This document shows, in pieces, positions 1 through 64,000 of a stretch of DNA of 64,000 nucleotides. The stretch lies in the IMG/VR virus record IMGVR_UViG_3300013119_001061; one strand, written 5' to 3'. The notes beneath the pieces are model-generated. The model did no database searches, was not told where the DNA came from, and saw only the letters and a list, made by a program, of their open reading frames with translations. How positions within the stretch are numbered: the stretch's first letter is position 1; each line of letters begins with the position of its first letter. This DNA comes from a virus. Made by a program: the position numbers and the translations under genes.

Positions 1-1
1 A

Positions 2-1396
2 TCTTACGGAAAAGACTTTCAAGAAAAAATCGTTCAGAGCTTGCTCACAGACAGAATGTGGGCAGAACAAATGGCAGAGGTCATTAACATTGAATTCTTC
101 GATCTTAAATATCTAAAGTTCTTAGCTGATCGATATTTTTCATACCACGAGAAGTATAAAGATTTCCCGACTCTGCCTTTGCTTGTTTCAATTATTCGAG
201 ATGATCTAAAGACGGGCAACGATATCATTCTTCGTGATCAGATTGTTGATTACCTCCAGAGAATCAGGCACAATCCAAGTATGGGTGACCTTGAATATGT
301 CAAGGATAAGGCACTTGATTTCTGTCGCAAGCAGGCATTTCGCGGCGCGCTTGAAGAGGCAGTTGATCTAATCCAGGTTGATAAGTTTGACGCAGTAATG
401 GATCTCATGCGAACAGCAATGTCAGTAGGAACAACACCCTCAGTTGGACATGATTTCTTTGAGGACATGGAGGCACGATTCGTTCGAATTTCTCGCCACC
501 CGATTCCGACAGGGATTCCAAAGCTCGATGAGAAATCAATCCTTGGCGGAGGCCTAGGTAAAGGAGAGATCGGTGTAGTTGCAGCCCCGACCGGAGTTGG
601 TAAATCACATATGCTTGTTAGTCTTGGGTGCGCAGCGCTTCAGGCAGGATTCAATGTAATTCACTATACGTTCGAATTAACTGAGACTCGAACTGGCCTC
701 CGCTACGACTCTAATCTCTGCGATATTCCAAGCAATGATATTCCAGAAAGAAAAGAAGAGGTCATAGCCTATTATGAAGAGAACAAAAATTCTCTCGGAA
801 AGCTAATGATCAAAGAGTATCCCACCGGAACAGCAACCGTCCAGACACTTCGATCTCATATTGAAAAATTAAGCCTCAAAGGATTTATTCCGCACATACT
901 GATTGTTGACTATGCAGATATCATGCGATCCTCACGACAATATGACTCAATGAGACACGAGCTCAAAAAGGTATATGAGGACCTTCGAAACCTAGCAATG
1001 GAAAAGAACCTCCCAGTATGGACTGCATCACAAAGTAATAGAGATGCAGCAAACTCAGACGTTATTGGCCTTGAAAGCATGGCTGAGTCATACGGAAAGG
1101 CACAGGTTGCTGACCTTGTTTTGTCAATCTCGAGAAAAGCAGAAGAGAAATCTACAGGCCTAGGGCGTCTATTTGTTGCAAAGAATCGAGCTGGCCGAGA
1201 CGGAATCTTATTCCCGATTACAATCGATACTGCCAAGAGCAAGATTGCTGTTATTGAAGGAGCTGGTGAAATGTCGTTCTCTGATGCAAAGAACCAAAAT
1301 GAGGGCGATCTCAAAAAACTGCTGCAACAAAAATGGAAACAAGTTAGTAAAATTGATGTAAAAACTACAGATAAAGAAATCAGCGAGGAAAAATGA
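2..1396 (+). CDS. dnaB: Replicative DNA helicase, DnaB/T4 gp41-like (5' end lies outside the window)
   Basis: Walker A APTGVGKS, HYTFEL, IVDYADIM, WTASQSNR and KNRAG motifs; frame is open back to position 2. Confidence 0.92.
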   Translation, partial: SYGKDFQEKIVQSLLTDRMWAEQMAEVINIEFFDLKYLKFLADRYFSYHEKYKDFPTLPLLVSIIRDDLKTGNDIILRDQIVDYLQRIRHNPSMGDLEYVKDKALDFCRKQAFRGALEEAVDLIQVDKFDAVMDLMRTAMSVGTTPSVGHDFFEDMEARFVRISRHPIPTGIPKLDEKSILGGGLGKGEIGVVAAPTGVGKSHMLVSLGCAALQAGFNVIHYTFELTETRTGLRYDSNLCDIPSNDIPERKEEVIAYYEENKNSLGKLMIKEYPTGTATVQTLRSHIEKLSLKGFIPHILIVDYADIMRSSRQYDSMRHELKKVYEDLRNLAMEKNLPVWTASQSNRDAANSDVIGLESMAESYGKAQVADLVLSISRKAEEKSTGLGRLFVAKNRAGRDGILFPITIDTAKSKIAVIEGAGEMSFSDAKNQNEGDLKKLLQQKWKQVSKIDVKTTDKEISEEK

Positions 1397-3864
1397 CATT
1401 TACATATGATGATGCTTATGCAGGCGCCCTAAAATATTTTAACGGTGATGAACTTGCTGCTGGTGTATGGGCTGGCAAGTATGCACTGCAAGATAATGGC
1501 GAATTTTTTGAAACATCGCCAGATCAGATGCATCGTAGGTTAGCAAAAGAATTTGCGCGAATCGAAGCGAAATTTGATAACCCAATGTCAGAAGAAGAAA
1601 TTTTTGACTCAATGGACCGGTTCAAGTATATCGTCCCTCAAGGCTCACCAATGTCAGCTGTCGGAAACGATATTCAAATGCAGTCGGTCGGAAACTGCTT
1701 TGTCATTGAGGCACCTCACGACTCATACGGCGGGATTCTAAAGACAGATCAAGAGCAAGTTCAGATCATGAAGCGCCGAGGAGGTGTAGGATTTGATATC
1801 TCTACAATTCGACCGCAGGGAATGCATACGTCAAATGCTGCAAAGACAACTGACGGCATCGGCGTCTTTATGGAACGATTTTCAAACTCCTGTCGTGAAG
1901 TTGCTCAAGGCGGCCGCCGCGGCGCCCTAATGATGTCAATCTCAGTCCACCACCCAGATATCATGACATTTATTAATATCAAGCGAGATCAAAGCAAGGT
2001 AACTGGAGCCAATATCTCAATCAGGCTCTCAGACGAATTCTTGACTGCTGTTGAGAATGATGAAAACTATGAAACCCGATGGCCGGTAGATTCAACAGGT
2101 AATAACAGAGAACTCACAGCTAGAATGCCCGCTAAGGCTGTATGGGATGCAATCGTAGACTCAGCACATCAAACAGCTGAACCGGGCATCTTCTTTTGGG
2201 ATAACGTTCTAAATACAACACCTTCTCAAATCTACAAAGATGAAGGATTTGAGACAGTGAGCTCAAATCCCTGCGGGGAAATTGTAATGTCAGCATTTGA
2301 CAGCTGTCGGCTCCTCCTCCTCAATACGACATCATTCGTTGATGATCCATTCACTTCACGAGCCAGATTTAACTTCAAGCTATTCAATACAATGAGCCGA
2401 AAGGCCCAAAGAATGATGGATGACTTGGTTGAAATTGAAACTGAGAAGATTGATAAAATTCTGGCAAAGATTGAAGCAGACCCAGAACCAATTGAAGTAA
2501 AAAGGACAGAACTTGATCTTTGGAATAATGTCCGACAAATCGCTCTCTCTGGACGCCGAACAGGCTTGGGACAAACAGGGTTGGGCGACACGCTTGCAAT
2601 GCTTGGCTTGAAATATGACTCAGAAGACGGAATTGCAATGACTGGAGAAATCTATCGTGCATTAGTTCTTGCTTCATACACAGAGTCTTGCTACCTTGCG
2701 AAAGAGCGAGGCCAATTCCCAATCTACAACTTCGAGAAGGAAGAGGGAAATCAATATATCGAACGATTATTTGATACCTCACCAGAGTTACGAGAATTGC
2801 ATCGTAAGTACGGCCGAAGAAATATTGCATTAACCACCACGGCGCCGTGCGGAAGTGTCTCATGTCTCACCCAGACAACCTCAGGTATCGAACCAGTGTT
2901 CATGCTCGAATATACCCGAAGGAAAAAGATCAACTCAAACGACCCAAATGTTGAAGCTGACTTCGTAGATGACCTCGGTGATCGATGGCAACACTTCACG
3001 GTATACCACCACAACCTAAAGAAGTGGATGGATATCACGGGCGAAACAGACATTACAAAGTCACCATATTGTGGTGCTACAGCTAATGAGATCGACTGGG
3101 AACATGCTGTAGATGTTCAAGCAGTAGCACAAAAGTGGATTGATCACTCAATCAGCAAGACATTGAATCTACCCGAATCAGCAACAAGAGAAGACGTAGC
3201 CAAAGTATACTGGCGTGGGTGGAAAGCCGGACTCAAGGGCGCAACTGTATATCGAGACGGATCCCGCGCCGGTGTCCTTGTTTCCAATGATACAGCAAAT
3301 GAATCGGATGAAACATTCCAGCAACATCAAGCACCGCAGCGCCCGCACGAGCTTCCTTGCGAAATTCACCGAGCTTCAATCAAAGGAGAGAAATGGACGA
3401 TTCTTGTTGGGCTAATGGATGGAAAGCCATACGAGATCTTCGGTGGGCTATCAAAATATATTGAGATACCGCGTGTATATGAAAAAGGCGTTATCATCAA
3501 GCACCCACGCAAAACAAAGAATTCTGTGTATGATCTCAAGTTCGGGTTCAAGGGCGATGAGTTTGCTGTCAAGGATGTCGTCGAGGTATTCGACAATCCC
3601 AACCATTCAGCGTTCACTCGAACAATCTCTCTGGCTATGCGCCACGGCGCCCCCGTATCATTTATGGTTGAACAGCTTCAAAAAGATAAGGACACTGACT
3701 TTACGTCATTCTCGCGTGTAGTTGCCCGAGTTCTCAAGAAATACATTGAAGATGGAACGAAGTCAAGTGAGAAGAAGTGTGACAACTGCAACGAAGAAGG
3801 TAGCCTGGTGTTTCAAGAGGGGTGTGTTACGTGCCTGGCTTGTGGAGGTTCAAAATGCGGGTGA
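1393..3864 (+). CDS. nrdJ: Class II (adenosylcobalamin-dependent) ribonucleotide reductase
   Basis: GNCFV, SNPCGE, TAPCGS..TTSGIEP, YRDGSR motifs and C-terminal CxxC..CxxCGxSKC; no beta-subunit gene nearby. Confidence 0.9.
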   Translation: MTFTYDDAYAGALKYFNGDELAAGVWAGKYALQDNGEFFETSPDQMHRRLAKEFARIEAKFDNPMSEEEIFDSMDRFKYIVPQGSPMSAVGNDIQMQSVGNCFVIEAPHDSYGGILKTDQEQVQIMKRRGGVGFDISTIRPQGMHTSNAAKTTDGIGVFMERFSNSCREVAQGGRRGALMMSISVHHPDIMTFINIKRDQSKVTGANISIRLSDEFLTAVENDENYETRWPVDSTGNNRELTARMPAKAVWDAIVDSAHQTAEPGIFFWDNVLNTTPSQIYKDEGFETVSSNPCGEIVMSAFDSCRLLLLNTTSFVDDPFTSRARFNFKLFNTMSRKAQRMMDDLVEIETEKIDKILAKIEADPEPIEVKRTELDLWNNVRQIALSGRRTGLGQTGLGDTLAMLGLKYDSEDGIAMTGEIYRALVLASYTESCYLAKERGQFPIYNFEKEEGNQYIERLFDTSPELRELHRKYGRRNIALTTTAPCGSVSCLTQTTSGIEPVFMLEYTRRKKINSNDPNVEADFVDDLGDRWQHFTVYHHNLKKWMDITGETDITKSPYCGATANEIDWEHAVDVQAVAQKWIDHSISKTLNLPESATREDVAKVYWRGWKAGLKGATVYRDGSRAGVLVSNDTANESDETFQQHQAPQRPHELPCEIHRASIKGEKWTILVGLMDGKPYEIFGGLSKYIEIPRVYEKGVIIKHPRKTKNSVYDLKFGFKGDEFAVKDVVEVFDNPNHSAFTRTISLAMRHGAPVSFMVEQLQKDKDTDFTSFSRVVARVLKKYIEDGTKSSEKKCDNCNEEGSLVFQEGCVTCLACGGSKCG

Positions 3865-3878
3865 GTTCCTGAAGTCAT

Positions 3879-3906
3879 GTGTAAGTCATAATTCGCTAAC
3901 TATAAT
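3879..3906 (+). promoter_or_regulatory. Sigma70-like early/middle phage promoter (GTGTAA-N16-TATAAT)
   Basis: Same motif recurs at 19623, 23051, 25497, 54922 and 60378 in intergenic gaps. Confidence 0.65.
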
Positions 3907-3926
3907 AACGCTGAATACGGAGACGC

Positions 3927-5765
3927 ATGAAATCAATTGAGCAAAAATATAAGAAGCTTGATGATATCGAGCACTGCTTGCTCCGTCCAGGAATGTATGT
4001 AGGGTCGACAAAAACACGCAAAGAAGTCATGAATCTCATTGACGAGGACGATGTTTTCTCTGAAAGAGAAGTAAGTGTCAATCCTGCCTTTATTAAGATA
4101 TTTGATGAGATTATTTCAAATGCAGCAGATGAACACCGACGAAACAAAAAGCTTGACTTAATTGAGGTCATCACTGACGCAGAGACTGGTGAAATTACTG
4201 TTAGTGACAATGGCGGAATTCCAGTAATTCTTCATTCTGAGCACAATGAATACATTCCAGAGATGATTTTCTCAAACCTAAAGGCTGGCTCAAATTTTGA
4301 CGACACTGAGAATAGAATCGTCGCCGGAACCAACGGCGTCGGAGCAACTCTGACCAACATATTTTCTTCAAAGTTTGCAATCGAAACGTGTGACAAAAAG
4401 AAGCTCTACACTCAAGAGTTCAGAAACAACATGCGCGCCAGGTCTGAACCTAAAGTCATCAAGTCGAAAAGCAGCAAGGGCTATACAAAGATATCGTATA
4501 TTGCGGACTTCAATCAGTTTGGATTGAGCGGCCTAGATGATGATCACATTGAGATCATGAGAAAGAGGTGTATTGACCTCGCAGCTTGCAATCCTTGTTT
4601 GACTGTAAGATTCAATGGGACAAAATACAGATACTCAACTTTCAATTCATACTGTCGCCTCTATATTGATGATATTGTCTATGAAGCCTCTGATCGTTGG
4701 CGAATTGGCGTAGGGTCATCTAGCGGAAGCCTAAAGCAAATATCATTCGTCAACAGTGTCGAGACAAAAGATGGCGGCACACATGTCGACGCAGTCTTGA
4801 GTCAAATTATTGCAGAGGTTCGAAAGAAACTCAAGAAGAAGCACAAAGTAGATCTGAAGCCAGCAGAGATCAAGAACCACATCTTTGTATTTGTAAGTGC
4901 AGATATTGTTAACTCATCATTCTCATCTCAGACCAAAGAGAAACTAATCACTGACCCACGTGACTTCGGGTCAAAGCACACACTCTCGGATAAGTTTCTA
5001 AAGTCTGTTTGTGAATCAGAGATGATCCAGAACATCTTAGACTGGGCAATTCAAAAGAAGGATGCAGATGAGAGAAAAGAGCTCAGAAAACTCAACAAGA
5101 AGCTCGGCAAAGAAAAGGTCCAGAATCTGATTGACGCCAAGGGAAAAGACAGGGAATCTTGCACGCTAGCTTTGTTCGAGGGGAAGTCAGCCCTGGCAGC
5201 TTTTAGAAAGTTTAGAAATCCAATGATTCAAGGGTCTTTCCCGCTTAGAGGTAAATTTCTAAACATCGCAGATATGCCGTCCTCCAAGATTATCAAGAAC
5301 AAAGAGGTCTTATCTCTTCTTAAGGCTACCGGCCTTCGTCTTGGAGAGGATGCAGAGAATCTTAGATATGGAAAAATCTTGATCTATTCAGATGCTGATC
5401 CTGATGGAGATTCAATTGCCGGCCTGCTAACAAACTTCTTTGGGAGGTTCTGGCCCGACCTGCTAAAAGACAACAAACTTTTCCGAGTAATGACACCACT
5501 TGTTGTTGTCAAGAAAAAAGACAAAAAGCTGTTGTTCTACACAGATGAAGAATTTGTCGAATGGAAATCCGCAGAGGACAATATTAAATCCTGGGATATA
5601 TCATACAAAAAAGGCCTCGCATCCCTCGCAGATGAAGAATACGAAGAGATTATTAGAAATCCAGAAATGTTTGCCCTTATTCCGGGTGATAACCTAAGGC
5701 AATCGTTGGACAATTGGTTCGGCTCAGATCCTGCAGTTAGAAAACAAAAGATTTTAAATAAGTAA
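3927..5765 (+). CDS. Type IIA topoisomerase ATPase/TOPRIM subunit (GyrB/ParE; T4 gp39+60-like)
   Basis: RPGMYVGS, EIISNAADE, GTNGVGA, FEGKSA, PLRGK, DADPDG and YKKGL motifs. Confidence 0.95.
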   Translation: MKSIEQKYKKLDDIEHCLLRPGMYVGSTKTRKEVMNLIDEDDVFSEREVSVNPAFIKIFDEIISNAADEHRRNKKLDLIEVITDAETGEITVSDNGGIPVILHSEHNEYIPEMIFSNLKAGSNFDDTENRIVAGTNGVGATLTNIFSSKFAIETCDKKKLYTQEFRNNMRARSEPKVIKSKSSKGYTKISYIADFNQFGLSGLDDDHIEIMRKRCIDLAACNPCLTVRFNGTKYRYSTFNSYCRLYIDDIVYEASDRWRIGVGSSSGSLKQISFVNSVETKDGGTHVDAVLSQIIAEVRKKLKKKHKVDLKPAEIKNHIFVFVSADIVNSSFSSQTKEKLITDPRDFGSKHTLSDKFLKSVCESEMIQNILDWAIQKKDADERKELRKLNKKLGKEKVQNLIDAKGKDRESCTLALFEGKSALAAFRKFRNPMIQGSFPLRGKFLNIADMPSSKIIKNKEVLSLLKATGLRLGEDAENLRYGKILIYSDADPDGDSIAGLLTNFFGRFWPDLLKDNKLFRVMTPLVVVKKKDKKLLFYTDEEFVEWKSAEDNIKSWDISYKKGLASLADEEYEEIIRNPEMFALIPGDNLRQSLDNWFGSDPAVRKQKILNK

Positions 5766-5775
5766 AAATAATCAT

Positions 5776-6312
5776 ATGACATTATTATTAGCTATGCTTT
5801 TGTCGACAAACAATACTGTGTGTTTTGCCCCTATTGATATTTCTAAATCTCATATTTCTTCTCGTTATGGAAAAAGGACATTTAAAAAAGGAAAAGTAAT
5901 AAATGGTCATATGATAATGCTTAATCATGATCATCATAGTTTCCACCTTGGCGTAGATATTGTAGCAAAAAAAGGTACCCACGTGAAAAATCAATTCCGC
6001 GGAAGGGTAATCAAAACTTACAAAAGCGATCGCAACGGATCTTACGTTCGGATTGAACACAGTGACAAAGAGCATGATACGGTTCAAGTTCTTTACCACC
6101 ATCTTGATAAAATCTTTGTAAAAGAGGATAGCTGGATCTACCCAGGAGAATTGATCGGAACAGTAGGGGATACGGGTACAGATCACTACCCACATTTACA
6201 TCTCAGTGCTCGATATTTCTCTTATTCAACGAGACAAAAGAAGGATATTAACATTGAAGAAGTTTTTAAGTTCTGTAACTATGAATATAGACATCACGAT
6301 TATGCCCGCTAA
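5776..6312 (+). CDS. M23 family metallopeptidase with signal peptide
   Basis: HLGVDI, YHHL, VGDTG..PHLH motifs; hydrophobic N-terminus. Confidence 0.85.
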   Translation: MTLLLAMLLSTNNTVCFAPIDISKSHISSRYGKRTFKKGKVINGHMIMLNHDHHSFHLGVDIVAKKGTHVKNQFRGRVIKTYKSDRNGSYVRIEHSDKEHDTVQVLYHHLDKIFVKEDSWIYPGELIGTVGDTGTDHYPHLHLSARYFSYSTRQKKDINIEEVFKFCNYEYRHHDYAR

Positions 6313-6324
6313 GGAGAGCTTAAT

Positions 6325-7686
6325 ATGTTATTGAAAGATAAAAAGAGTACTTTTGTTGGTAGAACAGTAGAAAACTTCTTTGATAATGAGCTCAGAAGCT
6401 ACGCGCTTTACACTATCACGAATCGAGCAATCCCGTCAGTGATCGACGGATTCAAGCCGTCACAGCGAAAGATTGCATATGCTGCAAAGCTAGTCTGGAA
6501 GACAGGCAAAGAAAAGCCAATGAAGGTGTTTCAGCTTGGGGGCTACGCAGCGTCTGCAACAATGTTCCACCACGGATCACTTGATGGCACAATCATCACG
6601 ATGACACAGGATTTCAAGAACTCAATGTCTATCTTCGAGGGGATAGGTCAGTTTGGGTCTCTTCGATCTCCAGAGGCCGGAGCCCCGAGATACGTCGGTG
6701 TAAGGTTCAATAAAAACTTTAACCTGCTTTATAAAGACTTTGATCTCCTTGATCACAAATACGAAGAGGGCGAGAAGATCGAGCCAAAGTACTTCCTGCC
6801 CATCATACCGACTGTCTTGCTAAACGGCGGCTCAGGTATCGCTGTGGGATTCTCAACCAACATTCTGAATCGGAACCCGAAGGATTTAATCAAGGCATGT
6901 CTGAAGGTGTTAGCAGGAGAAAAATGCCCACCAGTCAGCCCGTGGATCAATGGCTTCACTGGTGAGTTCAGGCAGGTACCTGACGCGCCAAAGTCATGGG
7001 AGATTTACGGTAAGTACGAAGTAAAGAATACGACTAAGGTAGAGGTTACAGAACTTCCGCCGTCATTTACATACGAAAAGTACGAGGCTCATCTTGATTC
7101 ATTAATTGAAACGGGCGCATTGTCATCATATGAAGACCATTCAGCTGAAACCCCGCACTATATTCTAAAGTTCAAAAGGTCAGAGCTTGCAAAACTAACA
7201 AAGAGAGGTAGGCTTGAAAGCGTTCTCAAAATGAGAGAGCGAGTAGGTGAAAACTATACAACGTTAGACGAAAACGGAGATCTAAAAGTATTTGAATCAC
7301 CCGAGGAGATAATCCGATACTTTATCAAGTTCAGGCTCAAGTACTATACAATTAGAAAGAACCACCTGATATCAAAGCTCACAAAAGAGCTGTGGATCCT
7401 GGAGAATAGAAAACGGTTCATTGAGGAGATACTAGGCGGCAATCTCAAGATTAACAACCGTCCCAAAAGTGATATTATTTCAAGCTTGAAAAAGATGAAT
7501 TTCAAAAATCAAAATGGATCATACAACTATTTGCTGGATATGCCGATTCATAGCCTGACAAAGGAAAAAGCTGAAGAACTAAGGGCTTTGTATGACACTA
7601 GAAAAGAAGAGCTGGAAGAGGTTGGCAAAAAAACAACTAAAACAATGTTTGAGAAAGACTTGCGTGATCTTTATAAAAAGATCTAA
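6325..7686 (+). CDS. Type IIA topoisomerase breakage-reunion subunit (GyrA/ParC; T4 gp52-like)
   Basis: RAIPSVIDGFKPSQRK, HHG, GAPRY (catalytic Tyr), NGGSGIAVG. Confidence 0.95.
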   Translation: MLLKDKKSTFVGRTVENFFDNELRSYALYTITNRAIPSVIDGFKPSQRKIAYAAKLVWKTGKEKPMKVFQLGGYAASATMFHHGSLDGTIITMTQDFKNSMSIFEGIGQFGSLRSPEAGAPRYVGVRFNKNFNLLYKDFDLLDHKYEEGEKIEPKYFLPIIPTVLLNGGSGIAVGFSTNILNRNPKDLIKACLKVLAGEKCPPVSPWINGFTGEFRQVPDAPKSWEIYGKYEVKNTTKVEVTELPPSFTYEKYEAHLDSLIETGALSSYEDHSAETPHYILKFKRSELAKLTKRGRLESVLKMRERVGENYTTLDENGDLKVFESPEEIIRYFIKFRLKYYTIRKNHLISKLTKELWILENRKRFIEEILGGNLKINNRPKSDIISSLKKMNFKNQNGSYNYLLDMPIHSLTKEKAEELRALYDTRKEELEEVGKKTTKTMFEKDLRDLYKKI

Positions 7687-7727
7687 TTTATAATAGAATA
7701 TCTAATAACAAAAGAAGGAAATCAATA

Positions 7728-8330
7728 TTGATTAAGAATGTTAACATTGACGGTCGAATTAGCGAAGCAAAGCTTATGTACAACCCAATTGTCGTCAGGG
7801 TCGAGAAATTTACACCAGATGGTGCCAAGAAGTTCACATCAGATATGTCAGCAGCACACAATTCCGGCCAAGATATCATCCCGATTGTGATTGACTCATA
7901 TGGTGGACAAGTTTATAGCCTTATGTCAATGATTAGTGATATCAAAAACTCAAAGCTACCAGTGGCTACTATTGTTGAATCAAAGGCTATGTCTTGCGGA
8001 GCTGTTTTATTCACATTCGGAGAGGATGGACATCGCTATATGGCACCCGATGCCACAGTTATGATTCACGATGTAAGCTCCGGAGGATTTGGAAAAATTG
8101 AGGAGCTTAAAGCAGACGTTAAAGAGGCTGAAAGGCTTGATACAAAGATTTACAAGATGATGGCGCAAAACTGCGGGAAGAAGGATGATCACTTTAAAAA
8201 GATTGTTCACAAAAAAGGACATGCAGATTGGTTTCTTGATGCAGATGAGTGCAAGAAGAACAATGTATGTAATCATATACGAATACCCGCGTTTAATGTT
8301 AGTATTGATGTAACGATGGAGCTAGAATGA
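7728..8330 (+). CDS. clpP: ClpP-like serine protease
   Basis: IDSYGG, AMSCG (Ser nucleophile), MIHD, DWFLDADE. Confidence 0.85.
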   Translation: MIKNVNIDGRISEAKLMYNPIVVRVEKFTPDGAKKFTSDMSAAHNSGQDIIPIVIDSYGGQVYSLMSMISDIKNSKLPVATIVESKAMSCGAVLFTFGEDGHRYMAPDATVMIHDVSSGGFGKIEELKADVKEAERLDTKIYKMMAQNCGKKDDHFKKIVHKKGHADWFLDADECKKNNVCNHIRIPAFNVSIDVTMELE

Positions 8331-8947
8331 AACGATATCTCATAATTGGTTCAATACTCTGCATGCTAGGTGGGGCATGCCCAGAAGATGAAAAATATAA
8401 AGTGCCTGAATATGATATGATTCGAGGCCCAGTTCGCATTGAGCCAAGAGATACAGCGGGAATTGCAGATCTACTCGAAGTTCAGTCATATCAAGTTTCA
8501 TTTGTCAGAGATCGACTCTCCAGCCGCCAGACTGATAATGTACTAGAAGTGATGAATGCTGCCAAGCTTTACAAGTATGATGTGCATGATCTTCTAGCGA
8601 TTGCATTCAAGGAGTCTTCATTTCACAATGATGTAATATCAGATACCGGAGACGTCGGACTATTCCAGGTAAACTATCACTGGTGGGGAAAGAAACTTGG
8701 ATACAAAGACTTTAGACACTTTTACCAGGCTAATATAGTTCCCAAAAGAAATGCCCGACATGCAATCGAAATACTCAGAACATTTTCTCCCAAAAAGGCA
8801 TGCAAGGGAAATAATCTGTTTGCATGTTACAATGGCGGCCCCGGGTGGAAAATGTCCAAAAATGTTAGATACATCAAGCATTATCGTGACAACGTAGTAA
8901 AAACTCGTGACAACATAAAAAGGAATTACCCAGAATGGGCAAAGTAA
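8327..8947 (+). CDS. SLT-family lytic transglycosylase, probable lipoprotein
   Basis: AFKESS, GLFQVN, ACYNGG motifs; N-terminal hydrophobic stretch ending LGGAC. Confidence 0.8.
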   Translation: MKRYLIIGSILCMLGGACPEDEKYKVPEYDMIRGPVRIEPRDTAGIADLLEVQSYQVSFVRDRLSSRQTDNVLEVMNAAKLYKYDVHDLLAIAFKESSFHNDVISDTGDVGLFQVNYHWWGKKLGYKDFRHFYQANIVPKRNARHAIEILRTFSPKKACKGNNLFACYNGGPGWKMSKNVRYIKHYRDNVVKTRDNIKRNYPEWAK

Positions 8948-9651
8948 AGAATAAGTCAATTGAACTGTATGGTGACGGAATTGGCAAAGTCGACTACATT
9001 CAGCATATGGGGTCTGATCTAACGATTGCTAACTCTGCCCGCGTAAGCTTCGGGGCACAAAAGAAAAGGCTAGACAATAAAGACAAAAAGCTAATCAAGT
9101 ATTTGCTTAAACACAAGCATACAAGCGTTCTTGAGCACAACACAGTCACGTTCAGATTCAAGGTTCCGCTCTACATCAGATCGCAGCATCACAGACATCG
9201 AACCTGGAGCTACAATGAAATCTCGAGAAGATACACGTCTGTTGATCTTAGGTTTTATGAGCCTGAATCGTTTAGGACTCAACACGCATCAAATCGTCAA
9301 TCAAGCAATAGCGATAACGTAAATCCAGAAATTGAATGGTCGGATGCAACTCACTACGGCAAAAAAGCGTCTGAAGTTGTTAAAAAGCATCACAAATATT
9401 GCATGAAGCTATTCGAAGATCTGATGGAAGCTGGCGTCTGCAGGGAACAAGCACGAGGTGTTCTCCCGCAAAATGCATATACAGAATACTATGGAACTGT
9501 CAACCTCGGAAACTTGCTAAAATTTGTTGAGCTTAGAACACATGATGGGGCTCAATGGGAAATCCAGCAAGTTGCAAATGCATGTTTAAAAATCGCTGAA
9601 GAATTATGGCCAGAAACAATCAAGGCTTATAAACAAATCCGTGAGCTATAG
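8935..9651 (+). CDS. thyX: Flavin-dependent thymidylate synthase
   Basis: ARVS, HTSVLEH, RHRTWSYNEISRRY (RHRx7SxR), EQARGVLP, AQWEI. Confidence 0.95.
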   Translation: MGKVKNKSIELYGDGIGKVDYIQHMGSDLTIANSARVSFGAQKKRLDNKDKKLIKYLLKHKHTSVLEHNTVTFRFKVPLYIRSQHHRHRTWSYNEISRRYTSVDLRFYEPESFRTQHASNRQSSNSDNVNPEIEWSDATHYGKKASEVVKKHHKYCMKLFEDLMEAGVCREQARGVLPQNAYTEYYGTVNLGNLLKFVELRTHDGAQWEIQQVANACLKIAEELWPETIKAYKQIREL

Positions 9652-9662
9652 GTAGAATATTA

Positions 9663-9869
9663 ATGTCAAATGAAAAGGTTGATCATCCAAGCCACTACAA
9701 TCAAGGCAAAATAGAAGTTATTGATGCTATTGATGATTGGGAATTAGGTTTTTATGAGGGCAATATAATAAAATATGTTGCAAGATATCAGCACAAAGAA
9801 GATCCAGTTGCAGATCTTAAAAAAGCAGCGTGGTATTTGAATAGATTGATTGAATTAAAGGAGAAGTAA
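9663..9869 (+). CDS. DUF3310-family protein
   Basis: VDHPSHY..IEVID..GNIIKY..DLKKAAWYL signature. Confidence 0.85.
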   Translation: MSNEKVDHPSHYNQGKIEVIDAIDDWELGFYEGNIIKYVARYQHKEDPVADLKKAAWYLNRLIELKEK

Positions 9870-9870
9870 A

Positions 9871-10179
9871 TTGGTAGAAGTTCTTACAGAGAAAAACTTT
9901 AAAGAGAGAACGTCAGATGGTTTAGTCTTGGTAAAGTTTGGAGCACCCTGGTGTGGCCCATGCAAGATGATTACTCCCACGCTGACAGAGATTTCAAGAA
10001 ATCGAAATGATGTTGCAATTCTTGAGGTTGACACAGACGAGTCTCCTGCTCTTGCATCACAATTCCAGATTCGAGGAATTCCAGCAATATTTGTCATGAA
10101 AGACGGGCAAGTACTTGAGCAAACATCTGGAATGACGAACAAAGACAAGATCAATGAAATGATTGATCGGTACATTTAA
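9871..10179 (+). CDS. trxA: Thioredoxin
   Basis: WCGPC active site, IRGIP. Confidence 0.93.
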   Translation: MVEVLTEKNFKERTSDGLVLVKFGAPWCGPCKMITPTLTEISRNRNDVAILEVDTDESPALASQFQIRGIPAIFVMKDGQVLEQTSGMTNKDKINEMIDRYI

Positions 10180-10337
10180 TGACATCGAACAATAAAGAGA
10201 TGATTCGATTTGCAGGCATATGCTTTATTATCGGATCATTTTTTACATCAAGCACAGCAATACATACATTAGCTGATGTGTCAATGGTTGGCATTTTAGC
10301 AGAGTGGGCTTACAGCTCATACAAAAGAATTAGATAG
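10179..10337 (+). CDS. Small putative membrane protein (52 aa; not in the ORF track)
   Basis: ATG overlaps the trx stop; translates MTSNNKEMIRFAGICFIIGSFF...YKRIR* and fills the gap. Confidence 0.55.
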   Translation: MTSNNKEMIRFAGICFIIGSFFTSSTAIHTLADVSMVGILAEWAYSSYKRIR

Positions 10338-10345
10338 GAACTAAC

Positions 10346-10576
10346 ATGGCAAAGAAAATTTATAGACTTGATGATGAGGTAGTTGCAGAGGTCGCCCGGT
10401 CACTCCAGCGCGCCCTTTTAACCGGAACTGACATTGTCGATCACATTCGTGCAATTGAGCTCAATGTAGCCCGAGGAACGGGAGCAATCCAGCTTAGTGC
10501 TGAGTATCTAGCTCGAACACAAGAGAATGACAATCGAATGGTCGACGAAGCCCAAGAGCTTACACTCGAGAACTAA
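10346..10576 (+). CDS. Hypothetical phage protein
   Basis: AGGA RBS; compact ORF. Confidence 0.65.
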   Translation: MAKKIYRLDDEVVAEVARSLQRALLTGTDIVDHIRAIELNVARGTGAIQLSAEYLARTQENDNRMVDEAQELTLEN

Positions 10577-10580
10577 TACA

Positions 10581-10958
10581 GTGACATATACAGACAGATT
10601 AGACTGTATCTTCCATTTGCAAGAAGCATTTATGAAGGATCTGTCTGATAAAAAAGAAAAGCTGCCAGAATGGCCCGTAGATCCAAGCGATAAAAAAGCC
10701 CAGCAGTTCATCAGGGATATCATTCATCGAGGCACAGAGGAATCGTATGAAGCTCTGGCGCACCTTAAGAACTGGAAGCCTCACAAACACACTGAAACTA
10801 AAGAGTTCAATAGGGCCGAGTTCCTAGAGGAAATGGTAGATGACTTTACCTATAAGCTCGAGGCTCTGATTCTAATGGGATATGACCCGCAAGAGTTCTT
10901 CGATGCGTTCTGCGACAAGAACCGAAAGAATTTAGATAGGGTAAACGGCGATTATTGA
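10581..10958 (+). CDS. All-alpha NTP pyrophosphatase (dUTPase/dCTPase/MazG-like)
   Basis: EExxE..WKPH..EEMVD..KNxxNxxR pattern; GTG at 10581 is the probable start. Confidence 0.7.
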   Translation: MTYTDRLDCIFHLQEAFMKDLSDKKEKLPEWPVDPSDKKAQQFIRDIIHRGTEESYEALAHLKNWKPHKHTETKEFNRAEFLEEMVDDFTYKLEALILMGYDPQEFFDAFCDKNRKNLDRVNGDY

Positions 10959-10968
10959 TCTGATCTCG

Positions 10969-10975
10969 ATATTTA
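10969..10975 (+). promoter_or_regulatory. ATATTTA putative late-promoter motif (first of 13 copies noted)
   Basis: Copies at 10969, 15075, 24971, 27762, 34464, 36829, 38725, 39886, 42037, 46656, 50889, 57390 and 60027, each just upstream of a start codon. Confidence 0.65.
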
Positions 10976-10991
10976 ATAATGTGAGATTATA

Positions 10992-12671
10992 ATGCCGCTT
11001 ACTAAAATACACACTGATGACATATTGTCAGGCTCTATATCCGCAGGATCAATTGGGCCTGACATAGTCACAGGACAATCTGCTTCTACTAGCGCTGATG
11101 ACAATGATCTAATTTTAATATATGATGATACTACATCTGCATTACGCAAGATGACACGCGCCAATTTCACATCAGGCCTAGGCGGATCTTTAGACGTAGC
11201 TTATAATGCTGGAAGCGTTATAACAGCTGATACAGGGCCAGTCGAAATACAAGATACCAGCAATACAAATGCTGTAACAACCCTTTTGAAATTAGCGGTC
11301 TCCGGCTCAGTCACAGGAGGCGGCGCCGCCGGCCCCGAGATACAGTTTACAATACCGGTTAGCGGCGGCTCAAAAATAGGATCTGCAATAAGAGGTGTTA
11401 AGTTTGCTTCAAGCACATCTGACTCAACTGGAGAAATGCAATTTCTTTGCTCAGACAATGATGAGACGCTCGATCTAAGATTGAAAATGGATGGGACTGG
11501 GATAGCCGTTCAGGGTGCAGGGTCAACTCTAGCATATCCTAGTAGCGGCGACTCTTTTATTGTGGCATCCTCTGGGAATGACTATTCGATAGCAGTAACA
11601 AATTCAAATGGCAATGTAGGCATTGGCAATAGAAGTGCTGCAGAGTTGTTAGAGGTAGAAGACGGTACCGGCGCCACTACAATTCAGATTAACAATACTG
11701 CTACTAGCGGTGATCCACAATTAGCTTTTGCTCTTAGTGGAACTAAGAAGTTCACAATGGGTGTTGATGACTCTGATTCTGACAAGTTTAAAATTGGAAC
11801 AACAGCAGTTGCTACAAGCACAAGGTTGACAATAGATTCCTCTGGTAATGTCGGTATAGGTGAAACAAGTCCATCATATAATCTTCATATATCTTCTACG
11901 GGTGATGCCGCGCTCTATCTTGAAGCAGATACAAACAATACACCTGAAGATGATAATGCATTTATAAAATTATCCCAGGACAATACAGCAGTTCAATCAA
12001 TCATAGGGTTGTGCGGAGCAACAAATAAGGATCCGGAGAACGTTACATACACGGGTGTCGTTAATAATAACATGCTTATTGGTACAACAACAAACTATGG
12101 TTTGCAGCTAGGTACAAACGATAACGTTAGAATGACGATTGAAAATTCGGGATACGTTGGAATAGGGGACACTTCCCCGTCATATCCCCTGTCTTTGTCA
12201 AATAGCAACTCCGCCGGTTATGTTGCGCAGTTTTATAACAGCTATAACGGCAGCGCCGGCGGACTATGGGTCAAAGCAGGTAATACATCATCAACAGGCT
12301 CTCCTCATCCACTCATAGTGCAGTCTTACAGTGGCACAAATCAATTCTACGTGCGTCAGGATGGCAAATACTATCACAGAGGATCGTCGGTGTCAACGGC
12401 AGACAGCAAGCGAGATATTATAGCATTGTCAGAAAATGCTGTTAATATGCTGAAGAATATCCGAGTAGTTACATACAACTACATAGAAGACACAAATGAC
12501 AGAGTTGCAAGAATTGGATTTATTGCAGATGACACTGACAACCAGCTGGCAATTGATAGTCGACTTACCGACGGCGGAACAGGGTTTGATGTCCAAACAA
12601 TTGTAGGAACATTAATAAAAGCAATTCAAGAACTAAATCAAAGAATCGAAACTTTAGAAAGCGGGAGCTAA
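10992..12671 (+). CDS. Tail fibre/spike protein with C-terminal peptidase S74-type intramolecular chaperone
   Basis: Repeated GNVGIG..P..L units; C-terminal K.DI..L..YNY..IGFIA..LIKAIQEL..RIETLE. Confidence 0.8.
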   Translation: MPLTKIHTDDILSGSISAGSIGPDIVTGQSASTSADDNDLILIYDDTTSALRKMTRANFTSGLGGSLDVAYNAGSVITADTGPVEIQDTSNTNAVTTLLKLAVSGSVTGGGAAGPEIQFTIPVSGGSKIGSAIRGVKFASSTSDSTGEMQFLCSDNDETLDLRLKMDGTGIAVQGAGSTLAYPSSGDSFIVASSGNDYSIAVTNSNGNVGIGNRSAAELLEVEDGTGATTIQINNTATSGDPQLAFALSGTKKFTMGVDDSDSDKFKIGTTAVATSTRLTIDSSGNVGIGETSPSYNLHISSTGDAALYLEADTNNTPEDDNAFIKLSQDNTAVQSIIGLCGATNKDPENVTYTGVVNNNMLIGTTTNYGLQLGTNDNVRMTIENSGYVGIGDTSPSYPLSLSNSNSAGYVAQFYNSYNGSAGGLWVKAGNTSSTGSPHPLIVQSYSGTNQFYVRQDGKYYHRGSSVSTADSKRDIIALSENAVNMLKNIRVVTYNYIEDTNDRVARIGFIADDTDNQLAIDSRLTDGGTGFDVQTIVGTLIKAIQELNQRIETLESGS

Positions 12672-12673
12672 TA

Positions 12674-14092
12674 ATGGGAACAACAGGAATACGCGGAACA
12701 CAAATCAAAGATGAGACAGTCGAGTCAGTTGATATAGCATCAGGCTCAATCAAAATGGGTGAACTCAGCACTGATATCATAACAAGTCAGACAGCTGAAA
12801 CGTCTGTAGCTGACGGCGATCTAGTCTTGATTTATGATACATCAGCGTCAGCATTTAGAAAGATGACAAAGTCGAATTTCACGTCCGGAGTTACTGCAGA
12901 TCCTGCGGGTTCTGACGGCCAGATTCAATATAATAACGGAGGATCCGCAGGGGGTGCTTCAGGGCTGTATTACGACGACGTCAATAATCGACTAGGCGTA
13001 GGGACCTCATCACCCGCAGCATTGCTCCACATAACCTCCTCTGCAGACGGAGATGTGCTATTTCGTGCAACGCCATATAACCAGTCAAATGATGGTCTTG
13101 TTGTAACTGATAGAGACGGTGCAACATATGTCACCCTTAACAAAGCAGGACAATCAACATATCCGCTTGACGTAAACGGAAATATAAGAGGCATAGCATT
13201 TATTTCCACCGTTGATAGCACGAGTTACGGATTCAGGGTCGGACAATCCCAACACACTCTATACGGAGTAGCAGAAGGAAACACAGATCAAGGAGCTGTC
13301 TTCCTGATGAAGAATAACGGGGGCTTAGTTATCAGCGGCAGTGATACATCTAGCCCTCTCCGCGTCCAATCACCAAGCAGTTCAAATATTTTAGTAGCAT
13401 CAGGTTCTGGCAAGGTGGGAATAGGAACTGACTCCCCTGATAGAGCCCTTGATATTCTTGACGCATCAAATCCCCAGCTTCGATTAACACATACAGACAA
13501 TACTGAGTATACAGATTTTCAAACTGACTCTTCTGGAAACCTAGCAATCGGATCGTCGGGTGATACTGTAGAGATCCAATATGGGGGATCGACTGCTGCG
13601 CTAGACATATTCAGTAAATCAACTGACGTTTATATTCGAGGAAAACAACAAGATATTGATGTTAACTTTCAAGTTAACGACGGCGGATCAACAACGACAG
13701 TTTTAAATCTTGATGCTGCAAATTCTATGGCAAATATAGCTAAGTTCTTGTCATACCAGTCAGTGACATACGATTTAGGCTCCGGAACAACATCAACAAT
13801 TACTCCTACTGCCTCATGCCATTTATTGACTGCTACAACCATAACGGGTGATATGGGAGTGCATACAATTACATTAGCAAATGGAACTGTATCAGGTCAA
13901 GTTTTGCAATTAATTATGAATTCAACTACTAATAGCATAAACATTCAATTTGATGCAACAACGAATATCCAGGGAACGTGGTCGGGCGGAATAGGAATTC
14001 CAGCAGATGCAATCGGAGCTGCCCTGACGTTTATCTGGAATGGGTCATCATGGACGCTAATGAATAGCAACGGCTTAACAATGGCATCATAA
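12674..14092 (+). CDS. Tail fibre-like structural protein
   Basis: GSDGQIQYN, RLGVGT/KVGIGT repeats; N-terminal module shared with 10992. Confidence 0.7.
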   Translation: MGTTGIRGTQIKDETVESVDIASGSIKMGELSTDIITSQTAETSVADGDLVLIYDTSASAFRKMTKSNFTSGVTADPAGSDGQIQYNNGGSAGGASGLYYDDVNNRLGVGTSSPAALLHITSSADGDVLFRATPYNQSNDGLVVTDRDGATYVTLNKAGQSTYPLDVNGNIRGIAFISTVDSTSYGFRVGQSQHTLYGVAEGNTDQGAVFLMKNNGGLVISGSDTSSPLRVQSPSSSNILVASGSGKVGIGTDSPDRALDILDASNPQLRLTHTDNTEYTDFQTDSSGNLAIGSSGDTVEIQYGGSTAALDIFSKSTDVYIRGKQQDIDVNFQVNDGGSTTTVLNLDAANSMANIAKFLSYQSVTYDLGSGTTSTITPTASCHLLTATTITGDMGVHTITLANGTVSGQVLQLIMNSTTNSINIQFDATTNIQGTWSGGIGIPADAIGAALTFIWNGSSWTLMNSNGLTMAS

Positions 14093-14123
14093 ACATTTTT
14101 TAGACACATAATATAATCTTTAT

Positions 14124-15089
14124 ATGATAGACAAACTAAACCTACAGCGGCTCTTCGAGGTCCAGAATGAATTTTCTGAACTGTTCAATAAAAGAAATGA
14201 CCTAACCATAGGAGAAAGAGAAAAGCTCACACAGGAGTTCTCTCTGGCACTTCACAGTGAAATCTCGTCACTAATCAGCGAGATCAATTTCAAGAGTCAC
14301 TCCCGAGACAAGAAGCAGGTTGTTGAAAACAGCATTCTATTTGAAGGTGTTGATATCTTCCGCTATCTTCTGGCAATCTTAAATCTATGGGGGTTCTCGG
14401 CCGAGGACTTTGCACAAGCATTTGACGATAAAGAGAACTACCTCCAAGTCAAGTATGTCAAGAATGCTCAAAAGTGGGAAGGTCAACCTGTAATTCTGGT
14501 TGATGCTGATGATGTTATTGTAGAGTTCAGAAAAGGATACAGTGATTATCTCAATTCACATGAAGGAATTACTGTTGATCCTGCCTCATCGGAATACTAC
14601 TTTACCAGTGGTATTCCAAAAGAGTTGTATAATCCTGAGCAGCTATTCCAGGATTTTATTGACCAGCGCCGCCTAAAAAACCTCGAGGCTACAACATCAA
14701 CAATTGAGGCTTTAAATGAACTATATGATCAAGGTTACTGGATTCAGATTCTAACTGCACGACCTTCCGCCAACAAGACATGTCAATATGACACCTACAG
14801 CTGGCTCGAGAATAGCGGACTCAAGTTTCACAAAGTTGACTTCTCGCCTGAAAAAATGATCTGGGCAGCTCACAGCCCATACTACGATGAAGGAAAGATT
14901 GTCTGTGCAATTGACGATTCAGCCAAACATGCAATGGAATATGCAAAGCACGGAATCAAGGTTGCAGCACCAGTTCAGCCCTATAATGGTGAGCTAGAAG
15001 GCGTTGACAATATTGTCATGTTCAAAACAGGTGAAGAATTAAGAGAAGTAGTGAAACAATTCTCTCATTCACGAATATTTAGTATATGA
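14124..15089 (+). CDS. Fusion of an all-alpha dUTPase-like domain and a HAD 5'(3')-deoxyribonucleotidase-like domain
   Basis: N-half SEISSL..FEGVDIFRYL; C-half VDADDV, LTARP, IDDS. Confidence 0.7.
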   Translation: MIDKLNLQRLFEVQNEFSELFNKRNDLTIGEREKLTQEFSLALHSEISSLISEINFKSHSRDKKQVVENSILFEGVDIFRYLLAILNLWGFSAEDFAQAFDDKENYLQVKYVKNAQKWEGQPVILVDADDVIVEFRKGYSDYLNSHEGITVDPASSEYYFTSGIPKELYNPEQLFQDFIDQRRLKNLEATTSTIEALNELYDQGYWIQILTARPSANKTCQYDTYSWLENSGLKFHKVDFSPEKMIWAAHSPYYDEGKIVCAIDDSAKHAMEYAKHGIKVAAPVQPYNGELEGVDNIVMFKTGEELREVVKQFSHSRIFSI

Positions 15090-15766
15090 TCAAAATTACA
15101 GTAAAAGAGTTACGAAGCTTAATCAGGGAATCTATGATGGATTTAAATCCTGATCTAAAACCAGATTGCGATACTTTTGCAGTCTTTGACTTTGATGAAA
15201 CACTTGCTTTGACAAATTCAAGCGTTCTCGTTAAAAACAAAGAAGGCAAGACAATCAAGGAATTGTCTCCCGCAGAATATGCAATTTACAAAGAAGAGCC
15301 AGGTGAGGTATTCGACTTTAGTGAGTTTGATATTGTTAAAGATGGTCGTCCTACTCCTCTTATGAATATTTTGAGAGACGTTGCATCATGCGGCACTACA
15401 GCTGCTGCAATCCTTACAGCCCGAGGTCCCGCAGCGAAAGGTCCTATTAGAGACTTTCTTAAGACAATGGGCATAAAGCTGCAGATTATCGATACTGTAA
15501 ATACATCAAATCCTCAAGCTAAGGCTGACAAGATTCGAGGATATGTAACGTCATTTACACCACGAGTTCTTCACTTTTTTGAGGATTCACCCAAAAATAT
15601 CGAAGCAGTTCGGCAGTTAGCAAAGAAAAATCCTGCAATGTCAAATGTTCAAATTGTGCTCCATCACATTGTTGATCCCGAGGGCGACATGAAGATCAAT
15701 ATTGAAGAGGTCGAGAACGAAGGAATGGAAGCAGTGACTGCCATAATTGATTCAAACCACGTTTGA
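15086..15766 (+). CDS. HAD-superfamily phosphatase with N-terminal leader (putative virion protein)
   Basis: FDFDETL, LTAR, FFEDS motifs; MIKITVKELRSLIRE leader. Confidence 0.7.
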   Translation: MIKITVKELRSLIRESMMDLNPDLKPDCDTFAVFDFDETLALTNSSVLVKNKEGKTIKELSPAEYAIYKEEPGEVFDFSEFDIVKDGRPTPLMNILRDVASCGTTAAAILTARGPAAKGPIRDFLKTMGIKLQIIDTVNTSNPQAKADKIRGYVTSFTPRVLHFFEDSPKNIEAVRQLAKKNPAMSNVQIVLHHIVDPEGDMKINIEEVENEGMEAVTAIIDSNHV

Positions 15767-15820
15767 ACATTACCTCCTGATAGCATATAATCATTTATAA
15801 TAATTCATAAGGAGGCTACT

Positions 15821-16804
15821 TTGCCACAAAATCTAGACCTGACGCCTGTGACTCTTCCAATGCCATTACGATTTGGGGAGACTCCACAAACAGAATTCGT
15901 TAACGATCTTGACGCACTTAAAGTTGAGCTTGTTGATCATCCAACCGCAGAACAAATTAGAAACGTTGCATATCGATATGTTAAAGCAACCTGGGCAGAT
16001 TCACCTGAGGAAACAAACCCCTTGAATGCCACCCAGCGCGAGCTAAGTGAGACGCTTGAAGAAGTTCTCCAGTTTCGTGCTCTTCCCGCCGGAATGGAGG
16101 CTATGAGCTTCACATTCCTCGTCTCAGGTATTGATCTCCAGACTGTAACACATTTGATTCGTCATCGTGCAGGAACCTATGCAGCACAATGCACGGGCGA
16201 CCGCTGGCAGTCACATTCTCGGGTTTTGGTACCGGCTGCTGTACAAAACACCCCAGAGCTTTATGAGCGCTGGCAGAAGAATGTTCAAGAAAGCAAGCAG
16301 CTATATGCTGATATGATTGACACACGAAAGATTTCAATTATGGATGCACGTACAATCTTGCCCCGCGCCGTTGAGACCTTCTATTACGCCAGGTTCAATC
16401 TAAAAGATCTAATGGGCTTCATTCGTCAGCGGTGTGATAAGCAGATCCAGCCGGCTGCCGACAATATTATGGCAGCACAAATGGCCTTGGCAGTATGTAG
16501 GGTAATTCCTGAGGCAGCTATGTCTATCGGAACGCGTACTCTTACAGGCCCGGCAATGCATTATGTTCGAAACATGAGATCAGGAACCGGAACTAATCTT
16601 TATTGGCCTGATGCAGACACTGATGCCAAGATCGAATATCATCCTGAGGATACGATCTATCAGGCAGAACGTGACAACGTTAATGGAACTAATCCTCCGG
16701 CAAATGAGACAGGTGAGAATAGCAAGTTCCGTCAGCATTGGAATGGATTACTATCACAGATTCGTGATATTGAGACTGAGTACAAGGATAAGATGGGGCG
16801 ATAA
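15821..16804 (+). CDS. Divergent ThyX/Thy1-family flavoprotein (second paralog)
   Basis: THLIRHRAGTYAAQC (RHRx7C), DARTILP, NLKDLMGFIRQR; AAGGAGG RBS; TTGAAC-N17-TATAAT at 15763. Confidence 0.75.
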   Translation: MPQNLDLTPVTLPMPLRFGETPQTEFVNDLDALKVELVDHPTAEQIRNVAYRYVKATWADSPEETNPLNATQRELSETLEEVLQFRALPAGMEAMSFTFLVSGIDLQTVTHLIRHRAGTYAAQCTGDRWQSHSRVLVPAAVQNTPELYERWQKNVQESKQLYADMIDTRKISIMDARTILPRAVETFYYARFNLKDLMGFIRQRCDKQIQPAADNIMAAQMALAVCRVIPEAAMSIGTRTLTGPAMHYVRNMRSGTGTNLYWPDADTDAKIEYHPEDTIYQAERDNVNGTNPPANETGENSKFRQHWNGLLSQIRDIETEYKDKMGR

Positions 16805-17076
16805 TGCCGTTCGCCAATAAAGATACACATCGAAGGCGAAAGCTAATATTTGATCTAATCGATGAGGGTTTGTCTACGGGTGAGGTAAATGATAAGCTCA
16901 AAGATCAGAACCATCATCCTTTAGACAAAAGTGAAGAAAGTGTCTGGTTCCAGTTTTTGCATCCGGTATCAAAGAGAGATGAGATAATCTATAGAGGCGT
17001 GGTTGCTGATGGGAAAGATCTTGCCTGGGTAGGAAGAACGCTTAAGCATAGACATAATAAGCAAACAATATCATGA
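16804..17076 (+). CDS. Hypothetical protein
   Basis: Start overlaps previous stop. Confidence 0.55.
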   Translation: MPFANKDTHRRRKLIFDLIDEGLSTGEVNDKLKDQNHHPLDKSEESVWFQFLHPVSKRDEIIYRGVVADGKDLAWVGRTLKHRHNKQTIS

Positions 17077-17291
17077 GTCTTGACGAAATTGATCTTCATG
17101 GTTTGAGTCATGATTACGCAAAAAAGGTTCTTATGAGTTGGGCAAAGAAACATCATGTCCCATTTCGAGTCATTACAGGAAATAGTAATACGATGGAAAA
17201 AATTGTTCGAGAAGCATTTGATAACAAAAAATACAGATGTGAATATGAGAGTTACCATAATTTAGGAGCATTAATTGTCACAAAACGATAA
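17073..17291 (+). CDS. Stand-alone Smr/MutS2 C-terminal domain protein
   Basis: IDLHGL, VITG, NLGALIV. Confidence 0.8.
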   Translation: MSLDEIDLHGLSHDYAKKVLMSWAKKHHVPFRVITGNSNTMEKIVREAFDNKKYRCEYESYHNLGALIVTKR

Positions 17292-17502
17292 TGATGACTA
17301 CGATGAAGAAGAGATAGTCGAGGAGATAATCTTTGATATATCTGCAGACGATGAAGAAGCGGCAGGAAAGATGATTATCTTGTCACTCTTTAAATCAATT
17401 CAAGATGAACAACGAAGAAGCCAGTTTTATTTTACACTTATACCCTTAGCATTTTCCTTCGGGTTGTTGCTGGGTTATTATATTTCATTCACGAATCTTT
17501 GA
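17275..17502 (+). CDS. Acidic protein with C-terminal transmembrane helix
   Basis: Acidic N-terminus, hydrophobic FYFTLIPLAFSFGLLLGYYISF. Confidence 0.55.
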   Translation: MSQNDNDDYDEEEIVEEIIFDISADDEEAAGKMIILSLFKSIQDEQRRSQFYFTLIPLAFSFGLLLGYYISFTNL

Positions 17503-17518
17503 AAGGATCAATACAAAA

Positions 17519-17956
17519 ATGAAGGTTTATATCGCATCACCGTTTTTCAACCCAAAGCAAGTTGAGCAAGTCGAGTTTATGAAGACTGCATTGTCTGAGA
17601 CCGGCCATGAGTATTTTAGCCCCAAGGACTTTTTTGTCCTCAAGCCTAATGCAACGCAAGAAGATCGAACACGAATCTTTGATGTCAATTGCGAGAAGAT
17701 CCAGTGGGCTGACTTTGTTCTTTGCAATACTGAGGCAAAAGATCTGGGAACGATTTGGGAAGCCGGATACGCATACGGAATCGATAAACCAGTAGCATTC
17801 TTTGCTGAGGGTTTGCCAGAGGGTAAATTTAACGTAATGCTTAGTGAGGGCGGAATGTCAGTCAACACGACCCGCGAAGGTCTTACTGAGTACTTACAAA
17901 AATGCACTGACACAAATGAGCTTGTCTTCGAGCAGTATTCAGGCAATACTCAATAG
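17519..17956 (+). CDS. Nucleoside 2-deoxyribosyltransferase family protein
   Basis: VYIASPFF, DLGTIWEAGYA, FNVML. Confidence 0.85.
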   Translation: MKVYIASPFFNPKQVEQVEFMKTALSETGHEYFSPKDFFVLKPNATQEDRTRIFDVNCEKIQWADFVLCNTEAKDLGTIWEAGYAYGIDKPVAFFAEGLPEGKFNVMLSEGGMSVNTTREGLTEYLQKCTDTNELVFEQYSGNTQ

Positions 17957-17958
17957 AG

Positions 17959-18090
17959 ATGAGAAAAATCATTTTATTCTTTGCAATGTCTTTGTTGATA
18001 TCGTGTGTTCACAAACAACACCCAGCTGATACGTTCTGGGCCAAGACACTTGATTGCGACCCAAACGAGGCAGCATGTGAAGAATTCTAG
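17959..18090 (+). CDS. Small lipoprotein (43 aa; not in the ORF track)
   Basis: MRKIILFFAMSLLIS-C lipobox; mature part has two further Cys. Confidence 0.6.
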   Translation: MRKIILFFAMSLLISCVHKQHPADTFWAKTLDCDPNEAACEEF

Positions 18091-18112
18091 CTTTAACTTA
18101 AAGGAGAAAACA

Positions 18113-18643
18113 ATGATTAAAGCACTATCAATCGCTGCAGTACTTCTATTGACTGCAAATACTGCACAAGCAGATGAACAACGAATCGGTTTTGTAGCAG
18201 GCTCAACTTATGGTGTAGGTCTAGCTTACTCTAAACAATACGAAAGCGGGCATGGCTGGCAAATCTCAGCATTACCAATTGTTGAAGACAACCTAGACTC
18301 AACAATCTTTTTGGGAGCTACTAAGTTTAAGACACTTAATTCCTCAAGCTGGGGAAGAGCATATTGGTCACTAGGAATCGCAACCCTATATCGCAGAGAT
18401 ACTGGGCTTTCATTCGAAGAAGTATGCGACGATAACGGATGTGAAGAAACAGAAGTCCAGGGCGAAAAAGAAGAATTTCTTTTGATGTCGTTTGGTCCAG
18501 GTGTTGGCCTCGAACGAAGATGGAAGCAGTTTGCAATATCTCTTGAGCTTCCACTTGCAATTCAGGTAGGTAGATCTAACAACCAGTTCGGTTTTGCTGG
18601 CATGAGACCAATCCCTAATTTCTCACTAATGTATTTCTGGTAG
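18113..18643 (+). CDS. Putative outer-membrane beta-barrel protein
   Basis: AAGGAG RBS before ATG 18113; signal peptide (..TAQA/DE); alternating amphipathic strands; C-terminal FSLMYFW. Confidence 0.65.
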   Translation: MIKALSIAAVLLLTANTAQADEQRIGFVAGSTYGVGLAYSKQYESGHGWQISALPIVEDNLDSTIFLGATKFKTLNSSSWGRAYWSLGIATLYRRDTGLSFEEVCDDNGCEETEVQGEKEEFLLMSFGPGVGLERRWKQFAISLELPLAIQVGRSNNQFGFAGMRPIPNFSLMYFW

Positions 18644-18649
18644 ACAATA

Positions 18650-19618
18650 ATGAGAATTGCAATTACAGGCGAAGCTGGGTTTATCGGTAGAAACTTACCT
18701 GTCTCCATTGAAGGTTTGGGGCATACATTTGTTCCACTTTTAAATCACGAGAAAATGGTTTGTCTTTCAACCGGTGAACCCTGCGTTCATCAAAATGATT
18801 CCGATCTTTGGGCAGAGGTCTTTGAAGAAGAAGATATCGATGTTGTCATTCATAACGCTGCTGTAGTCGGAACAGATGTAGTTGCGCTCAGCCCAAACGA
18901 AGCATCGCTTACAAACGTTTCTGGAACTCATGTGATTTGTCAGGCTGCAAAGAAAGCAGATGTTGCTGTATCATATATGGGCACAACGGTAATCTATGAC
19001 ACTGGTGCATATCAACATCAGCTTATACACGAGAACTCTGAGAGAATGCCAACCACGCTGTATGGCGCCCAAAAACTAGCATCAGAATATATTGTCATGT
19101 CTTCGAAGATTAAGTTTAATGTCATCCGCCCGCTTTTTGCTTACGGCGGAGTTGGTGATATGAACTCACTGATATCAAAGACTCTGTATGCTGTCAAAGC
19201 GGGAAGGGAAAATATTGATATGTTCCTCGACCCAAAGAAGATTAAAGACTACATGCACGTAACAGATTATTGTGATGCAGTAGCTTTATCAATCCATAGA
19301 GGTATGTGGGGGACTGACTACAACGTTTCCGCCGAGAATCCATATAATACGTGGGAGATTGCTAAGATGATATCAGATACAGCAGGAAAAGATCTGGAAA
19401 ATATCATTAACTGGCATCCCGAAACAGATTATCTGGGAAATCATAGACTTACGTCAGACAAGTTCAGAAATGAAACAAGTTGGAAACCTAAATTCGATCT
19501 TAAGGCAGGTATCGAATTATCGTGGGAGTCAATAAGCAAAGATGAGTCTGGGTATGACCCGCTGATTTATCTAGACGAAGCGTCTGAAAGAGGATTAGAT
19601 CTCACACAGTTTTATTAG
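18650..19618 (+). CDS. NAD-dependent epimerase/dehydratase (extended SDR)
   Basis: TGEAGFIG, HNAA, YGAQK (YxxxK). Confidence 0.85.
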   Translation: MRIAITGEAGFIGRNLPVSIEGLGHTFVPLLNHEKMVCLSTGEPCVHQNDSDLWAEVFEEEDIDVVIHNAAVVGTDVVALSPNEASLTNVSGTHVICQAAKKADVAVSYMGTTVIYDTGAYQHQLIHENSERMPTTLYGAQKLASEYIVMSSKIKFNVIRPLFAYGGVGDMNSLISKTLYAVKAGRENIDMFLDPKKIKDYMHVTDYCDAVALSIHRGMWGTDYNVSAENPYNTWEIAKMISDTAGKDLENIINWHPETDYLGNHRLTSDKFRNETSWKPKFDLKAGIELSWESISKDESGYDPLIYLDEASERGLDLTQFY

Positions 19619-19622
19619 CATT

Positions 19623-19651
19623 GTGTAAATTTAGCATTACTACGTTATAAT
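19623..19651 (+). promoter_or_regulatory. Sigma70-like promoter GTGTAA-N17-TATAAT
   Basis: Recurrent motif. Confidence 0.65.
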
Positions 19652-19672
19652 ATTTGTGTTAGGGGATTATCT

Positions 19673-19747
19673 TTGTCTTTAAAAAATGCGTTTCCTTTTG
19701 ATGAGCCTCGACAATCACAAATTGATGCCATTGCATTTGCAGTTTAA
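19673..19747 (+). pseudogene. Truncated duplicate of the helicase N-terminus (24 aa)
   Basis: MSLKNAFPFDEPRQSQIDAIAFAV* aligns with KKYFPFENPRDPQIQAINFAL of the 20652 protein; AGGGG RBS. Confidence 0.7.
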
Positions 19748-19808
19748 TTTCTAGATAGATTCTGCACTTAATAATACTTGCGTATAGAAGCCAGAACAGG
19801 GGATAGTC

Positions 19809-20635
19809 GTGGGAAGACCAAAGTGCAGAATAAAGAAAAAGTGTGTTATTTGTAATGAAGAGTTTGAAGTTGTTCCGTCTAGTAAAAAGAAGACATGTAA
19901 CAAGACATGCTCAAACAAGTTGGCATACAAAAACGGCCGAAAAGTCATTAGAAACAGAGAGTATAATTATGACAGATGGATCCGGCTTTATGGAAAAAAT
20001 GAGGCTGATCGTCGACAAGAAATTGCTTTGTCAAATATATCAAAAGGACTTTTGGCAAACCCAAGGGAAAAACAGCGAGCTAGCGCCCGAAAAACTATAG
20101 TAGAATGGAATAAAAAACAAAAGGAAAAACATTAGAAGAAATACACGGAGACAAGAAAGCAAAAGAGATTAAAAGAAAGCTGTCTAAAAGATCGTCCGGA
20201 AAGAATAATCCATCATATGGAAAAGTATATGAACAAGGAGGAAAGTCTGTTTCCGGGCGCTACAAAGGAAGATGGTTTAGAAGTATTCTTGAACTATCAT
20301 TTATGGTTCATTTAGAGAAAGAGATGGACCTAGACAACATAATGGGTGAAGTGTGGAAAGTCCCGTACAGGAATTCGTCAGGAGTCGATCGAACTTACAC
20401 ACCTGACTTTTATGATCCAGCCAGCTCTACTGTCTATGAGTGCAAAATGTCCTGGTGTACTAACAGCAAAGACAATCAAGAAAAGTTCAAGGCTGCAGAG
20501 GAATTCTTTGAAAAAAAGAATATAAAGTTTAGAGTTGTTACAGAAAATGACTTTCACAAGCTTTCGTTTAAAGAAGCTGAAAAGATGGAAAATGTAAATC
20601 TTAACAAAGGCTCGTTAAAATATTTTAGAAAATAA
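19809..20635 (+). mobile_element. Free-standing homing-endonuclease-like gene (Zn finger + NUMOD3-like + TnsA-like PD-(D/E)xK), frameshifted near 20110-20125
   Basis: The -1 frame continues KGKTLEEIHG..SGKNNPSYGK..FRSILELSFM into the 20303 ORF, which has YTPDF..YECK. Confidence 0.72.
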
Positions 20636-20651
20636 AAAGGAATTTATAGAA

Positions 20652-22286
20652 ATGCCTCACAACTGGAAGAAATACTTTCCGTTTGAAAATCCTAGAGACC
20701 CACAAATCCAGGCAATTAATTTTGCTCTAAATGCACTTGTAGTGAACAGTAAAAAATTTACAATTTTAGAGTGTGGGACTGGAGTAGGAAAGTCAGCCAT
20801 TGGCCTCACAGCCGCGCGCGTTCTTAATTTAATGTATAACCCAGAGGATGACGGCGAACCTCTCAAGGCATCATATTTTGTGACCACCCAGAAAATCCTA
20901 CAAGAACAATACATTAAAGATTTTGGTGAACCCGCAGGACAAATGAAGTCAATCAAATCATCTTCAAACTATGGTTGTAGATTCCACAAAGGAAACACTT
21001 GTGCGGAATCACGTCAACTACTCAGAACAGAAGACAGAGGGACAAAGTTCTTTAAGACATGCACAATGAACTGTGTATACAAAAAGGCTAAAGAGGCATT
21101 CCTTGGGTCACCCGAGTCAGTTGTCAACTTTCCTTACTTCTTGACTGAGGCAACCTACAGTGGCGGAATCACCCCAAGACATGTGCTAGTGCTAGATGAG
21201 GCACACAACATCGAACAAGAACTCAGTCGATTTATTGAGATTTCTGTGTCTGAGTGGTTCTCAAAGAAGACGCTAAAAGCAGGCTGGACATCCTCTGAGA
21301 CACAATTCCAGGCATATAAATGGGTTAGAGATATATACTTCGAAAAAGTAGAAGCCCGGCTCAAGCACATCGAAGGAATGATGAGCAAATACGGTGGCCT
21401 CCAAGACAAACTTGATGAGATGATGAACTTTGCAACACAAATGGAGATGCTTAAGTCTCATGTTGATAAGATCAAGGTGTTCCTCAAGCACTATGATAAA
21501 GACAACTGGATTGTAGAGTTCGATAACTTCAAGGGACGAGGCAAACGCCGCATCACATTCAAGCCCGTAGATGTATCCAAGTTTGCGTCTGACTACCTGT
21601 TTCGTCTCGGGAACAAGGTATTAATGATGTCAGCGACGATCCTTGACAGAGACTCATTCTGTCAATCTCTGGGTATCCCTGCGAATGATGTTGAGTTTAT
21701 CTCTATTCCGTCTCCGTTCCCTGTTGACAATCGACCAATTGTTGAGCTTCCCGTCGGCCCAATGAACATGAAGAACATTGAAAACACACTTCCCAAGATG
21801 GCCAAGGTCATTCAAGAGCTACTTGACTCCCACCCAGATGAGTCTGGGATCATCCACACACACACTTATAAAGTCGCGAAGCACCTAAAGGAAAACATCA
21901 AGACAGATCGATTCTTGCTGCATGATTCTGATAATCGCGATGAGATCCTAAAAGAACACATCAAGTCAGGCAAACCGACAGTCTTGCTTAGTCCATCAAT
22001 GTCAGAAGGCGTAGATCTCAGAGACGACTGTTCAAGATTCCAGATCATTTGCAAGATTCCGTATCCGTATCTAGGAGACAAAGTTGTGAAAAAGAGAATG
22101 AATAAGTGGCCCGGGTGGTATCCGCTGCAGACTGCGAAAACAATCGTCCAGTCAGTAGGCCGAAGCATCAGATCTGAAGATGACTACGCTGTGACATACA
22201 TTCTAGATTCGCAGTGGGGCTACTTCTACAAGCGTAACAAGAAGTTCTTCCCTGCTGATTTCCAAAACTGCTTGAGGAGGACATAA
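20652..22286 (+). CDS. DinG/XPD-family SF2 helicase
   Basis: GTGVGKS, four-Cys Fe-S region, DEAHN, MSAT, EGVD, QSVGRSIR. Confidence 0.9.
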   Translation: MPHNWKKYFPFENPRDPQIQAINFALNALVVNSKKFTILECGTGVGKSAIGLTAARVLNLMYNPEDDGEPLKASYFVTTQKILQEQYIKDFGEPAGQMKSIKSSSNYGCRFHKGNTCAESRQLLRTEDRGTKFFKTCTMNCVYKKAKEAFLGSPESVVNFPYFLTEATYSGGITPRHVLVLDEAHNIEQELSRFIEISVSEWFSKKTLKAGWTSSETQFQAYKWVRDIYFEKVEARLKHIEGMMSKYGGLQDKLDEMMNFATQMEMLKSHVDKIKVFLKHYDKDNWIVEFDNFKGRGKRRITFKPVDVSKFASDYLFRLGNKVLMMSATILDRDSFCQSLGIPANDVEFISIPSPFPVDNRPIVELPVGPMNMKNIENTLPKMAKVIQELLDSHPDESGIIHTHTYKVAKHLKENIKTDRFLLHDSDNRDEILKEHIKSGKPTVLLSPSMSEGVDLRDDCSRFQIICKIPYPYLGDKVVKKRMNKWPGWYPLQTAKTIVQSVGRSIRSEDDYAVTYILDSQWGYFYKRNKKFFPADFQNCLRRT

Positions 22287-23047
22287 TGCCAGACGATGAT
22301 GATATGGGAAAAATCATTGAGTTTCCAATGCACAGGGTTCAAAGACGTCAAGCAGAATTCAATGATGATATTTATGATGGAGGAATTCAAGACTTTAATC
22401 CTGAAGTTATGTCTGATCCACAGCTGGGCAGAACTGTCTTATCGTGTCCCCCATATGTAATCGGTGATATCTTTGACACAATCTTTTGGGCACGCAGACT
22501 ATCATGGATGTTTAAGGTAGGGATTGCAGTCGAGCATCCTGTCATCGAGGAAGTCAGCCCTGAGATCGTATCTGCTACTGATGTTAAATTTAAAGATAGA
22601 TCATTTGATATTATGTGGTTTGATGAGGATAAATGCATTAGTGTGTTCAAGATTAAGATAGATAAGCCGTTAAAAAAAGGCGAGCTAGATAAGGCAAATA
22701 AAATTCTCAAAGGCAAGGGTTTAGGAAATATACCTCGAAGACTAATATCACTTTTTGAGCCAAACCCAGACTTTATTGAGCCTGAATGGACAGTAATCCC
22801 ATTAGCTGATTTTATTAACCCGATGTATGATATTTCAGGGATTATTGCTGGAAATGAAGATTTGTCACGATCAATTGCAAATTGTTCATCATTCGTTTAT
22901 TTAGTTGATGAGATTATTACACGCTTCTATGAATCTCAAGCAAATAATAACAAAGAAACACAGGTAGCAATGAAATATTTTGCGCAGCAAATGGGCATAT
23001 ATGGGATAATGTGTAAATCATTAAAATCAGGAACTGGACTTTTCTAA
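22286..23047 (+). CDS. Hypothetical protein
   Basis: Long ORF coupled to helicase stop. Confidence 0.65.
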   Translation: MPDDDDMGKIIEFPMHRVQRRQAEFNDDIYDGGIQDFNPEVMSDPQLGRTVLSCPPYVIGDIFDTIFWARRLSWMFKVGIAVEHPVIEEVSPEIVSATDVKFKDRSFDIMWFDEDKCISVFKIKIDKPLKKGELDKANKILKGKGLGNIPRRLISLFEPNPDFIEPEWTVIPLADFINPMYDISGIIAGNEDLSRSIANCSSFVYLVDEIITRFYESQANNNKETQVAMKYFAQQMGIYGIMCKSLKSGTGLF

Positions 23048-23101
23048 ATTGTGCAAACCAAAATAAGCATCATATAATACAGACATAAAAGGAGCTACTT
23101 T

Positions 23102-24970
23102 ATGGGCGGTCTATACGGGCACATGAGTCATATTCACGAGGATCTTGATCTTTCGTTTAATAATATCATTGATATTCTTCAAAACCTTTCTGAGTTTCGA
23201 ATCGAGCCATTTGAAAAAATGGATGGTCAAAATATTAATTTCACGGTTGACTCCGATGACAACATTCGACTAGCTCGAAACAAAGGAAACATCCAGGCAG
23301 GCGGCTTAAGCACAGCTGAATATTCTGCAATGTGGAAAGATCATCCAGCACAAGAGTCATTTATGCGAGGATTCGAGGCAATCCAAGCAGTGCTCAGAGT
23401 CTTGTCAAGCGAAGAGAAGCAATCTTTATTCGCCACCGGCAATAGATATCAAAACGCGGAGATCGTCTATCCCGAGGGAAAAAATATCATCAAGTACGAT
23501 GCACCAATGATCCGTCTTCATGAGGCTGCAATCCTATTTGATCGTGAATCTGGATTGCAGGTTGAAAACGACCGCGAGGCTTTTGCAGTAGCAAAGAAGC
23601 TGGGTGATATCATCGGTCATCTTAAAGTGGCAGTTCGAGGAGAAGAATGGCAAATCAGGAAGCCCAACAATGTAGTTCTTAACGTAATCAATCGGACTCA
23701 TTTTGAGACTGCTGCAAGCCGCTTAGAAACGCTAGCCGGCTACTACGTTACTCGCCCAATCTCTGACTGGGTTGAAAGCAAGATCAGGCCCGATCTTTTG
23801 CAGCAAGGGCTAAATGAAAATGTCATCAATCATGTAGTCAATGCCATGCTGCGCAAGCAAGGTGCAATGACAGCTGTTCAAATCAAGAAGTTAGTTCCAA
23901 AAGATCAAAAGTCAATTGTGTCTCAATACGCAACAAAGTTGACTGCAGCTAAAAGAATCAAAGAGAAGACTGCAGATATCGAGATGATCATTAACGATTT
24001 CGCAATGGAGCTGCTAAGAGACATTCCCTCTGAGTTCGTTAATAATCACAACATCGAAGTTCAGAGAATACAAAGAGAATTACAGCAGTCAATTACGACA
24101 CTACAACATGCAGCATCAGCCGGTGACATGTCTGCCAGGGACTTGCTAAGCAAACAAATGCCAAAGCTGGGAAGTGTATCAAAATTAACTTCATCGCTTG
24201 AAGGCATTGTATTTCAATATCCGAAAAACTCAGGCAGAATCTATAAGCTCACCGGTGCCTTTGCAATGACCAACCAGCTAATTGGGCGCGCAACCAGGAT
24301 GAATGTGCCGTCTGGCCCACTGGACAAAACAAAAGCTGCTTCTCAAAAGATTGCACTAATCCCAATGTCGGCCAAGCCCTATCACAAAGGTCATCATATG
24401 CAGGTTCGGCATGCATCGGCAACTTGTGATCATGTATATGTCTATGTTTCCCCTACAGACAGACAAAGAAAAGGAGAGCTCCCCGTCTTTGCCTCAAGCT
24501 TGAAGACATACTGGAGAGATCATATTATTCCAAGCTTGCCCGATAATGTAACTGCAATCACTACGGGATATTCTATGTTTGGCCTGAACCATCACCCGTT
24601 AGCATCACCCGTGTCAGCTGTATACGCCCACCTTGAGTCTGCAGAATCTGCGGGAAGCAACAATACTTTCTACATATACTCAGATGAAAAAGATACAGGC
24701 AATGCATTCCCAGAAAAAAGCGTAATCAAAAGCGCATCATCATTGCATGCAAATAAGCAAATCAAGTTCCCGGGAGTCGAAGACAAAAATAGCTTGCCCA
24801 GAGTTGCCAGCGGTACAGAAGTCAGAAAAGCAGTGTCAGATAACAACTTTGATACATTCAGAAGCTTAATTCCCGATTTTATGTCAACCAAAGACAAACG
24901 AAGTCTGTTCACGATCCTCAGAATGCCAGAATCAAAAATGGGAAATCTAATGCCAATTTCAATGGGATAG
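23102..24970 (+). CDS. Two-domain phage protein: ligase-like nucleotidyltransferase N-domain + HIGH-type cytidylyltransferase-like C-domain
   Basis: GHMSH, EKMDG, EGIVF, YKLTG; C-terminal SAKPYHKGH and SGTEVRK; promoter GTGCAA-N16-TATAAT at 23051. Confidence 0.65.
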   Translation: MGGLYGHMSHIHEDLDLSFNNIIDILQNLSEFRIEPFEKMDGQNINFTVDSDDNIRLARNKGNIQAGGLSTAEYSAMWKDHPAQESFMRGFEAIQAVLRVLSSEEKQSLFATGNRYQNAEIVYPEGKNIIKYDAPMIRLHEAAILFDRESGLQVENDREAFAVAKKLGDIIGHLKVAVRGEEWQIRKPNNVVLNVINRTHFETAASRLETLAGYYVTRPISDWVESKIRPDLLQQGLNENVINHVVNAMLRKQGAMTAVQIKKLVPKDQKSIVSQYATKLTAAKRIKEKTADIEMIINDFAMELLRDIPSEFVNNHNIEVQRIQRELQQSITTLQHAASAGDMSARDLLSKQMPKLGSVSKLTSSLEGIVFQYPKNSGRIYKLTGAFAMTNQLIGRATRMNVPSGPLDKTKAASQKIALIPMSAKPYHKGHHMQVRHASATCDHVYVYVSPTDRQRKGELPVFASSLKTYWRDHIIPSLPDNVTAITTGYSMFGLNHHPLASPVSAVYAHLESAESAGSNNTFYIYSDEKDTGNAFPEKSVIKSASSLHANKQIKFPGVEDKNSLPRVASGTEVRKAVSDNNFDTFRSLIPDFMSTKDKRSLFTILRMPESKMGNLMPISMG

Positions 24971-24998
24971 ATATTTATCTTCAGAGGCGGAGATAGAT

Positions 24999-25502
24999 AT
25001 GTACGATTTTTTAGAATCCCATATGTGGGTTACATACTCACTAACAATGACAATGCTATTCCTTGGATTGCTTAAGACAAAGCTGCTTCACGGGCTCAAG
25101 CCCATCATTATTGAGGGCAGCAAAATCCCAGCAATACTTTCATATATTGCTCCGCTCACAATCGGAGCCATCTCAATATTCCCATTCGTAATTGCGAGAG
25201 CCCCAAAAGGCACAATGTCTGAGACAACTCGACGACATGAGACAATACACTTCCACCAGACGATGGAGCTATTAATAGTCGGAATGCTAGCAATCTATTT
25301 GTATGACTATTTTGTCGGGCTAATCAAATATAGAAACGATTGGGAAGGACAAAACAACTCCAGAGGTTGGCCGTATTTATCTGCAGGAAATAAGGCATAT
25401 CATAGAACCCGCGCAGAGCAAGAAGCATATGAGTCAGAAGACATTGAGGATTACCTCGTTAATCGCAAACGCTGGGCATGGATCAAAAAATACAAGGTGT
25501 AA
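24999..25502 (+). CDS. Membrane-associated HExxH protein
   Basis: RHETIH..EQEAY; hydrophobic segments. Confidence 0.6.
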   Translation: MYDFLESHMWVTYSLTMTMLFLGLLKTKLLHGLKPIIIEGSKIPAILSYIAPLTIGAISIFPFVIARAPKGTMSETTRRHETIHFHQTMELLIVGMLAIYLYDYFVGLIKYRNDWEGQNNSRGWPYLSAGNKAYHRTRAEQEAYESEDIEDYLVNRKRWAWIKKYKV

Positions 25503-25574
25503 ATCGCACCAAGCTGCTGTATAATATAAATGATTCAATAAAGGGGTCAGAATACGGAGTCGACGTTATGTCGA

Positions 25575-25982
25575 GTGTACTATAAATTAAAAGCCATTGC
25601 TCAGAATTATTCTGAAAATGCACACAATTACAACATCTCAGCATGCGTCACAGTAGGCAAGACGAGGTTCTACGGCTGGAACAGCTATGACACTCATCCA
25701 TTTGCCAAGCGTGAGCTCAAGTGTTCATCTACTGGCGAGAGCGTGGTAAGTTATTGCTACCATGCTGAGGTTCATGCACTTCAAAAGGCACTGAGGTTCA
25801 CGCAGAAAATGAAATCCGCTGATATTGCGGTAGCAAGAGTTCTGGCAGATGGAAGCTTTACAATGGCAAAGCCCTGTGAACACTGCCAGGGTAAAATGAG
25901 AGATATTGGCATCAATCCATCAAAGATCAAGTATACGAATTGGGATGGAAACTTTGTTACGCTTAATTCGTATGAGTGTTGA
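25575..25982 (+). CDS. Zn-dependent cytidine/deoxycytidylate deaminase-fold protein
   Basis: HAE and PCEHC motifs; promoter GTGTAA-N17-TATAAT at 25497. Confidence 0.8.
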   Translation: MYYKLKAIAQNYSENAHNYNISACVTVGKTRFYGWNSYDTHPFAKRELKCSSTGESVVSYCYHAEVHALQKALRFTQKMKSADIAVARVLADGSFTMAKPCEHCQGKMRDIGINPSKIKYTNWDGNFVTLNSYEC

Positions 25983-26046
25983 AAATCTACAAATCTCCTG
26001 GTTATAATCAAATACAAATCACTTATAAAGTGGGAAGGTAAATAAT

Positions 26047-27762
26047 TTGTCACATTCAGATACGAAAGGAGACTTCGGAAGCTTTGTGCGCCCCAATCGA
26101 TTCGTCGGTTTACACGGGCACTCAGGCTTCTCGTAGTCGACTTACGACGGACTCGGCTATCCAGCTCAGCATATTGACTTCGTTCTTGACAACGAAATGG
26201 ATGCATGGGCACTAACTGACCACGGTCACGGCTCTGGCTTAGCACATGCTCACAAGCACTTCGACAAAATGAAGAAGGCCGGCCGCAAGTATCGGCAGGT
26301 ATACGGTGTTGAGTTCTACTTCGTCGAGGATCTCGATGTTTGGAAGCAAAACTACCTGGGTCACAAAGAAAAAGTCAAGGCTGAGAGAGATGCAAAGAAA
26401 GCTGAGAAGCTTGCAACAACCGATCTAAGCTCTGACAATGAAGATGATCTCAAATCTGAAGGACACACCATTGAGAATGAGGAGGAGTCAAAAGGCGGAG
26501 GTAAGGGGAAACCCGAATGGATGCGCCGCTATCACCTCGTAATCACTGCAAGAAACGCAGCAGGCCTAGCCAATCTTTTCACGCTAGTAAAGAGAGGATA
26601 CACCGACGGCTTCTATCGGTTCCCACGAATTGACTTCAAGCTTCTCAAGCAATACAGCGAAGGTCTAACTGTAAGCTCAGCATGCATTGGCGGAATTACC
26701 GCAGGACGAACATTCCAGCAATTCCCGGGCGTTGATTTCATGGATCTTAAGCCTGATTTGCTAGATGACCCGTCAAAGATGAAGAATCTGATGGGTGTGC
26801 TCGGAAACATAACAGATCGGTTTGTCGATGCAGTAGGACAAGACAACTTCTTCTATGAGCTGCAGTTCAATAAGCTCCCAGCCCAGCATCTATCTAACCG
26901 TGCGCTTCTCGAACTACACGATCAGACGGGAATCGGGCTTATCACCACATGTGACTCCCACTATCCCGGCAAAGAATTATGGGAAGCCCGGGAGCTATAT
27001 AAGAAGCTAGGCTGGATGGGAAATGATCCGTCACCTTTGCCGAAGTTCGACGAGCTAAAGTGTGAGCTTTATCCAAAAAATGCCTCAGAGGTGTGGGATG
27101 AGTTCGACCGCGACTGGCATGCCTATGACTTTTACAAAGGCAGGGAAGAGCTTATTAGAGATAGTGTAGAGAGGACACACGATATTGTCTGGGATCGTTA
27201 TGAAGATGTATGGGTCGACTCTAAGGCTAAGCTACCAAACTATGCTGTGCCTCAAAAGGGACATGCATGCTATCCTGAGGCACCCAAAGATACACCCTTT
27301 CAGCAGCTTGGAAAGCTTGTAAAAGCAGCAATGATCAGTCATGATATGGCCGAAAAACCTGAGTATGTTGCGAGGATCAAAGAAGAGCTAGCTGACATTA
27401 AGTTCCTCGGATTTGAAAACTACTTCCTGACAATGTATGATGTTTTCCACTTGGCCGAGAAGAAAACTCTCTTTGGGCCTGGCCGCGGCTGCTTTTTACC
27501 TGATACACGTGTAAAAATGTCCGACGGATTAATGAACACAATTGAAGCAATTTCTCCCGGTGATCACGTAATTGACGCATACGGAGAAAGTCAAGAGGTT
27601 ATAAAGAAGTTTGTATATGATATCGAGGAAGATATTGTTGAGCTTGAATTTGATGATGGTATCGTAATTAAGTGCACAGTAGATCATAAGTTCTTGACGT
27701 CAAATCGAGGATGGGTTGAGGCTCAAAACTTAAGCGACGAAGATGTTATTGTTGATGTTTGA
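26047..27762 (+). CDS. dnaE: DNA polymerase III alpha N-fragment (PHP + palm start) fused to split-intein N-half; in-frame TAG at 26134-26136
   Basis: Frame reads MSHSD..FVGLHGHSGFS*STYDGLGYP..MDAWALTDHG..YGVE..SAC..DSHY..GPGRG|CFLPDT; GGAAGG RBS before TTG 26047. Confidence 0.88.
27490..27759 (+). mobile_element. Split intein N-half (90 aa) of DnaE
   Basis: Block A CFLPDTRV, block B CTVDHKF, GWVEAQNL then stop. Confidence 0.92.
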
Positions 27763-27823
27763 TATTTATAAATAGTTTAGTTATTCGACCCGGCCCGATA
27801 TACTTATATTGAGAGGGCAAAAT

Positions 27824-28771
27824 ATGAAAACTCGAAAAACACTTTCAAAAGAAAACAAAAAATATATTGACAAACTTCTAGCAGGCAATGACCAGATGTT
27901 TATTAGTCAAGAGATGCTCGAAGTCATTAAGAAAGAAACTGGCCTGACAAGAATGGCGATAAAGCACCAGATATATGATCTTGAATTTGATTATAATTTT
28001 GGGTATTCATGGGGTGAGTTTGATAACAAGACACCCGGAAAGGCACGAGTTTATTTTAGATGCAAGACGTGTAATTGCAAATACAGCATGTTAGCGATCA
28101 AGCTTAGAGGACGAACGTATAGCAACGACCCGATATGCCCAGATCACTATGCTAAGATTGTGACTTCGTCAAAAGTGTGGCGAGAAAAGAATAGAAGTGC
28201 ACAGCTTGTTTCGCAAAATTTACCAGAGGCAAAAGAGAAGCAACGAGTTTCACAACTTCGACGACATGCACAGCCCGGAATGAAAGAAAAATATCGCCAG
28301 ATCGGCTTAACACTGTGGAAAGATCCGGAGTATGCAAAAAGAGTATCAAGCTCACTTCGAGAAAAATGGAAAGATCCGGAGTATGCAAACAAGGTGATGA
28401 ATAACTCAAAGCAACAATATCATGGTAGCTACAGCGGAATGAGGTATCAAAGCTTAATTGAACTATCTTTTATTCTGTGGATGGTTAGTGTAAAAAGAAA
28501 TATTGGGCGTTATAATCTAGAGGGAATAAAATGGGATGGAAACAGAAGCTATTATCCTGATTTTATTGTTGATGGAAATCTAATAGTTGAAGTCAAGGGG
28601 ACCTTAAAGGGATTTATGTATCAAAGAGAAGACGAGATAAAGAGAAAGCAATCTGCTTTAATAGAGTGGTGCAAAGACAGAAAATATGAGCAAAGAATTG
28701 TTGTAAAGAAAGACATACCGAAAGAATTCTACGAGAAGGCAAGGAAAGTGCATGACAAAATTAATCTCTAA
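27824..28771 (+). mobile_element. Free-standing homing endonuclease (PD-(D/E)xK type) between the dnaE halves
   Basis: YQSLIEL, YYPDF..VEVKG; WKDPEY repeat. Confidence 0.8.
28316..28389 (+). repeat. 23-nt direct repeat TGGAAAGATCCGGAGTATGCAAA (x2) encoding WKDPEYA
   Basis: Copies at 28316-28338 and 28367-28389. Confidence 0.85.
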
Positions 28772-31370
28772 AAAGCTTGTTCCGTATGATGGAAAAGTAA
28801 TTGACCTATGTGTTGAAAATTCACACACGTATAACGTTGAAGGAAAAGCAGTTCACAATTCAGGCGCCGGCAGTTTAGTCAATTACTTGCTAGGAATCAC
28901 GCAGATTGACCCGATTCCATACGGTCTACTTTGGAGTCGATTCCTCGGCAGACACAGGACATCGTGGCCGGATATCGACTCGGATGCAGGAGATCGAGAT
29001 GCACTCATTGATGCCGCCCGAGAGCTGTTTGGTAATGATGCTGTTATTCCCGTAAGCAACTTTAATACACTCAAGCTAAAGTCAATTGTCAAGGATGTTG
29101 CTAAGTTCTATGATGTTCCTTTTCAAGAGGTAAATATCGTCACAGGACCATTACAAGCTGACGTAGAGCCTCATGCTCGAGATGCTAATACTGAGAAGTC
29201 GGTATTCGTTTTGACCCACGAGGATTGCATGAAGTATTCAGAGAAATATCTTGCTTTCATGACGAAATATCCGCATGTAGAAGATCATGTGAGCACGTTG
29301 TTTATGGAGCAAAAATCAATTGGCCGTCATGCAGGCGGTGTTCTTATTGCAGATGCACGTGAGCTTGAGAAGACAATCCCACTAATCTCAGTTCGAGGTG
29401 ACTTGCAAACTCCGTGGACTGAGGGAATGAACTTCAGAAACCTCGAAGATAATGGGTTCATTAAGTTTGATTTCCTCGGACTCACACTGATGAAAGATGT
29501 GGAAAATTGTATCCGAAGAATCCTCATTAAAGACGGGCAAAAGAATCCATCGTTTATGGATATCAAGGAATTCTTTGATAAAAACTTGAATTGTCGTACT
29601 ATTAAGCAAGATGATCCAAGGGTATGGGAGAATGTATATCACCAAAAGAACTTTGCCCCAGGCATCTTTCAGTTTACTGCGCAAGGAGCTCGAAACTTCT
29701 GTATGCAAGCTAAGCCTGAAAACATTGAGGAGCTCGGTGCAATCACAGCAATTTATCGACCGGGCCCACTGAAGGCAAATGTTCATATTGATTATGTCGC
29801 AGCAAAGAACGACCGAGACAATATCGTGTATGACCACCCAGTGATTGAGAAGATCCTCGGTGCAACTTGTGGATTCATCACGTTTCAAGAGCAGTTCATG
29901 ACTTTGGCAGTGGAACTAGCAGGATTTACGCCCGGCGAATCTGATAAAATGCGTAAGACGCTGGTGAAGAAGTCGCTTGACACAATCGGCAAAAAAGGTT
30001 CAGAACGTGATGCATTGCGCAAGAAGTTTGTTGAAGGTGCTGAGAGATTACATGATCTAGATCCGAAAATCACACATGCACTCTTCGACAAGATCGAGTT
30101 CTTCAGCCTGTATGGGTTTAATAAATCACATGCTATCTCTTACGCAATTGACAGTTACTACGCAGCATGGCTCTTTACTTATCACCCCAATGAGTGGATT
30201 GCAGCTGTTCTTCAATCTGAAAATGGAAGCCCGAAAAATCTGTCAAAAGCAATCCGCGAGGCAAAGGTTCTTGACTTCAAGTTCGAACAGTCAGACATCA
30301 ACTACTCGGGCATTGAGTGGGAATTTAACTATGAAAAGAACGCATTCATTCCGCCGCTAACCTCCATCAAAGGTTTGGGAAAGACGGCGATGGCAGAACT
30401 GATTAAGCATAGACCCTATGCGTCAGTCAAAGATCTGTTCTTTAATAAGCGCGGTGAATGGCGATTCTCAAAGGCAAATAAGACAACCTTCGGAGCGCTA
30501 TGTCAAATTGAGGCATTCTCATCACTTGACGAGCTTGAAAGCGGAGATATTGAAAATCACCGACAGCTTTATCACTTGATTGTGGACAATTACGATAAAA
30601 TCAAAAAAGCAAATGATGGAAAACAAAAGTGGTTGGATAAGCTTCCTGTCCTCGCTGAAAAAAATTATGAGGAGGTCAAAAAGATTATCAAGGTATTCGA
30701 AAAATACAAGAATGAAGACACTGCATTAAAAATGAAGGCAGTTGTTGAAGATTCAAATGTCATGGATTGGAACTATATTGACAATCTTTCATCTGAGCTT
30801 AGGGTATACGAGCACAATCAGCCTCGACGACAGCTGCAAGTCGACAGATGCTTCACCCGCCTAGAAGAGAACACTGTAAAAAGAGATAAAATCTTAGATA
30901 GGCTTGATCAATATTTCGATCTCAAAGAAGCAATCAAGGATTATGAAGATATCGAAGACTGGGCAAGAGATGAAAAGATTCGGCTATATCAAGAGATCAC
31001 GTCAGCAATCAATAACGAGCTTGTATTTCCGTCTGAAGTAATGGATAGAATCACGAGGACTGATATGCCGTCAGTATGTGAAATTGAGGGCGGCCAAAAG
31101 GCTGTGGCATGGGGTTGCATCGCCGAGGTTCAAAAGAAGAAGACGAAAAAGGGAAAAGATTTCTATCGTCTCAGAATGATCGATGAGCAAAACCGAAATT
31201 GCTGGCTCAGGGTTTGGGGTAAGTTCTTTGATTGGGGCGAAGAAAGAGGGCAGAAGGTTTATTATGAACCCCCTTCATTCTCTTATTGGTTGATGGAAGT
31301 TGACGTCGATCCGAATTGGGGAGCATCTACTGCAGCATGGAAAATGAGAAGGATACCTCTTGTTGATTAA
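28752..31370 (+). CDS. dnaE: Split-intein C-half (36 aa, 28752-28859) fused to DNA polymerase III alpha C-fragment
   Basis: ..DLCVENSHTYNVEGKAVHN|SGAGSLV; PDIDSD, GRHAGG, KFDFLGL, YRPGP, FQEQ, YGFNKSH. Confidence 0.93.
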   Translation: MTKLISKKLVPYDGKVIDLCVENSHTYNVEGKAVHNSGAGSLVNYLLGITQIDPIPYGLLWSRFLGRHRTSWPDIDSDAGDRDALIDAARELFGNDAVIPVSNFNTLKLKSIVKDVAKFYDVPFQEVNIVTGPLQADVEPHARDANTEKSVFVLTHEDCMKYSEKYLAFMTKYPHVEDHVSTLFMEQKSIGRHAGGVLIADARELEKTIPLISVRGDLQTPWTEGMNFRNLEDNGFIKFDFLGLTLMKDVENCIRRILIKDGQKNPSFMDIKEFFDKNLNCRTIKQDDPRVWENVYHQKNFAPGIFQFTAQGARNFCMQAKPENIEELGAITAIYRPGPLKANVHIDYVAAKNDRDNIVYDHPVIEKILGATCGFITFQEQFMTLAVELAGFTPGESDKMRKTLVKKSLDTIGKKGSERDALRKKFVEGAERLHDLDPKITHALFDKIEFFSLYGFNKSHAISYAIDSYYAAWLFTYHPNEWIAAVLQSENGSPKNLSKAIREAKVLDFKFEQSDINYSGIEWEFNYEKNAFIPPLTSIKGLGKTAMAELIKHRPYASVKDLFFNKRGEWRFSKANKTTFGALCQIEAFSSLDELESGDIENHRQLYHLIVDNYDKIKKANDGKQKWLDKLPVLAEKNYEEVKKIIKVFEKYKNEDTALKMKAVVEDSNVMDWNYIDNLSSELRVYEHNQPRRQLQVDRCFTRLEENTVKRDKILDRLDQYFDLKEAIKDYEDIEDWARDEKIRLYQEITSAINNELVFPSEVMDRITRTDMPSVCEIEGGQKAVAWGCIAEVQKKKTKKGKDFYRLRMIDEQNRNCWLRVWGKFFDWGEERGQKVYYEPPSFSYWLMEVDVDPNWGASTAAWKMRRIPLVD

Positions 31371-31551
31371 AGTTGGTGACTTGGTAAAAATTATAAAAGT
31401 ATCAACAGTTGATGATACTCATCTAGGAAAAATAGGAGTATTGATAGTGAATAAGGGCGTTGACAATAGTGGGTATCCACTGGATAAGATTCTTGTTAAT
31501 GGTGAAAAGATAAGTATATACCCAGATGGTTACGAGGTAATAGATGATTAA
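31360..31551 (+). CDS. Small KOW/SH3-like hypothetical protein
   Basis: KVGDLVKI..GKIGV; coupled to its neighbours. Confidence 0.5.
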   Translation: MLIKVGDLVKIIKVSTVDDTHLGKIGVLIVNKGVDNSGYPLDKILVNGEKISIYPDGYEVIDD

Positions 31552-32452
31552 GTTTCCGATAAACAAGATCTTCATCGAAGGCCCAGACCTTTCTGGTAAG
31601 TCATCATTATATAGGTCAATTCATGAGAAATCAAAGTTCAAATGGAACATCGATGACAGATCAACGTTATCAATGTGTGTGTATGCAAACCAGTATGACC
31701 GAGATGACTTCTATCTCCGCCAGAATCTAAGTTTAGAGCTTTCAAACCTGAACAATCACCTCGTGTTACTACTGCCAGATCTCGGCGTCATTCATGATAG
31801 ATTTCTGGATCGCGGCGACGAGTTTCAAGATGCTGATTCATTAGTCGATCTTCACCATAGGTTTGCTAAAGAGTTTGAAAAGGTTTGCATGTTGCCAAAC
31901 GTTCATGCATTCACTTCCGGGACTGCTGAAGAGCAAGCATCAAAAGTCATTGAAAATCTTTGTGAGTGGGAAGCAAGAACACCCAGGCAGATCGGAAAGC
32001 TGGTAAATGAGTTTGCAAAGTTCTCACCCAATCGTGAATGCACCACAATGCAGTTTCACTTCTACGACGACGGGACATTCGAAGGAGTCAATGACAATAT
32101 TGAGTTCACGCCCGGCGAAGAAGTATATTACGCCAAAATCCGCGGTAAGCTCATAGGAAAAATTGAGGATGAACTAGCAGGATTAAACTCATATATGCGC
32201 AAGGAAACCAAAACATCCCGAAGGTTCGTATTCGCAGGTGACGACTGCATATCATTTATTCAGGTGCTAGTCAGAGATGGATTAATGGATGTGCACTCAG
32301 TATTCAGGTCGTCAGATACCCAAAGAAAAACTGCAACTGACATTCAGCTCATTCATTACCTAGGCAGAGAGGCCGCCAAAATACTCAGATTGAACACAGA
32401 TGACTATCGATTCCGATTCCGATTTAACATAAACAGTGCACACGTAATATAG
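31544..32452 (+). CDS. dNMP kinase fused to a thymidylate-synthase-like (dCMP-type) domain
   Basis: IEGPDLSGKS and DRS in the N-half; CISFIQ..RDG..FRSSD..TATD..SAHV in the C-half. Confidence 0.75.
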   Translation: MIKFPINKIFIEGPDLSGKSSLYRSIHEKSKFKWNIDDRSTLSMCVYANQYDRDDFYLRQNLSLELSNLNNHLVLLLPDLGVIHDRFLDRGDEFQDADSLVDLHHRFAKEFEKVCMLPNVHAFTSGTAEEQASKVIENLCEWEARTPRQIGKLVNEFAKFSPNRECTTMQFHFYDDGTFEGVNDNIEFTPGEEVYYAKIRGKLIGKIEDELAGLNSYMRKETKTSRRFVFAGDDCISFIQVLVRDGLMDVHSVFRSSDTQRKTATDIQLIHYLGREAAKILRLNTDDYRFRFRFNINSAHVI

Positions 32453-32464
32453 GTAGAACACACT

Positions 32465-32689
32465 ATGATCAACGGAAAGCATATTAACATTGATGAGCTC
32501 AAGTGGTATAAACTAGAGCGAGGAAGACATAGATCACAGCTTGTCATAAATATAGACAAGATTGTTGAGTGTATTAATAATGATTGCTGGTCAGCTGATC
32601 TAAAAGCAGCACTAGCCCAAGCACAATATGCATATGACTCTGCGTCTTTTACAGAATATAAAATAGAACTATTAGAGGACAAAGATTGA
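32465..32689 (+). CDS. Hypothetical protein
   Basis: Compact ORF with RBS. Confidence 0.5.
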   Translation: MINGKHINIDELKWYKLERGRHRSQLVINIDKIVECINNDCWSADLKAALAQAQYAYDSASFTEYKIELLEDKD

Positions 32690-33105
32690 CACAAAAAACA
32701 AAGAAAAAAATCTGGTCGGATTCATCAATACTCAAATCAATTAAAAACCCAACACCAGACTCATACGAAGTAAAAATCAAAGCTCCCGAAGTTACGTTCA
32801 TGGGTGGAAAAAATAAGCCAGATTTTGCGTCTGTGTATTTAATTATGTATCCGCAAGATCATGTAGTTGAACTCAAATCTTTAAAGCTATATTTTTATCA
32901 ATTCCGTGAAAAGCTCTTTTCATATGAAAGAATAATTAATGTAATTTATGATGATCTCATGAAAGTATACAAGCCAGAAAGATTAAGAGTAATGATAGAT
33001 TTTAATCCTCGAGGTGGAATATCATCAAGATTGACAATCGACTCAGACTGGAAATCTCGAGGCGGAAAAGATAAGTTTAAAAATTGGAATGAGAGCCCGT
33101 GGTAA
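32686..33105 (+). CDS. QueF-like T-fold protein lacking the catalytic Cys
   Basis: PEVT..PDFA, VELKSLKLY, FNPRGGI. Confidence 0.8.
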   Translation: MTQKTKKKIWSDSSILKSIKNPTPDSYEVKIKAPEVTFMGGKNKPDFASVYLIMYPQDHVVELKSLKLYFYQFREKLFSYERIINVIYDDLMKVYKPERLRVMIDFNPRGGISSRLTIDSDWKSRGGKDKFKNWNESPW

Positions 33106-33545
33106 AAAACAAGCTCAAAGTAGGATTCACATGCAGCAGTTTCGACCTATTGCATCCAGGGCACGTTGTAATGCTCAAGGATTGCAAGAATGTATGTGAC
33201 TATTTGATTGTCGGGTTACAAACTGATCCAACGATTGACCGCAAGGACAAAAACAAGCCAATCCAGACATTCCGCGAAAGAGAGCTTATGATTCGCTCTA
33301 TTAAGTACGTCGATGAGGTTGCCAAGTATGAGACTGAAGCAGAGCTTTATGAGCTAATCAAGGATTTAAATCCAGAAGTCAGAATTTTGGGAACCGACTG
33401 GAAAGACAAAGAGTTTACTGGGCATGATCTTGAAATTCCGATTCACTGGCACAATCGTGATCATGACTGGTCAACATCAGAATTAAGAAGTAGAATTTAC
33501 CGAGTAGAGCTAGACAAAATGGAAAGATTAATGGGGCGTCTATGA
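33099..33545 (+). CDS. Cytidylyltransferase (TagD/RfaE-like)
   Basis: SFDLLHPGH, LIVGL, GTDW, STSELR. Confidence 0.88.
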   Translation: MVKNKLKVGFTCSSFDLLHPGHVVMLKDCKNVCDYLIVGLQTDPTIDRKDKNKPIQTFRERELMIRSIKYVDEVAKYETEAELYELIKDLNPEVRILGTDWKDKEFTGHDLEIPIHWHNRDHDWSTSELRSRIYRVELDKMERLMGRL

Positions 33546-34471
33546 GTAGAAAAGCATTAGTAACAGGCGCAGCAGGATTCATCGGCTCAAACTTGGTTCG
33601 AAAGCTGCTTGAAGAAGGCTGGAGTGTCACGGGTGTCGACGACCTCAGCTCTGGGCATCTTGAGTTAGTTGAGGGTTGTAAGGGCCTCCGACTCATTGTC
33701 GATGACTTTGCAGGAGCGCAAGCAATAGCTGAGATAGAAAGGGGCGACTACGATGTTGTGTTTCATGTCGCCGCAATCCCACGAGTAAGCTACTCAGTTG
33801 AGCACCCATCAGAGACAACTCTGACAAATATCGCAAAGACAGTCAAGTTAATGGAAGCATGTCGAGGAACTATTGACAGGTTCGTGTTCTCATCGTCATC
33901 GTCAGTCTACGGCGGCGCCGAGATCATGCCTACACCGACTGATCACCCGCGAGATCCCAAGTCGCCATATGCATGGCACAAGTCGTCAATCGAAGATCTA
34001 CTTCGAATGTTCGGCAACCTTCATGATTTTGACTCTGTGTGTCTGAGATACTTTAATGTCTTCGGCCCAAATCAATATGGTGACTCGCCGTATTCAACAG
34101 CTATATCTGCTTGGTGTCATGCAATCAAGCACGGAACGCCCCTTCGATCTGACGGAACTGGCGAGCAATCACGTGACATGTGCTATGTTGACAATGTAGT
34201 TGACATGAACATTCGGGCTGCAAATCACGCCGAGTCTTTAAGAGGAGAATCATTCAATGTTGCATGCGGAGATCGAACGACAAATAACGAAATCCTCGAG
34301 GCACTAAAAGAGAGATTCGGAGATCTGGATATCAATCATGCACCACCCCGCCCCGGCGACGTTATGCACACCCAGGCAGATATCTCAGAGACAGAACGAG
34401 TATTTGGATACAAGCCGCTGGTAAAATTTTGGCCCGGGTTCCAGAAAACGCTAGAGTGGTGGGATATTTAA
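33542..34471 (+). CDS. NDP-sugar epimerase (GalE/WbpP-like)
   Basis: TGAAGFIGS, SSSSVYG, YAWHK, LRYFNVFGP, RPGDV. Confidence 0.9.
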   Translation: MSRKALVTGAAGFIGSNLVRKLLEEGWSVTGVDDLSSGHLELVEGCKGLRLIVDDFAGAQAIAEIERGDYDVVFHVAAIPRVSYSVEHPSETTLTNIAKTVKLMEACRGTIDRFVFSSSSSVYGGAEIMPTPTDHPRDPKSPYAWHKSSIEDLLRMFGNLHDFDSVCLRYFNVFGPNQYGDSPYSTAISAWCHAIKHGTPLRSDGTGEQSRDMCYVDNVVDMNIRAANHAESLRGESFNVACGDRTTNNEILEALKERFGDLDINHAPPRPGDVMHTQADISETERVFGYKPLVKFWPGFQKTLEWWDI

Positions 34472-34495
34472 TCATACCGACACGAGGATAATGAT

Positions 34496-34807
34496 ATGAA
34501 AATAACTCTCGCTGAGCTAAGATGCTTAATTAAAGAAGCAATTGCTGATACAGGCGACTCTTTCGACCCACTTTCATTCCTAAGAAGATCAAGGAAGGTA
34601 AACTATAAACCCCTACCAGATAGCATGCGACGAGAGTATGATGCAGCCACTACGATATTGAGCACCGCAAGTGATACAATGTCTCTTGAAGAGCTTATTC
34701 ATTCACTTGAAACCGACGAGAACCCCATAGAGAGATCTGCCGCTGATCCTCGGTATGCGCAGATTGAGCTAGCATGGATCGAGCACCAGCATGCACAGAA
34801 GGCATAG
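34496..34807 (+). CDS. Hypothetical protein with N-terminal leader (putative virion protein)
   Basis: MKITLAELRCLIKEAI; ATATTTA at 34464. Confidence 0.6.
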   Translation: MKITLAELRCLIKEAIADTGDSFDPLSFLRRSRKVNYKPLPDSMRREYDAATTILSTASDTMSLEELIHSLETDENPIERSAADPRYAQIELAWIEHQHAQKA

Positions 34808-34816
34808 CAACTTAGA

Positions 34817-35323
34817 TTGGAACTTTCCCTTGGGATAAAGAACAAAAAGATTAGGATCGCGTTCTACAAAGGGCCAATGAACTGGCGAACGTGGATTGTC
34901 AAGTGGCGAACTGGCGGAACATATACTCACTGTGAATTAGTGATGCCGTCAGGCGACTGTATTGGTATTTCACCAGAAGATTCACCGCCAAGAATCAGGA
35001 TGAAGCGACAAGAACTACCCGATGATGATTGGGATTTCATCGACATAATGGTCGACAAGATCCAGATCATAAAGATCATTTCGTTTTTCAATAGCACATA
35101 CGGGCATAAATACGACTGGTTCGGGATGGTGATGTCATATGCTTCGCCTTGGTTCATCAAACATGAGAGAAAATGGTACTGCAGTCAATGGATTGCGACG
35201 CTGCTCACAGTGTCTGATGTTTATTCATTTAACTATATCAAGATGTCGCCGACAAAACTATATGACATGCTGAGCATGAAAGTCAATAACGGATTAATCG
35301 ACGGATCAGTAGAAGATGCATGA
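34817..35323 (+). CDS. Permuted papain-like NlpC/P60 (YiiX-like) enzyme
   Basis: YTHCELV..KYDW..WYCSQW (His before Cys). Confidence 0.75.
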   Translation: MELSLGIKNKKIRIAFYKGPMNWRTWIVKWRTGGTYTHCELVMPSGDCIGISPEDSPPRIRMKRQELPDDDWDFIDIMVDKIQIIKIISFFNSTYGHKYDWFGMVMSYASPWFIKHERKWYCSQWIATLLTVSDVYSFNYIKMSPTKLYDMLSMKVNNGLIDGSVEDA

Positions 35324-35402
35324 TCTCTTTTCTAGCGAGTGGTTCAAAATTGCAATGGTTGCATTACTCATCATCGCTCTAAGGGCCTCGGGAAAGCAAT
35401 AA
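35316..35402 (+). CDS. Tiny single-TM peptide (28 aa; not in the ORF track)
   Basis: MHDLFSSEWFKIAMVALLIIALRASGKQ*, coupled to both neighbours. Confidence 0.4.
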   Translation: MHDLFSSEWFKIAMVALLIIALRASGKQ

Positions 35403-35885
35403 ATGATATTAAGTTTAATTTTAGCTGCAAATATTTGTAATAGCCCAATAAAATTAAACACTGGGTATATTTCTTCCCATTATGGCCCGAGGCAAATGAT
35501 TAAGAACGGCTTAGTGTCACACCACGACGGAGTTGATATTGCAGCAAAAGTTGGGACACCAATCTATTCAATTCAGGCAGGTAAGATAAAGTCAGTTCAT
35601 ATTCAAGACGATGGAGCAAAGATTGTCGACACTATTTCAGTTGATGATCAAGGTGTTTCCAGGATTATACGATATGCTCACCTAAGCAAATTTTCTGTCA
35701 CAGAAGGTCAGCTTATTGAATCGGGTGGATTAATCGGTTATGTGGGAATGACTGGGAATACAACCGGCCCACACGTTCATATTTCAACAGCCCTTTATGT
35801 TCACAATAAGGGTAAATACATTCATCAAAATCCCGAAAAAGTTTTAAACCTCTGTAAATACAAGGTGAAAATTGAGTATAAATAA
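35403..35885 (+). CDS. M23 family metallopeptidase (paralog of 5776)
   Basis: HDGVDI, YAHL, VGMTGNTTGPHVH. Confidence 0.88.
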   Translation: MILSLILAANICNSPIKLNTGYISSHYGPRQMIKNGLVSHHDGVDIAAKVGTPIYSIQAGKIKSVHIQDDGAKIVDTISVDDQGVSRIIRYAHLSKFSVTEGQLIESGGLIGYVGMTGNTTGPHVHISTALYVHNKGKYIHQNPEKVLNLCKYKVKIEYK

Positions 35886-35937
35886 AGCAGCTCTGTCAAT
35901 CACTAGCAAGGTTTTTAAAAATAAATGAAAAAAAGAG

Positions 35938-35964
35938 GAAACCCTCTCGAAAAATGTCCGATAA
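35938..35964 (+). promoter_or_regulatory. Sigma-28 (FliA/WhiG)-like promoter
   Basis: GAAA-N15-TCCGATAA versus consensus TAAA-N15-GCCGATAA; followed by GGGAGG RBS. Confidence 0.55.
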
Positions 35965-36000
35965 TATAGATAGGAAAACAATTAATGGGAGGTTTTCAAA

Positions 36001-36825
36001 ATGGTAGTTGGAATTAATTCTCTTGGGACACGCGTTAATAAAGCAATGGATAATCTTGGTTACCCAGATGCAATTGGCGATATTGTCGGAGCCCAAACTG
36101 ATCTTGCAACCTTTAACATCTCAGGCGCAGTTCAAAACTGGAAAGATCTATTCTCAGGAATGCCGACTGCAAAGTTTCTAACTAAACCATCTGATGCAAT
36201 TGCGCGATCACGACAATTGCATAGTGACACATATGCAGCAGGTTCAGGTGGAACATTGGCTACTGCACTCCAAAAGATGGACGGCGAACTCATGGATCTT
36301 ATGAAAGCTGCAGGTTCAAAAGTAGGTTCATTAATGAATCAACAAGGGAGTGGCCAAGCTGACCTTGGCGATCTGGTCGGCCCAAATGCACCAATTGAAG
36401 ACCGAATTGCAGCTTTCTTGTTCAAGCAAATGAAGGAAAGCGATAAAGCTCTTGAAGCACAAATGAAGAAATACGAAGCTATCGGTAAATCTACCAAAAA
36501 GAAATCGGGTGGATTCTTTGGTTCAATCAAATCTGCATTCAAATCAGTTGCATCATCTGCATTTTCAATCGGCGGAGGAGCGCTCGGCGGAATGATCGGC
36601 GGTCCAATCGGAACCAAACTCGGTTCTGCGTTCGGCGGCGGATTATTCGGCGGAATGTTCGGCAAGAAAAAAGCAGCTAGTAGTGACAAGGAACATTCAA
36701 AATCAGTAATGAACTTTAAGATTCAGCAATTGATGAACAAAAGGGCACAATTACATGACTTAATATCTAATGTTTTAAAAACGATGCATTCAATGAGCAT
36801 GAATTGCATTAGAAATATAAAATAA
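36001..36825 (+). CDS. T3SS-substrate-like protein (needle/tip/translocon-like C-terminal helix)
   Basis: Gly-rich hydrophobic hairpin, coiled coil, C-terminus IQQLMNKRAQLHDLISNVLKTMHSMSMNCIRNIK. Confidence 0.55.
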   Translation: MVVGINSLGTRVNKAMDNLGYPDAIGDIVGAQTDLATFNISGAVQNWKDLFSGMPTAKFLTKPSDAIARSRQLHSDTYAAGSGGTLATALQKMDGELMDLMKAAGSKVGSLMNQQGSGQADLGDLVGPNAPIEDRIAAFLFKQMKESDKALEAQMKKYEAIGKSTKKKSGGFFGSIKSAFKSVASSAFSIGGGALGGMIGGPIGTKLGSAFGGGLFGGMFGKKKAASSDKEHSKSVMNFKIQQLMNKRAQLHDLISNVLKTMHSMSMNCIRNIK

Positions 36826-36840
36826 TAAATATTTATCAAT

Positions 36841-37803
36841 ATGTTAGTTGAAACATTTTACATAGTTCCGGCAGATGGAAAACAAAAAAACCCAAGAAAG
36901 AAGCTGGTTGCTAAATTTAGTTGTGATATATGCAGTGAAGAATTTCAATCTTCAAATTCAATAAAAAAGAAGATTAAAAGAAATAATCACTTTTGTTCTA
37001 AGTTTTGTTTCGGTGAATCTTTAAGAAATTCTGGTCATTTAAGACGACAGATAGAAGATACAAATTTAAAAAAGTATGGAGTAAAAAATCCTGCGTCACT
37101 CAAAGAAACTAAAGAGAAAATAGAGAACACTAGATTAAAAAAGTATGGTGTAAAGCACTTGATGCAATCGCAGGAATTCTTAGACAAGAGGGTTAAAACA
37201 TATATTAAGAATCTTGGTGTTGATAATCCGTCAAAATCAAAAGAAGTTCAAGATAAGAAGGTTATGACTAGCATAAAGAACCACGGAGCAACTCATCCGC
37301 ACATGAGTAAAAAAATACAAGAAAAATATAAGAAAACATGTAGGGAGAGGTTTGGTGTAGATAACCCGCTATCAAATAACAGGGTAAGAGAAAAATGCAA
37401 AGAAACGCTTGTGAAAAGATATGGTGTAGAGTTTTCACTACAGTCTGACGAGATAATTGAAAAATTTTATAAAACAAAATTTGGAATATCAAGAAGCGAC
37501 TACATTGCACAACTGCCAGAGTTTGAAAACTACAAAAGAGAAGTAAGTAAGATCACAAACCAACAACCCATTCACTTGCTAGAAAACTCTAATAAAAATA
37601 GAGGTAAAGGTGAAGACGACTACCAGCTTGATCACATGTTTTCAAAGCGGGAAGGTTTTTTACAAGATATAGATTCAGAAATAATTGGAAATATATGCAA
37701 TCTTGAATTCATCCCGGCAAGAGAAAATATATCAAAGGGAAAAGATTGCTCGATATCAAAAGAAGAACTAATAAAAAGATTCAACGAATCAGATAAGGAA
37801 TAA
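36841..37803 (+). mobile_element. Homing-endonuclease-like gene (Zn finger, KYGVxNP repeats, HNH-like C-terminus)
   Basis: CDIC..CSKFC; about six (K/R)YGVxxP repeats; LDHMFS..NLEFIPARENISK. Confidence 0.75.
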
Positions 37804-37806
37804 AAA

Positions 37807-38295
37807 ATGACCGGTATCAATAGATTAAACAGTGGAAATTCAATTCGAGTTAATTCGGCACCGCTTCATACCCGACAAACTGCAAGAAATGATTTTGGGT
37901 CACAGATAGGCCGCGGAGTTGCTAACGGTGCAAATGCTGTAGCTGGCGCTGTTGCAGTTGCTGCACCATTCGTCCCAGGCGGAGCGGTTGTAAGTGCTAC
38001 CATAAATCAAGCAGCAGGCGCCATCGGCAATTACGCCCCAGGTGGAACAATGAATACTCCGGGCCAGATGCCGGGACCAAATACCCAAATTGGTGCTGGT
38101 CAAGCCGGAACCTCAAGCACACAATCACTGATGGATCAAACTAAGCAAATGCAGGAGATGCAGATGTCGTTCAATCTACAATATCTAAATCTTCAAAATA
38201 AGATGCAAAATGAGAATCGTCAATATAGTACTATCTCAAATGTCCTTAAAGCAAAGTCAGATACTGCTAAGAACGCAATAAATAATATACGCTAA
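37807..38295 (+). CDS. T3SS needle/filament subunit-like protein (SctF/EspA-like C-terminus)
   Basis: LQYLNLQNKMQNENRQYSTISNVLKAKSDTAKNAINNIR matches the SctF pattern LQ..x..SNx.K..xD....IxN.R. Confidence 0.65.
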   Translation: MTGINRLNSGNSIRVNSAPLHTRQTARNDFGSQIGRGVANGANAVAGAVAVAAPFVPGGAVVSATINQAAGAIGNYAPGGTMNTPGQMPGPNTQIGAGQAGTSSTQSLMDQTKQMQEMQMSFNLQYLNLQNKMQNENRQYSTISNVLKAKSDTAKNAINNIR

Positions 38296-38297
38296 AA

Positions 38298-38705
38298 ATG
38301 GATATCCCTGGTCTTAATATACAGATACCTGCAGTTAATCCTCAAGTATCACCACAGAATATATCTAAGAGTTTCCAGGATGTCCTTAGTGAAGGTTCGT
38401 CTTCTTCTACAATAGGTAATATATCTTCCACCCAAAAGATGACAGAAGTCACACCTACACCAAAACTCCGAGTAGACAAAACAGAAAATACAAACTTCAA
38501 TAAAATATTCTCAGGTTTGATATCTGGGCAAGGGAAACTCGACAAAATAATCAAGCTTGCAACCTCAGGAAAGTCATTCAGTCCTACCGAACTACTTGCA
38601 ATTCAAGCAGGAGTTTATAAATTCAGTCAGGAACTTGAATTAACTTCAAAGGTGGTCGAAAAAGCAACTGATGGTGTTAAACAGACTTTACAGACTCAGG
38701 TATAA
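38298..38705 (+). CDS. T3SS inner-rod protein-like (SctI/YscI/HrpB2)
   Basis: SPTELLAIQAGVYKFSQELELTSKVVEKATDGVKQTLQTQ matches the SctI C-terminal consensus. Confidence 0.72.
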   Translation: MDIPGLNIQIPAVNPQVSPQNISKSFQDVLSEGSSSSTIGNISSTQKMTEVTPTPKLRVDKTENTNFNKIFSGLISGQGKLDKIIKLATSGKSFSPTELLAIQAGVYKFSQELELTSKVVEKATDGVKQTLQTQV

Positions 38706-38756
38706 ATCTTTCCTCGCATAGGGTATATTTATTAATACCTTCCTCGGAGTGTGTAT

Positions 38757-39203
38757 ATGCAAATCAAGTTAAATGAATTACGTCAAATAATTCGAGAAGA
38801 ACTAAGCAGAATCAATGAATCATCTGAACATGATCACGAAACGATTTGGGATAAAGCTGACGAAATGTTAAAGTCAGAACTATCTCCTGACGAGATAAGT
38901 CAGTTTATGGGTCTTGCTGCACTTTACGATGAAGGAAAAACATATACAGAAATTCAAGGTTGGCTTCGGTTTAGGCCTCAAATAAAGAGGCTTTTAATTT
39001 CAGCTGCTTTAGGAAACAAACCTAAATCAGTTAAAAAACATTTAAACCGTTTGTCAAAATATTTAGATGAGTATTTAAAAGTATCAAATCAATCTATTGA
39101 CGACCTTCAAGATGACGGCTGGGATTCTTTCGTTGGAATATCTGAAGAAATTATGTCTAATCCAATGAGTGCATCATTTTTAAAAAGGCGATGGAAGTCG
39201 TAA
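38757..39203 (+). CDS. Hypothetical protein with N-terminal leader
   Basis: MQIKLNELRQIIREELSRINE; ATATTTA at 38725. Confidence 0.6.
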   Translation: MQIKLNELRQIIREELSRINESSEHDHETIWDKADEMLKSELSPDEISQFMGLAALYDEGKTYTEIQGWLRFRPQIKRLLISAALGNKPKSVKKHLNRLSKYLDEYLKVSNQSIDDLQDDGWDSFVGISEEIMSNPMSASFLKRRWKS

Positions 39204-39209
39204 GATACG

Positions 39210-39884
39210 ATGCCTAATATGAAACTAATAATGGAAAACTGGCGTGGGTTCCTAAAAGAATCCAAACACGACGTCAAAGTTCGTCACTTATCATTCGAAA
39301 TGATGCAATATATCAAATCAGGTGAAACAGAAGATCCATTCATAACTGACATAACAATCAAAAACCACAATCTAATCGATCCTGACGACGAGTTTGATGA
39401 CCCTGAAACCTGGGACGACGTTGAGGTCACACTTGATGTCCTCCGAGATCCAGAGTGGGGAATTCCGTTCACATTAAACGGAGGAGCTTCAGGCGATGCT
39501 ATCGAACTAAACTTGACAATAAATCCAGAATACGAACCAAACATCTGGTCAGATATCAATATCGAACTCCACGATGCCATCCGACACGAAATAGAGCATA
39601 TAACCCAGGATAGAAATCCAAGTAAAGGGCTAAAAGATTCACATCAGGAAAGCACACTTCCATATGCAGAATATCTTTTACTCCCACACGAAATACCGGC
39701 CTTCGTTAACGGCTTCAATGCCAGAAGGAAAAAAATGAAATCTACTTTAACTCAAGCTATAGATGATTTCTTGGTCAAGCATAGGGCAATGTTCACAAAC
39801 GGCAAAGAAGACAAAGAAATAAAAAGAGTTAGACAGGTATGGCTCGACTGGGCAAAAGAAAACTTGCCTAACACACCAATGTAA
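39210..39884 (+). CDS. HExxH zincin-like protein with N-terminal leader
   Basis: MKLIMENWRGFLKE; RHEIEHITQ..HEIPA. Confidence 0.6.
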   Translation: MPNMKLIMENWRGFLKESKHDVKVRHLSFEMMQYIKSGETEDPFITDITIKNHNLIDPDDEFDDPETWDDVEVTLDVLRDPEWGIPFTLNGGASGDAIELNLTINPEYEPNIWSDINIELHDAIRHEIEHITQDRNPSKGLKDSHQESTLPYAEYLLLPHEIPAFVNGFNARRKKMKSTLTQAIDDFLVKHRAMFTNGKEDKEIKRVRQVWLDWAKENLPNTPM

Positions 39885-39916
39885 GATATTTATTAAATGA
39901 CTTCCGGGATTTTATT

Positions 39917-41122
39917 ATGACACTAAATGAAAATGACTTGCGATTGCTAATTAGATCTATTCTGCAAGAGCAAGAAGAGCCTGAAGAAGAAGAAGCGCTC
40001 GAAGTAGAGAAAGAAGATTTGACGCCGTTCGAGATGTCAACAGTTGCAAAAAACAAAGCAGCTATTTTCATACAAGTGCTGAAGTCATTAGGGCTCCCGG
40101 TCAGAGACAAACATGTTAAAGCAAGTATAAAATCTGGAGGCGAAATTCGGGTAGCAATAGATCAGGATGTTACAGAGCCCAAAACTGAAAAAGAGCTCCT
40201 GACTTTCGTCGAACTAGCATTCCAAAAAATACTAGGTAGAGATGTCGAAGTCGAAGTTCTCTCTCCGAATGAGGGAAGAAATACTAGCGGAACATATGCA
40301 GGATACAGTGTTGAAGGGCAACCACTAATTTCATTTGGGAATTCTGGATTTGGAAAATCGCAACGGGCCGGAGGGTTCGAATATGAAACAAGAATGGCAG
40401 AATTCCTTAAGGATGAAAACATAGACTTTAAAGCTGACGACAACATGAAGACGTCAGACATAGAGATAAACGGAATTATGATCGAACTCAAAAAACAAGA
40501 TGCCGATGGTGGTTCACCAGCTCTTGTGTATGACTTCAACAAATCAGAATTTTATCCGAAGCGTAGCTCAAGTGCAAATAATTACCTTGTAGATATGATC
40601 AACTCAACATTTGACAAAGAAGAGACAAAGCGAAAACTTGATATCATCAAAAACAAAATCAACCTCGACGCTGCTACGCTCCAGTCAGTCACTATGGAGC
40701 AGTTTGAAACAATAGTTCAGCCTTTTCTAGAAAAAGAGGCAAATCAAAATGTATCTAATTCAAAAATTACCTCTGAAGACATAGCGATGTACTATAGAGA
40801 AAAAGGGGCTAAGTTTATTCAAATACGGGGCAAGGGATTATATCATATAGATGAAAAAAATGCTGCAACCCTAGGTGACGGAAGGAAGACATCGCTGTTT
40901 ACTTTCCCGGACGACGTCGGTGCAGCAGTTACTTTTAGAAACTATCACGGTGCTCGCGCCCTCCGCCCAAGAATAAAGGGAAGTGCATTCAAGAAGCCGG
41001 AAAACTCTCCCGTTAGCCTCGACAATCCTGAAGATCGTAAGCTTTTTGCAGCCTGGGCTGAGAAACAAAACCTCAACGAATCTACACAAAATCGCTGGGA
41101 ACTTTTAGCGGGAATTAAGTAA
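39917..41122 (+). CDS. Putative PD-(D/E)xK nuclease-fold virion protein
   Basis: GFEYE..SDIEI..IELKK; leader ENDLRLLIRSILQE and C-terminal LNE..RWELLAGIK. Confidence 0.5.
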   Translation: MTLNENDLRLLIRSILQEQEEPEEEEALEVEKEDLTPFEMSTVAKNKAAIFIQVLKSLGLPVRDKHVKASIKSGGEIRVAIDQDVTEPKTEKELLTFVELAFQKILGRDVEVEVLSPNEGRNTSGTYAGYSVEGQPLISFGNSGFGKSQRAGGFEYETRMAEFLKDENIDFKADDNMKTSDIEINGIMIELKKQDADGGSPALVYDFNKSEFYPKRSSSANNYLVDMINSTFDKEETKRKLDIIKNKINLDAATLQSVTMEQFETIVQPFLEKEANQNVSNSKITSEDIAMYYREKGAKFIQIRGKGLYHIDEKNAATLGDGRKTSLFTFPDDVGAAVTFRNYHGARALRPRIKGSAFKKPENSPVSLDNPEDRKLFAAWAEKQNLNESTQNRWELLAGIK

Positions 41123-41172
41123 TAAATTTAAAAGACATGTGTTATAATCTTTCATAACGTATAGGAGAAAGC

Positions 41173-42015
41173 GTGAAAATCCAAGAGACTCTTGCCTACG
41201 AAGATGTTCTACTCGTCCCCCAATACTCAGACATTAAATCCCGATCAGAATGTGACACATCAGTCACTCTCGGCTCCGGAGTCAATCTCAAGCTACCCAT
41301 TATTGCATCATGCATGGACACGGTGACTGAAGCTGAGATGGCTGCAGCAATCGGTCTTATGGGTGGCCTCGGCGTCATCCACCGGTATAATTCGCCAGAG
41401 GAACAAGCACAGCAAGTAATAAAAGCAATACAATTATCAGAGCATGAGGCACCTATTGCCGCAGCGATTGGAGTAACAGATGACTATTTTCACCGAGCAG
41501 ACCTTCTTGTTAATGCTGGAGCCTCTGCTCTTTGCATTGATGTGGCACATGGTCACCACATTCTCGTAAAAGAGGTGCTAGAGGAGCTTCGTGCTACTCT
41601 GGGTGAGGATTTTTGCTTGATTGCAGGTAATGTTGCCACCCTCGAGGGAATTAACGACCTCGCTGATTGGGGGGCTAACGCAGTACGCTGCAACATCGGC
41701 GGAGGCTGCTTTGTTCCGGGTACAAAAGTTCGAACTGAAAACGGTTTAAAGAATATTGAAAATGTTAAAGTCGGTGATAGAGTCTATACACATACAGGAA
41801 ATCTAAAGCCAGTTATTGATACATTAGCTTTTGATAGAAGTGAAGCAATAACTGTGATTAACGATATTGAATGTACATCAAATCATGAATTTTATGTCGT
41901 AAACAGAGAAGATGTCGAACTTATCAATGAAAACAATATTCACGAGTATGCAAAGTGGATCGCAGCATATGATCTAGACGAACAGCAACATCTTTTAATA
42001 AAAACATTGGAATAG
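41173..42015 (+). CDS. guaB: IMP dehydrogenase/GMP reductase N-fragment + split-intein N-half (41707-42012, 102 aa)
   Basis: DVLLVP, MDTVTE, IDVAHGH, AGNVAT, NIGGG|CFVPGTKV..CTSNHEF. Confidence 0.92.
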   Translation: MKIQETLAYEDVLLVPQYSDIKSRSECDTSVTLGSGVNLKLPIIASCMDTVTEAEMAAAIGLMGGLGVIHRYNSPEEQAQQVIKAIQLSEHEAPIAAAIGVTDDYFHRADLLVNAGASALCIDVAHGHHILVKEVLEELRATLGEDFCLIAGNVATLEGINDLADWGANAVRCNIGGGCFVPGTKVRTENGLKNIENVKVGDRVYTHTGNLKPVIDTLAFDRSEAITVINDIECTSNHEFYVVNREDVELINENNIHEYAKWIAAYDLDEQQHLLIKTLE

Positions 42016-42065
42016 GATCAAAATGTATCTACTTGTATATTTATATACATAGGGAGCCATATTCA

Positions 42066-43076
42066 ATGTGTAGTAAAGAAAAATATTGTAGAGAGTGCGG
42101 AGAATCAATATCGAGCAAAAAAACATTTTGCGATTCGATTTGCTATGAGAAAAATAGAAAAGTTGATGATATAAAAAAGTGCAATTATTGCAAAGAAGAC
42201 TTTGCTTGCCAGGGTTCTAGTCGGCTATACTGCTCTAAAGAATGCAGAACTAAAGGGACGAGAGTTAAAAATGGATATAAGAAAAAGCTCTGTCAAGAAT
42301 GCAAAGAAGAAATATTGGGCCGCGGCACCAAATACTGTTCAAACAAATGCAAAGGGCTAGCAAAGGCTGGCAAGAATAACTCATTTTATGGCAAGAAGCA
42401 CTCTAAAGAAACCAGGGAGAAGATAAGAAATGCTCTATCAGGAAAGCTATCCGGAGACAAAAATCCATTTTACGGCAAAATACACTCGGATGCTACAAAA
42501 CAGAAGATAATTGATGGAAACAAAAAATTTAGAGAAGAAAATAAAGTCTTAGTTCTTGAAAGAACACTGCGACGTCTAGGTTTGACTGAAAGCAAGCTGG
42601 AGGGCCTGTGGCACACGTATTCGACCACACTCGAGTTTAACCAGAGTGATCTTAAAAGACTCGCGGGCAACATAGACATAAGATCGATTAAAAAATATTT
42701 GTTCTTTTTTAATATAGTTGATGAAGATGAATTTGAAAAAACTGTGCATAAGAAAAAGATGGGTCGAGCCGGATCTTCCCCTGAGCGACGATTATATGAA
42801 ATGTTATGTGCTAAGTTTGGCAGGAGAAACATAAGTAGGCAATTTAAGATAGAGAGAAAGTTTTATGATTTTATAGTTTTTGGAAAATATTTGATAGAAT
42901 ATGATGGTTATTACTGGCATAATAATTCAAAATCAAGAGACGATATTAAGGATGACATTGCAAAAAGAAGTGGATATCCTTTGTATCGAGTAAAAGAGCC
43001 AAAAAATAGAAGCGTTGATTTTATTGATGAAATAGAAAAAATTGAAGGGTTTATAAATGAAGTTCGAATTAGTTGA
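42066..43076 (+). mobile_element. Free-standing homing endonuclease (Zn fingers, NUMOD3, Vsr/DUF559-like nuclease) between the IMPDH halves
   Basis: CxxC..CSxxC repeats, NSFYGKKHSKET, FYDF..IEYDGYYWH; GGGAG RBS before ATG 42066. Confidence 0.82.
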
Positions 43077-43668
43077 GTTTAAGAAGAGAATGAAGCACTA
43101 TGAGGGAAAAGTTCATGACTTAACAGTTGAGGATGATCACTCGTATAATGTTGACGGCATTGTAGTGCACAATTCAATCTGCTCAACTCGCATCCAGACC
43201 GGCCATGGCGTCCCAGGCCTGCAAACAATCTTTGACTGCTATCATACAGATCGAAACGTAGCAATCATTGCCGATGGCGGCATTAAAAACTCCGGAGATA
43301 TCGTAAAAGCTATTGCTGCAGGCGCTGACGCTGTAATGCTAGGTTCACTTCTCGCAGGGACCGACGAAGCTCCCGGAGATATTGTCTACGTCGACGGCGA
43401 GAAGAGAAAGACGTATAGGGGTATGGCCAGCCCCGAAGCACAGTTCAATTGGCGAGGAAGAGCAAGTAGTCTTGAGGGGATTTCAACCACAGTGGCACAT
43501 AAAGGCTCAGTGAGGGACATAGTTAGTAACCTAACACAAGGTTTGCGGAGTGGAATGTCATATTCAGGTGCTCGAACAATTACAGAGCTGCAACGACGTT
43601 CACAGTTTATCCGACAAACATCATCGGGAGCAAACGAAAGTGGAACACATATTCTCAATAATCACTAG
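43057..43668 (+). CDS. guaB: Split-intein C-half (39 aa, 43057-43173) + IMPDH C-fragment
   Basis: ..[52 protein letters not shown]. Confidence 0.93.
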
Positions 43669-44371
43669 CTTTCTAGAGGTCATCGCACAAACGCTGGTCC
43701 CAAGGAAAGAAGCAGTCAAACTTAAGATAAAGAGCCTAGATAGTGTTGTAGAACCTGTCAAGGAGATTGAAGTGAAAAAGAAAGAACACAGGCAGCGATA
43801 TCTGTGGATCCTGGATAACGGTCACGGCCACACAACGCCCGGAAAGCGCTCGCCCAAAATGAACGACGACCGCCAACTATTTGAATATGCATTTAACCGA
43901 GATGTTGTAAGAAGAATTACAGCACAGCTGGATTCACATGGTGTCGCATATTTCAACTTAGTAAAGTCGGACGATGATATGTCATTGCCTATGCGTGTTG
44001 CTGCATCAACTGCAGCTGATGACCTAGGGCTTGCAAAACTATACATCTCAGTGCATGCAAACGCAGCAAGTGACAATTGGTCATCAGCATCCGGGGTTGA
44101 AACTTATTGCTGTCCCGGATCACCAACCGGTCATTCTTTGGCCGTGATATTCCAAAAACACATTGTTGAGCAAACTGGGTGGAAAGATCGAGGAGTCAAG
44201 AAAGCCAAGTTCTTTGTATTGAAAAAGACAACCATGCCCGCAATCTTAACTGAGAACGGATTCTTCACCAATCGAATCCAATGTGAACAAATGATGACAA
44301 ATGAGTATAAAGATAAAGTGGCATATGCACACGTCAAAGCAATACTAGAAATAGAAGAAAAGGGAATCTAA
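43640..44371 (+). CDS. N-acetylmuramoyl-L-alanine amidase (Amidase_3), probable endolysin
   Basis: LDNGHG, FE, SVHANA, ILTENGF. Confidence 0.88.
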   Translation: MEHIFSIITSFLEVIAQTLVPRKEAVKLKIKSLDSVVEPVKEIEVKKKEHRQRYLWILDNGHGHTTPGKRSPKMNDDRQLFEYAFNRDVVRRITAQLDSHGVAYFNLVKSDDDMSLPMRVAASTAADDLGLAKLYISVHANAASDNWSSASGVETYCCPGSPTGHSLAVIFQKHIVEQTGWKDRGVKKAKFFVLKKTTMPAILTENGFFTNRIQCEQMMTNEYKDKVAYAHVKAILEIEEKGI

Positions 44372-44559
44372 TGATTGAAATTGCGAATGAGAAAATCCTC
44401 AAGCTAGAGATCGCCAAGTTTTTGTGCGAGTTTCCAGAAAAGACTGTCAATCTAGACAGCGATGCTGCTGTAAGAATTATGTCATTTGAGCTCGCAAACT
44501 ATCTCGTCAAGTCATTCACACCCTCAGAAGAGGCAACACAGCTGCGGTTTGACTTTTAG
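44371..44559 (+). CDS. Hypothetical protein
   Basis: Coupled ORF. Confidence 0.5.
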   Translation: MIEIANEKILKLEIAKFLCEFPEKTVNLDSDAAVRIMSFELANYLVKSFTPSEEATQLRFDF

Positions 44560-44568
44560 GATCATCAT

Positions 44569-45141
44569 TTGAAATCACCGGAATTCAAGATATTTGTTGG
44601 CCCAATGTTTGGATCAAAGACAACCCGTCTAATGGGTGCTGTTGATCGATACAAGTATCAAAATAGAAATGTCATTGCATTTAAACCGAGAATCGACAAC
44701 AGGTATAACGATTCTGAGATCACGACCCATAATGGCGGCAAGATCGATGCAGTAATTGTTGACAATGCTGAGTGTATCTATCAATATCTCGCTGAGTCAG
44801 ATGAGATGTATGATGTCGTTGCTGTAGACGAAGCATTTATGATCGAAGGGATATCAGATGTTTTGCTCTGGTTGTTCAGCAAGGGAGTAACGGTTATTGT
44901 GTCTTCCCTTGATCTTGCAGCATCATGCAAACCGTTTGATGAGATTCAAGAGATGCTACCATGGGCCACACATATCGAAAAGTGCCCCGCTGTATGTCCA
45001 GTCAAAGATTGCGGCCAGGATGCTTATTATACCTATAAGAAAACGCAAGGTGGACCCGAGTTAGAAGTTGGTGGCGCAGAAATGTATGAACCGAGATGCT
45101 ACTCACACTACCCACAAATCAACAAGAGGGATTTTGAATGA
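44569..45141 (+). CDS. tdk: Thymidine kinase
   Basis: GPMFGSKT, VDEAF, C..C Zn site, VGGAEMYEPRC. Confidence 0.93.
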   Translation: MKSPEFKIFVGPMFGSKTTRLMGAVDRYKYQNRNVIAFKPRIDNRYNDSEITTHNGGKIDAVIVDNAECIYQYLAESDEMYDVVAVDEAFMIEGISDVLLWLFSKGVTVIVSSLDLAASCKPFDEIQEMLPWATHIEKCPAVCPVKDCGQDAYYTYKKTQGGPELEVGGAEMYEPRCYSHYPQINKRDFE

Positions 45142-46022
45142 TACCCAACCCTAGAGATGTTGACCTTGTCATCTATCATGCAAATTGCACTGACGGAATG
45201 GCAAGCGCATATTCAGCATGGAAACTGCTTGGCAATCGAGCTGAATATCTTCCATGCGCCCACGGCGGAACTATCCCAGAGGTCAAAGGAAAGAACGTAG
45301 CAATATGTGACTTTTCGTTTAAAAACGCTACAACAAAGAAGATGATCGAAGATGCCGAGTCGCTAGTAATACTCGATCACCACAAGTCAGCGATGGTTGA
45401 GCTGCATGATATCCCGGACGCAATCTTCAATATGGAGAAGTCAGGCGCAGTCATCACATGGGAATTCTTTCACCCTGGAAAAGAACCCCCAAAGTTTATA
45501 AAATATGTTCAAGACAGAGATCTTTGGACTTGGGCATTGCCACACTCGAGAGAGTTCTCAGCTGCTTTTGATATGATCCCGTTTGAGTTTGAGGCATTTG
45601 ACAACTTTCTCGATGATTCGGTATTTGATGATGCAGTTCGCCGAGGATCATATATTCTTGCATATTCAAAGACAGTGATCAAGAAGGTTGCATCAAAGGC
45701 TCTACCAAGAAAGCTATCCGGAAACGACGCACTGGTTGTAAACGCATCTCATTGGATGTCAGAAGTAGGATCAGCACTGTCGCCCCATTGTGATCTTGCT
45801 GTCATTTGGTATCACGACCACGAAGACAAGAAGATCAAGGTAAGCCTCAGGGCATTCCACGATAATATCGATGCATCAGAAATTGCCAAACAGTTCGGCG
45901 GCGGCGGCCACAAAGCCGCGGCAGGATTTACATACGAAGGCAACATCGAAGACCTGTTTGATAAGCCAAAACGGAAAGCAAAGAAGAAAAGTGAATCAGA
46001 AAAATCAAAAGACAATTCGTGA
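45138..46022 (+). CDS. DHH/DHHA1 phosphoesterase
   Basis: YHANCTDG, CDFS, LDHH, GGGGHKAAAG. Confidence 0.88.
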   Translation: MIPNPRDVDLVIYHANCTDGMASAYSAWKLLGNRAEYLPCAHGGTIPEVKGKNVAICDFSFKNATTKKMIEDAESLVILDHHKSAMVELHDIPDAIFNMEKSGAVITWEFFHPGKEPPKFIKYVQDRDLWTWALPHSREFSAAFDMIPFEFEAFDNFLDDSVFDDAVRRGSYILAYSKTVIKKVASKALPRKLSGNDALVVNASHWMSEVGSALSPHCDLAVIWYHDHEDKKIKVSLRAFHDNIDASEIAKQFGGGGHKAAAGFTYEGNIEDLFDKPKRKAKKKSESEKSKDNS

Positions 46023-46218
46023 ATCAATTCTCGTAGCTGCTGAGAATCTTAAGGGAAAGCTGCCACCCCATCCAAAGCATCCAACTGGAAGAAACGAATA
46101 TGCGCACATCCCCAAAGTTATCAAAGATATAACTGGTCATTCATATAAAGATCTGCCTGATGAGTATTTCAATATTGTAATGGAAATCATAGACAAATGC
46201 GAAAGGAATCCGTTTTGA
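45991..46218 (+). CDS. Hypothetical protein
   Basis: Probable GTG start at 45991; HPxHPxGRNxYAH motif. Confidence 0.55.
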   Translation: MNQKNQKTIRESILVAAENLKGKLPPHPKHPTGRNEYAHIPKVIKDITGHSYKDLPDEYFNIVMEIIDKCERNPF

Positions 46219-46631
46219 CAAAAGGAGATAGGCCTTCATGGGACGATGTATGGATGAGAGTGGCCCGAACAATCTCGGAAAGATCAGTCGATAAAAAGCA
46301 TCAAGTGGGGGCAGTGGTTGTAACAGAAGATAACACCCAGCTGCTTTCCCTGGGTTACAACGGTAACTACAAAGGGGGTCCAAATAGAACGGAATCTGAT
46401 CAACCTGGTGAATCTGGGCTTATACATGCAGAGGTCAATGCACTAATCAAGCTTGACTACAATAATCCGAAGGTCAAAAAGATGTATATATCCTTGTCGC
46501 CATGCAGAGCCTGTGCAAAGCTTATAGTAAACGCCGGAATATCAGAAGTTATATATGGAATTTTGTATAGGGACGCCACAGGGCTTGATATTCTCAGAGA
46601 AGCAGGAATTAAAATAAGATATTATGGTTAG
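46215..46631 (+). CDS. dCMP deaminase
   Basis: RPSWD, GYNG, HAEVNA, SPCRAC. Confidence 0.9.
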   Translation: MTKGDRPSWDDVWMRVARTISERSVDKKHQVGAVVVTEDNTQLLSLGYNGNYKGGPNRTESDQPGESGLIHAEVNALIKLDYNNPKVKKMYISLSPCRACAKLIVNAGISEVIYGILYRDATGLDILREAGIKIRYYG

Positions 46632-46682
46632 TGATGCATTAAGCTGGAAAGCATCATATTTATAATCACGCAGGAGAGTAAT

Positions 46683-46949
46683 ATGTCGATTATGCTTACA
46701 AGAGAAAGAATTCTTAAGATTATTGAAGAAGAAAAGCAAAAATTAAAAGATGATAAATGTGATAGTAATAAGCATAATCTCGGAAAATCTCCCGATTTAA
46801 TAGATAGAGGCCTAAGAGTTTGTTGTAAAAAAAGTAGCAAAGAATATCATGTTACTAAAAAAACAGATGATGGCTTCGTCCTCTCAGGACCTGAGGGTCG
46901 AAAAAAAGTCACAACAAAAGAATTAATGAATAGCTATAAGTTAGGTTAA
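46683..46949 (+). CDS. Hypothetical protein with N-terminal leader
   Basis: LTRERILKIIEEE; ATATTTA at 46656. Confidence 0.55.
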   Translation: MSIMLTRERILKIIEEEKQKLKDDKCDSNKHNLGKSPDLIDRGLRVCCKKSSKEYHVTKKTDDGFVLSGPEGRKKVTTKELMNSYKLG

Positions 46950-46955
46950 AACTAT

Positions 46956-47642
46956 ATGAAAAAATCAGATGTAGCAAAAAATATACGCGAATCTTTAGGG
47001 ATTAATAATGACAAAATGCTAGAAGAGTCTTTGGTTGTTCAACCCAAACCTTTTTCCATCCCCACTGAGTCACTATCAGGAAAAAATATACGAAATCATT
47101 ATAGTCTGTATGAGCAATATACAAAAGACTTTAATCAAATAAGCGCTGAGCTTGATGCAGCAGATAGAAATACTGCTTCATCTAACACATCTAAGTTTCG
47201 AAGTTTAAAAATTGATGAAACTTATAATCTAAACGCTACATATTTGCATGAACTTTATTTTGCTAATATTGGCGATCTTCAAAGTGAAATTACAATGGAT
47301 ACGCTTTCATTTATGCGCCTTGAAAGAGACTTTGGAAGTTTCGATGATTGGCAAAGAGACTTTGTAGCATGTGCAAAAGCTTCTCGATGCGGCTGGGTTA
47401 TAACCGGATTTAATGTCTATACACATACATACATGAACTATGTGATTGACTTACATTCTGTCAATGTTCCTGTGGGCGTAATCCCAGTCATAGCAATGGA
47501 TGTATGGCAGCACGCATACTATAGTGATTATTTAAAAGACGTGGCAAGCTATACAGTCAATATGATGAAAGAACTAAACTGGAACGTAATTGAGCAAAGA
47601 TTTAAAAGAGCAGATGAAATAGCTCAGATCATGAGAGGCTAA
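46956..47642 (+). CDS. Fe/Mn superoxide dismutase-like protein
   Basis: NHY, LHELYF, FGSFDDW, GW, MDVWQHAYY. Confidence 0.82.
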   Translation: MKKSDVAKNIRESLGINNDKMLEESLVVQPKPFSIPTESLSGKNIRNHYSLYEQYTKDFNQISAELDAADRNTASSNTSKFRSLKIDETYNLNATYLHELYFANIGDLQSEITMDTLSFMRLERDFGSFDDWQRDFVACAKASRCGWVITGFNVYTHTYMNYVIDLHSVNVPVGVIPVIAMDVWQHAYYSDYLKDVASYTVNMMKELNWNVIEQRFKRADEIAQIMRG

Positions 47643-47645
47643 AAA

Positions 47646-48302
47646 ATGAATGAAAAAGAATTGCGAAAATTAATATCAGAACAATTTTCAGGAATGATTT
47701 TAGAACAAGCTGAAGAAGAGACACCAGAAGAATCTGAGGAGTCAGATAAAGATTCAGCTTTAGATTCTATAGATGATCAAATTGATGAACTTTTTTTACA
47801 GTATGAAAAGCTCTCTCTTCCTAACGAAGAAGAGGCAATTCAAGAAATAGTTCAAAAATGCTCTCTTAGATTTATTCTAGAACAATCAGATGAAGATAAA
47901 ACTGAAGAAGACAATGTTGAAGAGGAAGAATCTGAAGAAGATATAAAGGCAGATACTGAAGAAGCAGCTGAAGAAGCTGACGAGGTAGAAGAAGATGAAA
48001 TTTCTGATGAAAACGAAGAAGAGATTCCGGAAATTGATATTACTACTTTTGCACTTAAGGTTGCACGCTTAGCTGAGTTACCTGAAAAAGTTTTGGACTT
48101 AAAGGCAGCTATTATCAATAGAGCTGTACAATATCTTGAAACAAACTATAATAAAAATGTTGCTGAAGATTTTGAAAGTGCGCTCATGGATAAGTTCCAA
48201 CTCTCAGTCCCAGAAGCAGAAATTGAAAAAGTTATTGATGCTGATCTTCCTGCGCCTCCTGCAGTTGGTGCAGGATCCGGCGGAGGTGGCGCAGGAGGTT
48301 GA
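47646..48302 (+). CDS. Highly acidic putative head/scaffold protein
   Basis: EKELRKLISEQ leader, repeated ILEQ, E/D tracts. Confidence 0.55.
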   Translation: MNEKELRKLISEQFSGMILEQAEEETPEESEESDKDSALDSIDDQIDELFLQYEKLSLPNEEEAIQEIVQKCSLRFILEQSDEDKTEEDNVEEEESEEDIKADTEEAAEEADEVEEDEISDENEEEIPEIDITTFALKVARLAELPEKVLDLKAAIINRAVQYLETNYNKNVAEDFESALMDKFQLSVPEAEIEKVIDADLPAPPAVGAGSGGGGAGG

Positions 48303-48584
48303 GTGAGCAAATATCAAGATTTTGATCGTCGAAAATCTATTCACATAAAACTCTTTGCAGATACACATGCAAAGTTTAGGATAGAGCTGATGAAAAAAAA
48401 GCTGAGTATGCAAGAAGTAATCGAAGCTTTTGCGCAAAGAGTTGTTGCTGAAGATGGATTTGCATTACGAATGCTAGATACGATTGCAAGAAAGAAAAGA
48501 GACAAAGAAATAGAAAGATTATCATCAACAGATGTTGAGTCTCTTTTTGATGTAATTGAAGATAATCAAAGAATTGATGACTAG
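48303..48584 (+). CDS. Ribbon-helix-helix-like DNA-binding protein
   Basis: KSIHIKL..HAKFR..LSMQEVI pattern. Confidence 0.5.
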   Translation: MSKYQDFDRRKSIHIKLFADTHAKFRIELMKKKLSMQEVIEAFAQRVVAEDGFALRMLDTIARKKRDKEIERLSSTDVESLFDVIEDNQRIDD

Positions 48585-48804
48585 AATGTTTAGAAAAACA
48601 AAAAAAATTAAAGAGCTTGAAAAAAGAATAAATGAATTAGAAAATCTTTGCATGCAACTTTCTACCAATTCATTAATGCTTACTAAGGAATTTGGACTTA
48701 TGGCAGAAGCAATTAAAATCTTGCTAGAAAAACAGCAACTAATAGATGCGATAATAGATTCTAGATACAATGTTGTTAGAATTGATGATGATACTATCAA
48801 TTAG
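48556..48804 (+). CDS. Coiled-coil hypothetical protein
   Basis: IKELEKRINELE. Confidence 0.5.
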   Translation: MKIIKELMTRMFRKTKKIKELEKRINELENLCMQLSTNSLMLTKEFGLMAEAIKILLEKQQLIDAIIDSRYNVVRIDDDTIN

Positions 48805-48816
48805 CGGAGAAACAAA

Positions 48817-49008
48817 ATGGCAAAAGCATTCATAGATAAATATCTCAATAAGTTTGTATCACGTAAGTTCACTGTATGGTTGACAGCAACAGGACTTCTA
48901 GCTTTTGACAAAGTAGACGGGGATCATTGGGTATATGTTTCAATGATTTACATCGGCACCCAAGCAGTGATAGATGCATTCATTAGATGGAAGGGTAGTA
49001 ACCAGTGA
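48817..49008 (+). CDS. Small 2-TM holin-like protein
   Basis: SRKFTVWL..., YIGTQAVID; two hydrophobic helices. Confidence 0.5.
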   Translation: MAKAFIDKYLNKFVSRKFTVWLTATGLLAFDKVDGDHWVYVSMIYIGTQAVIDAFIRWKGSNQ

Positions 49009-49409
49009 TATTATTCTTTAAAAAACTCTGGGAGCTAATTAAGAGATCCTGGCAGTTCATTGTAGGCTTTCTAATAGCAGTCATTGCAATTATCATAACT
49101 GCCGGCAAAAAAGACGAAGGATTTAAGGTTCTTAAGCGACTTCGGAAAGATGAAAAGACTCTCGATGAAAAGGTCAACGATATCCTCGAAGGAGTCGATG
49201 AAAGAAATAAGAGAATCGATGCTGAGACAAAAAAGAGGGTAGCTGAGATTGAAGACAAGCTAAAAGAAAAGAACGAAGAGCTTGAACAATCTAAGCGAGA
49301 TGAGATAGAAAAGATAGTACGTGAGACAGACGGTAATCCATCTGAGCTAGCAAAAAGATTGAGTGAGCTCACAGGTTTATCAGTTTCATCTAATAACGTA
49401 GAATTATAA
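49005..49409 (+). CDS. N-terminal TM + coiled-coil protein (i-spanin-like)
   Basis: WQFIVGFLIAVIAIIITAG then a long charged helix. Confidence 0.45.
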   Translation: MILFFKKLWELIKRSWQFIVGFLIAVIAIIITAGKKDEGFKVLKRLRKDEKTLDEKVNDILEGVDERNKRIDAETKKRVAEIEDKLKEKNEELEQSKRDEIEKIVRETDGNPSELAKRLSELTGLSVSSNNVEL

Positions 49410-49425
49410 ATACGGAGATTACATT

Positions 49426-50448
49426 ATGAGTGAGTTTGATTTTATTGATGCATATGAAGAGCCGCAAGCAAACCTTGAGACACTTGCAGCAAATGTTGCA
49501 GAGTCAGCTATTAACTGTGCGTTCGTCGGCGTAGGCGGCGGAGGATGCAAGATTGCAAAGTCATTCTTAGATCTTGGCTTCACAAAGACAGTTCTTCTCA
49601 ATACGACGACTAAAGACTTCCAGACGGGCGTTGATCCAGATCACATGGTCGTTCTTCCTGGGTCTGATGGGCTAGCAAAGAATATTGAGCTTGGACGAAA
49701 GGTTCTGTCAGAGAACAGTGCATTTGTTGAGGATGCATTAAGGACTAAACTAGGCAAGGTTGACTGGTTGTTTGTTTGCGCCGGCGCCGGCGGAGGAACA
49801 GGATCATCTGCATACACACTTGATCCGGTATTCAAGAGATTCCTTGAGACAGGAGAGGCGACAGGCAAGGTAGTCTATATCGTATCACAGCCATCAGCGC
49901 AAGAGAAACTGAATGCAACAATTAAGGCAAATGCAAAATCATTACATGCTGATGTAAAGAATGACCCACATATAATCATTGATAATGAGAAGCAATTAAA
50001 TGCATTTAGAGGAAAGGTCGGAGTATTGGGCTTATATCCTGCTGCTAACAAAGCATTTTCAAAGATGTTTTGGCAGCTGCTCAAGCTAGCTAGTGAACCA
50101 TCACCCGTCCAAGTATTTGATGGCAAGGATCTAGAGCGATTCCTCGCAGCCCCTGGTCGAATGATTGTAGGTTCTGCAATTTGTGCGCCCGGCCCAAACC
50201 TAGGTGTGCAACTCTATCAGTCATGTATTAATAACTCTCCTTGCCCTACTCCTTCTGGGCATGCTGAGACAGGTGTTCTTCTCCAGGTAATTACTGAGGA
50301 TCATGCAAACGATGCAAGCATAAGCGGCCACCTAGAGGCATCAGCTGCATATGTTGGCGGAAGAACTAACACACTATTTACTGGGATTTATGTTCGAGAT
50401 GCTCTCCCAGGTTTGGTGACAGTCTTGGCTTTGGGTGGTCTTAAGTGA
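49426..50448 (+). CDS. Tubulin/FtsZ-family GTPase (PhuZ/TubZ/CetZ-like)
   Basis: GVGGGGCKI, GAGGGTGS signature, IIDNE, FDGKDL T7-like loop. Confidence 0.88.
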   Translation: MSEFDFIDAYEEPQANLETLAANVAESAINCAFVGVGGGGCKIAKSFLDLGFTKTVLLNTTTKDFQTGVDPDHMVVLPGSDGLAKNIELGRKVLSENSAFVEDALRTKLGKVDWLFVCAGAGGGTGSSAYTLDPVFKRFLETGEATGKVVYIVSQPSAQEKLNATIKANAKSLHADVKNDPHIIIDNEKQLNAFRGKVGVLGLYPAANKAFSKMFWQLLKLASEPSPVQVFDGKDLERFLAAPGRMIVGSAICAPGPNLGVQLYQSCINNSPCPTPSGHAETGVLLQVITEDHANDASISGHLEASAAYVGGRTNTLFTGIYVRDALPGLVTVLALGGLK

Positions 50449-50876
50449 GACTACTTTTAGTCGCCATTCTTTTAGTGGCACCCCATGCATCATATGCAGA
50501 TTGTGCTGACCTGACGCCAAGAACACAAGGTCAACCTGCACCGTGTGATGGTGTGCACGTAAAGTCGTCAGCAGTTGCAAAGCTTATAGTAGACAAAGAA
50601 GTTGCTGCGCAGCAATGCCAAAACAGGGTAGATGCGCAAAAACAAACTAGCGAAACTATATGTGCGAGCAATCTTACAAAAAAAGACAATGAAATAACAG
50701 ACCTCAAAGATATCCACAAGATAAAAGTAGATATCAAAGATTCACAAATCGATTTTTTGGTCGAAAGACTAGACAAGACCAATAACCCAAAATCAAGCTG
50801 GTGGTTCTCAGGAGGTGTATTGTCAGGAATTGCTTTGACAATGGCATCTGCATGGGCATTAAATCAGATAAAATAG
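50445..50876 (+). CDS. Exported coiled-coil protein with C-terminal TM (spanin-like)
   Basis: Signal peptide, QPAPCDGV, coiled coil, WWFSGGVLSGIALTMA. Confidence 0.45.
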   Translation: MRLLLVAILLVAPHASYADCADLTPRTQGQPAPCDGVHVKSSAVAKLIVDKEVAAQQCQNRVDAQKQTSETICASNLTKKDNEITDLKDIHKIKVDIKDSQIDFLVERLDKTNNPKSSWWFSGGVLSGIALTMASAWALNQIK

Positions 50877-50924
50877 CAATGCTAGTCCATATTTATTTTG
50901 ACTTATCGTCCTTGGAGTAAATTA

Positions 50925-52832
50925 ATGGCTGTCAAGATTACTGAAAAAGCTTTACGAGATTTTGTAAAGACGCTGCTTTTAGAAGCACAAAATGAAAAAG
51001 AAGCTGAAGAAAAACTAGCTTTAGACCCTGCCCTTGTTGCAGAAGTTCCTTTAGATCAACCAGATACACCACTTGAGGCAGATCCGGTAGTTTTTGATCA
51101 TACACTCGGCCCACCTGTAGCTGATCCAAGCTATGTTCCAGAAGATTCTGATGCATTAAAAATCTCAATAGAAAAAATGCTAGATGATGTACCTGAAAAA
51201 TCAGTTGGTACTGCATATAAAATTGTAAAGAAAACATTAGACAATATGCATAATGTAATTCGACAAAAAGCAGAAATTACTCCTGATAATGTATTTTCAC
51301 TACATGAGGCTACTGCGGCAGAAAAACTACTCTATCTAATATCAGAAGGATTCTACGACAACGTTGGTTCAATGCACGGCGCCGACGGATCAATGAGAAA
51401 AGATGTTGCAAAGGCTGCATCATATGATGGCGGGTATGGTGAAGTAGATAGAGATGAAGACGAAGAAGATCTCGGTACTCAAGGAGGCATAAGAAAATCG
51501 TCAACTGATTCATTGTCCTCTGTCGGAAAATCTGGTAATTTAGCTTCAAATATTACAATGGCAGATATTCGAAAGAATGTTGAAAGAATTAAAGCAGATG
51601 CTGTAGCCGCCGGAAAAGCTAGATCCGCTCCCGCGCAAAGTGTTATTTTCGATGGTCTCGCAAAAAGAATTCAAATTGCCAAAGAATTATTCCCTGGAAA
51701 GGCAGATGATATTGATCTTGCAATCGCCCAGGGAGATGATCTAGATACAGAGCTTACATTTAATGAGCTTGAGCAAGTTCACAATATATACATGACATCT
51801 CCTGAGTCTATAGCAATTGATGCATTCTACAAGAAACCTGCAAAGCCCAGCGAGGAAAATCTTCAAGCTTTGCTGGCAAGAGAAAAAGCAATAACAGGTC
51901 GTGTAAAAGATACACTATCATCAATTGAACAAGATATGATCAAAGATAATGACGGAGAACCTGTAGAATCACAAAATGTTTGGCACAAATACCAACAGTC
52001 AGAAGACGGCCGAGAACTAAAAAGAATTGCTACCAAGCTTCATCATCACAAAAAGCGCTCTAGAGATATCGATGCAATGCCTGGAACGTTTATTCCACCG
52101 TCAGCACAAACTGACGCCTCTTTAGCAGCACAAACTGCAGACTTGTTCGATATTGAAAAAGCAATGGGAACATCAGTTTTCAGAAATGTCAAAGACGAAG
52201 GATTTATGAAGCTAATGTTCGGCCTGTCTATTGGCCCGGATGCATTTGAAGAAAAATATGTTGAATTCGTAATAGCACCCCCGGAAGATGCTAAAAAGAT
52301 AAAATCTTTTCTTAGAAAACATACAGATGTTGATGAAATAATGGCAAATCCAGAAGAGGGCGGAGTTGAAAAAGTACTAGGACAGCTAAAAGATAAGCCT
52401 TCGAGTGAGGGAAAAGACAGCTTGCTTGATCAATATTTAGAGCTAGTCTTGCGCTATCTTGCATCTGATATGGAATTCCCTGGTGCCAAGTCATCAAAAT
52501 TCCACTTCAATAAGCAGAATGGCATCGAAGCACTATCAAAAGCTGTTGAAGGTCTAATTAGGCGCAAGGACAAAGGCAGTTATATGCATCTTAAGAAAAT
52601 ACTTGAAGATCCCATGAATGCAAAAGCAGTCAAAGGTCATCTTGGCAAAGACTGGAGAATGGAGCCGTTCCCAGAGAGCGAAGAAACAAAAGTATCATCT
52701 GAGATTGAAGTCGAGCCTGAAGAGGCTAAGCCGAAAATCGTACGCAAGGGCAAAACATTCAGAAGAGCAGCAAAGAACGAAAACACAATCAATCTTGATA
52801 AGCTACTAAGAGATGTATTAGGAAACTCATGA
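50925..52832 (+). CDS. Large putative virion/head protein with leader
   Basis: KITEKALRDFVKTLLLE; ATATTTA at 50889. Confidence 0.55.
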   Translation: MAVKITEKALRDFVKTLLLEAQNEKEAEEKLALDPALVAEVPLDQPDTPLEADPVVFDHTLGPPVADPSYVPEDSDALKISIEKMLDDVPEKSVGTAYKIVKKTLDNMHNVIRQKAEITPDNVFSLHEATAAEKLLYLISEGFYDNVGSMHGADGSMRKDVAKAASYDGGYGEVDRDEDEEDLGTQGGIRKSSTDSLSSVGKSGNLASNITMADIRKNVERIKADAVAAGKARSAPAQSVIFDGLAKRIQIAKELFPGKADDIDLAIAQGDDLDTELTFNELEQVHNIYMTSPESIAIDAFYKKPAKPSEENLQALLAREKAITGRVKDTLSSIEQDMIKDNDGEPVESQNVWHKYQQSEDGRELKRIATKLHHHKKRSRDIDAMPGTFIPPSAQTDASLAAQTADLFDIEKAMGTSVFRNVKDEGFMKLMFGLSIGPDAFEEKYVEFVIAPPEDAKKIKSFLRKHTDVDEIMANPEEGGVEKVLGQLKDKPSSEGKDSLLDQYLELVLRYLASDMEFPGAKSSKFHFNKQNGIEALSKAVEGLIRRKDKGSYMHLKKILEDPMNAKAVKGHLGKDWRMEPFPESEETKVSSEIEVEPEEAKPKIVRKGKTFRRAAKNENTINLDKLLRDVLGNS

Positions 52833-53224
52833 GTAAAGATTTTTTTAAAAATCTAAGCAAAGATCTCCAGAAAAGTCATCTGGTAAAAAAGCCCTATACT
52901 TCTCGATTGTTAAGAGAAGTCTGTGTTAGTAAAAAATCAGCTGTGACAAAAGAATCCAATGAGTGGGAAATCTTAGAAAGCCCAAGAAGACTATCAAAGA
53001 TCTATAGCTTTAATAAAAGTACTCATGTAAAAGAGTTTATAAGCGAGATGATTGACTATCATTCTCGATATAAGCATGAAGGGGATATTCAAATTAATCA
53101 AAATAAAGTTTTGGTTGAAGTTCATACAAAAGATTTAAACAATTTAACAGAACTAGACTATGAATATTCTAGAATGGCAGATTTGATTTACAAAGATATC
53201 GGACACTATAATGATGAACTCTAA
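52829..53224 (+). CDS. Pterin-4a-carbinolamine dehydratase (PCD/PhhB)-like protein
   Basis: W..L...YSF..F......KHEGDI..V.V..HTKD...LTELD pattern. Confidence 0.65.
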   Translation: MSKDFFKNLSKDLQKSHLVKKPYTSRLLREVCVSKKSAVTKESNEWEILESPRRLSKIYSFNKSTHVKEFISEMIDYHSRYKHEGDIQINQNKVLVEVHTKDLNNLTELDYEYSRMADLIYKDIGHYNDEL

Positions 53225-53582
53225 TGAAGAAAGATTTTTTGCATCAGAAAGTCTTGCAGGTATATTGTCACCCAATCTTTTAGAAGAACCAAAGACTCCC
53301 ACAGGAAACTTTTCTTTAATAGTAAAAGACGAAAATTATAGTTTACAAACATACTCTGAAAACGGATCAAATATTTCAATAACTTTTGTATGTAATGATA
53401 ACATGCTATTCAATATTCTTGCGCTTGATAACAAAGAAATAAGTTTGCAATGTGGCGACAATAAATTATCTAGAGATTTAGCAGGATACGAAACAAGCTG
53501 GAATATAATTAAAGTAGATAATGAAACTTATGAAGTAAGTTTAGCATTCACAAAAAATCAGACGGGTTTAATAAATGGCTAA
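53211..53582 (+). CDS. Hypothetical protein
   Basis: Coupled ORF. Confidence 0.55.
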   Translation: MMNSNEERFFASESLAGILSPNLLEEPKTPTGNFSLIVKDENYSLQTYSENGSNISITFVCNDNMLFNILALDNKEISLQCGDNKLSRDLAGYETSWNIIKVDNETYEVSLAFTKNQTGLING

Positions 53583-53796
53583 TAAAAATTCAAAAACTAA
53601 AACAGGCATTAAGAAGAAAAATGACGAGACGGCCTCGAGTCCGTTTGATAAATTTATCGACGACCAGATTAAAAGAGAACAAAAAAATACCCAACGACAT
53701 GAATCAATTGCTGATAAGGGAGAAACACCACAGCAAAGATTTAATAAGCGTTATCGTGAGACAGCAGCAAACAGAACTGTCTGGAGTAAAAAATGA
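53575..53796 (+). CDS. Basic hypothetical protein
   Basis: Coupled ORF. Confidence 0.5.
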   Translation: MANKNSKTKTGIKKKNDETASSPFDKFIDDQIKREQKNTQRHESIADKGETPQQRFNKRYRETAANRTVWSKK

Positions 53797-54413
53797 GAAA
53801 AACAATTACTACAAGCAAGCAACTAAAAGACTTTCTTTCAAATATCATTAGCAACAGTATTGTAATTGCAAAAGATGAATTAGATAAAATAAATGAAAAC
53901 TCATTTACCAGCCTTTTAGAGCAAGAATCAGCAGGACCTGAGGAAGAGCCAGAAGAGACTGAAGAAGTCGAGGAAGAGGTTGAGGAAGAGGCTGAGGAAG
54001 AAAAAAATCCGATGAAAAGAAAGCCAAAGGCTGACCTCGACAGACCAAAAGCAGGATCAGAGGTTCGACTCACGCACATTTTGTCAGCTGTTAATCAAAT
54101 TAGAAGTGGCCGATCTTTAAAAGACCCAGATGTAAGAGAAGAACTTAAAGTATACTTTGACGGTCTAGATAACCCAGAAAGAATTGCTCTATCTGAGTTT
54201 TTAGACGGCCTAACAGACGTTATTGTAAAAGGCGTGCCAGGAGACGAGGCAGAAGTGCCAAGTGAAGAAGTAAAAATGAAAGAACCTGAATCTTCAAAGG
54301 AAGATAAAGACAATAAAATTGACGACGCATCCAAGAGTGAAAAACCCAAAGATGAAGAAAAGTCAGCTGCCCCGGCAGAAGACCTAACCCCACCCATTCA
54401 AGTACGGAGATAA
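53793..54413 (+). CDS. Acidic putative head protein
   Basis: KQLKDFLSNII leader, LLEQE, IRSGRSLKD core. Confidence 0.55.
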   Translation: MRKTITTSKQLKDFLSNIISNSIVIAKDELDKINENSFTSLLEQESAGPEEEPEETEEVEEEVEEEAEEEKNPMKRKPKADLDRPKAGSEVRLTHILSAVNQIRSGRSLKDPDVREELKVYFDGLDNPERIALSEFLDGLTDVIVKGVPGDEAEVPSEEVKMKEPESSKEDKDNKIDDASKSEKPKDEEKSAAPAEDLTPPIQVRR

Positions 54414-54417
54414 TGAA

Positions 54418-54615
54418 TTGCAAATTACAACAATCGAATTAGGCGACGGAAACGTTTTAGAAGTCCAGCACACCCCGGGATTTATCCGCGAGGTATCAAA
54501 GTGGTCTGGGACATCTGCTGAAGAAGTTCAGCCTAATGATATTAAAGCATTCATTAGATCGTCATTTAAAATTGCCTTAGACACCGGCACACTGGAAAAA
54601 ATAGAAGCAGTTTAA
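54418..54615 (+). CDS. Hypothetical protein
   Basis: GGAG RBS, TTG start. Confidence 0.5.
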   Translation: MQITTIELGDGNVLEVQHTPGFIREVSKWSGTSAEEVQPNDIKAFIRSSFKIALDTGTLEKIEAV

Positions 54616-54616
54616 T

Positions 54617-54904
54617 ATGGGCAAAGATCTACTCAGAGACATAATTCGAGAGGAGCTTAACTCTCTAGTTGAAGCCAAGATGCCCACCACAAGAGAGGGT
54701 AGTAAGGTTGTGTACGCCTCTGAGGATCATATCATGTCCCTTGAAGAAGATCTCCGGGAGCTTGTTTCAATTCGCGACCGTTCAACACGACGATCTACTG
54801 GTCGCTGGGCGTTGTCACGCGCCGTTGAAAGAGTTCGCACCGAGCTCAAAAGAGCAAAAAGGATCAAGGCAAAACAGGATCTATTGCTAGCCCAAGAAGA
54901 CTAA
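54617..54904 (+). CDS. Hypothetical protein with leader
   Basis: LLRDIIREELNSLVE. Confidence 0.55.
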   Translation: MGKDLLRDIIREELNSLVEAKMPTTREGSKVVYASEDHIMSLEEDLRELVSIRDRSTRRSTGRWALSRAVERVRTELKRAKRIKAKQDLLLAQED

Positions 54905-54973
54905 AAATTATTTACAATCGTGTGTAAACTCCCTATAGATAGTGTATTATATCTATGTTAAGGAGGTTCCCAT

Positions 54974-55318
54974 ATGACAAATAATAACTGGGTCCCAGAG
55001 ATCATGTACGAGGAAGGTTCCGAAGGAGCCAGCAATATCCCGTTTATTCAAGTTCCCGAGGACGAGGAGATGCCAAAGCTTCTCTTTATGTTCGAGAGCA
55101 GGAATACCGGTGAGCTCGAGCCGGGCCCTGAAGGTGAAGAGATGCCTGTTTTTGAATGGGATCTACACCAATATGCAGATATGGCAATTCTTAAGGAGGC
55201 ACTCCGACCAGAGTTGTTTGATGAAGTTCGTGTATCTCTAGGGTTGCAGCCGATGGCCGAGGCAGTTGAAGCTGGCCAAAAGATTTCCCAAAACGTTCGA
55301 ACCACGCTGGAAGATTAA
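54974..55318 (+). CDS. Acidic hypothetical protein
   Basis: AAGGAGG RBS; promoter GTGTAA-N17-TATTAT at 54922. Confidence 0.65.
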   Translation: MTNNNWVPEIMYEEGSEGASNIPFIQVPEDEEMPKLLFMFESRNTGELEPGPEGEEMPVFEWDLHQYADMAILKEALRPELFDEVRVSLGLQPMAEAVEAGQKISQNVRTTLED

Positions 55319-56139
55319 TGGAATATATCACTAAAGATGATATTCAATCTACACTTGTCAATATGCAAGAGTTTTATCAAGAGCTTAAAAATGTTTTTTT
55401 AAAAAGCAGAATGAACATTGAAGACAACCTCGGTCGAAGAAACATTCTTATGTCAATGGTTCAAGAAGAGTTTCTTGCTCGAACTCTTGATAAGCGCTAT
55501 AATAAAGTTACTGCTGATGGCGCTCCCGGAAAAGCGGACATTGTAATCGAGGATCTAGATAAAGAGATCGAATGCAAGCTTACAACAATTACAAAGTCAG
55601 GTTCAATCAGTTTGCAGTCAGACTATGCTACACTTAAGCAAAAGGGATCGCTTGACTATATCTACTTTATTGCATCACCTGATTTTGAAAGCTTCTCTGT
55701 AATCTATTTTGACGGGCTAACAGTTGATGACTTTAGAAGTCTCTCTCCTGGCGCCAGAGGAAAAGTTGCCATGAAAAAGCATGAAGGCATGAAGAAGGCA
55801 AAGATTCTATTTGGAAATGTTAAAAATAATAATGAGTCTGAAATTGAAAAGATTGATTCTCTTTTTGATGATGAAGCAAATCGACACAGAAAAAACATGA
55901 AAAGAATCAATGAGCTTAAGTGCAATCTATCATCACGTCTTGAGTCAAAAACAAACACTGGAGGAAGAGAGATTTCTGAGAAGGTTATTAGATCAACTGA
56001 GGCCAATCTAAAGAAAATTTTTGATCGCCAAGAAAGAGAAGTGGAAAGACATAGAAAGAAGATTTCTGTGCTAATGAATCGCAAATCTTATTGGTTGAGT
56101 CATCCAGGAAAATATTCTTTTCTGTTAGAAAAAGTATAA
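55318..56139 (+). CDS. Restriction-endonuclease-like PD-(D/E)xK protein with coiled-coil tail
   Basis: ADIVI..EIECKLT. Confidence 0.55.
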   Translation: MEYITKDDIQSTLVNMQEFYQELKNVFLKSRMNIEDNLGRRNILMSMVQEEFLARTLDKRYNKVTADGAPGKADIVIEDLDKEIECKLTTITKSGSISLQSDYATLKQKGSLDYIYFIASPDFESFSVIYFDGLTVDDFRSLSPGARGKVAMKKHEGMKKAKILFGNVKNNNESEIEKIDSLFDDEANRHRKNMKRINELKCNLSSRLESKTNTGGREISEKVIRSTEANLKKIFDRQEREVERHRKKISVLMNRKSYWLSHPGKYSFLLEKV

Positions 56140-56196
56140 CAATCTAATTCTACATAATAATTAGAATAGAGCGCCATTTTGCGCAAGGAGAAAATC

Positions 56197-56721
56197 ATGG
56201 ATTTTAATGCAAAACGTTTATCATTGTTAGCAGGAATCGGAAACCCTGAAGATCGTCACGATATCGTGCAAGAACAAGCTCAGCAGCTTAATGAGTCAAT
56301 TGAGGCTCGAAAAGTAGATGAGTCAGAGAGTGATGTTCGAATTGCAGTTCGTAGAACTATTCAAAAGATGATTGCTGAGGGCTCATTGTCGCCTAAGCAG
56401 CAAAAATCTTTAGATAGATTTGAGGATGCACTTCTTAAGGGAGCCGACGCAGAAGAAGATTCTGAAACAGGTGAGATTAAGATAAAGTTTGCTGCTGATG
56501 AAAAAGAAAAAGCCAATGAGTCTGATGATCCAGAAGAGCTTATTGATGCTGATCAAGAATTAGAAGCAGATGAAGAGGCCATCAAAGAAGTGGATGAATC
56601 TGACGACGAAGCTGTAATCAGTGAAATGGAAGATGGTTCGCTTACTTTAGAAATGGGTGGCAAGACATACTCACTTAAAGAAATTCTTGCAGAAGTCGAA
56701 GACGACGTAGAAGAGATTTAA
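56197..56721 (+). CDS. Acidic putative head protein
   Basis: RLSLLAGI, LNES, VRRTIQKMIAE; AAGGAG RBS. Confidence 0.55.
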   Translation: MDFNAKRLSLLAGIGNPEDRHDIVQEQAQQLNESIEARKVDESESDVRIAVRRTIQKMIAEGSLSPKQQKSLDRFEDALLKGADAEEDSETGEIKIKFAADEKEKANESDDPEELIDADQELEADEEAIKEVDESDDEAVISEMEDGSLTLEMGGKTYSLKEILAEVEDDVEEI

Positions 56722-56784
56722 TAGTTAGTTTTTTAGTAAACAATCTGTGTGCTTATAGTATTATATGCCTATGGAGATTTACTA

Positions 56785-56976
56785 ATGAAATTACACCCAA
56801 GTGCAGTTAAGCGTCTATTGAAAATGTATGATAATTTTGGCGGCTTTCGAGAAGAAACTAAGCTAAAGCAGGCTCTCGAGGCGCTAGATTTGTCATCATA
56901 TTTACAGCAAGCTCCCCCTAATGACGAGGTTTTAGTTTGCACAGATGAATTACAAGAGGCACTAAGGAACCTATAG
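56785..56976 (+). CDS. Hypothetical protein
   Basis: GGAG RBS before ATG of MKLHPS. Confidence 0.5.
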   Translation: MKLHPSAVKRLLKMYDNFGGFREETKLKQALEALDLSSYLQQAPPNDEVLVCTDELQEALRNL

Positions 56977-56977
56977 C

Positions 56978-57397
56978 ATGTCGTCATATGACGTCGGGCA
57001 AGTAGTCTATGTTGTATCTTATAAAAAGATGCAAGTTTTGCCCGTAGTAATATCAGAAGAAGTAATAAGAAATACGCTTGACGGAAAAAAAGTAACGTAT
57101 CTTATTAAGCGAGATCAAACTAGTAAAGTGTATAATCTTTCTGAGATTGATGGTAATATCTATAATAATATTGCTGAAGTAAAAAATGCATTAATAAAAA
57201 ATGCTACTCATGCAATTAACGAAATTTGCAATATTGCTAAAAAATCATCTGAAGCTTTTGTTATTCCGACCGATTTAAAGCCTAGCGCACCAAAAGAAAG
57301 TCAAAATAAATCTCTTAATATTCCTACTGATGACGATATTAAAAGTTTTGTTTTAGATAATGGAACACGTGTAAATGTGAATATGGGAGATATTTAG
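56978..57397 (+). CDS. Hypothetical protein
   Basis: YDVGQVVYV N-terminus. Confidence 0.6.
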   Translation: MSSYDVGQVVYVVSYKKMQVLPVVISEEVIRNTLDGKKVTYLIKRDQTSKVYNLSEIDGNIYNNIAEVKNALIKNATHAINEICNIAKKSSEAFVIPTDLKPSAPKESQNKSLNIPTDDDIKSFVLDNGTRVNVNMGDI

Positions 57398-57415
57398 TTT
57401 CAAAAGGAGAATCTT

Positions 57416-60034
57416 GTGGAACTTGATAAATTTACCCATATAGCTGCTGATATCATAATGTCAGCAATCAATACAGCAAAATCTAGTAAGCACGCACCAA
57501 CGCCAGAATATTTACTGGCTGCGATGTTAGTAGCAAATGATAGCCCAGTCCCTTCTATGATGATAAGTCACAAGGTAGACAAAGATAGGGTTTATAAAGA
57601 AACGCAAGATCACCTTTCATCAATGGGCGTAGTAATAGACAGTGATCAAGATAGTAAAAATAATGTAATAAATGTGCATCCAAGATTTGTCGCATTGCTT
57701 GAAAGGGCTAAAAAGTCAGCACTAGATTCAGGGGATTCTTATATTGATACGATGACTGTGTTTAAGCAGTTCTATACAGAGGGAACGGGAAACAAAGCAC
57801 TAGAAATTCTAAATTCAAATGGAATGACAATAGAAAAAGCAGTTGCTGCATATAAAAAAAATAGAGGCAACAAAAAGGTCGATACAAGAAAAGAAAGACA
57901 AAGTTCTCGGGCACTTAAAAAATATTGTTCTGACATGATTAAGTCGGCATCTGAGGGAGAGTTTGCCCCAGTCATTGGTAGAGAGTTTGAGACAAGAAGA
58001 GTTGTCCAAATTCTATGTAGAAAAACCAAAAACAATCCTGTTATTATCGGAGAATCCGGTGTAGGAAAAACAGCAATCGTTGAAGGTCTTGCACAAAGAA
58101 TTCATCGAGGCGAAGTACCAGATTTTTTAAAAGATGCAGAACTATATGAGCTAAAGATCTCGTCACTTATGGGCGGTGCCTCAGTTCGTGGAGCGCTAGA
58201 AGAACGTGTTACAAAACTAATGGATGCAATTGCAGATTCTGAAAAGAACATTATTTTATTTATTGATGAGATTCACACCATCGGCACGTCAGTTGGAGGC
58301 GGAAGCGATACAACACTATCTAATCTTTTCAAGCCGGCTCTTAGTCGAAATAAAATTCGAATCATTGGAGCAACAACACTTGATGAATATAGAAAGTTCA
58401 TTGAGACTGACAAGGCCTTAGAGCGAAGACTTCAATCTATCTTTGTAGAACCACCCTCAGTCAGAGAGTCAGTTGCTATTCTTCGAGGCCTCCGCGATAC
58501 GTATGAGGCATTTCACGGACTCAAAATTAAAGATGCATCACTTGTGACCGCCGCGGAGCTATCTGAGCGCTATATCACATTTAGAAACCTGCCCGACAAA
58601 GCAATCGATCTTATTGATGAAGCACTTGCCAGAGTAAGATCTGAAAATGAAATGACGCCATCTGAGATGTCAGACTTGGCACAAAAGCTTTTGCTTCTTA
58701 AGATTGAAATTAACTCACTTAAAAAAGAAGATGATGAAGATTCTAAGAAAGAGCTCGAGGAGCTTCAAAAAGAAAAAGCAAATACGCAAGAGCGGTATGA
58801 CACCATCGAAAGAAAGTTCAATACCGAAAAGGGTGTTGTAGAGAACTATCGAAAGGCCCGAGCAGCCAAGCTTAAGGTTGAGGCAAAGATGGCAGACGGA
58901 AGAGCTGGGGGTGAACACATGAATGACGTTTACAAACTCCAGACTGTTGACCTGCCCGAAGTTGAAAAGAATCTCGAGCAGGCGCAAAATGCATTCCAGC
59001 AGCTTCGACAAAACGGCGAGCTGCTAATCAAAGATGAGATTACTCCGATAGAGATCGCACAAGTCATATCAGATTGGGTAGGAATTCCTGCAGAGAGTCT
59101 ATCAAAATCAGATCGAGAAAAACTAAATACGCTGCACGAAGATATCTCAAAACTAGTATATGGTCAAGAGGTAGCAACCAACGCAGTATGCAATGCAATA
59201 ATCAGATCTCGTGCCGGGCTATCAGATGAGTCACGCCCAATCGGGTCGTTCTTATTCTTGGGCCCGTCAGGCGTAGGAAAGACGTGGCTAGCTAAGTCGC
59301 TGGCTAAACTAATGTTCGATGATTTTGAGCATGTAATCAGAATTGATATGTCAGAGTTCGGTGACAAACATACAGTATCTCGCCTAGTCGGAGCCCCTCC
59401 AGGATACATTGGCTTTGAGCAAGGTGGGCAACTCACAGAAGCAGTAAGAAGAAGACCGTATTCTATCGTATTGCTTGATGAGATCGAAAAAGCCCACCCA
59501 GAAGTATTTGATATCTTGCTGCAGGTTCTTGACGACGGCCGGCTCACAGATGGCCAAGGTCGAGTGGTTAATTTTAAGAATACCATTATTATCATGACAT
59601 CAAATATCGGATCACACTTGCTTTTAAAATCCTTGCAAGAAACTGGTGAAGTATCAGACGATGTAAGAAATCAGGTTCTAGAACTATTGAAATCTAAATA
59701 TCGCCCGGAGATCTTAAACAGAATTGATGAGATTGTTACGTTTGATCCGCTTGGAAAAGACTTGCTCAAAAAGATCGCAAATACATGTCTTGAAGAAGTT
59801 AAACATCGATTATCTAAAAAGAAGATTGACATAGAATGGTCGGATAGTTTGATATCGTATATTATGGAACAAGAGTATGATCCAGTTCAAGGCGCAAGAG
59901 GAATGAAGTCTTACGTAAAGAAAAATGTAGAAACTCACATCGCATCAGCAATCGTTAAACACCATGATATAACTAAATTCAAGATTGATGTTGTTGAAAA
60001 TCAAGTGAAAATTCAACCCGTAGAGGATATTTAA
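57416..60034 (+). CDS. clpB: ClpB AAA+ disaggregase
   Basis: GESGVGKT, FIDEIH, LPDKAIDL, M-domain coiled coil, GPSGVGKT, GAPPGYIG, LLDEIEKAH. Confidence 0.95.
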   Translation: MELDKFTHIAADIIMSAINTAKSSKHAPTPEYLLAAMLVANDSPVPSMMISHKVDKDRVYKETQDHLSSMGVVIDSDQDSKNNVINVHPRFVALLERAKKSALDSGDSYIDTMTVFKQFYTEGTGNKALEILNSNGMTIEKAVAAYKKNRGNKKVDTRKERQSSRALKKYCSDMIKSASEGEFAPVIGREFETRRVVQILCRKTKNNPVIIGESGVGKTAIVEGLAQRIHRGEVPDFLKDAELYELKISSLMGGASVRGALEERVTKLMDAIADSEKNIILFIDEIHTIGTSVGGGSDTTLSNLFKPALSRNKIRIIGATTLDEYRKFIETDKALERRLQSIFVEPPSVRESVAILRGLRDTYEAFHGLKIKDASLVTAAELSERYITFRNLPDKAIDLIDEALARVRSENEMTPSEMSDLAQKLLLLKIEINSLKKEDDEDSKKELEELQKEKANTQERYDTIERKFNTEKGVVENYRKARAAKLKVEAKMADGRAGGEHMNDVYKLQTVDLPEVEKNLEQAQNAFQQLRQNGELLIKDEITPIEIAQVISDWVGIPAESLSKSDREKLNTLHEDISKLVYGQEVATNAVCNAIIRSRAGLSDESRPIGSFLFLGPSGVGKTWLAKSLAKLMFDDFEHVIRIDMSEFGDKHTVSRLVGAPPGYIGFEQGGQLTEAVRRRPYSIVLLDEIEKAHPEVFDILLQVLDDGRLTDGQGRVVNFKNTIIIMTSNIGSHLLLKSLQETGEVSDDVRNQVLELLKSKYRPEILNRIDEIVTFDPLGKDLLKKIANTCLEEVKHRLSKKKIDIEWSDSLISYIMEQEYDPVQGARGMKSYVKKNVETHIASAIVKHHDITKFKIDVVENQVKIQPVEDI

Positions 60035-60038
60035 TAAT

Positions 60039-60377
60039 ATGGCAAGCTCAAAAAGTATATTAAGTGAACAAAAGTTTGATCGAGAGAGGTCAGATCTAAT
60101 TCGCCCAATTGAGGCGCATTACCTCCTCGCGTATCCAAAAGGTGAGTTGCTTAATAATATTCTCACACGTGTACGAGTCCTCTCTGGCGTTGCGACAGTA
60201 TACCAGCGTGATACAATTAAAAAGAAGACCGGAAGAAACTACGTTCCAATTGAAATTGGATTTGTAATGCCACCAGGCTACGGCGGCCGAGAAAAGTTTG
60301 AATCTGATTTAATAGAGTCTATTCGAAAGATAAAAGGAATCGGCTCTCTTTCGAAGATAAGAAAACAAACAAAATAA
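60039..60377 (+). CDS. Hypothetical protein (putative late gene)
   Basis: ATATTTA at 60027. Confidence 0.55.
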   Translation: MASSKSILSEQKFDRERSDLIRPIEAHYLLAYPKGELLNNILTRVRVLSGVATVYQRDTIKKKTGRNYVPIEIGFVMPPGYGGREKFESDLIESIRKIKGIGSLSKIRKQTK

Positions 60378-60422
60378 GTGTAAACTCTAAAGCCGTGTGA
60401 TAGAATCTTGTCAGGAGATAAG

Positions 60423-61244
60423 ATGCGAATCACTATTTTAGATGGCTATAATTTACTTCACCGAGCTAGATCTGGGTTTATGAAGGGCGAACATGCAGTA
60501 ACGTTCATGTTTTTTAGGTCTTTGCGGCCAATTATTGAAAAGCTTTCTCCTGATAAGGTATACTTTGTTCTCGAGGGAACTCCCAAAAAGAGAATTGAGC
60601 TTGATGAAAATTATAAGGCTAATCGACGTATTGATGAGTCGGACCCTAAATACGAATCACTAATGTCATTCCTCAAACAAAAGGATGAGTGTATTGATCT
60701 TCTTGCAGAAGCATTTCCTTTTACTTTGGCAAGGCACCCCGATTTTGAAGCAGATGATATTATTGCACATTATGCTCGCAAGCATGCGAAAGATGATGTA
60801 ACAATCGTCTCAGGAGATTCAGACTTTATCCAGCTCCTAACCAATGACAACCCGCAGATCAAAATCTACCACCCAATTAAAAAAGAATATATTGAACCGC
60901 CCGATTACAACTACCTTCACTGGAAGGCTATCCGAGGCGACGCAACCGATAACATTCCCGGAATTCCGCGTCACGGTGACAAGACTGCCGAAAAAATTGT
61001 AAGAGATGCATTTCTTCTGGGCAAGAAAATGGCAGACCCGGAATGGAAAGAGATCTTTCTCAGAAATTTGAGACTCATTAGAATCGATCCACTCACACAA
61101 AAAGAGGCGTCAGAAATTCTAACCAAAGAGGCAGGATTTAATTTGGACACTGCAAAGGAACAATTTAAAAACTGGGAATTTAGCTTTGCTACAAAAGAAT
61201 CGACGTGGGAAAAATATGTCAAGACTTTTAGCGTCTTGAAATAA
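60423..61244 (+). CDS. 5'-3' exonuclease/flap endonuclease (T4 RNase H/PolI-N-like)
   Basis: LDGYN, YKANR, EADD, SGDSD, GDATDNIPGI; promoter GTGTAA-N17-TAGAAT at 60378. Confidence 0.92.
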   Translation: MRITILDGYNLLHRARSGFMKGEHAVTFMFFRSLRPIIEKLSPDKVYFVLEGTPKKRIELDENYKANRRIDESDPKYESLMSFLKQKDECIDLLAEAFPFTLARHPDFEADDIIAHYARKHAKDDVTIVSGDSDFIQLLTNDNPQIKIYHPIKKEYIEPPDYNYLHWKAIRGDATDNIPGIPRHGDKTAEKIVRDAFLLGKKMADPEWKEIFLRNLRLIRIDPLTQKEASEILTKEAGFNLDTAKEQFKNWEFSFATKESTWEKYVKTFSVLK

Positions 61245-61296
61245 ACATTTAACAAAGCACAGAGTAAATAATGTCTATACTTAAACTACAAGGAAG

Positions 61297-61560
61297 ATGG
61301 AAGTATTGAAAAAGTTATTTAAAATTGTAACCAAAATAGTAAAAACAGGCAATGATACACAAGAAGTCAAAGTCCATATTTGTAAAATGGGTTGCGGGTA
61401 TAGCGCAATGAAAGTTGATGAAAATTGGAAGAATTGTCCAGGATGCTCGTATAAGGAAAAGATTGATGAGCAAATTCTACGCCAGGGAACACTTCGAACT
61501 AAGTCCGGCGCGCCCAAGAGAAAAGGCGGAAATTTCCGCGAAGTAAACAAAGAAGACTAA
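61297..61560 (+). CDS. Small Zn-ribbon protein
   Basis: CKMGC..CPGC. Confidence 0.5.
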   Translation: MEVLKKLFKIVTKIVKTGNDTQEVKVHICKMGCGYSAMKVDENWKNCPGCSYKEKIDEQILRQGTLRTKSGAPKRKGGNFREVNKED

Positions 61561-61574
61561 GACGGAGTATTACA

Positions 61575-62378
61575 TTGCCCGAAGGACCAGAATGTAGACA
61601 GATGGCATTGCAAATGTCAGAGGATGTAAGCAATAAAAAGATTATTGACATCACAGTCTTAAGTGGAAGATATCTTAAAAATCCCGTCGAAGGAATGGAA
61701 AGCTTTCTTAAAGAGTCACCCATAAAAATCAGAGGCGTCGGAGTTCACGGAAAGTTTATCTTCTTTGTTCTTGACGATCAATGGACAATTTGGAGCACAC
61801 TAGGTATGACCGGAGCTTGGTCAAGAGAAAAAGCTAAGCATGCCCGAATCAAGCTAGTTCTCGACGATGGACCGATCTATTATAATGATACACGAAACTT
61901 TGGCACGATTAAGTTTGTCAAAGGGAAGAAAGAAATTGTTGACAAGCTTGAATCACTCGGCCCGGATATCCTGGCAGAGGAATGTTCCGACGAGTTGTTT
62001 GCCGAGAGAATCCAAAGTAAGCCGAAGAAAACAATTGCGCAAGCACTTATGGACCAGGCAGTAGTGTCAGGAGTTGGCAACTATGTGAAGGCGGAGGCTT
62101 TGTATCTCGCTAAGGTTTCCCCTCATAGAACCTGCGGAAGTTTAACAGAAGCGGATCTGTATAACCTCAACACTGCTGTGCGCTCTGTCCTTATGTCATC
62201 CTTTGAATCTGGCGGAGCTACCATCCAGTCCTACAAAGATTTTCACGGAGACGTAGGAAATGCAACCCAAAATTTTGCAGTCTATGGACAGAAAAAAGAT
62301 CCGCTAGGAAACGATGTCGTTAAGGAAAAAACCAAGGATGGACGAACGACACATTGGGTCCCGGAGGTTCAAGAATAG
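61575..62378 (+). CDS. Fpg/Nei-family DNA glycosylase, zincless-finger type
   Basis: PEGPE N-terminus, HGK, LGMTG, DTRNFG, GVGNY, GRTTHWVPEVQ without Zn cysteines. Confidence 0.92.
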   Translation: MPEGPECRQMALQMSEDVSNKKIIDITVLSGRYLKNPVEGMESFLKESPIKIRGVGVHGKFIFFVLDDQWTIWSTLGMTGAWSREKAKHARIKLVLDDGPIYYNDTRNFGTIKFVKGKKEIVDKLESLGPDILAEECSDELFAERIQSKPKKTIAQALMDQAVVSGVGNYVKAEALYLAKVSPHRTCGSLTEADLYNLNTAVRSVLMSSFESGGATIQSYKDFHGDVGNATQNFAVYGQKKDPLGNDVVKEKTKDGRTTHWVPEVQE

Positions 62379-62415
62379 CGTTTACTTGATTAGCATTTGA
62401 ATGTAAGATTTCAAC

Positions 62416-62667
62416 ATGATTAACGTGACTCACATAGGCAGCGGCTCAATAAGCGAATATCAGATTGTAACAATGGAAAGCTCATCTTTTAAAACAGTTG
62501 CAGACTTTGAAGCACTAGATACAAATATGATGTCGTTCTATAAGGTTTATAGAGATATCCTCTCAGTCACGTATAATGTTCGCCCACACGATCTTATACT
62601 TCTGCCAAAAATGAAATATATTTTAAAAAAATGGAGATCAGCAAATGATGACACTACCGGACAATAG
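62416..62667 (+). CDS. Hypothetical protein
   Basis: Compact ORF. Confidence 0.45.
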   Translation: MINVTHIGSGSISEYQIVTMESSSFKTVADFEALDTNMMSFYKVYRDILSVTYNVRPHDLILLPKMKYILKKWRSANDDTTGQ

Positions 62668-62830
62668 TCAAGATCAGCTAAGGAAGCTCGGCATTTTAAA
62701 CGAGAATGAAGTAGCAATTAAAGAAGGTGATTTATATGTTGCCAAGAACGTATTGACACAAGCCAGGCGAGCAATTGTAGTCCCACAAACAATGCTTGAG
62801 AACACACAACGAAGAATACTAAGAGACTAA
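62645..62830 (+). CDS. Hypothetical protein
   Basis: Coupled ORF upstream of groEL. Confidence 0.5.
   Translation: MMTLPDNSQDQLRKLGILNENEVAIKEGDLYVAKNVLTQARRAIVVPQTMLENTQRRILRD

Positions 62831-64000
<1,170 letters not shown>

What the first reader, a model, noticed from the sequence alone, without database searches (positions are those of the whole stretch)
26047..26199. Candidate programmed ribosomal stop-hop (TCG-TAG-TCG) inside the PHP motif of dnaE
Seen: the DnaE frame extends upstream of the tracked ATG 26197 (which has no RBS) to TTG 26047 (GGAAGG RBS). It reads FVGLHGHSGF-S(TCG 26131)-stop(TAG 26134)-S(TCG 26137)-TYDGLGYP. Removing exactly 6 nt restores canonical PHP motif I spacing (HxHSxFSxxDG, cf. 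E. coli RVHSDYSMIDG), whereas readthrough would leave a 2-residue insertion. Identical take-off and landing codons flank the stop, and TCGTAG-TCGAC-TTACGA can fold into a hairpin. The other PHP ligands (D, TDH, GVE, YH, SAC, DSH) are intact and TAG is a normal stop in this genome. Known: matched-codon bypassing over UAG in a stem-loop occurs in T4 gene 60, and minimal stop-hops work in E. coli reporters. Inference: a natural minimal bypass gates synthesis of the full, proofreading-type polymerase N-half.
Basis: partly seen in the sequence, partly recalled or inferred. Interest (0 to 1): 0.85.

Follow-up and report, generated by a model that had tools for sequence, protein, structure and literature searches.

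The report
Ribosome-hop gap in phage dnaE
The DNA polymerase gene of this uncultured phage is broken by six real bases that start with a stop codon. They are the leftover joint of a selfish nuclease-gene cassette, and ribosomes most likely hop over them, a way of reading a gene that has been shown so far only in phage T4 gene 60, yeast mitochondria and synthetic constructs.

Summary
TCG-TAG-TCG (26131-26139) lies in PHP motif I of a phage DnaE, and 205 related loci have the motif without these 6 nt.

It is not an isolated defect. Twenty distinct short gaps (5-12 nt, in all three length classes mod 3) sit at the same codon boundary in related phages.
- All 20 begin with a stop codon directly after the Ser codon.
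- All 20 end in a triplet that matches that Ser codon at two or more positions.

These gaps belong to a roughly 1.1-kb cassette: a PD-(D/E)XK-type homing endonuclease, then a replacement dnaE 5' end, then the gap. The window still carries the last 20 codons of that nuclease (25983-26042), just upstream of the short ORF that encodes the DnaE N-terminus.

TAG is an ordinary stop here, and no start codon follows the gap before the motif ends.

The best reading (about 0.65) is a 6-nt ribosomal stop-hop, in which nine bases specify one serine. It would be an independent short counterpart of the T4 gene 60/MobA bypass cassette.

No experiment exists.

This scan had already flagged the same phenomenon on other phage DNA.

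The parts
25983..26045 (+). Remnant of the last 20 codons plus stop of the cassette's homing endonuclease (ends ..WEGK, stop TAA 26043-26045). It follows directly on the stop of the dCMP deaminase gene.
   Evidence: 10 of 15 residues are identical to the C-terminus of the 322-aa nuclease of L191 (pairwise E 4e-5). Y, W, E, G and K are invariant across 11 nuclease ends; this motif lies upstream of 15 of 26 interrupted alleles and 0 of 146 plain alleles.
26032..26038 (+). Shine-Dalgarno-like GGGAAGG, 8 nt before TTG 26047. It is also the WEG codons of the nuclease remnant.
   Evidence: the same string precedes the N-terminal ORF in L058, L060, L124, L130 and L191.
26047..26133 (+). N-terminal ORF of DnaE (29 codons): an N-terminal extension followed by the first beta strand and HxH of PHP motif I. 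It ends at the take-off Ser codon TCG 26131-26133.
   Evidence: L044 starts with the same TTG TCA CA. The PHP profile begins at residue 22.
26134..26139 (+). The 6-nt coding gap: stop TAG 26134-26136 and landing triplet TCG 26137-26139.
   Evidence: absent from all close relatives; obeys the rule shared by 20 distinct gaps.
26140..27762 (+). Resumed DnaE frame: the rest of the PHP domain, the start of the polymerase core, and the N-half of a split intein from about 27490.
   Evidence: PHP, DNA_pol3_alpha, Intein_splicing; L044 is contiguous across this point.
27809..28771 (+). Free-standing endonuclease gene between the split-intein halves. It is a distant relative of the cassette nuclease.
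   Evidence: 26% identity over 213 aa to L060:1290-2213, pairwise E 2e-5; no Pfam hit.
28752..31370 (+). C-half of the split intein plus the DnaE C-part (polymerase core, fingers, HhH).

Best explanation
The six bases TAG-TCG are the smallest known version of a coding gap that a homing-endonuclease cassette leaves in PHP motif I of phage dnaE.

The cassette is about 1.1 kb and inserts after the Phe codon of the motif. It carries:
- its nuclease gene;
- a ribosome-binding site;
- a replacement N-terminal ORF, which is an extension plus a copy of the first strand with HxH-S-x-F-S;
- then a stop codon, 0-9 further bases, and a Ser-like triplet that abuts the parental codons.

In the window the nuclease gene has since been deleted, apart from its last 20 codons.

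Inferred decoding: the ribosome reaches Ser TCG 26131 with a 29-residue nascent chain and meets the slow-to-decode TAG in the A site. The peptidyl-tRNA-Ser unpairs, slides 6 nt and re-pairs with TCG 26137. Decoding resumes at ACT 26140. Nine bases therefore give one serine, and a normal DnaE N-part is made.

Inferred reason for the gap: it interrupts the DNA site that the cassette's own nuclease would cut. A seamless joint would recreate that site, as was shown for T4 MobA and the gene 60 gap.

What is shown and what is inferred:
- Shown here: the gap, its recurrence, its rules, the cassette and the remnant.
- Inferred: the hop, its efficiency and the immunity role.
For: 1. The gap recurs and follows a rule. 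One search lists 20 distinct combinations of take-off codon and gap, 5-12 nt long, all at the same codon boundary.
   - Lengths mod 3 are 0 (9 gaps), 1 (7 gaps) and 2 (4 gaps).
   - 20 of 20 start with TAA, TAG or TGA.
   - 20 of 20 end in a triplet that shares position 2 with the take-off Ser codon. 17 of 20 also share position 3, allowing wobble. The background rate is 5.3%.
   - The one AGT take-off (L128) has a TGC landing triplet.

2. The landing triplet is not simply the parental Ser codon. Where the nearest uninterrupted allele uses AGT or AGC for this Ser (L044, L131, L175, L181, L193, L227), the interrupted allele has TCN at take-off and NCN at landing.

3. The cassette was mapped against near-identical uninterrupted partners: L130/L131 (98% aa identity), L191/L188 and L149/L175. 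The nuclease ORFs of 270-322 aa match Phage_endo_I at or just below threshold.

4. The window keeps the nuclease's C-terminal 20 codons. This hallmark is found upstream of 15 of 26 interrupted alleles and 0 of 146 plain alleles.

5. The interruption is scattered over the DnaE tree. At least 18 state changes are needed among 171 distinct sequences.

6. The same gap is assembled independently many times. One allele is on 8 contigs from different runs. The 9-nt allele is in 9 viral contigs.

7. No in-frame ATG, GTG or TTG lies between the gap and ATG 26197. The same holds for the other in-frame gaps. The segment between the gap and ATG 26197 keeps motif I intact, with 11 synonymous and 1 non-synonymous codon differences against L044.

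8. N-terminal ORFs are longer in interrupted alleles: a median of 23 versus 15 codons from start to the first His (Mann-Whitney p = 9e-11). The nascent chain is therefore about 30 residues long at take-off.

9. The design matches the T4 MobA element: a nuclease, an N-terminal extension, a homologous replacement region and a bypass cassette that ends at the landing codon. In T4 relatives the nuclease is also often lost while the cassette stays (Manning and Atkins, bioRxiv 10.1101/2022.08.31.505936).

10. [quoted passage not shown]
Against: - No protein, ribosome-profiling or reporter data exist for any of these genes.
- From my own knowledge, not checked in a paper here: synthetic stop-hops of this kind ran at only about 1% efficiency, which looks low for a replicative polymerase.
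- No take-off hairpin is detectable for the short gaps. There is no room for the in-gap Shine-Dalgarno element that helps the T4 bypass.
- The window's own 6-nt allele is seen on one contig only. No near-identical contig was found and reads could not be checked.
- Conservation on both sides of the gap is largely inherited from uninterrupted ancestors or re-copied by homing. It therefore does not prove selection after the gap arose.
- The landing triplet could partly be a historical relic of the cassette's first host.
- The gap alleles are not phylogenetically independent, so the binomial P value overstates the evidence.
Confidence: 0.65

Rival explanations
1. Dead or defective allele. The 6 nt, whether a scar of cassette invasion or an assembly error, simply knock out dnaE in this genome, which survives by complementation or is not viable.
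For: - This exact allele is on one contig only.
- The closest relative, L044, lacks it.
- From my own knowledge, not checked in a paper here: hops in model systems are inefficient.
Against: - The gap follows a rule shared by 20 distinct alleles, several of them assembled many times.
- A random 6-nt insert would start with a stop about 5% of the time, and would repeat the preceding codon even more rarely.
- The nuclease gene has been deleted down to 20 codons while about 1,350 codons of dnaE stay open. That deletion needs generations of replication after the gap arose.
- No other DNA polymerase gene was seen among the large ORFs examined.
Confidence: 0.12
2. Two-piece enzyme. The 29-residue peptide is released at TAG, and the rest of DnaE is started separately, either at ATG 26197 or at a non-AUG codon after the gap. 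The peptide would then supply the first PHP strand non-covalently, or not at all.
For: - A stop right after the Ser is also what a separate small ORF would show.
- L058 and L059 have an ATG that overlaps the stop (TAATG) in the resumed frame.
- Gene callers start many family members at the conserved Met of ..MDAW...
Against: - In the window and in the other in-frame gaps no ATG, GTG or TTG follows the gap before that Met.
- A start at 26197 drops 28 of 164 PHP profile positions, including the Asp of DG. The 19 skipped codons are nevertheless kept intact.
- The landing-triplet rule has no role in this model.
Confidence: 0.08
3. Amber readthrough. TAG is read by a suppressor tRNA or by near-cognate decoding, which gives DnaE two extra residues in motif I.
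For: - The gap is in frame in the window.
- 71 plain relatives tolerate one extra residue in this loop (30-nt spacing).
- Only 64 kb of the genome was available, so a suppressor tRNA elsewhere cannot be excluded.
Against: - TAG ends 12 of 60 plus-strand ORFs in the window, and the window holds no tRNA.
- Sister gaps have two stops in a row, use all three stop codons, and in 11 of 20 cases have a length that is not a multiple of three. Readthrough therefore cannot be the family's mechanism.
Confidence: 0.05
4. Removal at the RNA level. The gap would be a micro-intron or an edited stretch that is taken out of the mRNA.
For: The result would be the same canonical protein. Phage polymerase genes often carry group I introns, which is general knowledge.
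Against: - 5-12 nt cannot hold any known self-splicing fold.
- No conserved structure surrounds the gap.
- No bacterial machinery is known that would excise such a stretch.
Confidence: 0.03

Closest known systems
Phage T4 gene 60 translational bypass within the MobA homing-endonuclease element (Bonocora et al. 2011, as cited in, and Manning and Atkins 2022, bioRxiv 10.1101/2022.08.31.505936)
   Same: - A cassette of about 1.1 kb inserts repeatedly at one site of a conserved replication gene.
- The order of parts is the same: nuclease ORF, N-terminal extension, a copy of the displaced host codons, then a stop-led untranslatable gap that ends at a landing codon matching the take-off codon.
- Near-identical genomes without the insert exist.
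- The nuclease is often lost while the gap stays, as in the window.
   Different: - The nuclease is PD-(D/E)XK/Phage_endo_I-like, not HNH.
- The host gene is dnaE, not topoisomerase II.
- The gap is 5-12 nt (6 nt here), not 20-50 nt.
- The take-off codon is Ser, not Gly GGA.
- There is no detectable take-off stem-loop and no in-gap Shine-Dalgarno element.
- The displaced host fragment is only about 25 codons and is probably useless, whereas T4 gp39 is a functional subunit.
- There is no sequence homology and no experiment.
Synthetic 'stop-hops' in E. coli (Weiss et al. 1987, as described in PMC5009743)
   Same: Matched codons flank a stop codon, so that 9 nt specify one amino acid. This is exactly the TCG-TAG-TCG layout of the window.
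   Different: Those were engineered constructs, and from my own knowledge (not checked in a paper here) they were inefficient. The 2016 review states that no natural in-frame stop-hop was known. Here the layout is natural, lies in an apparently essential gene and recurs in many phages.
Mitochondrial bypass inserts of Magnusiomyces capitatus (81 cases, as summarised in PMC5009743)
   Same: Short mobile inserts in coding sequence are rendered harmless by translational bypass between matching codons.
   Different: From my own knowledge, those inserts are 27-55 nt GC-rich elements in a yeast mitochondrion, with no nuclease cassette. Only the rare long gaps in this family (L163, L179, L264) resemble them.
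Fractured genes: split intein plus free-standing endonuclease (Dassa et al. 2009, PMC2677866)
   Same: The same dnaE is also fractured further downstream (27490-28860) by a split intein with a related endonuclease between the halves. The habitat (marine and lake phage metagenomes) and the nuclease type are the same.
   Different: That system repairs the break by protein trans-splicing. The motif I gap has no intein, so it must be dealt with during translation.

Membership tests
Programmed translational bypass (gene 60 type) | Take-off codon and landing codon are read by the same peptidyl-tRNA | tested here: met
   TCG 26131 and TCG 26137 are identical. In 20 of 20 distinct family gaps the landing triplet shares two or more positions with the take-off codon.
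Programmed translational bypass (gene 60 type) | Stop or slow-to-decode codon directly 3' of the take-off codon | tested here: met
   TAG at 26134. A stop is the first triplet in 20 of 20 distinct short gaps.
Programmed translational bypass (gene 60 type) | Stable stem-loop at the take-off site | tested here: not met
   The window fold has z = -0.47 against shuffles, and the mean for the short gaps is near the control value. RNAalifold on nine 9-nt alleles gives -1.2 kcal/mol and no compensatory pair. Only the long gaps (L163, L179) have strong hairpins.
Programmed translational bypass (gene 60 type) | Nascent-peptide signal that holds the peptidyl-tRNA during the hop | tested here: inconclusive
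   Interrupted alleles have longer N-terminal ORFs (median 23 versus 15 codons to the first His, p = 9e-11). No specific motif was shown to matter.
Programmed translational bypass (gene 60 type) | One polypeptide made from the two open frames | not testable with these tools
   This needs a reporter assay or mass spectrometry.
MobA-type endonuclease plus bypass cassette | Homing-endonuclease gene directly upstream of the N-terminal extension, the replacement region and the gap | tested here: met
   Full nuclease ORFs are present in L060, L130, L135, L164, L168, L191, L202, L225 and L260. The window holds a 20-codon remnant.
MobA-type endonuclease plus bypass cassette | Repeated insertion at one site, with near-identical genomes that lack the insert | tested here: met
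   At least 18 state changes on the tree. Pairs L130/L131, L191/L188 and L149/L175.
MobA-type endonuclease plus bypass cassette | HNH nuclease homologous to MobA, with topoisomerase II as the target | tested here: not met
   The nucleases match Phage_endo_I (PF05367) and DUF7487, not HNH. The target is dnaE. This is an analogue of the MobA element, not a member of it.
MobA-type endonuclease plus bypass cassette | The gap protects the carrier DNA from its own nuclease | not testable with these tools
   This needs a cleavage assay on targets with and without the gap.
Stop-codon reassignment (TAG as sense) | TAG is avoided as a terminator, occurs in frame in many genes, and a suppressor tRNA is present | tested here: not met
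   TAG ends 12 of 60 plus-strand ORFs. The window holds no tRNA. Sister gaps use TAA and TGA and include double stops.

The most novel reading that the evidence does not exclude
This would be a natural family of short-range ribosomal stop-hops of 5-12 nt, spread among aquatic phage dnaE genes by a PD-(D/E)XK homing-endonuclease cassette. It would have arisen independently of T4 gene 60. The window would be its minimal form: nine bases for one serine, which is the layout known until now only from synthetic constructs.
Probability: 0.65. Interest if true: 0.9.

Novelty: new variant of a known kind. Interest (0 to 1): 0.85.

Why it matters
The known cases of used translational bypass are T4 gene 60 with its homologues and one group of yeast mitochondria. 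A 2016 review by workers in this field states that shorter counterparts had "long been presumed" and that no natural in-frame stop-hop was known (PMC5009743).

If the hop is real, this family would provide:
- dozens of natural variants, differing in length, frame, stop codon and landing codon, of a minimal bypass that seems to need neither a hairpin nor an in-gap Shine-Dalgarno element;
- a second, independent case in which a selfish nuclease and a coding gap travel together, which would support the idea that bypass evolves as self-immunity of homing elements;
- a correction for annotation, because gene callers now truncate these polymerases at an internal Met.

It can be tested directly with a small reporter construct in E. 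coli.

Tried and rejected
- **Close relatives among isolated phages.** blastn found none. tblastn gave hits only below 30% identity.
- **Whole genome.** None is held for this window, so a suppressor tRNA or a second polymerase elsewhere could not be sought.
- **Near-identical contigs.** An exact-flank pattern, with or without the 6 nt, found nothing in viral contigs.
It is not significant. No consensus structure or covariation was found in nine 9-nt alleles. The conserved hairpins that earlier scan notes reported for other clades were therefore not reproduced for this family.
- **Selection test across the gap.** Synonymous changes exceed non-synonymous changes on both sides. I do not rely on this result, because most of that divergence predates the insertion or is re-copied by homing.
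- **Internal AAAGGAG in the N-terminal ORF as the true ribosome-binding site.** The spacing to any in-frame start is wrong in the window and in the L129 clade, so I rejected this.
- **The whole cassette as a group I intron.** I rejected this for the window, because no upstream exon copy remains.
- **Two further family members (P0077, P0026).** Their DNA could not be fetched.
- **Not done.** No structure prediction or complex prediction was run, because the hopped product cannot be submitted as an unaltered sequence.

Full report
**The observation**

- An ORF opens at TTG 26047, eight bases after GGGAAGG.
- It encodes 29 residues ending in the first strand and HxH of the PHP domain, with Ser TCG at 26131.
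- TAG follows at 26134 and TCG at 26137. The same frame then continues with the rest of motif I and runs on to 27762.

Pfam places position 2 of the PHP profile at residue 22 of this small ORF. A product starting at the tracked ATG 26197 would lack 28 of 164 profile positions.

TAG is an ordinary terminator in this window, ending 12 of 60 plus-strand ORFs. The window holds no tRNA gene.

**Relatives**

No isolated phage is close, and no whole genome is held for the window. Viral and metagenome contigs, together with a protein search, gave 265 related loci.
- In 205 loci the first His of HxH and the Asp of DG are 27 or 30 nt apart. The window has 33 nt.
- The closest relative, L044 from a Tara Oceans scaffold (90% aa identity), has no insert and uses AGT for the Ser.

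So exactly 6 nt are extra in the window, and removing them restores the family spacing.

**The gap recurs**

The interruption is not unique. Other loci carry stops at the same codon boundary. About 15 of the 120 best protein hits had been called from the conserved internal Met, because their 5' end is interrupted in the same way.

One search lists 20 distinct combinations of take-off codon and gap.
- Lengths are 5 to 12 nt. Nine are multiples of three, seven are 3n+1 and four are 3n+2.
- All 20 begin with TAA, TAG or TGA directly after the Ser codon.
- All 20 end in a triplet whose second base equals that of the Ser codon.
- In 17 the third base also matches, allowing wobble. The other three stay within TCN. 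The background rate for such a match in the same stretches is 5.3%.
- The only allele whose take-off codon is AGT lands on TGC.
- Where the nearest uninterrupted allele uses AGT or AGC, the interrupted allele has TCN before the gap and NCN after it. The last triplet is therefore matched to the take-off codon, not simply inherited from the parent.
- Among the near-cognate landings, the five that differ from the take-off codon by a single base change (ACG, GCG, ACC, ACT) all differ at the first base. TGC after AGT also keeps positions 2 and 3 within wobble.

Removing the gap restores the canonical motif in every case.

Three longer gaps of 38, 67 and 68 nt sit one Ser codon earlier. They are flanked by matched TCN codons and hold strong hairpins.

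**The gap belongs to a mobile cassette**

Upstream of many interrupted alleles lies an ORF of 270-322 aa that ends in ..WEGK and matches Phage_endo_I at or near threshold.

Comparison with near-identical uninterrupted partners maps an insert of about 1.07-1.13 kb (L130/L131, L191/L188, L149/L175). Its parts, in order, are:
- a left end just after the Phe codon of the parental motif, which leaves a short dead copy of the original 5' end;
- the nuclease gene;
- a new N-terminal ORF with its own ribosome-binding site, formed by the nuclease's last codons, which repeats the first PHP strand;
- the stop-led gap;
- the landing triplet, which abuts the parental codons.

The ..WEGK/TGGGARGG hallmark lies within 200 nt upstream of HxH in 15 of 26 distinct interrupted alleles and in none of 146 plain ones.

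The window has the hallmark. Codons 25983-26042, directly after the dCMP deaminase stop, align with the C-termini of eleven such nucleases. Y, W, E, G and K are invariant, 10 of 15 residues match L191, and the pairwise E value is 4e-5. The window is therefore a cassette carrier that has lost the nuclease gene but kept the gap.

On a tree of 171 distinct DnaE N-parts, the 26 interrupted alleles need at least 18 changes of state. This is what a homing element would produce.

**Decoding**

- Readthrough or a changed genetic code cannot explain double stops, all three stop codons, or gap lengths that are not multiples of three.
- A separate start is not available. In the window and in the other in-frame gaps no ATG, GTG or TTG lies between the gap and the conserved Met. 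The intervening codons nevertheless stay intact, with 11 synonymous and 1 non-synonymous difference against L044.
- A dead allele is hard to reconcile with the rule above, with independent assemblies of the same gap, and with loss of the nuclease gene while about 1,350 dnaE codons remain open.

What remains is a hop. The peptidyl-tRNA-Ser leaves TCG at the slow TAG and re-pairs 6 nt downstream.

Interrupted alleles also have longer N-terminal ORFs (median 23 versus 15 codons before the first His, p = 9e-11, uncorrected for phylogeny). The nascent chain is then about 30 residues long at take-off. I read this as a possible requirement for holding the chain in the exit tunnel, and this is inference.

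**What is not supported**

- Nine 9-nt alleles give no consensus fold and no compensatory pairs.
- Nothing bears on a regulatory role.
- The synonymous excess on both sides of the gap mostly reflects history before the insertion, so I do not use it as proof.

**Comparison with what is known**

The layout parallels the T4 MobA element described by Manning and Atkins. That element has a nuclease, an N-terminal extension, a replacement of the displaced host codons, and a bypass cassette ending at the landing codon. It inserts repeatedly at one site, and the nuclease is often lost. Here the nuclease family, the host gene and the gap length all differ, and the defining HNH/topoisomerase features are not met. 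This is an analogue, not a member.

The window's own layout, nine bases for one residue, is the "stop-hop" of synthetic constructs. The 2016 review says no natural case was known.

The split intein and nuclease further downstream in the same gene (27490-28860) are the known fractured-gene arrangement of Dassa et al..

Five literature searches found no description of this dnaE gap.

**Earlier notes of this scan**

After reaching this reading, I found that follow-up agents had reported the same kind of gap in phage dnaE on other DNA, with the same interpretation. These are unchecked AI notes, not independent evidence. Their claim of conserved flanking hairpins did not hold for the alleles I tested.

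**Verdict**

- The gap is real in kind and derives from a cassette (about 0.9).
- A ribosomal hop is the best explanation (about 0.65), but it is untested.
- Novelty: a new variant of a known kind.
- Interest is high, because a small reporter experiment would settle it.

Noticed in passing
L163:1379-1449, L176 (same contig), L179:1054-1154, L264:1413-1512: Longer gaps of 38, 68 and 67 nt sit one Ser codon earlier, after HxH-S. They are flanked by matched TCN codons and hold a strong hairpin (L163 z = -3.5, L179 z = -4.7; L264's inverted repeat is seen in the sequence, not folded). In L163 a TAG follows the take-off codon and the hairpin looks like an intrinsic terminator. These are closer in form to the T4 gene 60 gap.
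   Followed up: partly
L130:288-346, L135, L136, L168, L191:415-470, L202, L137, L149: Carriers of the full cassette keep a dead copy of the original dnaE 5' end, cut after the Phe codon and closed by a stop, upstream of the nuclease gene. It is followed by a shared left-end motif (..TTAGTAT..). In L137 and L149 the nuclease gene has been deleted between the two copies.
   Followed up: partly
window 27490-28860: The same dnaE is fractured by a split intein, with a 320-aa endonuclease gene between the halves. L044 is contiguous across this point. This is the known fractured-gene arrangement (Dassa et al. 2009).
   Followed up: partly
window 41173-43668: A second fractured gene: IMPDH is split by a split intein, with a NUMOD3/DUF559 endonuclease gene (42033-43076) between the halves.
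   Followed up: partly
L044:1129-2778: The nearest relative has a 549-aa ORF with Gly/Ala-rich repeats between the dCMP deaminase gene and dnaE. The window has only 61 nt there, and those are the nuclease remnant.
   Followed up: no
window 26062-26068; L058:2846-2852; L129:1346-1353; L128:1484-1490: An AAAGGAG-like string lies inside the N-terminal ORF, about 60 nt before the take-off codon, in many interrupted alleles. L044 does not have it. Its meaning is unknown.
   Followed up: partly
P0008, P0011, P0012, P0019, P0020, P0022, P0024, P0037, P0039, P0040, P0046, P0063, P0070, P0077, P0119: Public gene calls for these DnaE proteins start at the conserved internal Met of ..MDAW... In every case whose DNA was fetched (P0008, P0019, P0037, P0046 and P0070, 32) the 5' end is cut off by this gap. 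The annotations are therefore truncated by about 50 residues.
   Followed up: partly
window 3927-7686: GyrB-like and GyrA-like topoisomerase II genes are separated by a peptidase M23 gene (5776-6312). No gap of the T4 gene 60 kind was seen there.
   Followed up: partly

Follow-up and report, generated by a model that had tools for sequence, protein, structure and literature searches.

The locus described here raises the question of why a large marine phage would carry three genes whose products resemble the exported parts of a bacterial type III secretion system (T3SS), and what such parts might do in an infected cell. The window that we analyzed (64,000 nucleotides of IMG/VR virus record IMGVR_UViG_3300013119_001061) encodes on its + strand ph274 (positions 36001-36825; 274 aa, with the C-terminus ISNVLKTMHSMSMNCIRNIK), ph162 (37807-38295; 162 aa, with the C-terminus STISNVLKAKSDTAKNAINNIR), and ph135 (38298-38705; 135 aa, with the C-terminus VVEKATDGVKQTLQTQV), which we regard as translocator/tip-like, needle-like, and SctI (inner-rod)-like homologues of T3SS substrates, respectively. 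A preliminary description, made from the sequence alone, had delimited these three open reading frames and quoted their C-termini, all of which are present in the ORF listing, but it did not mention a fourth + strand gene within the interval, at 36841-37803. This gene encodes a homing endonuclease (DUF7487; Pfam PF24308, 1.2e-27; phrog_3339, 2.6e-20; also phrog_12131), has a GC content of 32%, and plays no part in the function of the cassette; its insertion between the cassette genes was seen in the window's phage only and is absent from the cassettes of the related phage loci L056, L058, and L059. Directly downstream, a + strand ORF of 150 aa (38751-39203) belongs to no Pfam or PHROG family. 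Its counterpart, 58% identical, lies directly 3' of the cassette in L056/L057 and is absent in L058/L059; in some phages this ORF may have a role accessory to the cassette. The other cassette neighbors in the window are metabolic and replication genes, with an M23 peptidase gene just upstream.

The window is phage DNA. Its genes are all encoded on the same strand; among them are those for T4-type topoisomerase II subunits, a family-B DNA polymerase, a ribonucleotide reductase, and a helicase. The possibility that the cassette is a chimeric bacterial insert, which the preliminary description had itself raised, is ruled out because the two junctions are each spanned by contigs that derive from further samples in two studies (covering 34800-38608, 35290-37006, and 37312-39653, at 99% identity or more), and also by codon composition: the GC3 of the three cassette genes is 28-34%, which is phage-like, whereas that of their bacterial homologues is 64-73%. 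Further, a 212-kb contig carries an identical 135-aa protein. A blastn search of positions 34500-42000 against 50,697 GenBank phages returned no match. The same preliminary description held that the phage carries exported parts only, with no basal-body, export-apparatus, or ATPase gene in the window, and both points were borne out. Specifically, a tblastn search with 60 canonical T3SS proteins (E<=0.01) found no match in the window, nor did any of five related phage loci give one; the phage encodes no chaperone, export-gate, or basal-body gene, and a search of the window for further host-derived T3SS genes recovered only generic homologues (ClpB, an epimerase, and a topoisomerase).

What, then, are the three proteins? 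For ph135, the C-terminal helix of ~55 residues aligns end to end with that of SctI proteins (YscI/AscI, MxiI, PrgJ, HrpB2), including the terminal ...TL(L/Q)(K/T)xQ tail, and the N-terminal half is disordered and variable, as in SctI. Its top matches were PF17001 in Pfam (E 0.006, 17.5 bits, below the cut-off of 32.4) and NF038054 in NCBIfam (E 0.017, 15.2 bits, below the cut-off of 39). PF17001 was matched by 22 of the 23 members of the ph135 family (best E 1.4e-4), and FliE was weakly matched by 3 of the 23. When compared by hhalign with a SctI reference alignment of only four sequences (AscI/MxiI/HrpB2/Desulfovibrio), the family aligned to the last residue, reciprocally (E 8e-5, probability 61%), against a probability of 3% for the SctF control. 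A bacterial protein of 167 aa is ~80% identical to ph135 over the last 70 residues, and in each of five Myxococcota genomes with a Ysc-like SctV the ph135 homologue is the best genome-wide PF17001 match. The SctI-type assignment made earlier therefore stands on the top-ranked SctI models, the hhalign result, and the genome-wide ranking, although the scores fall below both curated cut-offs. Other features set ph135 apart from known SctI: it is phage-encoded, its bacterial homologue follows a FliA-like sigma gene rather than preceding sctJ, and the C-terminal 60 residues of its family are near invariant phylum-wide. Relative to the host form, ph135 lacks ~30 residues of the N-terminal half, and the phage copies share a fixed S125D within an otherwise near-invariant C-terminal helix while keeping 43 of the 48 bacterial columns conserved at >=95%.

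The case of ph162 is different in kind. Canonical SctF is an alpha-hairpin of roughly 80 aa (about 80-90) with a central PxxP-type turn, whereas members of the ph162 family span 162-230 aa, show no recognized helix-turn-helix, and have a Gly-rich linker and an N-terminal part that is conserved and contains the hydrophobic segment AAPFVPGGAVV. The long C-terminal helix (~103-161) nevertheless resembles SctF helix 2. In hhalign, the match of the ph162 family to the SctF set was reciprocal and confined to the C-terminal helix (E 2.9e-4, probability 40%, 38 columns to the very C-terminus), so that the last 38 residues align with the second helix of needle proteins (YscF/AscF, MxiH, PrgI; also the Hrp pilins HrpA/HrpE), while the controls against SctI and SctX failed. 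A Pfam search with ph162 gave no match, and among 26 family members none matched the PF09392 needle profile at E<=1; no PxxP turn was found ahead of the SctF-aligned helix, and a low-confidence AlphaFold2 (AF2) model gave a single long helix at 103-161 with no hairpin. The candidate identity as SctX, prompted by a SctY-like TPR neighbor of the bacterial homologue, was ruled out (hhalign probability 0.3%). Full-length identity to a Myxococcota protein of 172 aa is 62-63%, and the phage copies keep 29 of the 37 bacterial columns conserved at >=95%, although the copy in the window deviates at two nearly invariant residues, T149 and H151. Of the SctF-type helix claimed at the outset, then, the weak C-terminal match and the operon context point tentatively to a needle-like subunit, but ph162 is not a canonical hairpin of ~80 aa.

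In the remaining protein, ph274, we distinguish a conserved N-terminal region and a coiled region, as well as a hydrophobic stretch of the Gly-zipper type (at ~residues 168-222; moderate, with a KD19 maximum of 1.15) and a C-terminal helix that is needle-like. It is homologous over its full length to bacterial proteins of 366-371 aa (59% identity over the C-terminal 194 aa and 44% over the N-terminal 97 aa), from which the phage form differs by the loss of a central 85-95 aa, missing in all 14 phage copies. The homologue's gene follows, in order, those of a non-flagellar SctU, a 142-aa protein, and a 147-aa TPR protein, and it adjoins the non-flagellar SctU in three genomes (G001, G005, and G002). 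The related C-terminus and Gly-rich hydrophobic stretch noted in the preliminary description are present, but we do not read ph274 as a second needle; it is a shortened homologue of the 369-aa bacterial protein, and because that protein is encoded after SctU and a TPR gene, we regard it as translocator- or tip-like. This position near SctU and after a TPR gene is shared with translocators, filament, and tip proteins (SctB/SctE, EspA, NolX/HrpF), and the combination of a hydrophobic Gly-zipper region with a needle-like C-terminal helix also recalls translocators. Unlike them, ph274 matched no family at all in Pfam and no T3SS translocator or tip family in NCBIfam, its hydrophobicity is only moderate, and the phage form is short of the central residues. 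The Atlas leads for ph274 (NolX, EspA, SctB2, and needle_F) all scored <0.9 and serve as leads only, and a PHROG search gave weak tape-measure-like matches (E 3e-4) through the Gly-rich region.

The bacterial context places these families beside type III systems. All three cassette proteins have full-length homologues in uncultured Myxococcota, in line with the likeness to this phylum suggested from the start. The five genomes examined as host types all encode a SctV that is 45-48% identical to AscV and to Desulfovibrio SctV, along with a SctJ-L-N locus, and none has a match to the canonical needle family PF09392. In the bacterial operon the genes run in the order 80 aa, F-like, TPR, 127 aa, sigma, I-like, an arrangement that is conserved even among distantly related Myxococcota and parallels that of yscE-F-G-H-I; specifically, the ph162 homologue is flanked by genes for a small helical protein on one side and a small TPR protein on the other, which corresponds to the placement of yscF between yscE and yscG. 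By hhalign, the TPR protein matches SctY (E 1.3e-9, probability 96%) and SctG (E 6e-5, probability 64%). The gene directly upstream of the I-like gene encodes a FliA/WhiG-like sigma factor (TIGR02479, 7.5e-38, sub-threshold) in all bacterial loci that were examined. Unlike in classical clusters, the F-like and I-like genes are not adjacent to sctJ or sctD; the injectisome genes of the marine Myxococcota are scattered over several loci, and the cassette homologues come from at least two separate ones. The F-like/I-like pair was found in 243 of 301 and in 34 of 41 sampled Myxococcota genomes, and within the latter sample both families are absent from the four genomes lacking a FHIPEP match and from the one with a flagellar-grade match only. 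Among cultivable, non-pathogenic myxobacteria, Myxococcus xanthus is one carrier of the 166-aa and F-like homologues. The reference alignments used throughout were built from Aeromonas, Shigella, Ralstonia, and Desulfovibrio only; the ranges retrieved from Salmonella, Providencia, and Y. enterocolitica plasmid regions contained no annotated sctF or sctI. The literature on myxobacterial type III systems calls them "needleless" or reports that SctF is missing (PMC3459982, PMC12075869). The pair of proteins identified here is likely the rod and needle of these systems.

On this evidence, the cassette proteins are likely homologues of T3SS substrates. No match for any of them reached a curated family threshold, and phmmer searches with each protein and hmmsearch with the family profiles A1 and A2 found no T3SS chain among PDB sequences. 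The Foldseek comparison with the PDB proposed in the preliminary description gave nothing significant for either of the two proteins compared: there were no rows for ph162, and for ph135 the top row was the Shigella inner rod (8axk_O, E 1.7, not significant), with another T3SS chain, 7ah9_1L, in the fifth row. The AF2 monomer models were of low confidence (pLDDT 49-51), the proteins being largely disordered apart from the C-terminal helix. The named Atlas leads, again leads only, are T3SS needle, pilus, or translocon families without exception.

The cassette is also held by several relatives of this large marine phage. A search of related phages, another of the checks put forward at the outset, found the same three genes adjacent in three phage lineages with differing flanking genes; a distance of 5-7 kb separates the cassette from the terminase and portal genes in L058/L059. 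In a quick tree of ph162, the phage copies form one clade (aLRT 94) nested within a marine Myxococcota clade (aLRT 97). Judged from these sequence relationships, the cassette is host-derived, an ancestral phage having apparently taken the genes from marine Myxococcota, and every phage copy is shorter than the host form. As the preliminary description had supposed, a literature search gave no phage with SctF/SctI-type genes.

One further observation connects a phage product to a host protein. YscF is held by YscG, and in a complex prediction the C-terminal helix of ph162 (residues 136-162) occupies the groove of the host TPR chaperone in a like manner, with a score of 0.75 against 0.01 for the best of three controls; of 80 solved complexes, 58 attain this mark, as do 2 of 110 mismatched pairs. 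The model runs showed at least 76% contact agreement, with a partner pLDDT of at least 64, although the model was built on alignments made for this analysis and its pass may echo the solved YscE-F-G and PscE-F-G complexes. We take this modeled binding as the one positive hint that the phage proteins may enter the host injectisome.

We propose that the cassette encodes phage versions of three outer parts of the host's type III secretion machine that are exported and self-assemble, namely, an SctI-like rod, a needle-like subunit, and a translocator/tip-like protein, which several large phages have retained together since their uptake from marine Myxococcota. Host chaperones, as modeled for ph162, would hold the phage-made subunits, and the host export apparatus would secrete them so that they polymerize on host basal bodies. 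The phage contribution would be confined to extracellular parts that are consumable and present in high copy, and infected cells might thereby keep their injectisome working, or have it rebuilt to phage specification, as host gene expression declines. We put the probability of this overall proposal, in which the phage supplies outer parts for a host injectisome, at roughly 0.5. Within it, we lean toward supply or re-tooling over jamming, because the phages maintain three classes of substrate, although a block would take only one, and because the conserved termini are retained. Rod and needle belong to the early substrates, whose export is normally restricted to injectisomes under assembly; a benefit to the phage would therefore depend on incomplete basal bodies being present during infection. 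The trimmed phage forms and the S125D change in ph135 could equally mark an altered or inhibitory function.

The latter features bring in the alternative of interference, whereby altered look-alike subunits would find their way into the injectisome of the host, capping, shortening, plugging, or re-surfacing it, with a gain to the phage that could be energy saved, a receptor masked, or the exclusion of phages that use the structure. Besides the trimming of all phage copies and the fixed S125D in the ph135 helix, the departures of the window's ph162 at T149 and H151 would fit such a role, as would the retention of polymerization and chaperone interfaces, which a dominant-negative subunit needs; in Salmonella and Yersinia, moreover, both the length of the needle and substrate switching are influenced by the rod-to-needle ratio. 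We nonetheless think it doubtful, given that one gene would suffice to poison assembly, yet three substrate classes occur together in all lineages seen, and that most bacterial-invariant positions are retained, the N-terminal segments included. We also know of no phage that uses an injectisome needle as its receptor. It is improbable that the families belong instead to an undescribed Myxococcota-specific system or to the flagellum, their likeness to needle and rod being convergent coiled-coil similarity. The sub-threshold family matches, the weak FliE matches, the flagella genes present in four of the five host-type genomes, and the separation of the F-like and I-like genes from sctJ and sctD could be read in that way, but G004 has the pair without flagellar rod genes, and G016, with a flagellar-grade FlhA match only, lacks it. 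The adjacency of the ph274 homologue to a non-flagellar SctU, the SctY-like TPR neighbor, the reciprocal and specific hhalign matches, and the uniformly T3SS character of the named Atlas leads all speak against it as well.

Two more alternatives were considered. One or more cassette proteins might titrate a host regulator or chaperone in the cytoplasm and in this way switch the expression of late or T3SS genes of the host; FlgM-like action of the SctI-like protein on the FliA-like sigma factor encoded just upstream of its bacterial homologue would be one example. The constant position of the sigma gene upstream of the bacterial I-like gene is suggestive here, the disorder of the proteins outside the C-terminal helix is FlgM-like, and occupancy of the host chaperone by a phage subunit, as modeled, would also titrate it. 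However, there is no FlgM-family signal, SctI being the consistent one, and such hijacking leaves the retention of three structural-type genes unexplained, so we rate it as quite unlikely. The lowest probability falls to a virion or ejection device, in which these helical, membrane-active proteins would be re-used as phage ejection or channel proteins independently of any host T3SS. The tape-measure-like PHROG matches of ph274, the M23 peptidase gene just upstream, and the proximity to terminase and portal genes in L058/L059 are what such a device might leave behind, yet the M23 and structural genes are unlinked to the cassette in other phages, and the neighbors in the window are metabolic and replication genes. 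Further, subunits that interact only with one another could drift, yet the bacterial-invariant residues are kept, and the assembly of needle- and rod-type subunits normally requires a type III export gate.

Returning to the supply of outer parts by the phage, phages are known to carry injected effectors (for example, the T3SS effector SopE-phi) and metabolic helper genes (for example, cyanophage psbA). Like these, the cassette would consist of host-derived genes under selection on the phage that act through a host machine the phage does not encode; its cargo differs, however, in being self-assembling structural subunits of a secretion machine rather than an enzyme, a photosystem core, or an effector. 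More tentatively, the phage may build its own rod, needle, and tip/translocon on the ready-made basal bodies of the host, giving a virocell with a phage-specified injectisome, a version that we find possible but would not favor. If it is true, this would be the first virus to encode the structural filament of a bacterial secretion nanomachine, which might serve, for example, for continued feeding on prey or on a eukaryotic partner during infection, or for the export of phage products, and, as a by-product, the type III systems of Myxococcota would gain candidates for their long-missing needle, rod, and translocator.

These observations bear on both the phages and their putative hosts. Marine Myxococcota become a host lead for a group of uncultured phages with genomes of 200 kb and more, and the rod and needle candidates make an open question of myxobacterial predation directly testable. 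If the phage subunits do enter the host injectisome, viruses would have a new route for taking over a surface organelle of bacteria, and the cassette would offer natural subunits compatible with the host machine yet unlike the host's own.

The three cassette genes, encoding a translocator/tip-like protein (ph274; 36001-36825, 274 aa), a needle-like protein (ph162; 37807-38295, 162 aa), and an inner-rod-like protein (ph135; 38298-38705, 135 aa), exist as the preliminary description had read them; all lie on the plus strand, and a single strand carries every sizeable ORF of the window. The window is phage DNA, with T4-type topoisomerase II subunits, a family-B DNA polymerase, an RNR, a helicase, and a ClpB-like ATPase among its gene content. 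Between the ph274 and ph162 genes sits a DUF7487 homing endonuclease (36841-37803; Pfam 1.2e-27; PHROG homing endonuclease), the gene of which has a GC content of 32% and the site of which is empty in the related phage loci L056, L058, and L059. Other neighbors include an M23 peptidase gene (35403-35885; Pfam 8e-20) just 5' of the cassette, which is unlinked to it in other phages; a 224-aa ORF (39210-39884) two genes 3' of the cassette, which contains an HEIEH (HExxH-type) motif and matches no family; and, within 41173-43076, an IMPDH/GMP-reductase-like ORF that continues into Hint/intein-like sequence (CFVPGTKV...), the next ORF beginning 17 bases past its end.

The cassette is present on four viral contigs in IMG/VR, one of 235,681 bp, and a 212-kb contig encodes a protein identical to ph135. 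Further, the three genes are found, adjacent and without the endonuclease, in two other phage lineages, namely, on a 235-kb contig (273/160/133 aa) and in a phage with TubZ and a T4-type terminase and portal (269/157/124 aa). Within 8 kb on each side, nothing but the three cassette genes is common to all these loci, and a 150-aa ORF is additionally shared by the window and one lineage. Cassette-bearing relatives also encode a PilX_N-domain (minor-pilin-like) protein (L056, 799-1287) and a TubZ tubulin (L058, 12669-13802). The preliminary description had named a chimeric bacterial insert as one way in which its reading could fail. Such a chimera is ruled out, as contigs recovered from further samples of two studies span 34800-38608, 35290-37006, and 37312-39653, junctions included, at an identity of at least 99%, and the GC3 of the three genes (28-34%) is phage-like (41% GC overall), in contrast to the 64-73% of their bacterial homologues.

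[quoted passage not shown] For ph135, the best matches in Pfam (T3SS_basalb_I, PF17001; E 0.006) and NCBIfam (T3SS_SctI; E 0.017) fall below the curated cut-offs, and the PF17001 match recurs in 22 of 23 relatives, which share a near-invariant C-terminus and, hence, are not 22 independent matches. The family profile aligns with a small SctI reference set (AscI, MxiI, HrpB2, and Desulfovibrio) through the last residue (E 8e-5, probability 61%), compared with a probability of 3% against SctF as a control, which supports the proposed SctI-type C-terminal helix. The match of ph162 to the proposed SctF-type helix is weak. Specifically, the last 38 residues of the family profile align with SctF (AscF, MxiH, and Desulfovibrio; E 2.9e-4, probability 40%), whereas the remainder, in which the N-terminal motif is conserved and a Gly-rich linker accompanies the hydrophobic AAPFVPGGAVV segment, is unlike a needle. 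Pfam yielded no needle match for ph162, and alignments of its profile to SctI and SctX both failed. Residues ~49-102 of this family (AAPFVPGG...GT..IPG) weakly resemble each OAA-type lectin repeat (myxobacterial hemagglutinin 4fbr, E 0.0027; P. fluorescens agglutinin, E 0.012), which may be mere Gly/Pro-rich composition. Protein-language-model comparison offered leads only, all scoring <0.9: ph162 resembled T3SS needle or pilus families, and ph274 resembled NolX, EspA, SctB2, and needle families.

Relatives of the cassette proteins number in the hundreds, and the longer forms belong to uncultured Myxococcota, in line with the affinity previously suggested. There, the 172-aa (ph162) and 167-aa (ph135) homologue genes are separated by 2-3 kb, in a conserved operon (an 80-aa helical protein, F-like, a 139-aa TPR protein, a 127-aa protein, a FliA-like sigma factor, and I-like) that parallels yscE-F-G-H-I of annotated Aeromonas and Desulfovibrio clusters. 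The 139-aa TPR protein matches T3SS chaperones (SctY, E 1.3e-9, probability 96%; SctG, E 6e-5). The 369-aa ph274 homologue directly follows SctU, a 142-aa gene, and a 147-aa TPR gene, and this SctU is the non-flagellar copy in three genomes (G001, G005, and G002). In G002, tandem ph274-type paralogues (C54:36575-39031; 384 and 385 aa) recall major/minor translocator pairs, and a third copy adjoins SctU. A FliA/WhiG-like sigma gene lies directly 5' of the I-like gene in every Myxococcota locus examined (L001, 9208-9960; equivalents in L005-L016, L025, and L027), including that of G004, where flagellar rod genes were not found.

Five homologue-bearing genomes all encode SctV (45-48% identity to AscV and Desulfovibrio SctV) and, at a separate locus, SctJ-SctL-SctN; the injectisome is therefore spread over several loci, like that of Chlamydiales (PMC3459982). 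A canonical needle had no match in any of the five, and the best SctI-model match genome-wide was the ph135 homologue in each. Four have flagella; G004 is without them, yet it has the F-like/I-like pair. Across the phylum, the I-like family occurs in 243 of 301 sampled genomes (a count including the unpublished G196, on which no claim depends), with 2-4 gene copies in genomes of 9-13 Mb, and the F-like family occurs in 34 of 41. In the 41-genome sample, the four genomes without an FHIPEP match and the one with a flagellar-grade match alone lack both families.

A quick ML tree groups every known phage ph162 sequence in a single clade (aLRT 94), nested within a clade (aLRT 97) that holds marine MAGs of the G001/G005 type, a placement consistent with one capture from this lineage. 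Given that the homologues occupy two or more separate loci in the host, the phage cassette was assembled and then kept together. Phage copies retain most bacterial columns conserved at ≥95% (29/37 in ph162 and 43/48 in ph135), and every phage form is shorter than the host form: a central stretch of 85-95 residues is missing from ph274 and part of the variable N-terminal half from ph135, and the linker of ph162 is shortened.

The machine itself is not carried by the phage, as proposed from the outset, since a tblastn search with 60 canonical T3SS proteins (from clusters of Aeromonas and Desulfovibrio) returned no match at E ≤ 0.01 in the window or in five related phage loci. None of the chaperone-like genes of the operon are encoded by the phages either. 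Most economically, the phage subunits would rely on the chaperones and export gate of the host and would assemble on its basal bodies. A complex model of ph162 residues 95-162 with the host TPR protein and the 80-aa protein, based on alignments made in this analysis, scored 0.75, whereas the highest of three controls scored 0.01. Of 80 solved complexes, 58 attain this mark, as do 2 of 110 mismatched pairs. The runs of the model share at least 76% of contacts, with partner pLDDT of at least 64, and residues 136-162 are predicted to lie inside the TPR groove. Because complexes of like kind, YscE-F-G and PscE-F-G, have already been solved, this pass may reflect likeness rather than binding.

As to function, we lean toward supply or re-tooling of the host injectisome, because the phages keep three classes of substrate and have retained the conserved termini, and because the set comprises exactly the high-copy, consumable extracellular parts. 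The main rival is interference with that injectisome, for which the trimmed phage forms speak, as does S125D, which is fixed in phage ph135. This change falls within an otherwise near-invariant helix (ATSG to ATDG), with Asp in 82/82 phage-type SctI-like sequences versus Ser in 22/22 bacterial ones; a Ser/Thr kinase gene lies 5' of the bacterial operon (L001, 4605-6377), and a phosphomimetic role is pure speculation. A cytoplasmic regulatory role, toward which the invariable sigma-factor neighbor of the I-like gene points, seems less likely, as do re-use as a virion ejection device and membership of a non-T3SS system.

Text searches of the literature turned up no description of a phage carrying SctF/SctI-type genes. 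Myxococcales T3SS loci have been reported without SctF, tip, or translocon (PMC3459982), and PMC12075869 terms the M. xanthus T3SS “needleless”. The widespread F-like/I-like pair bears on this question, and these families may be the unrecognized needle and rod of the myxobacterial T3SS described without SctF.
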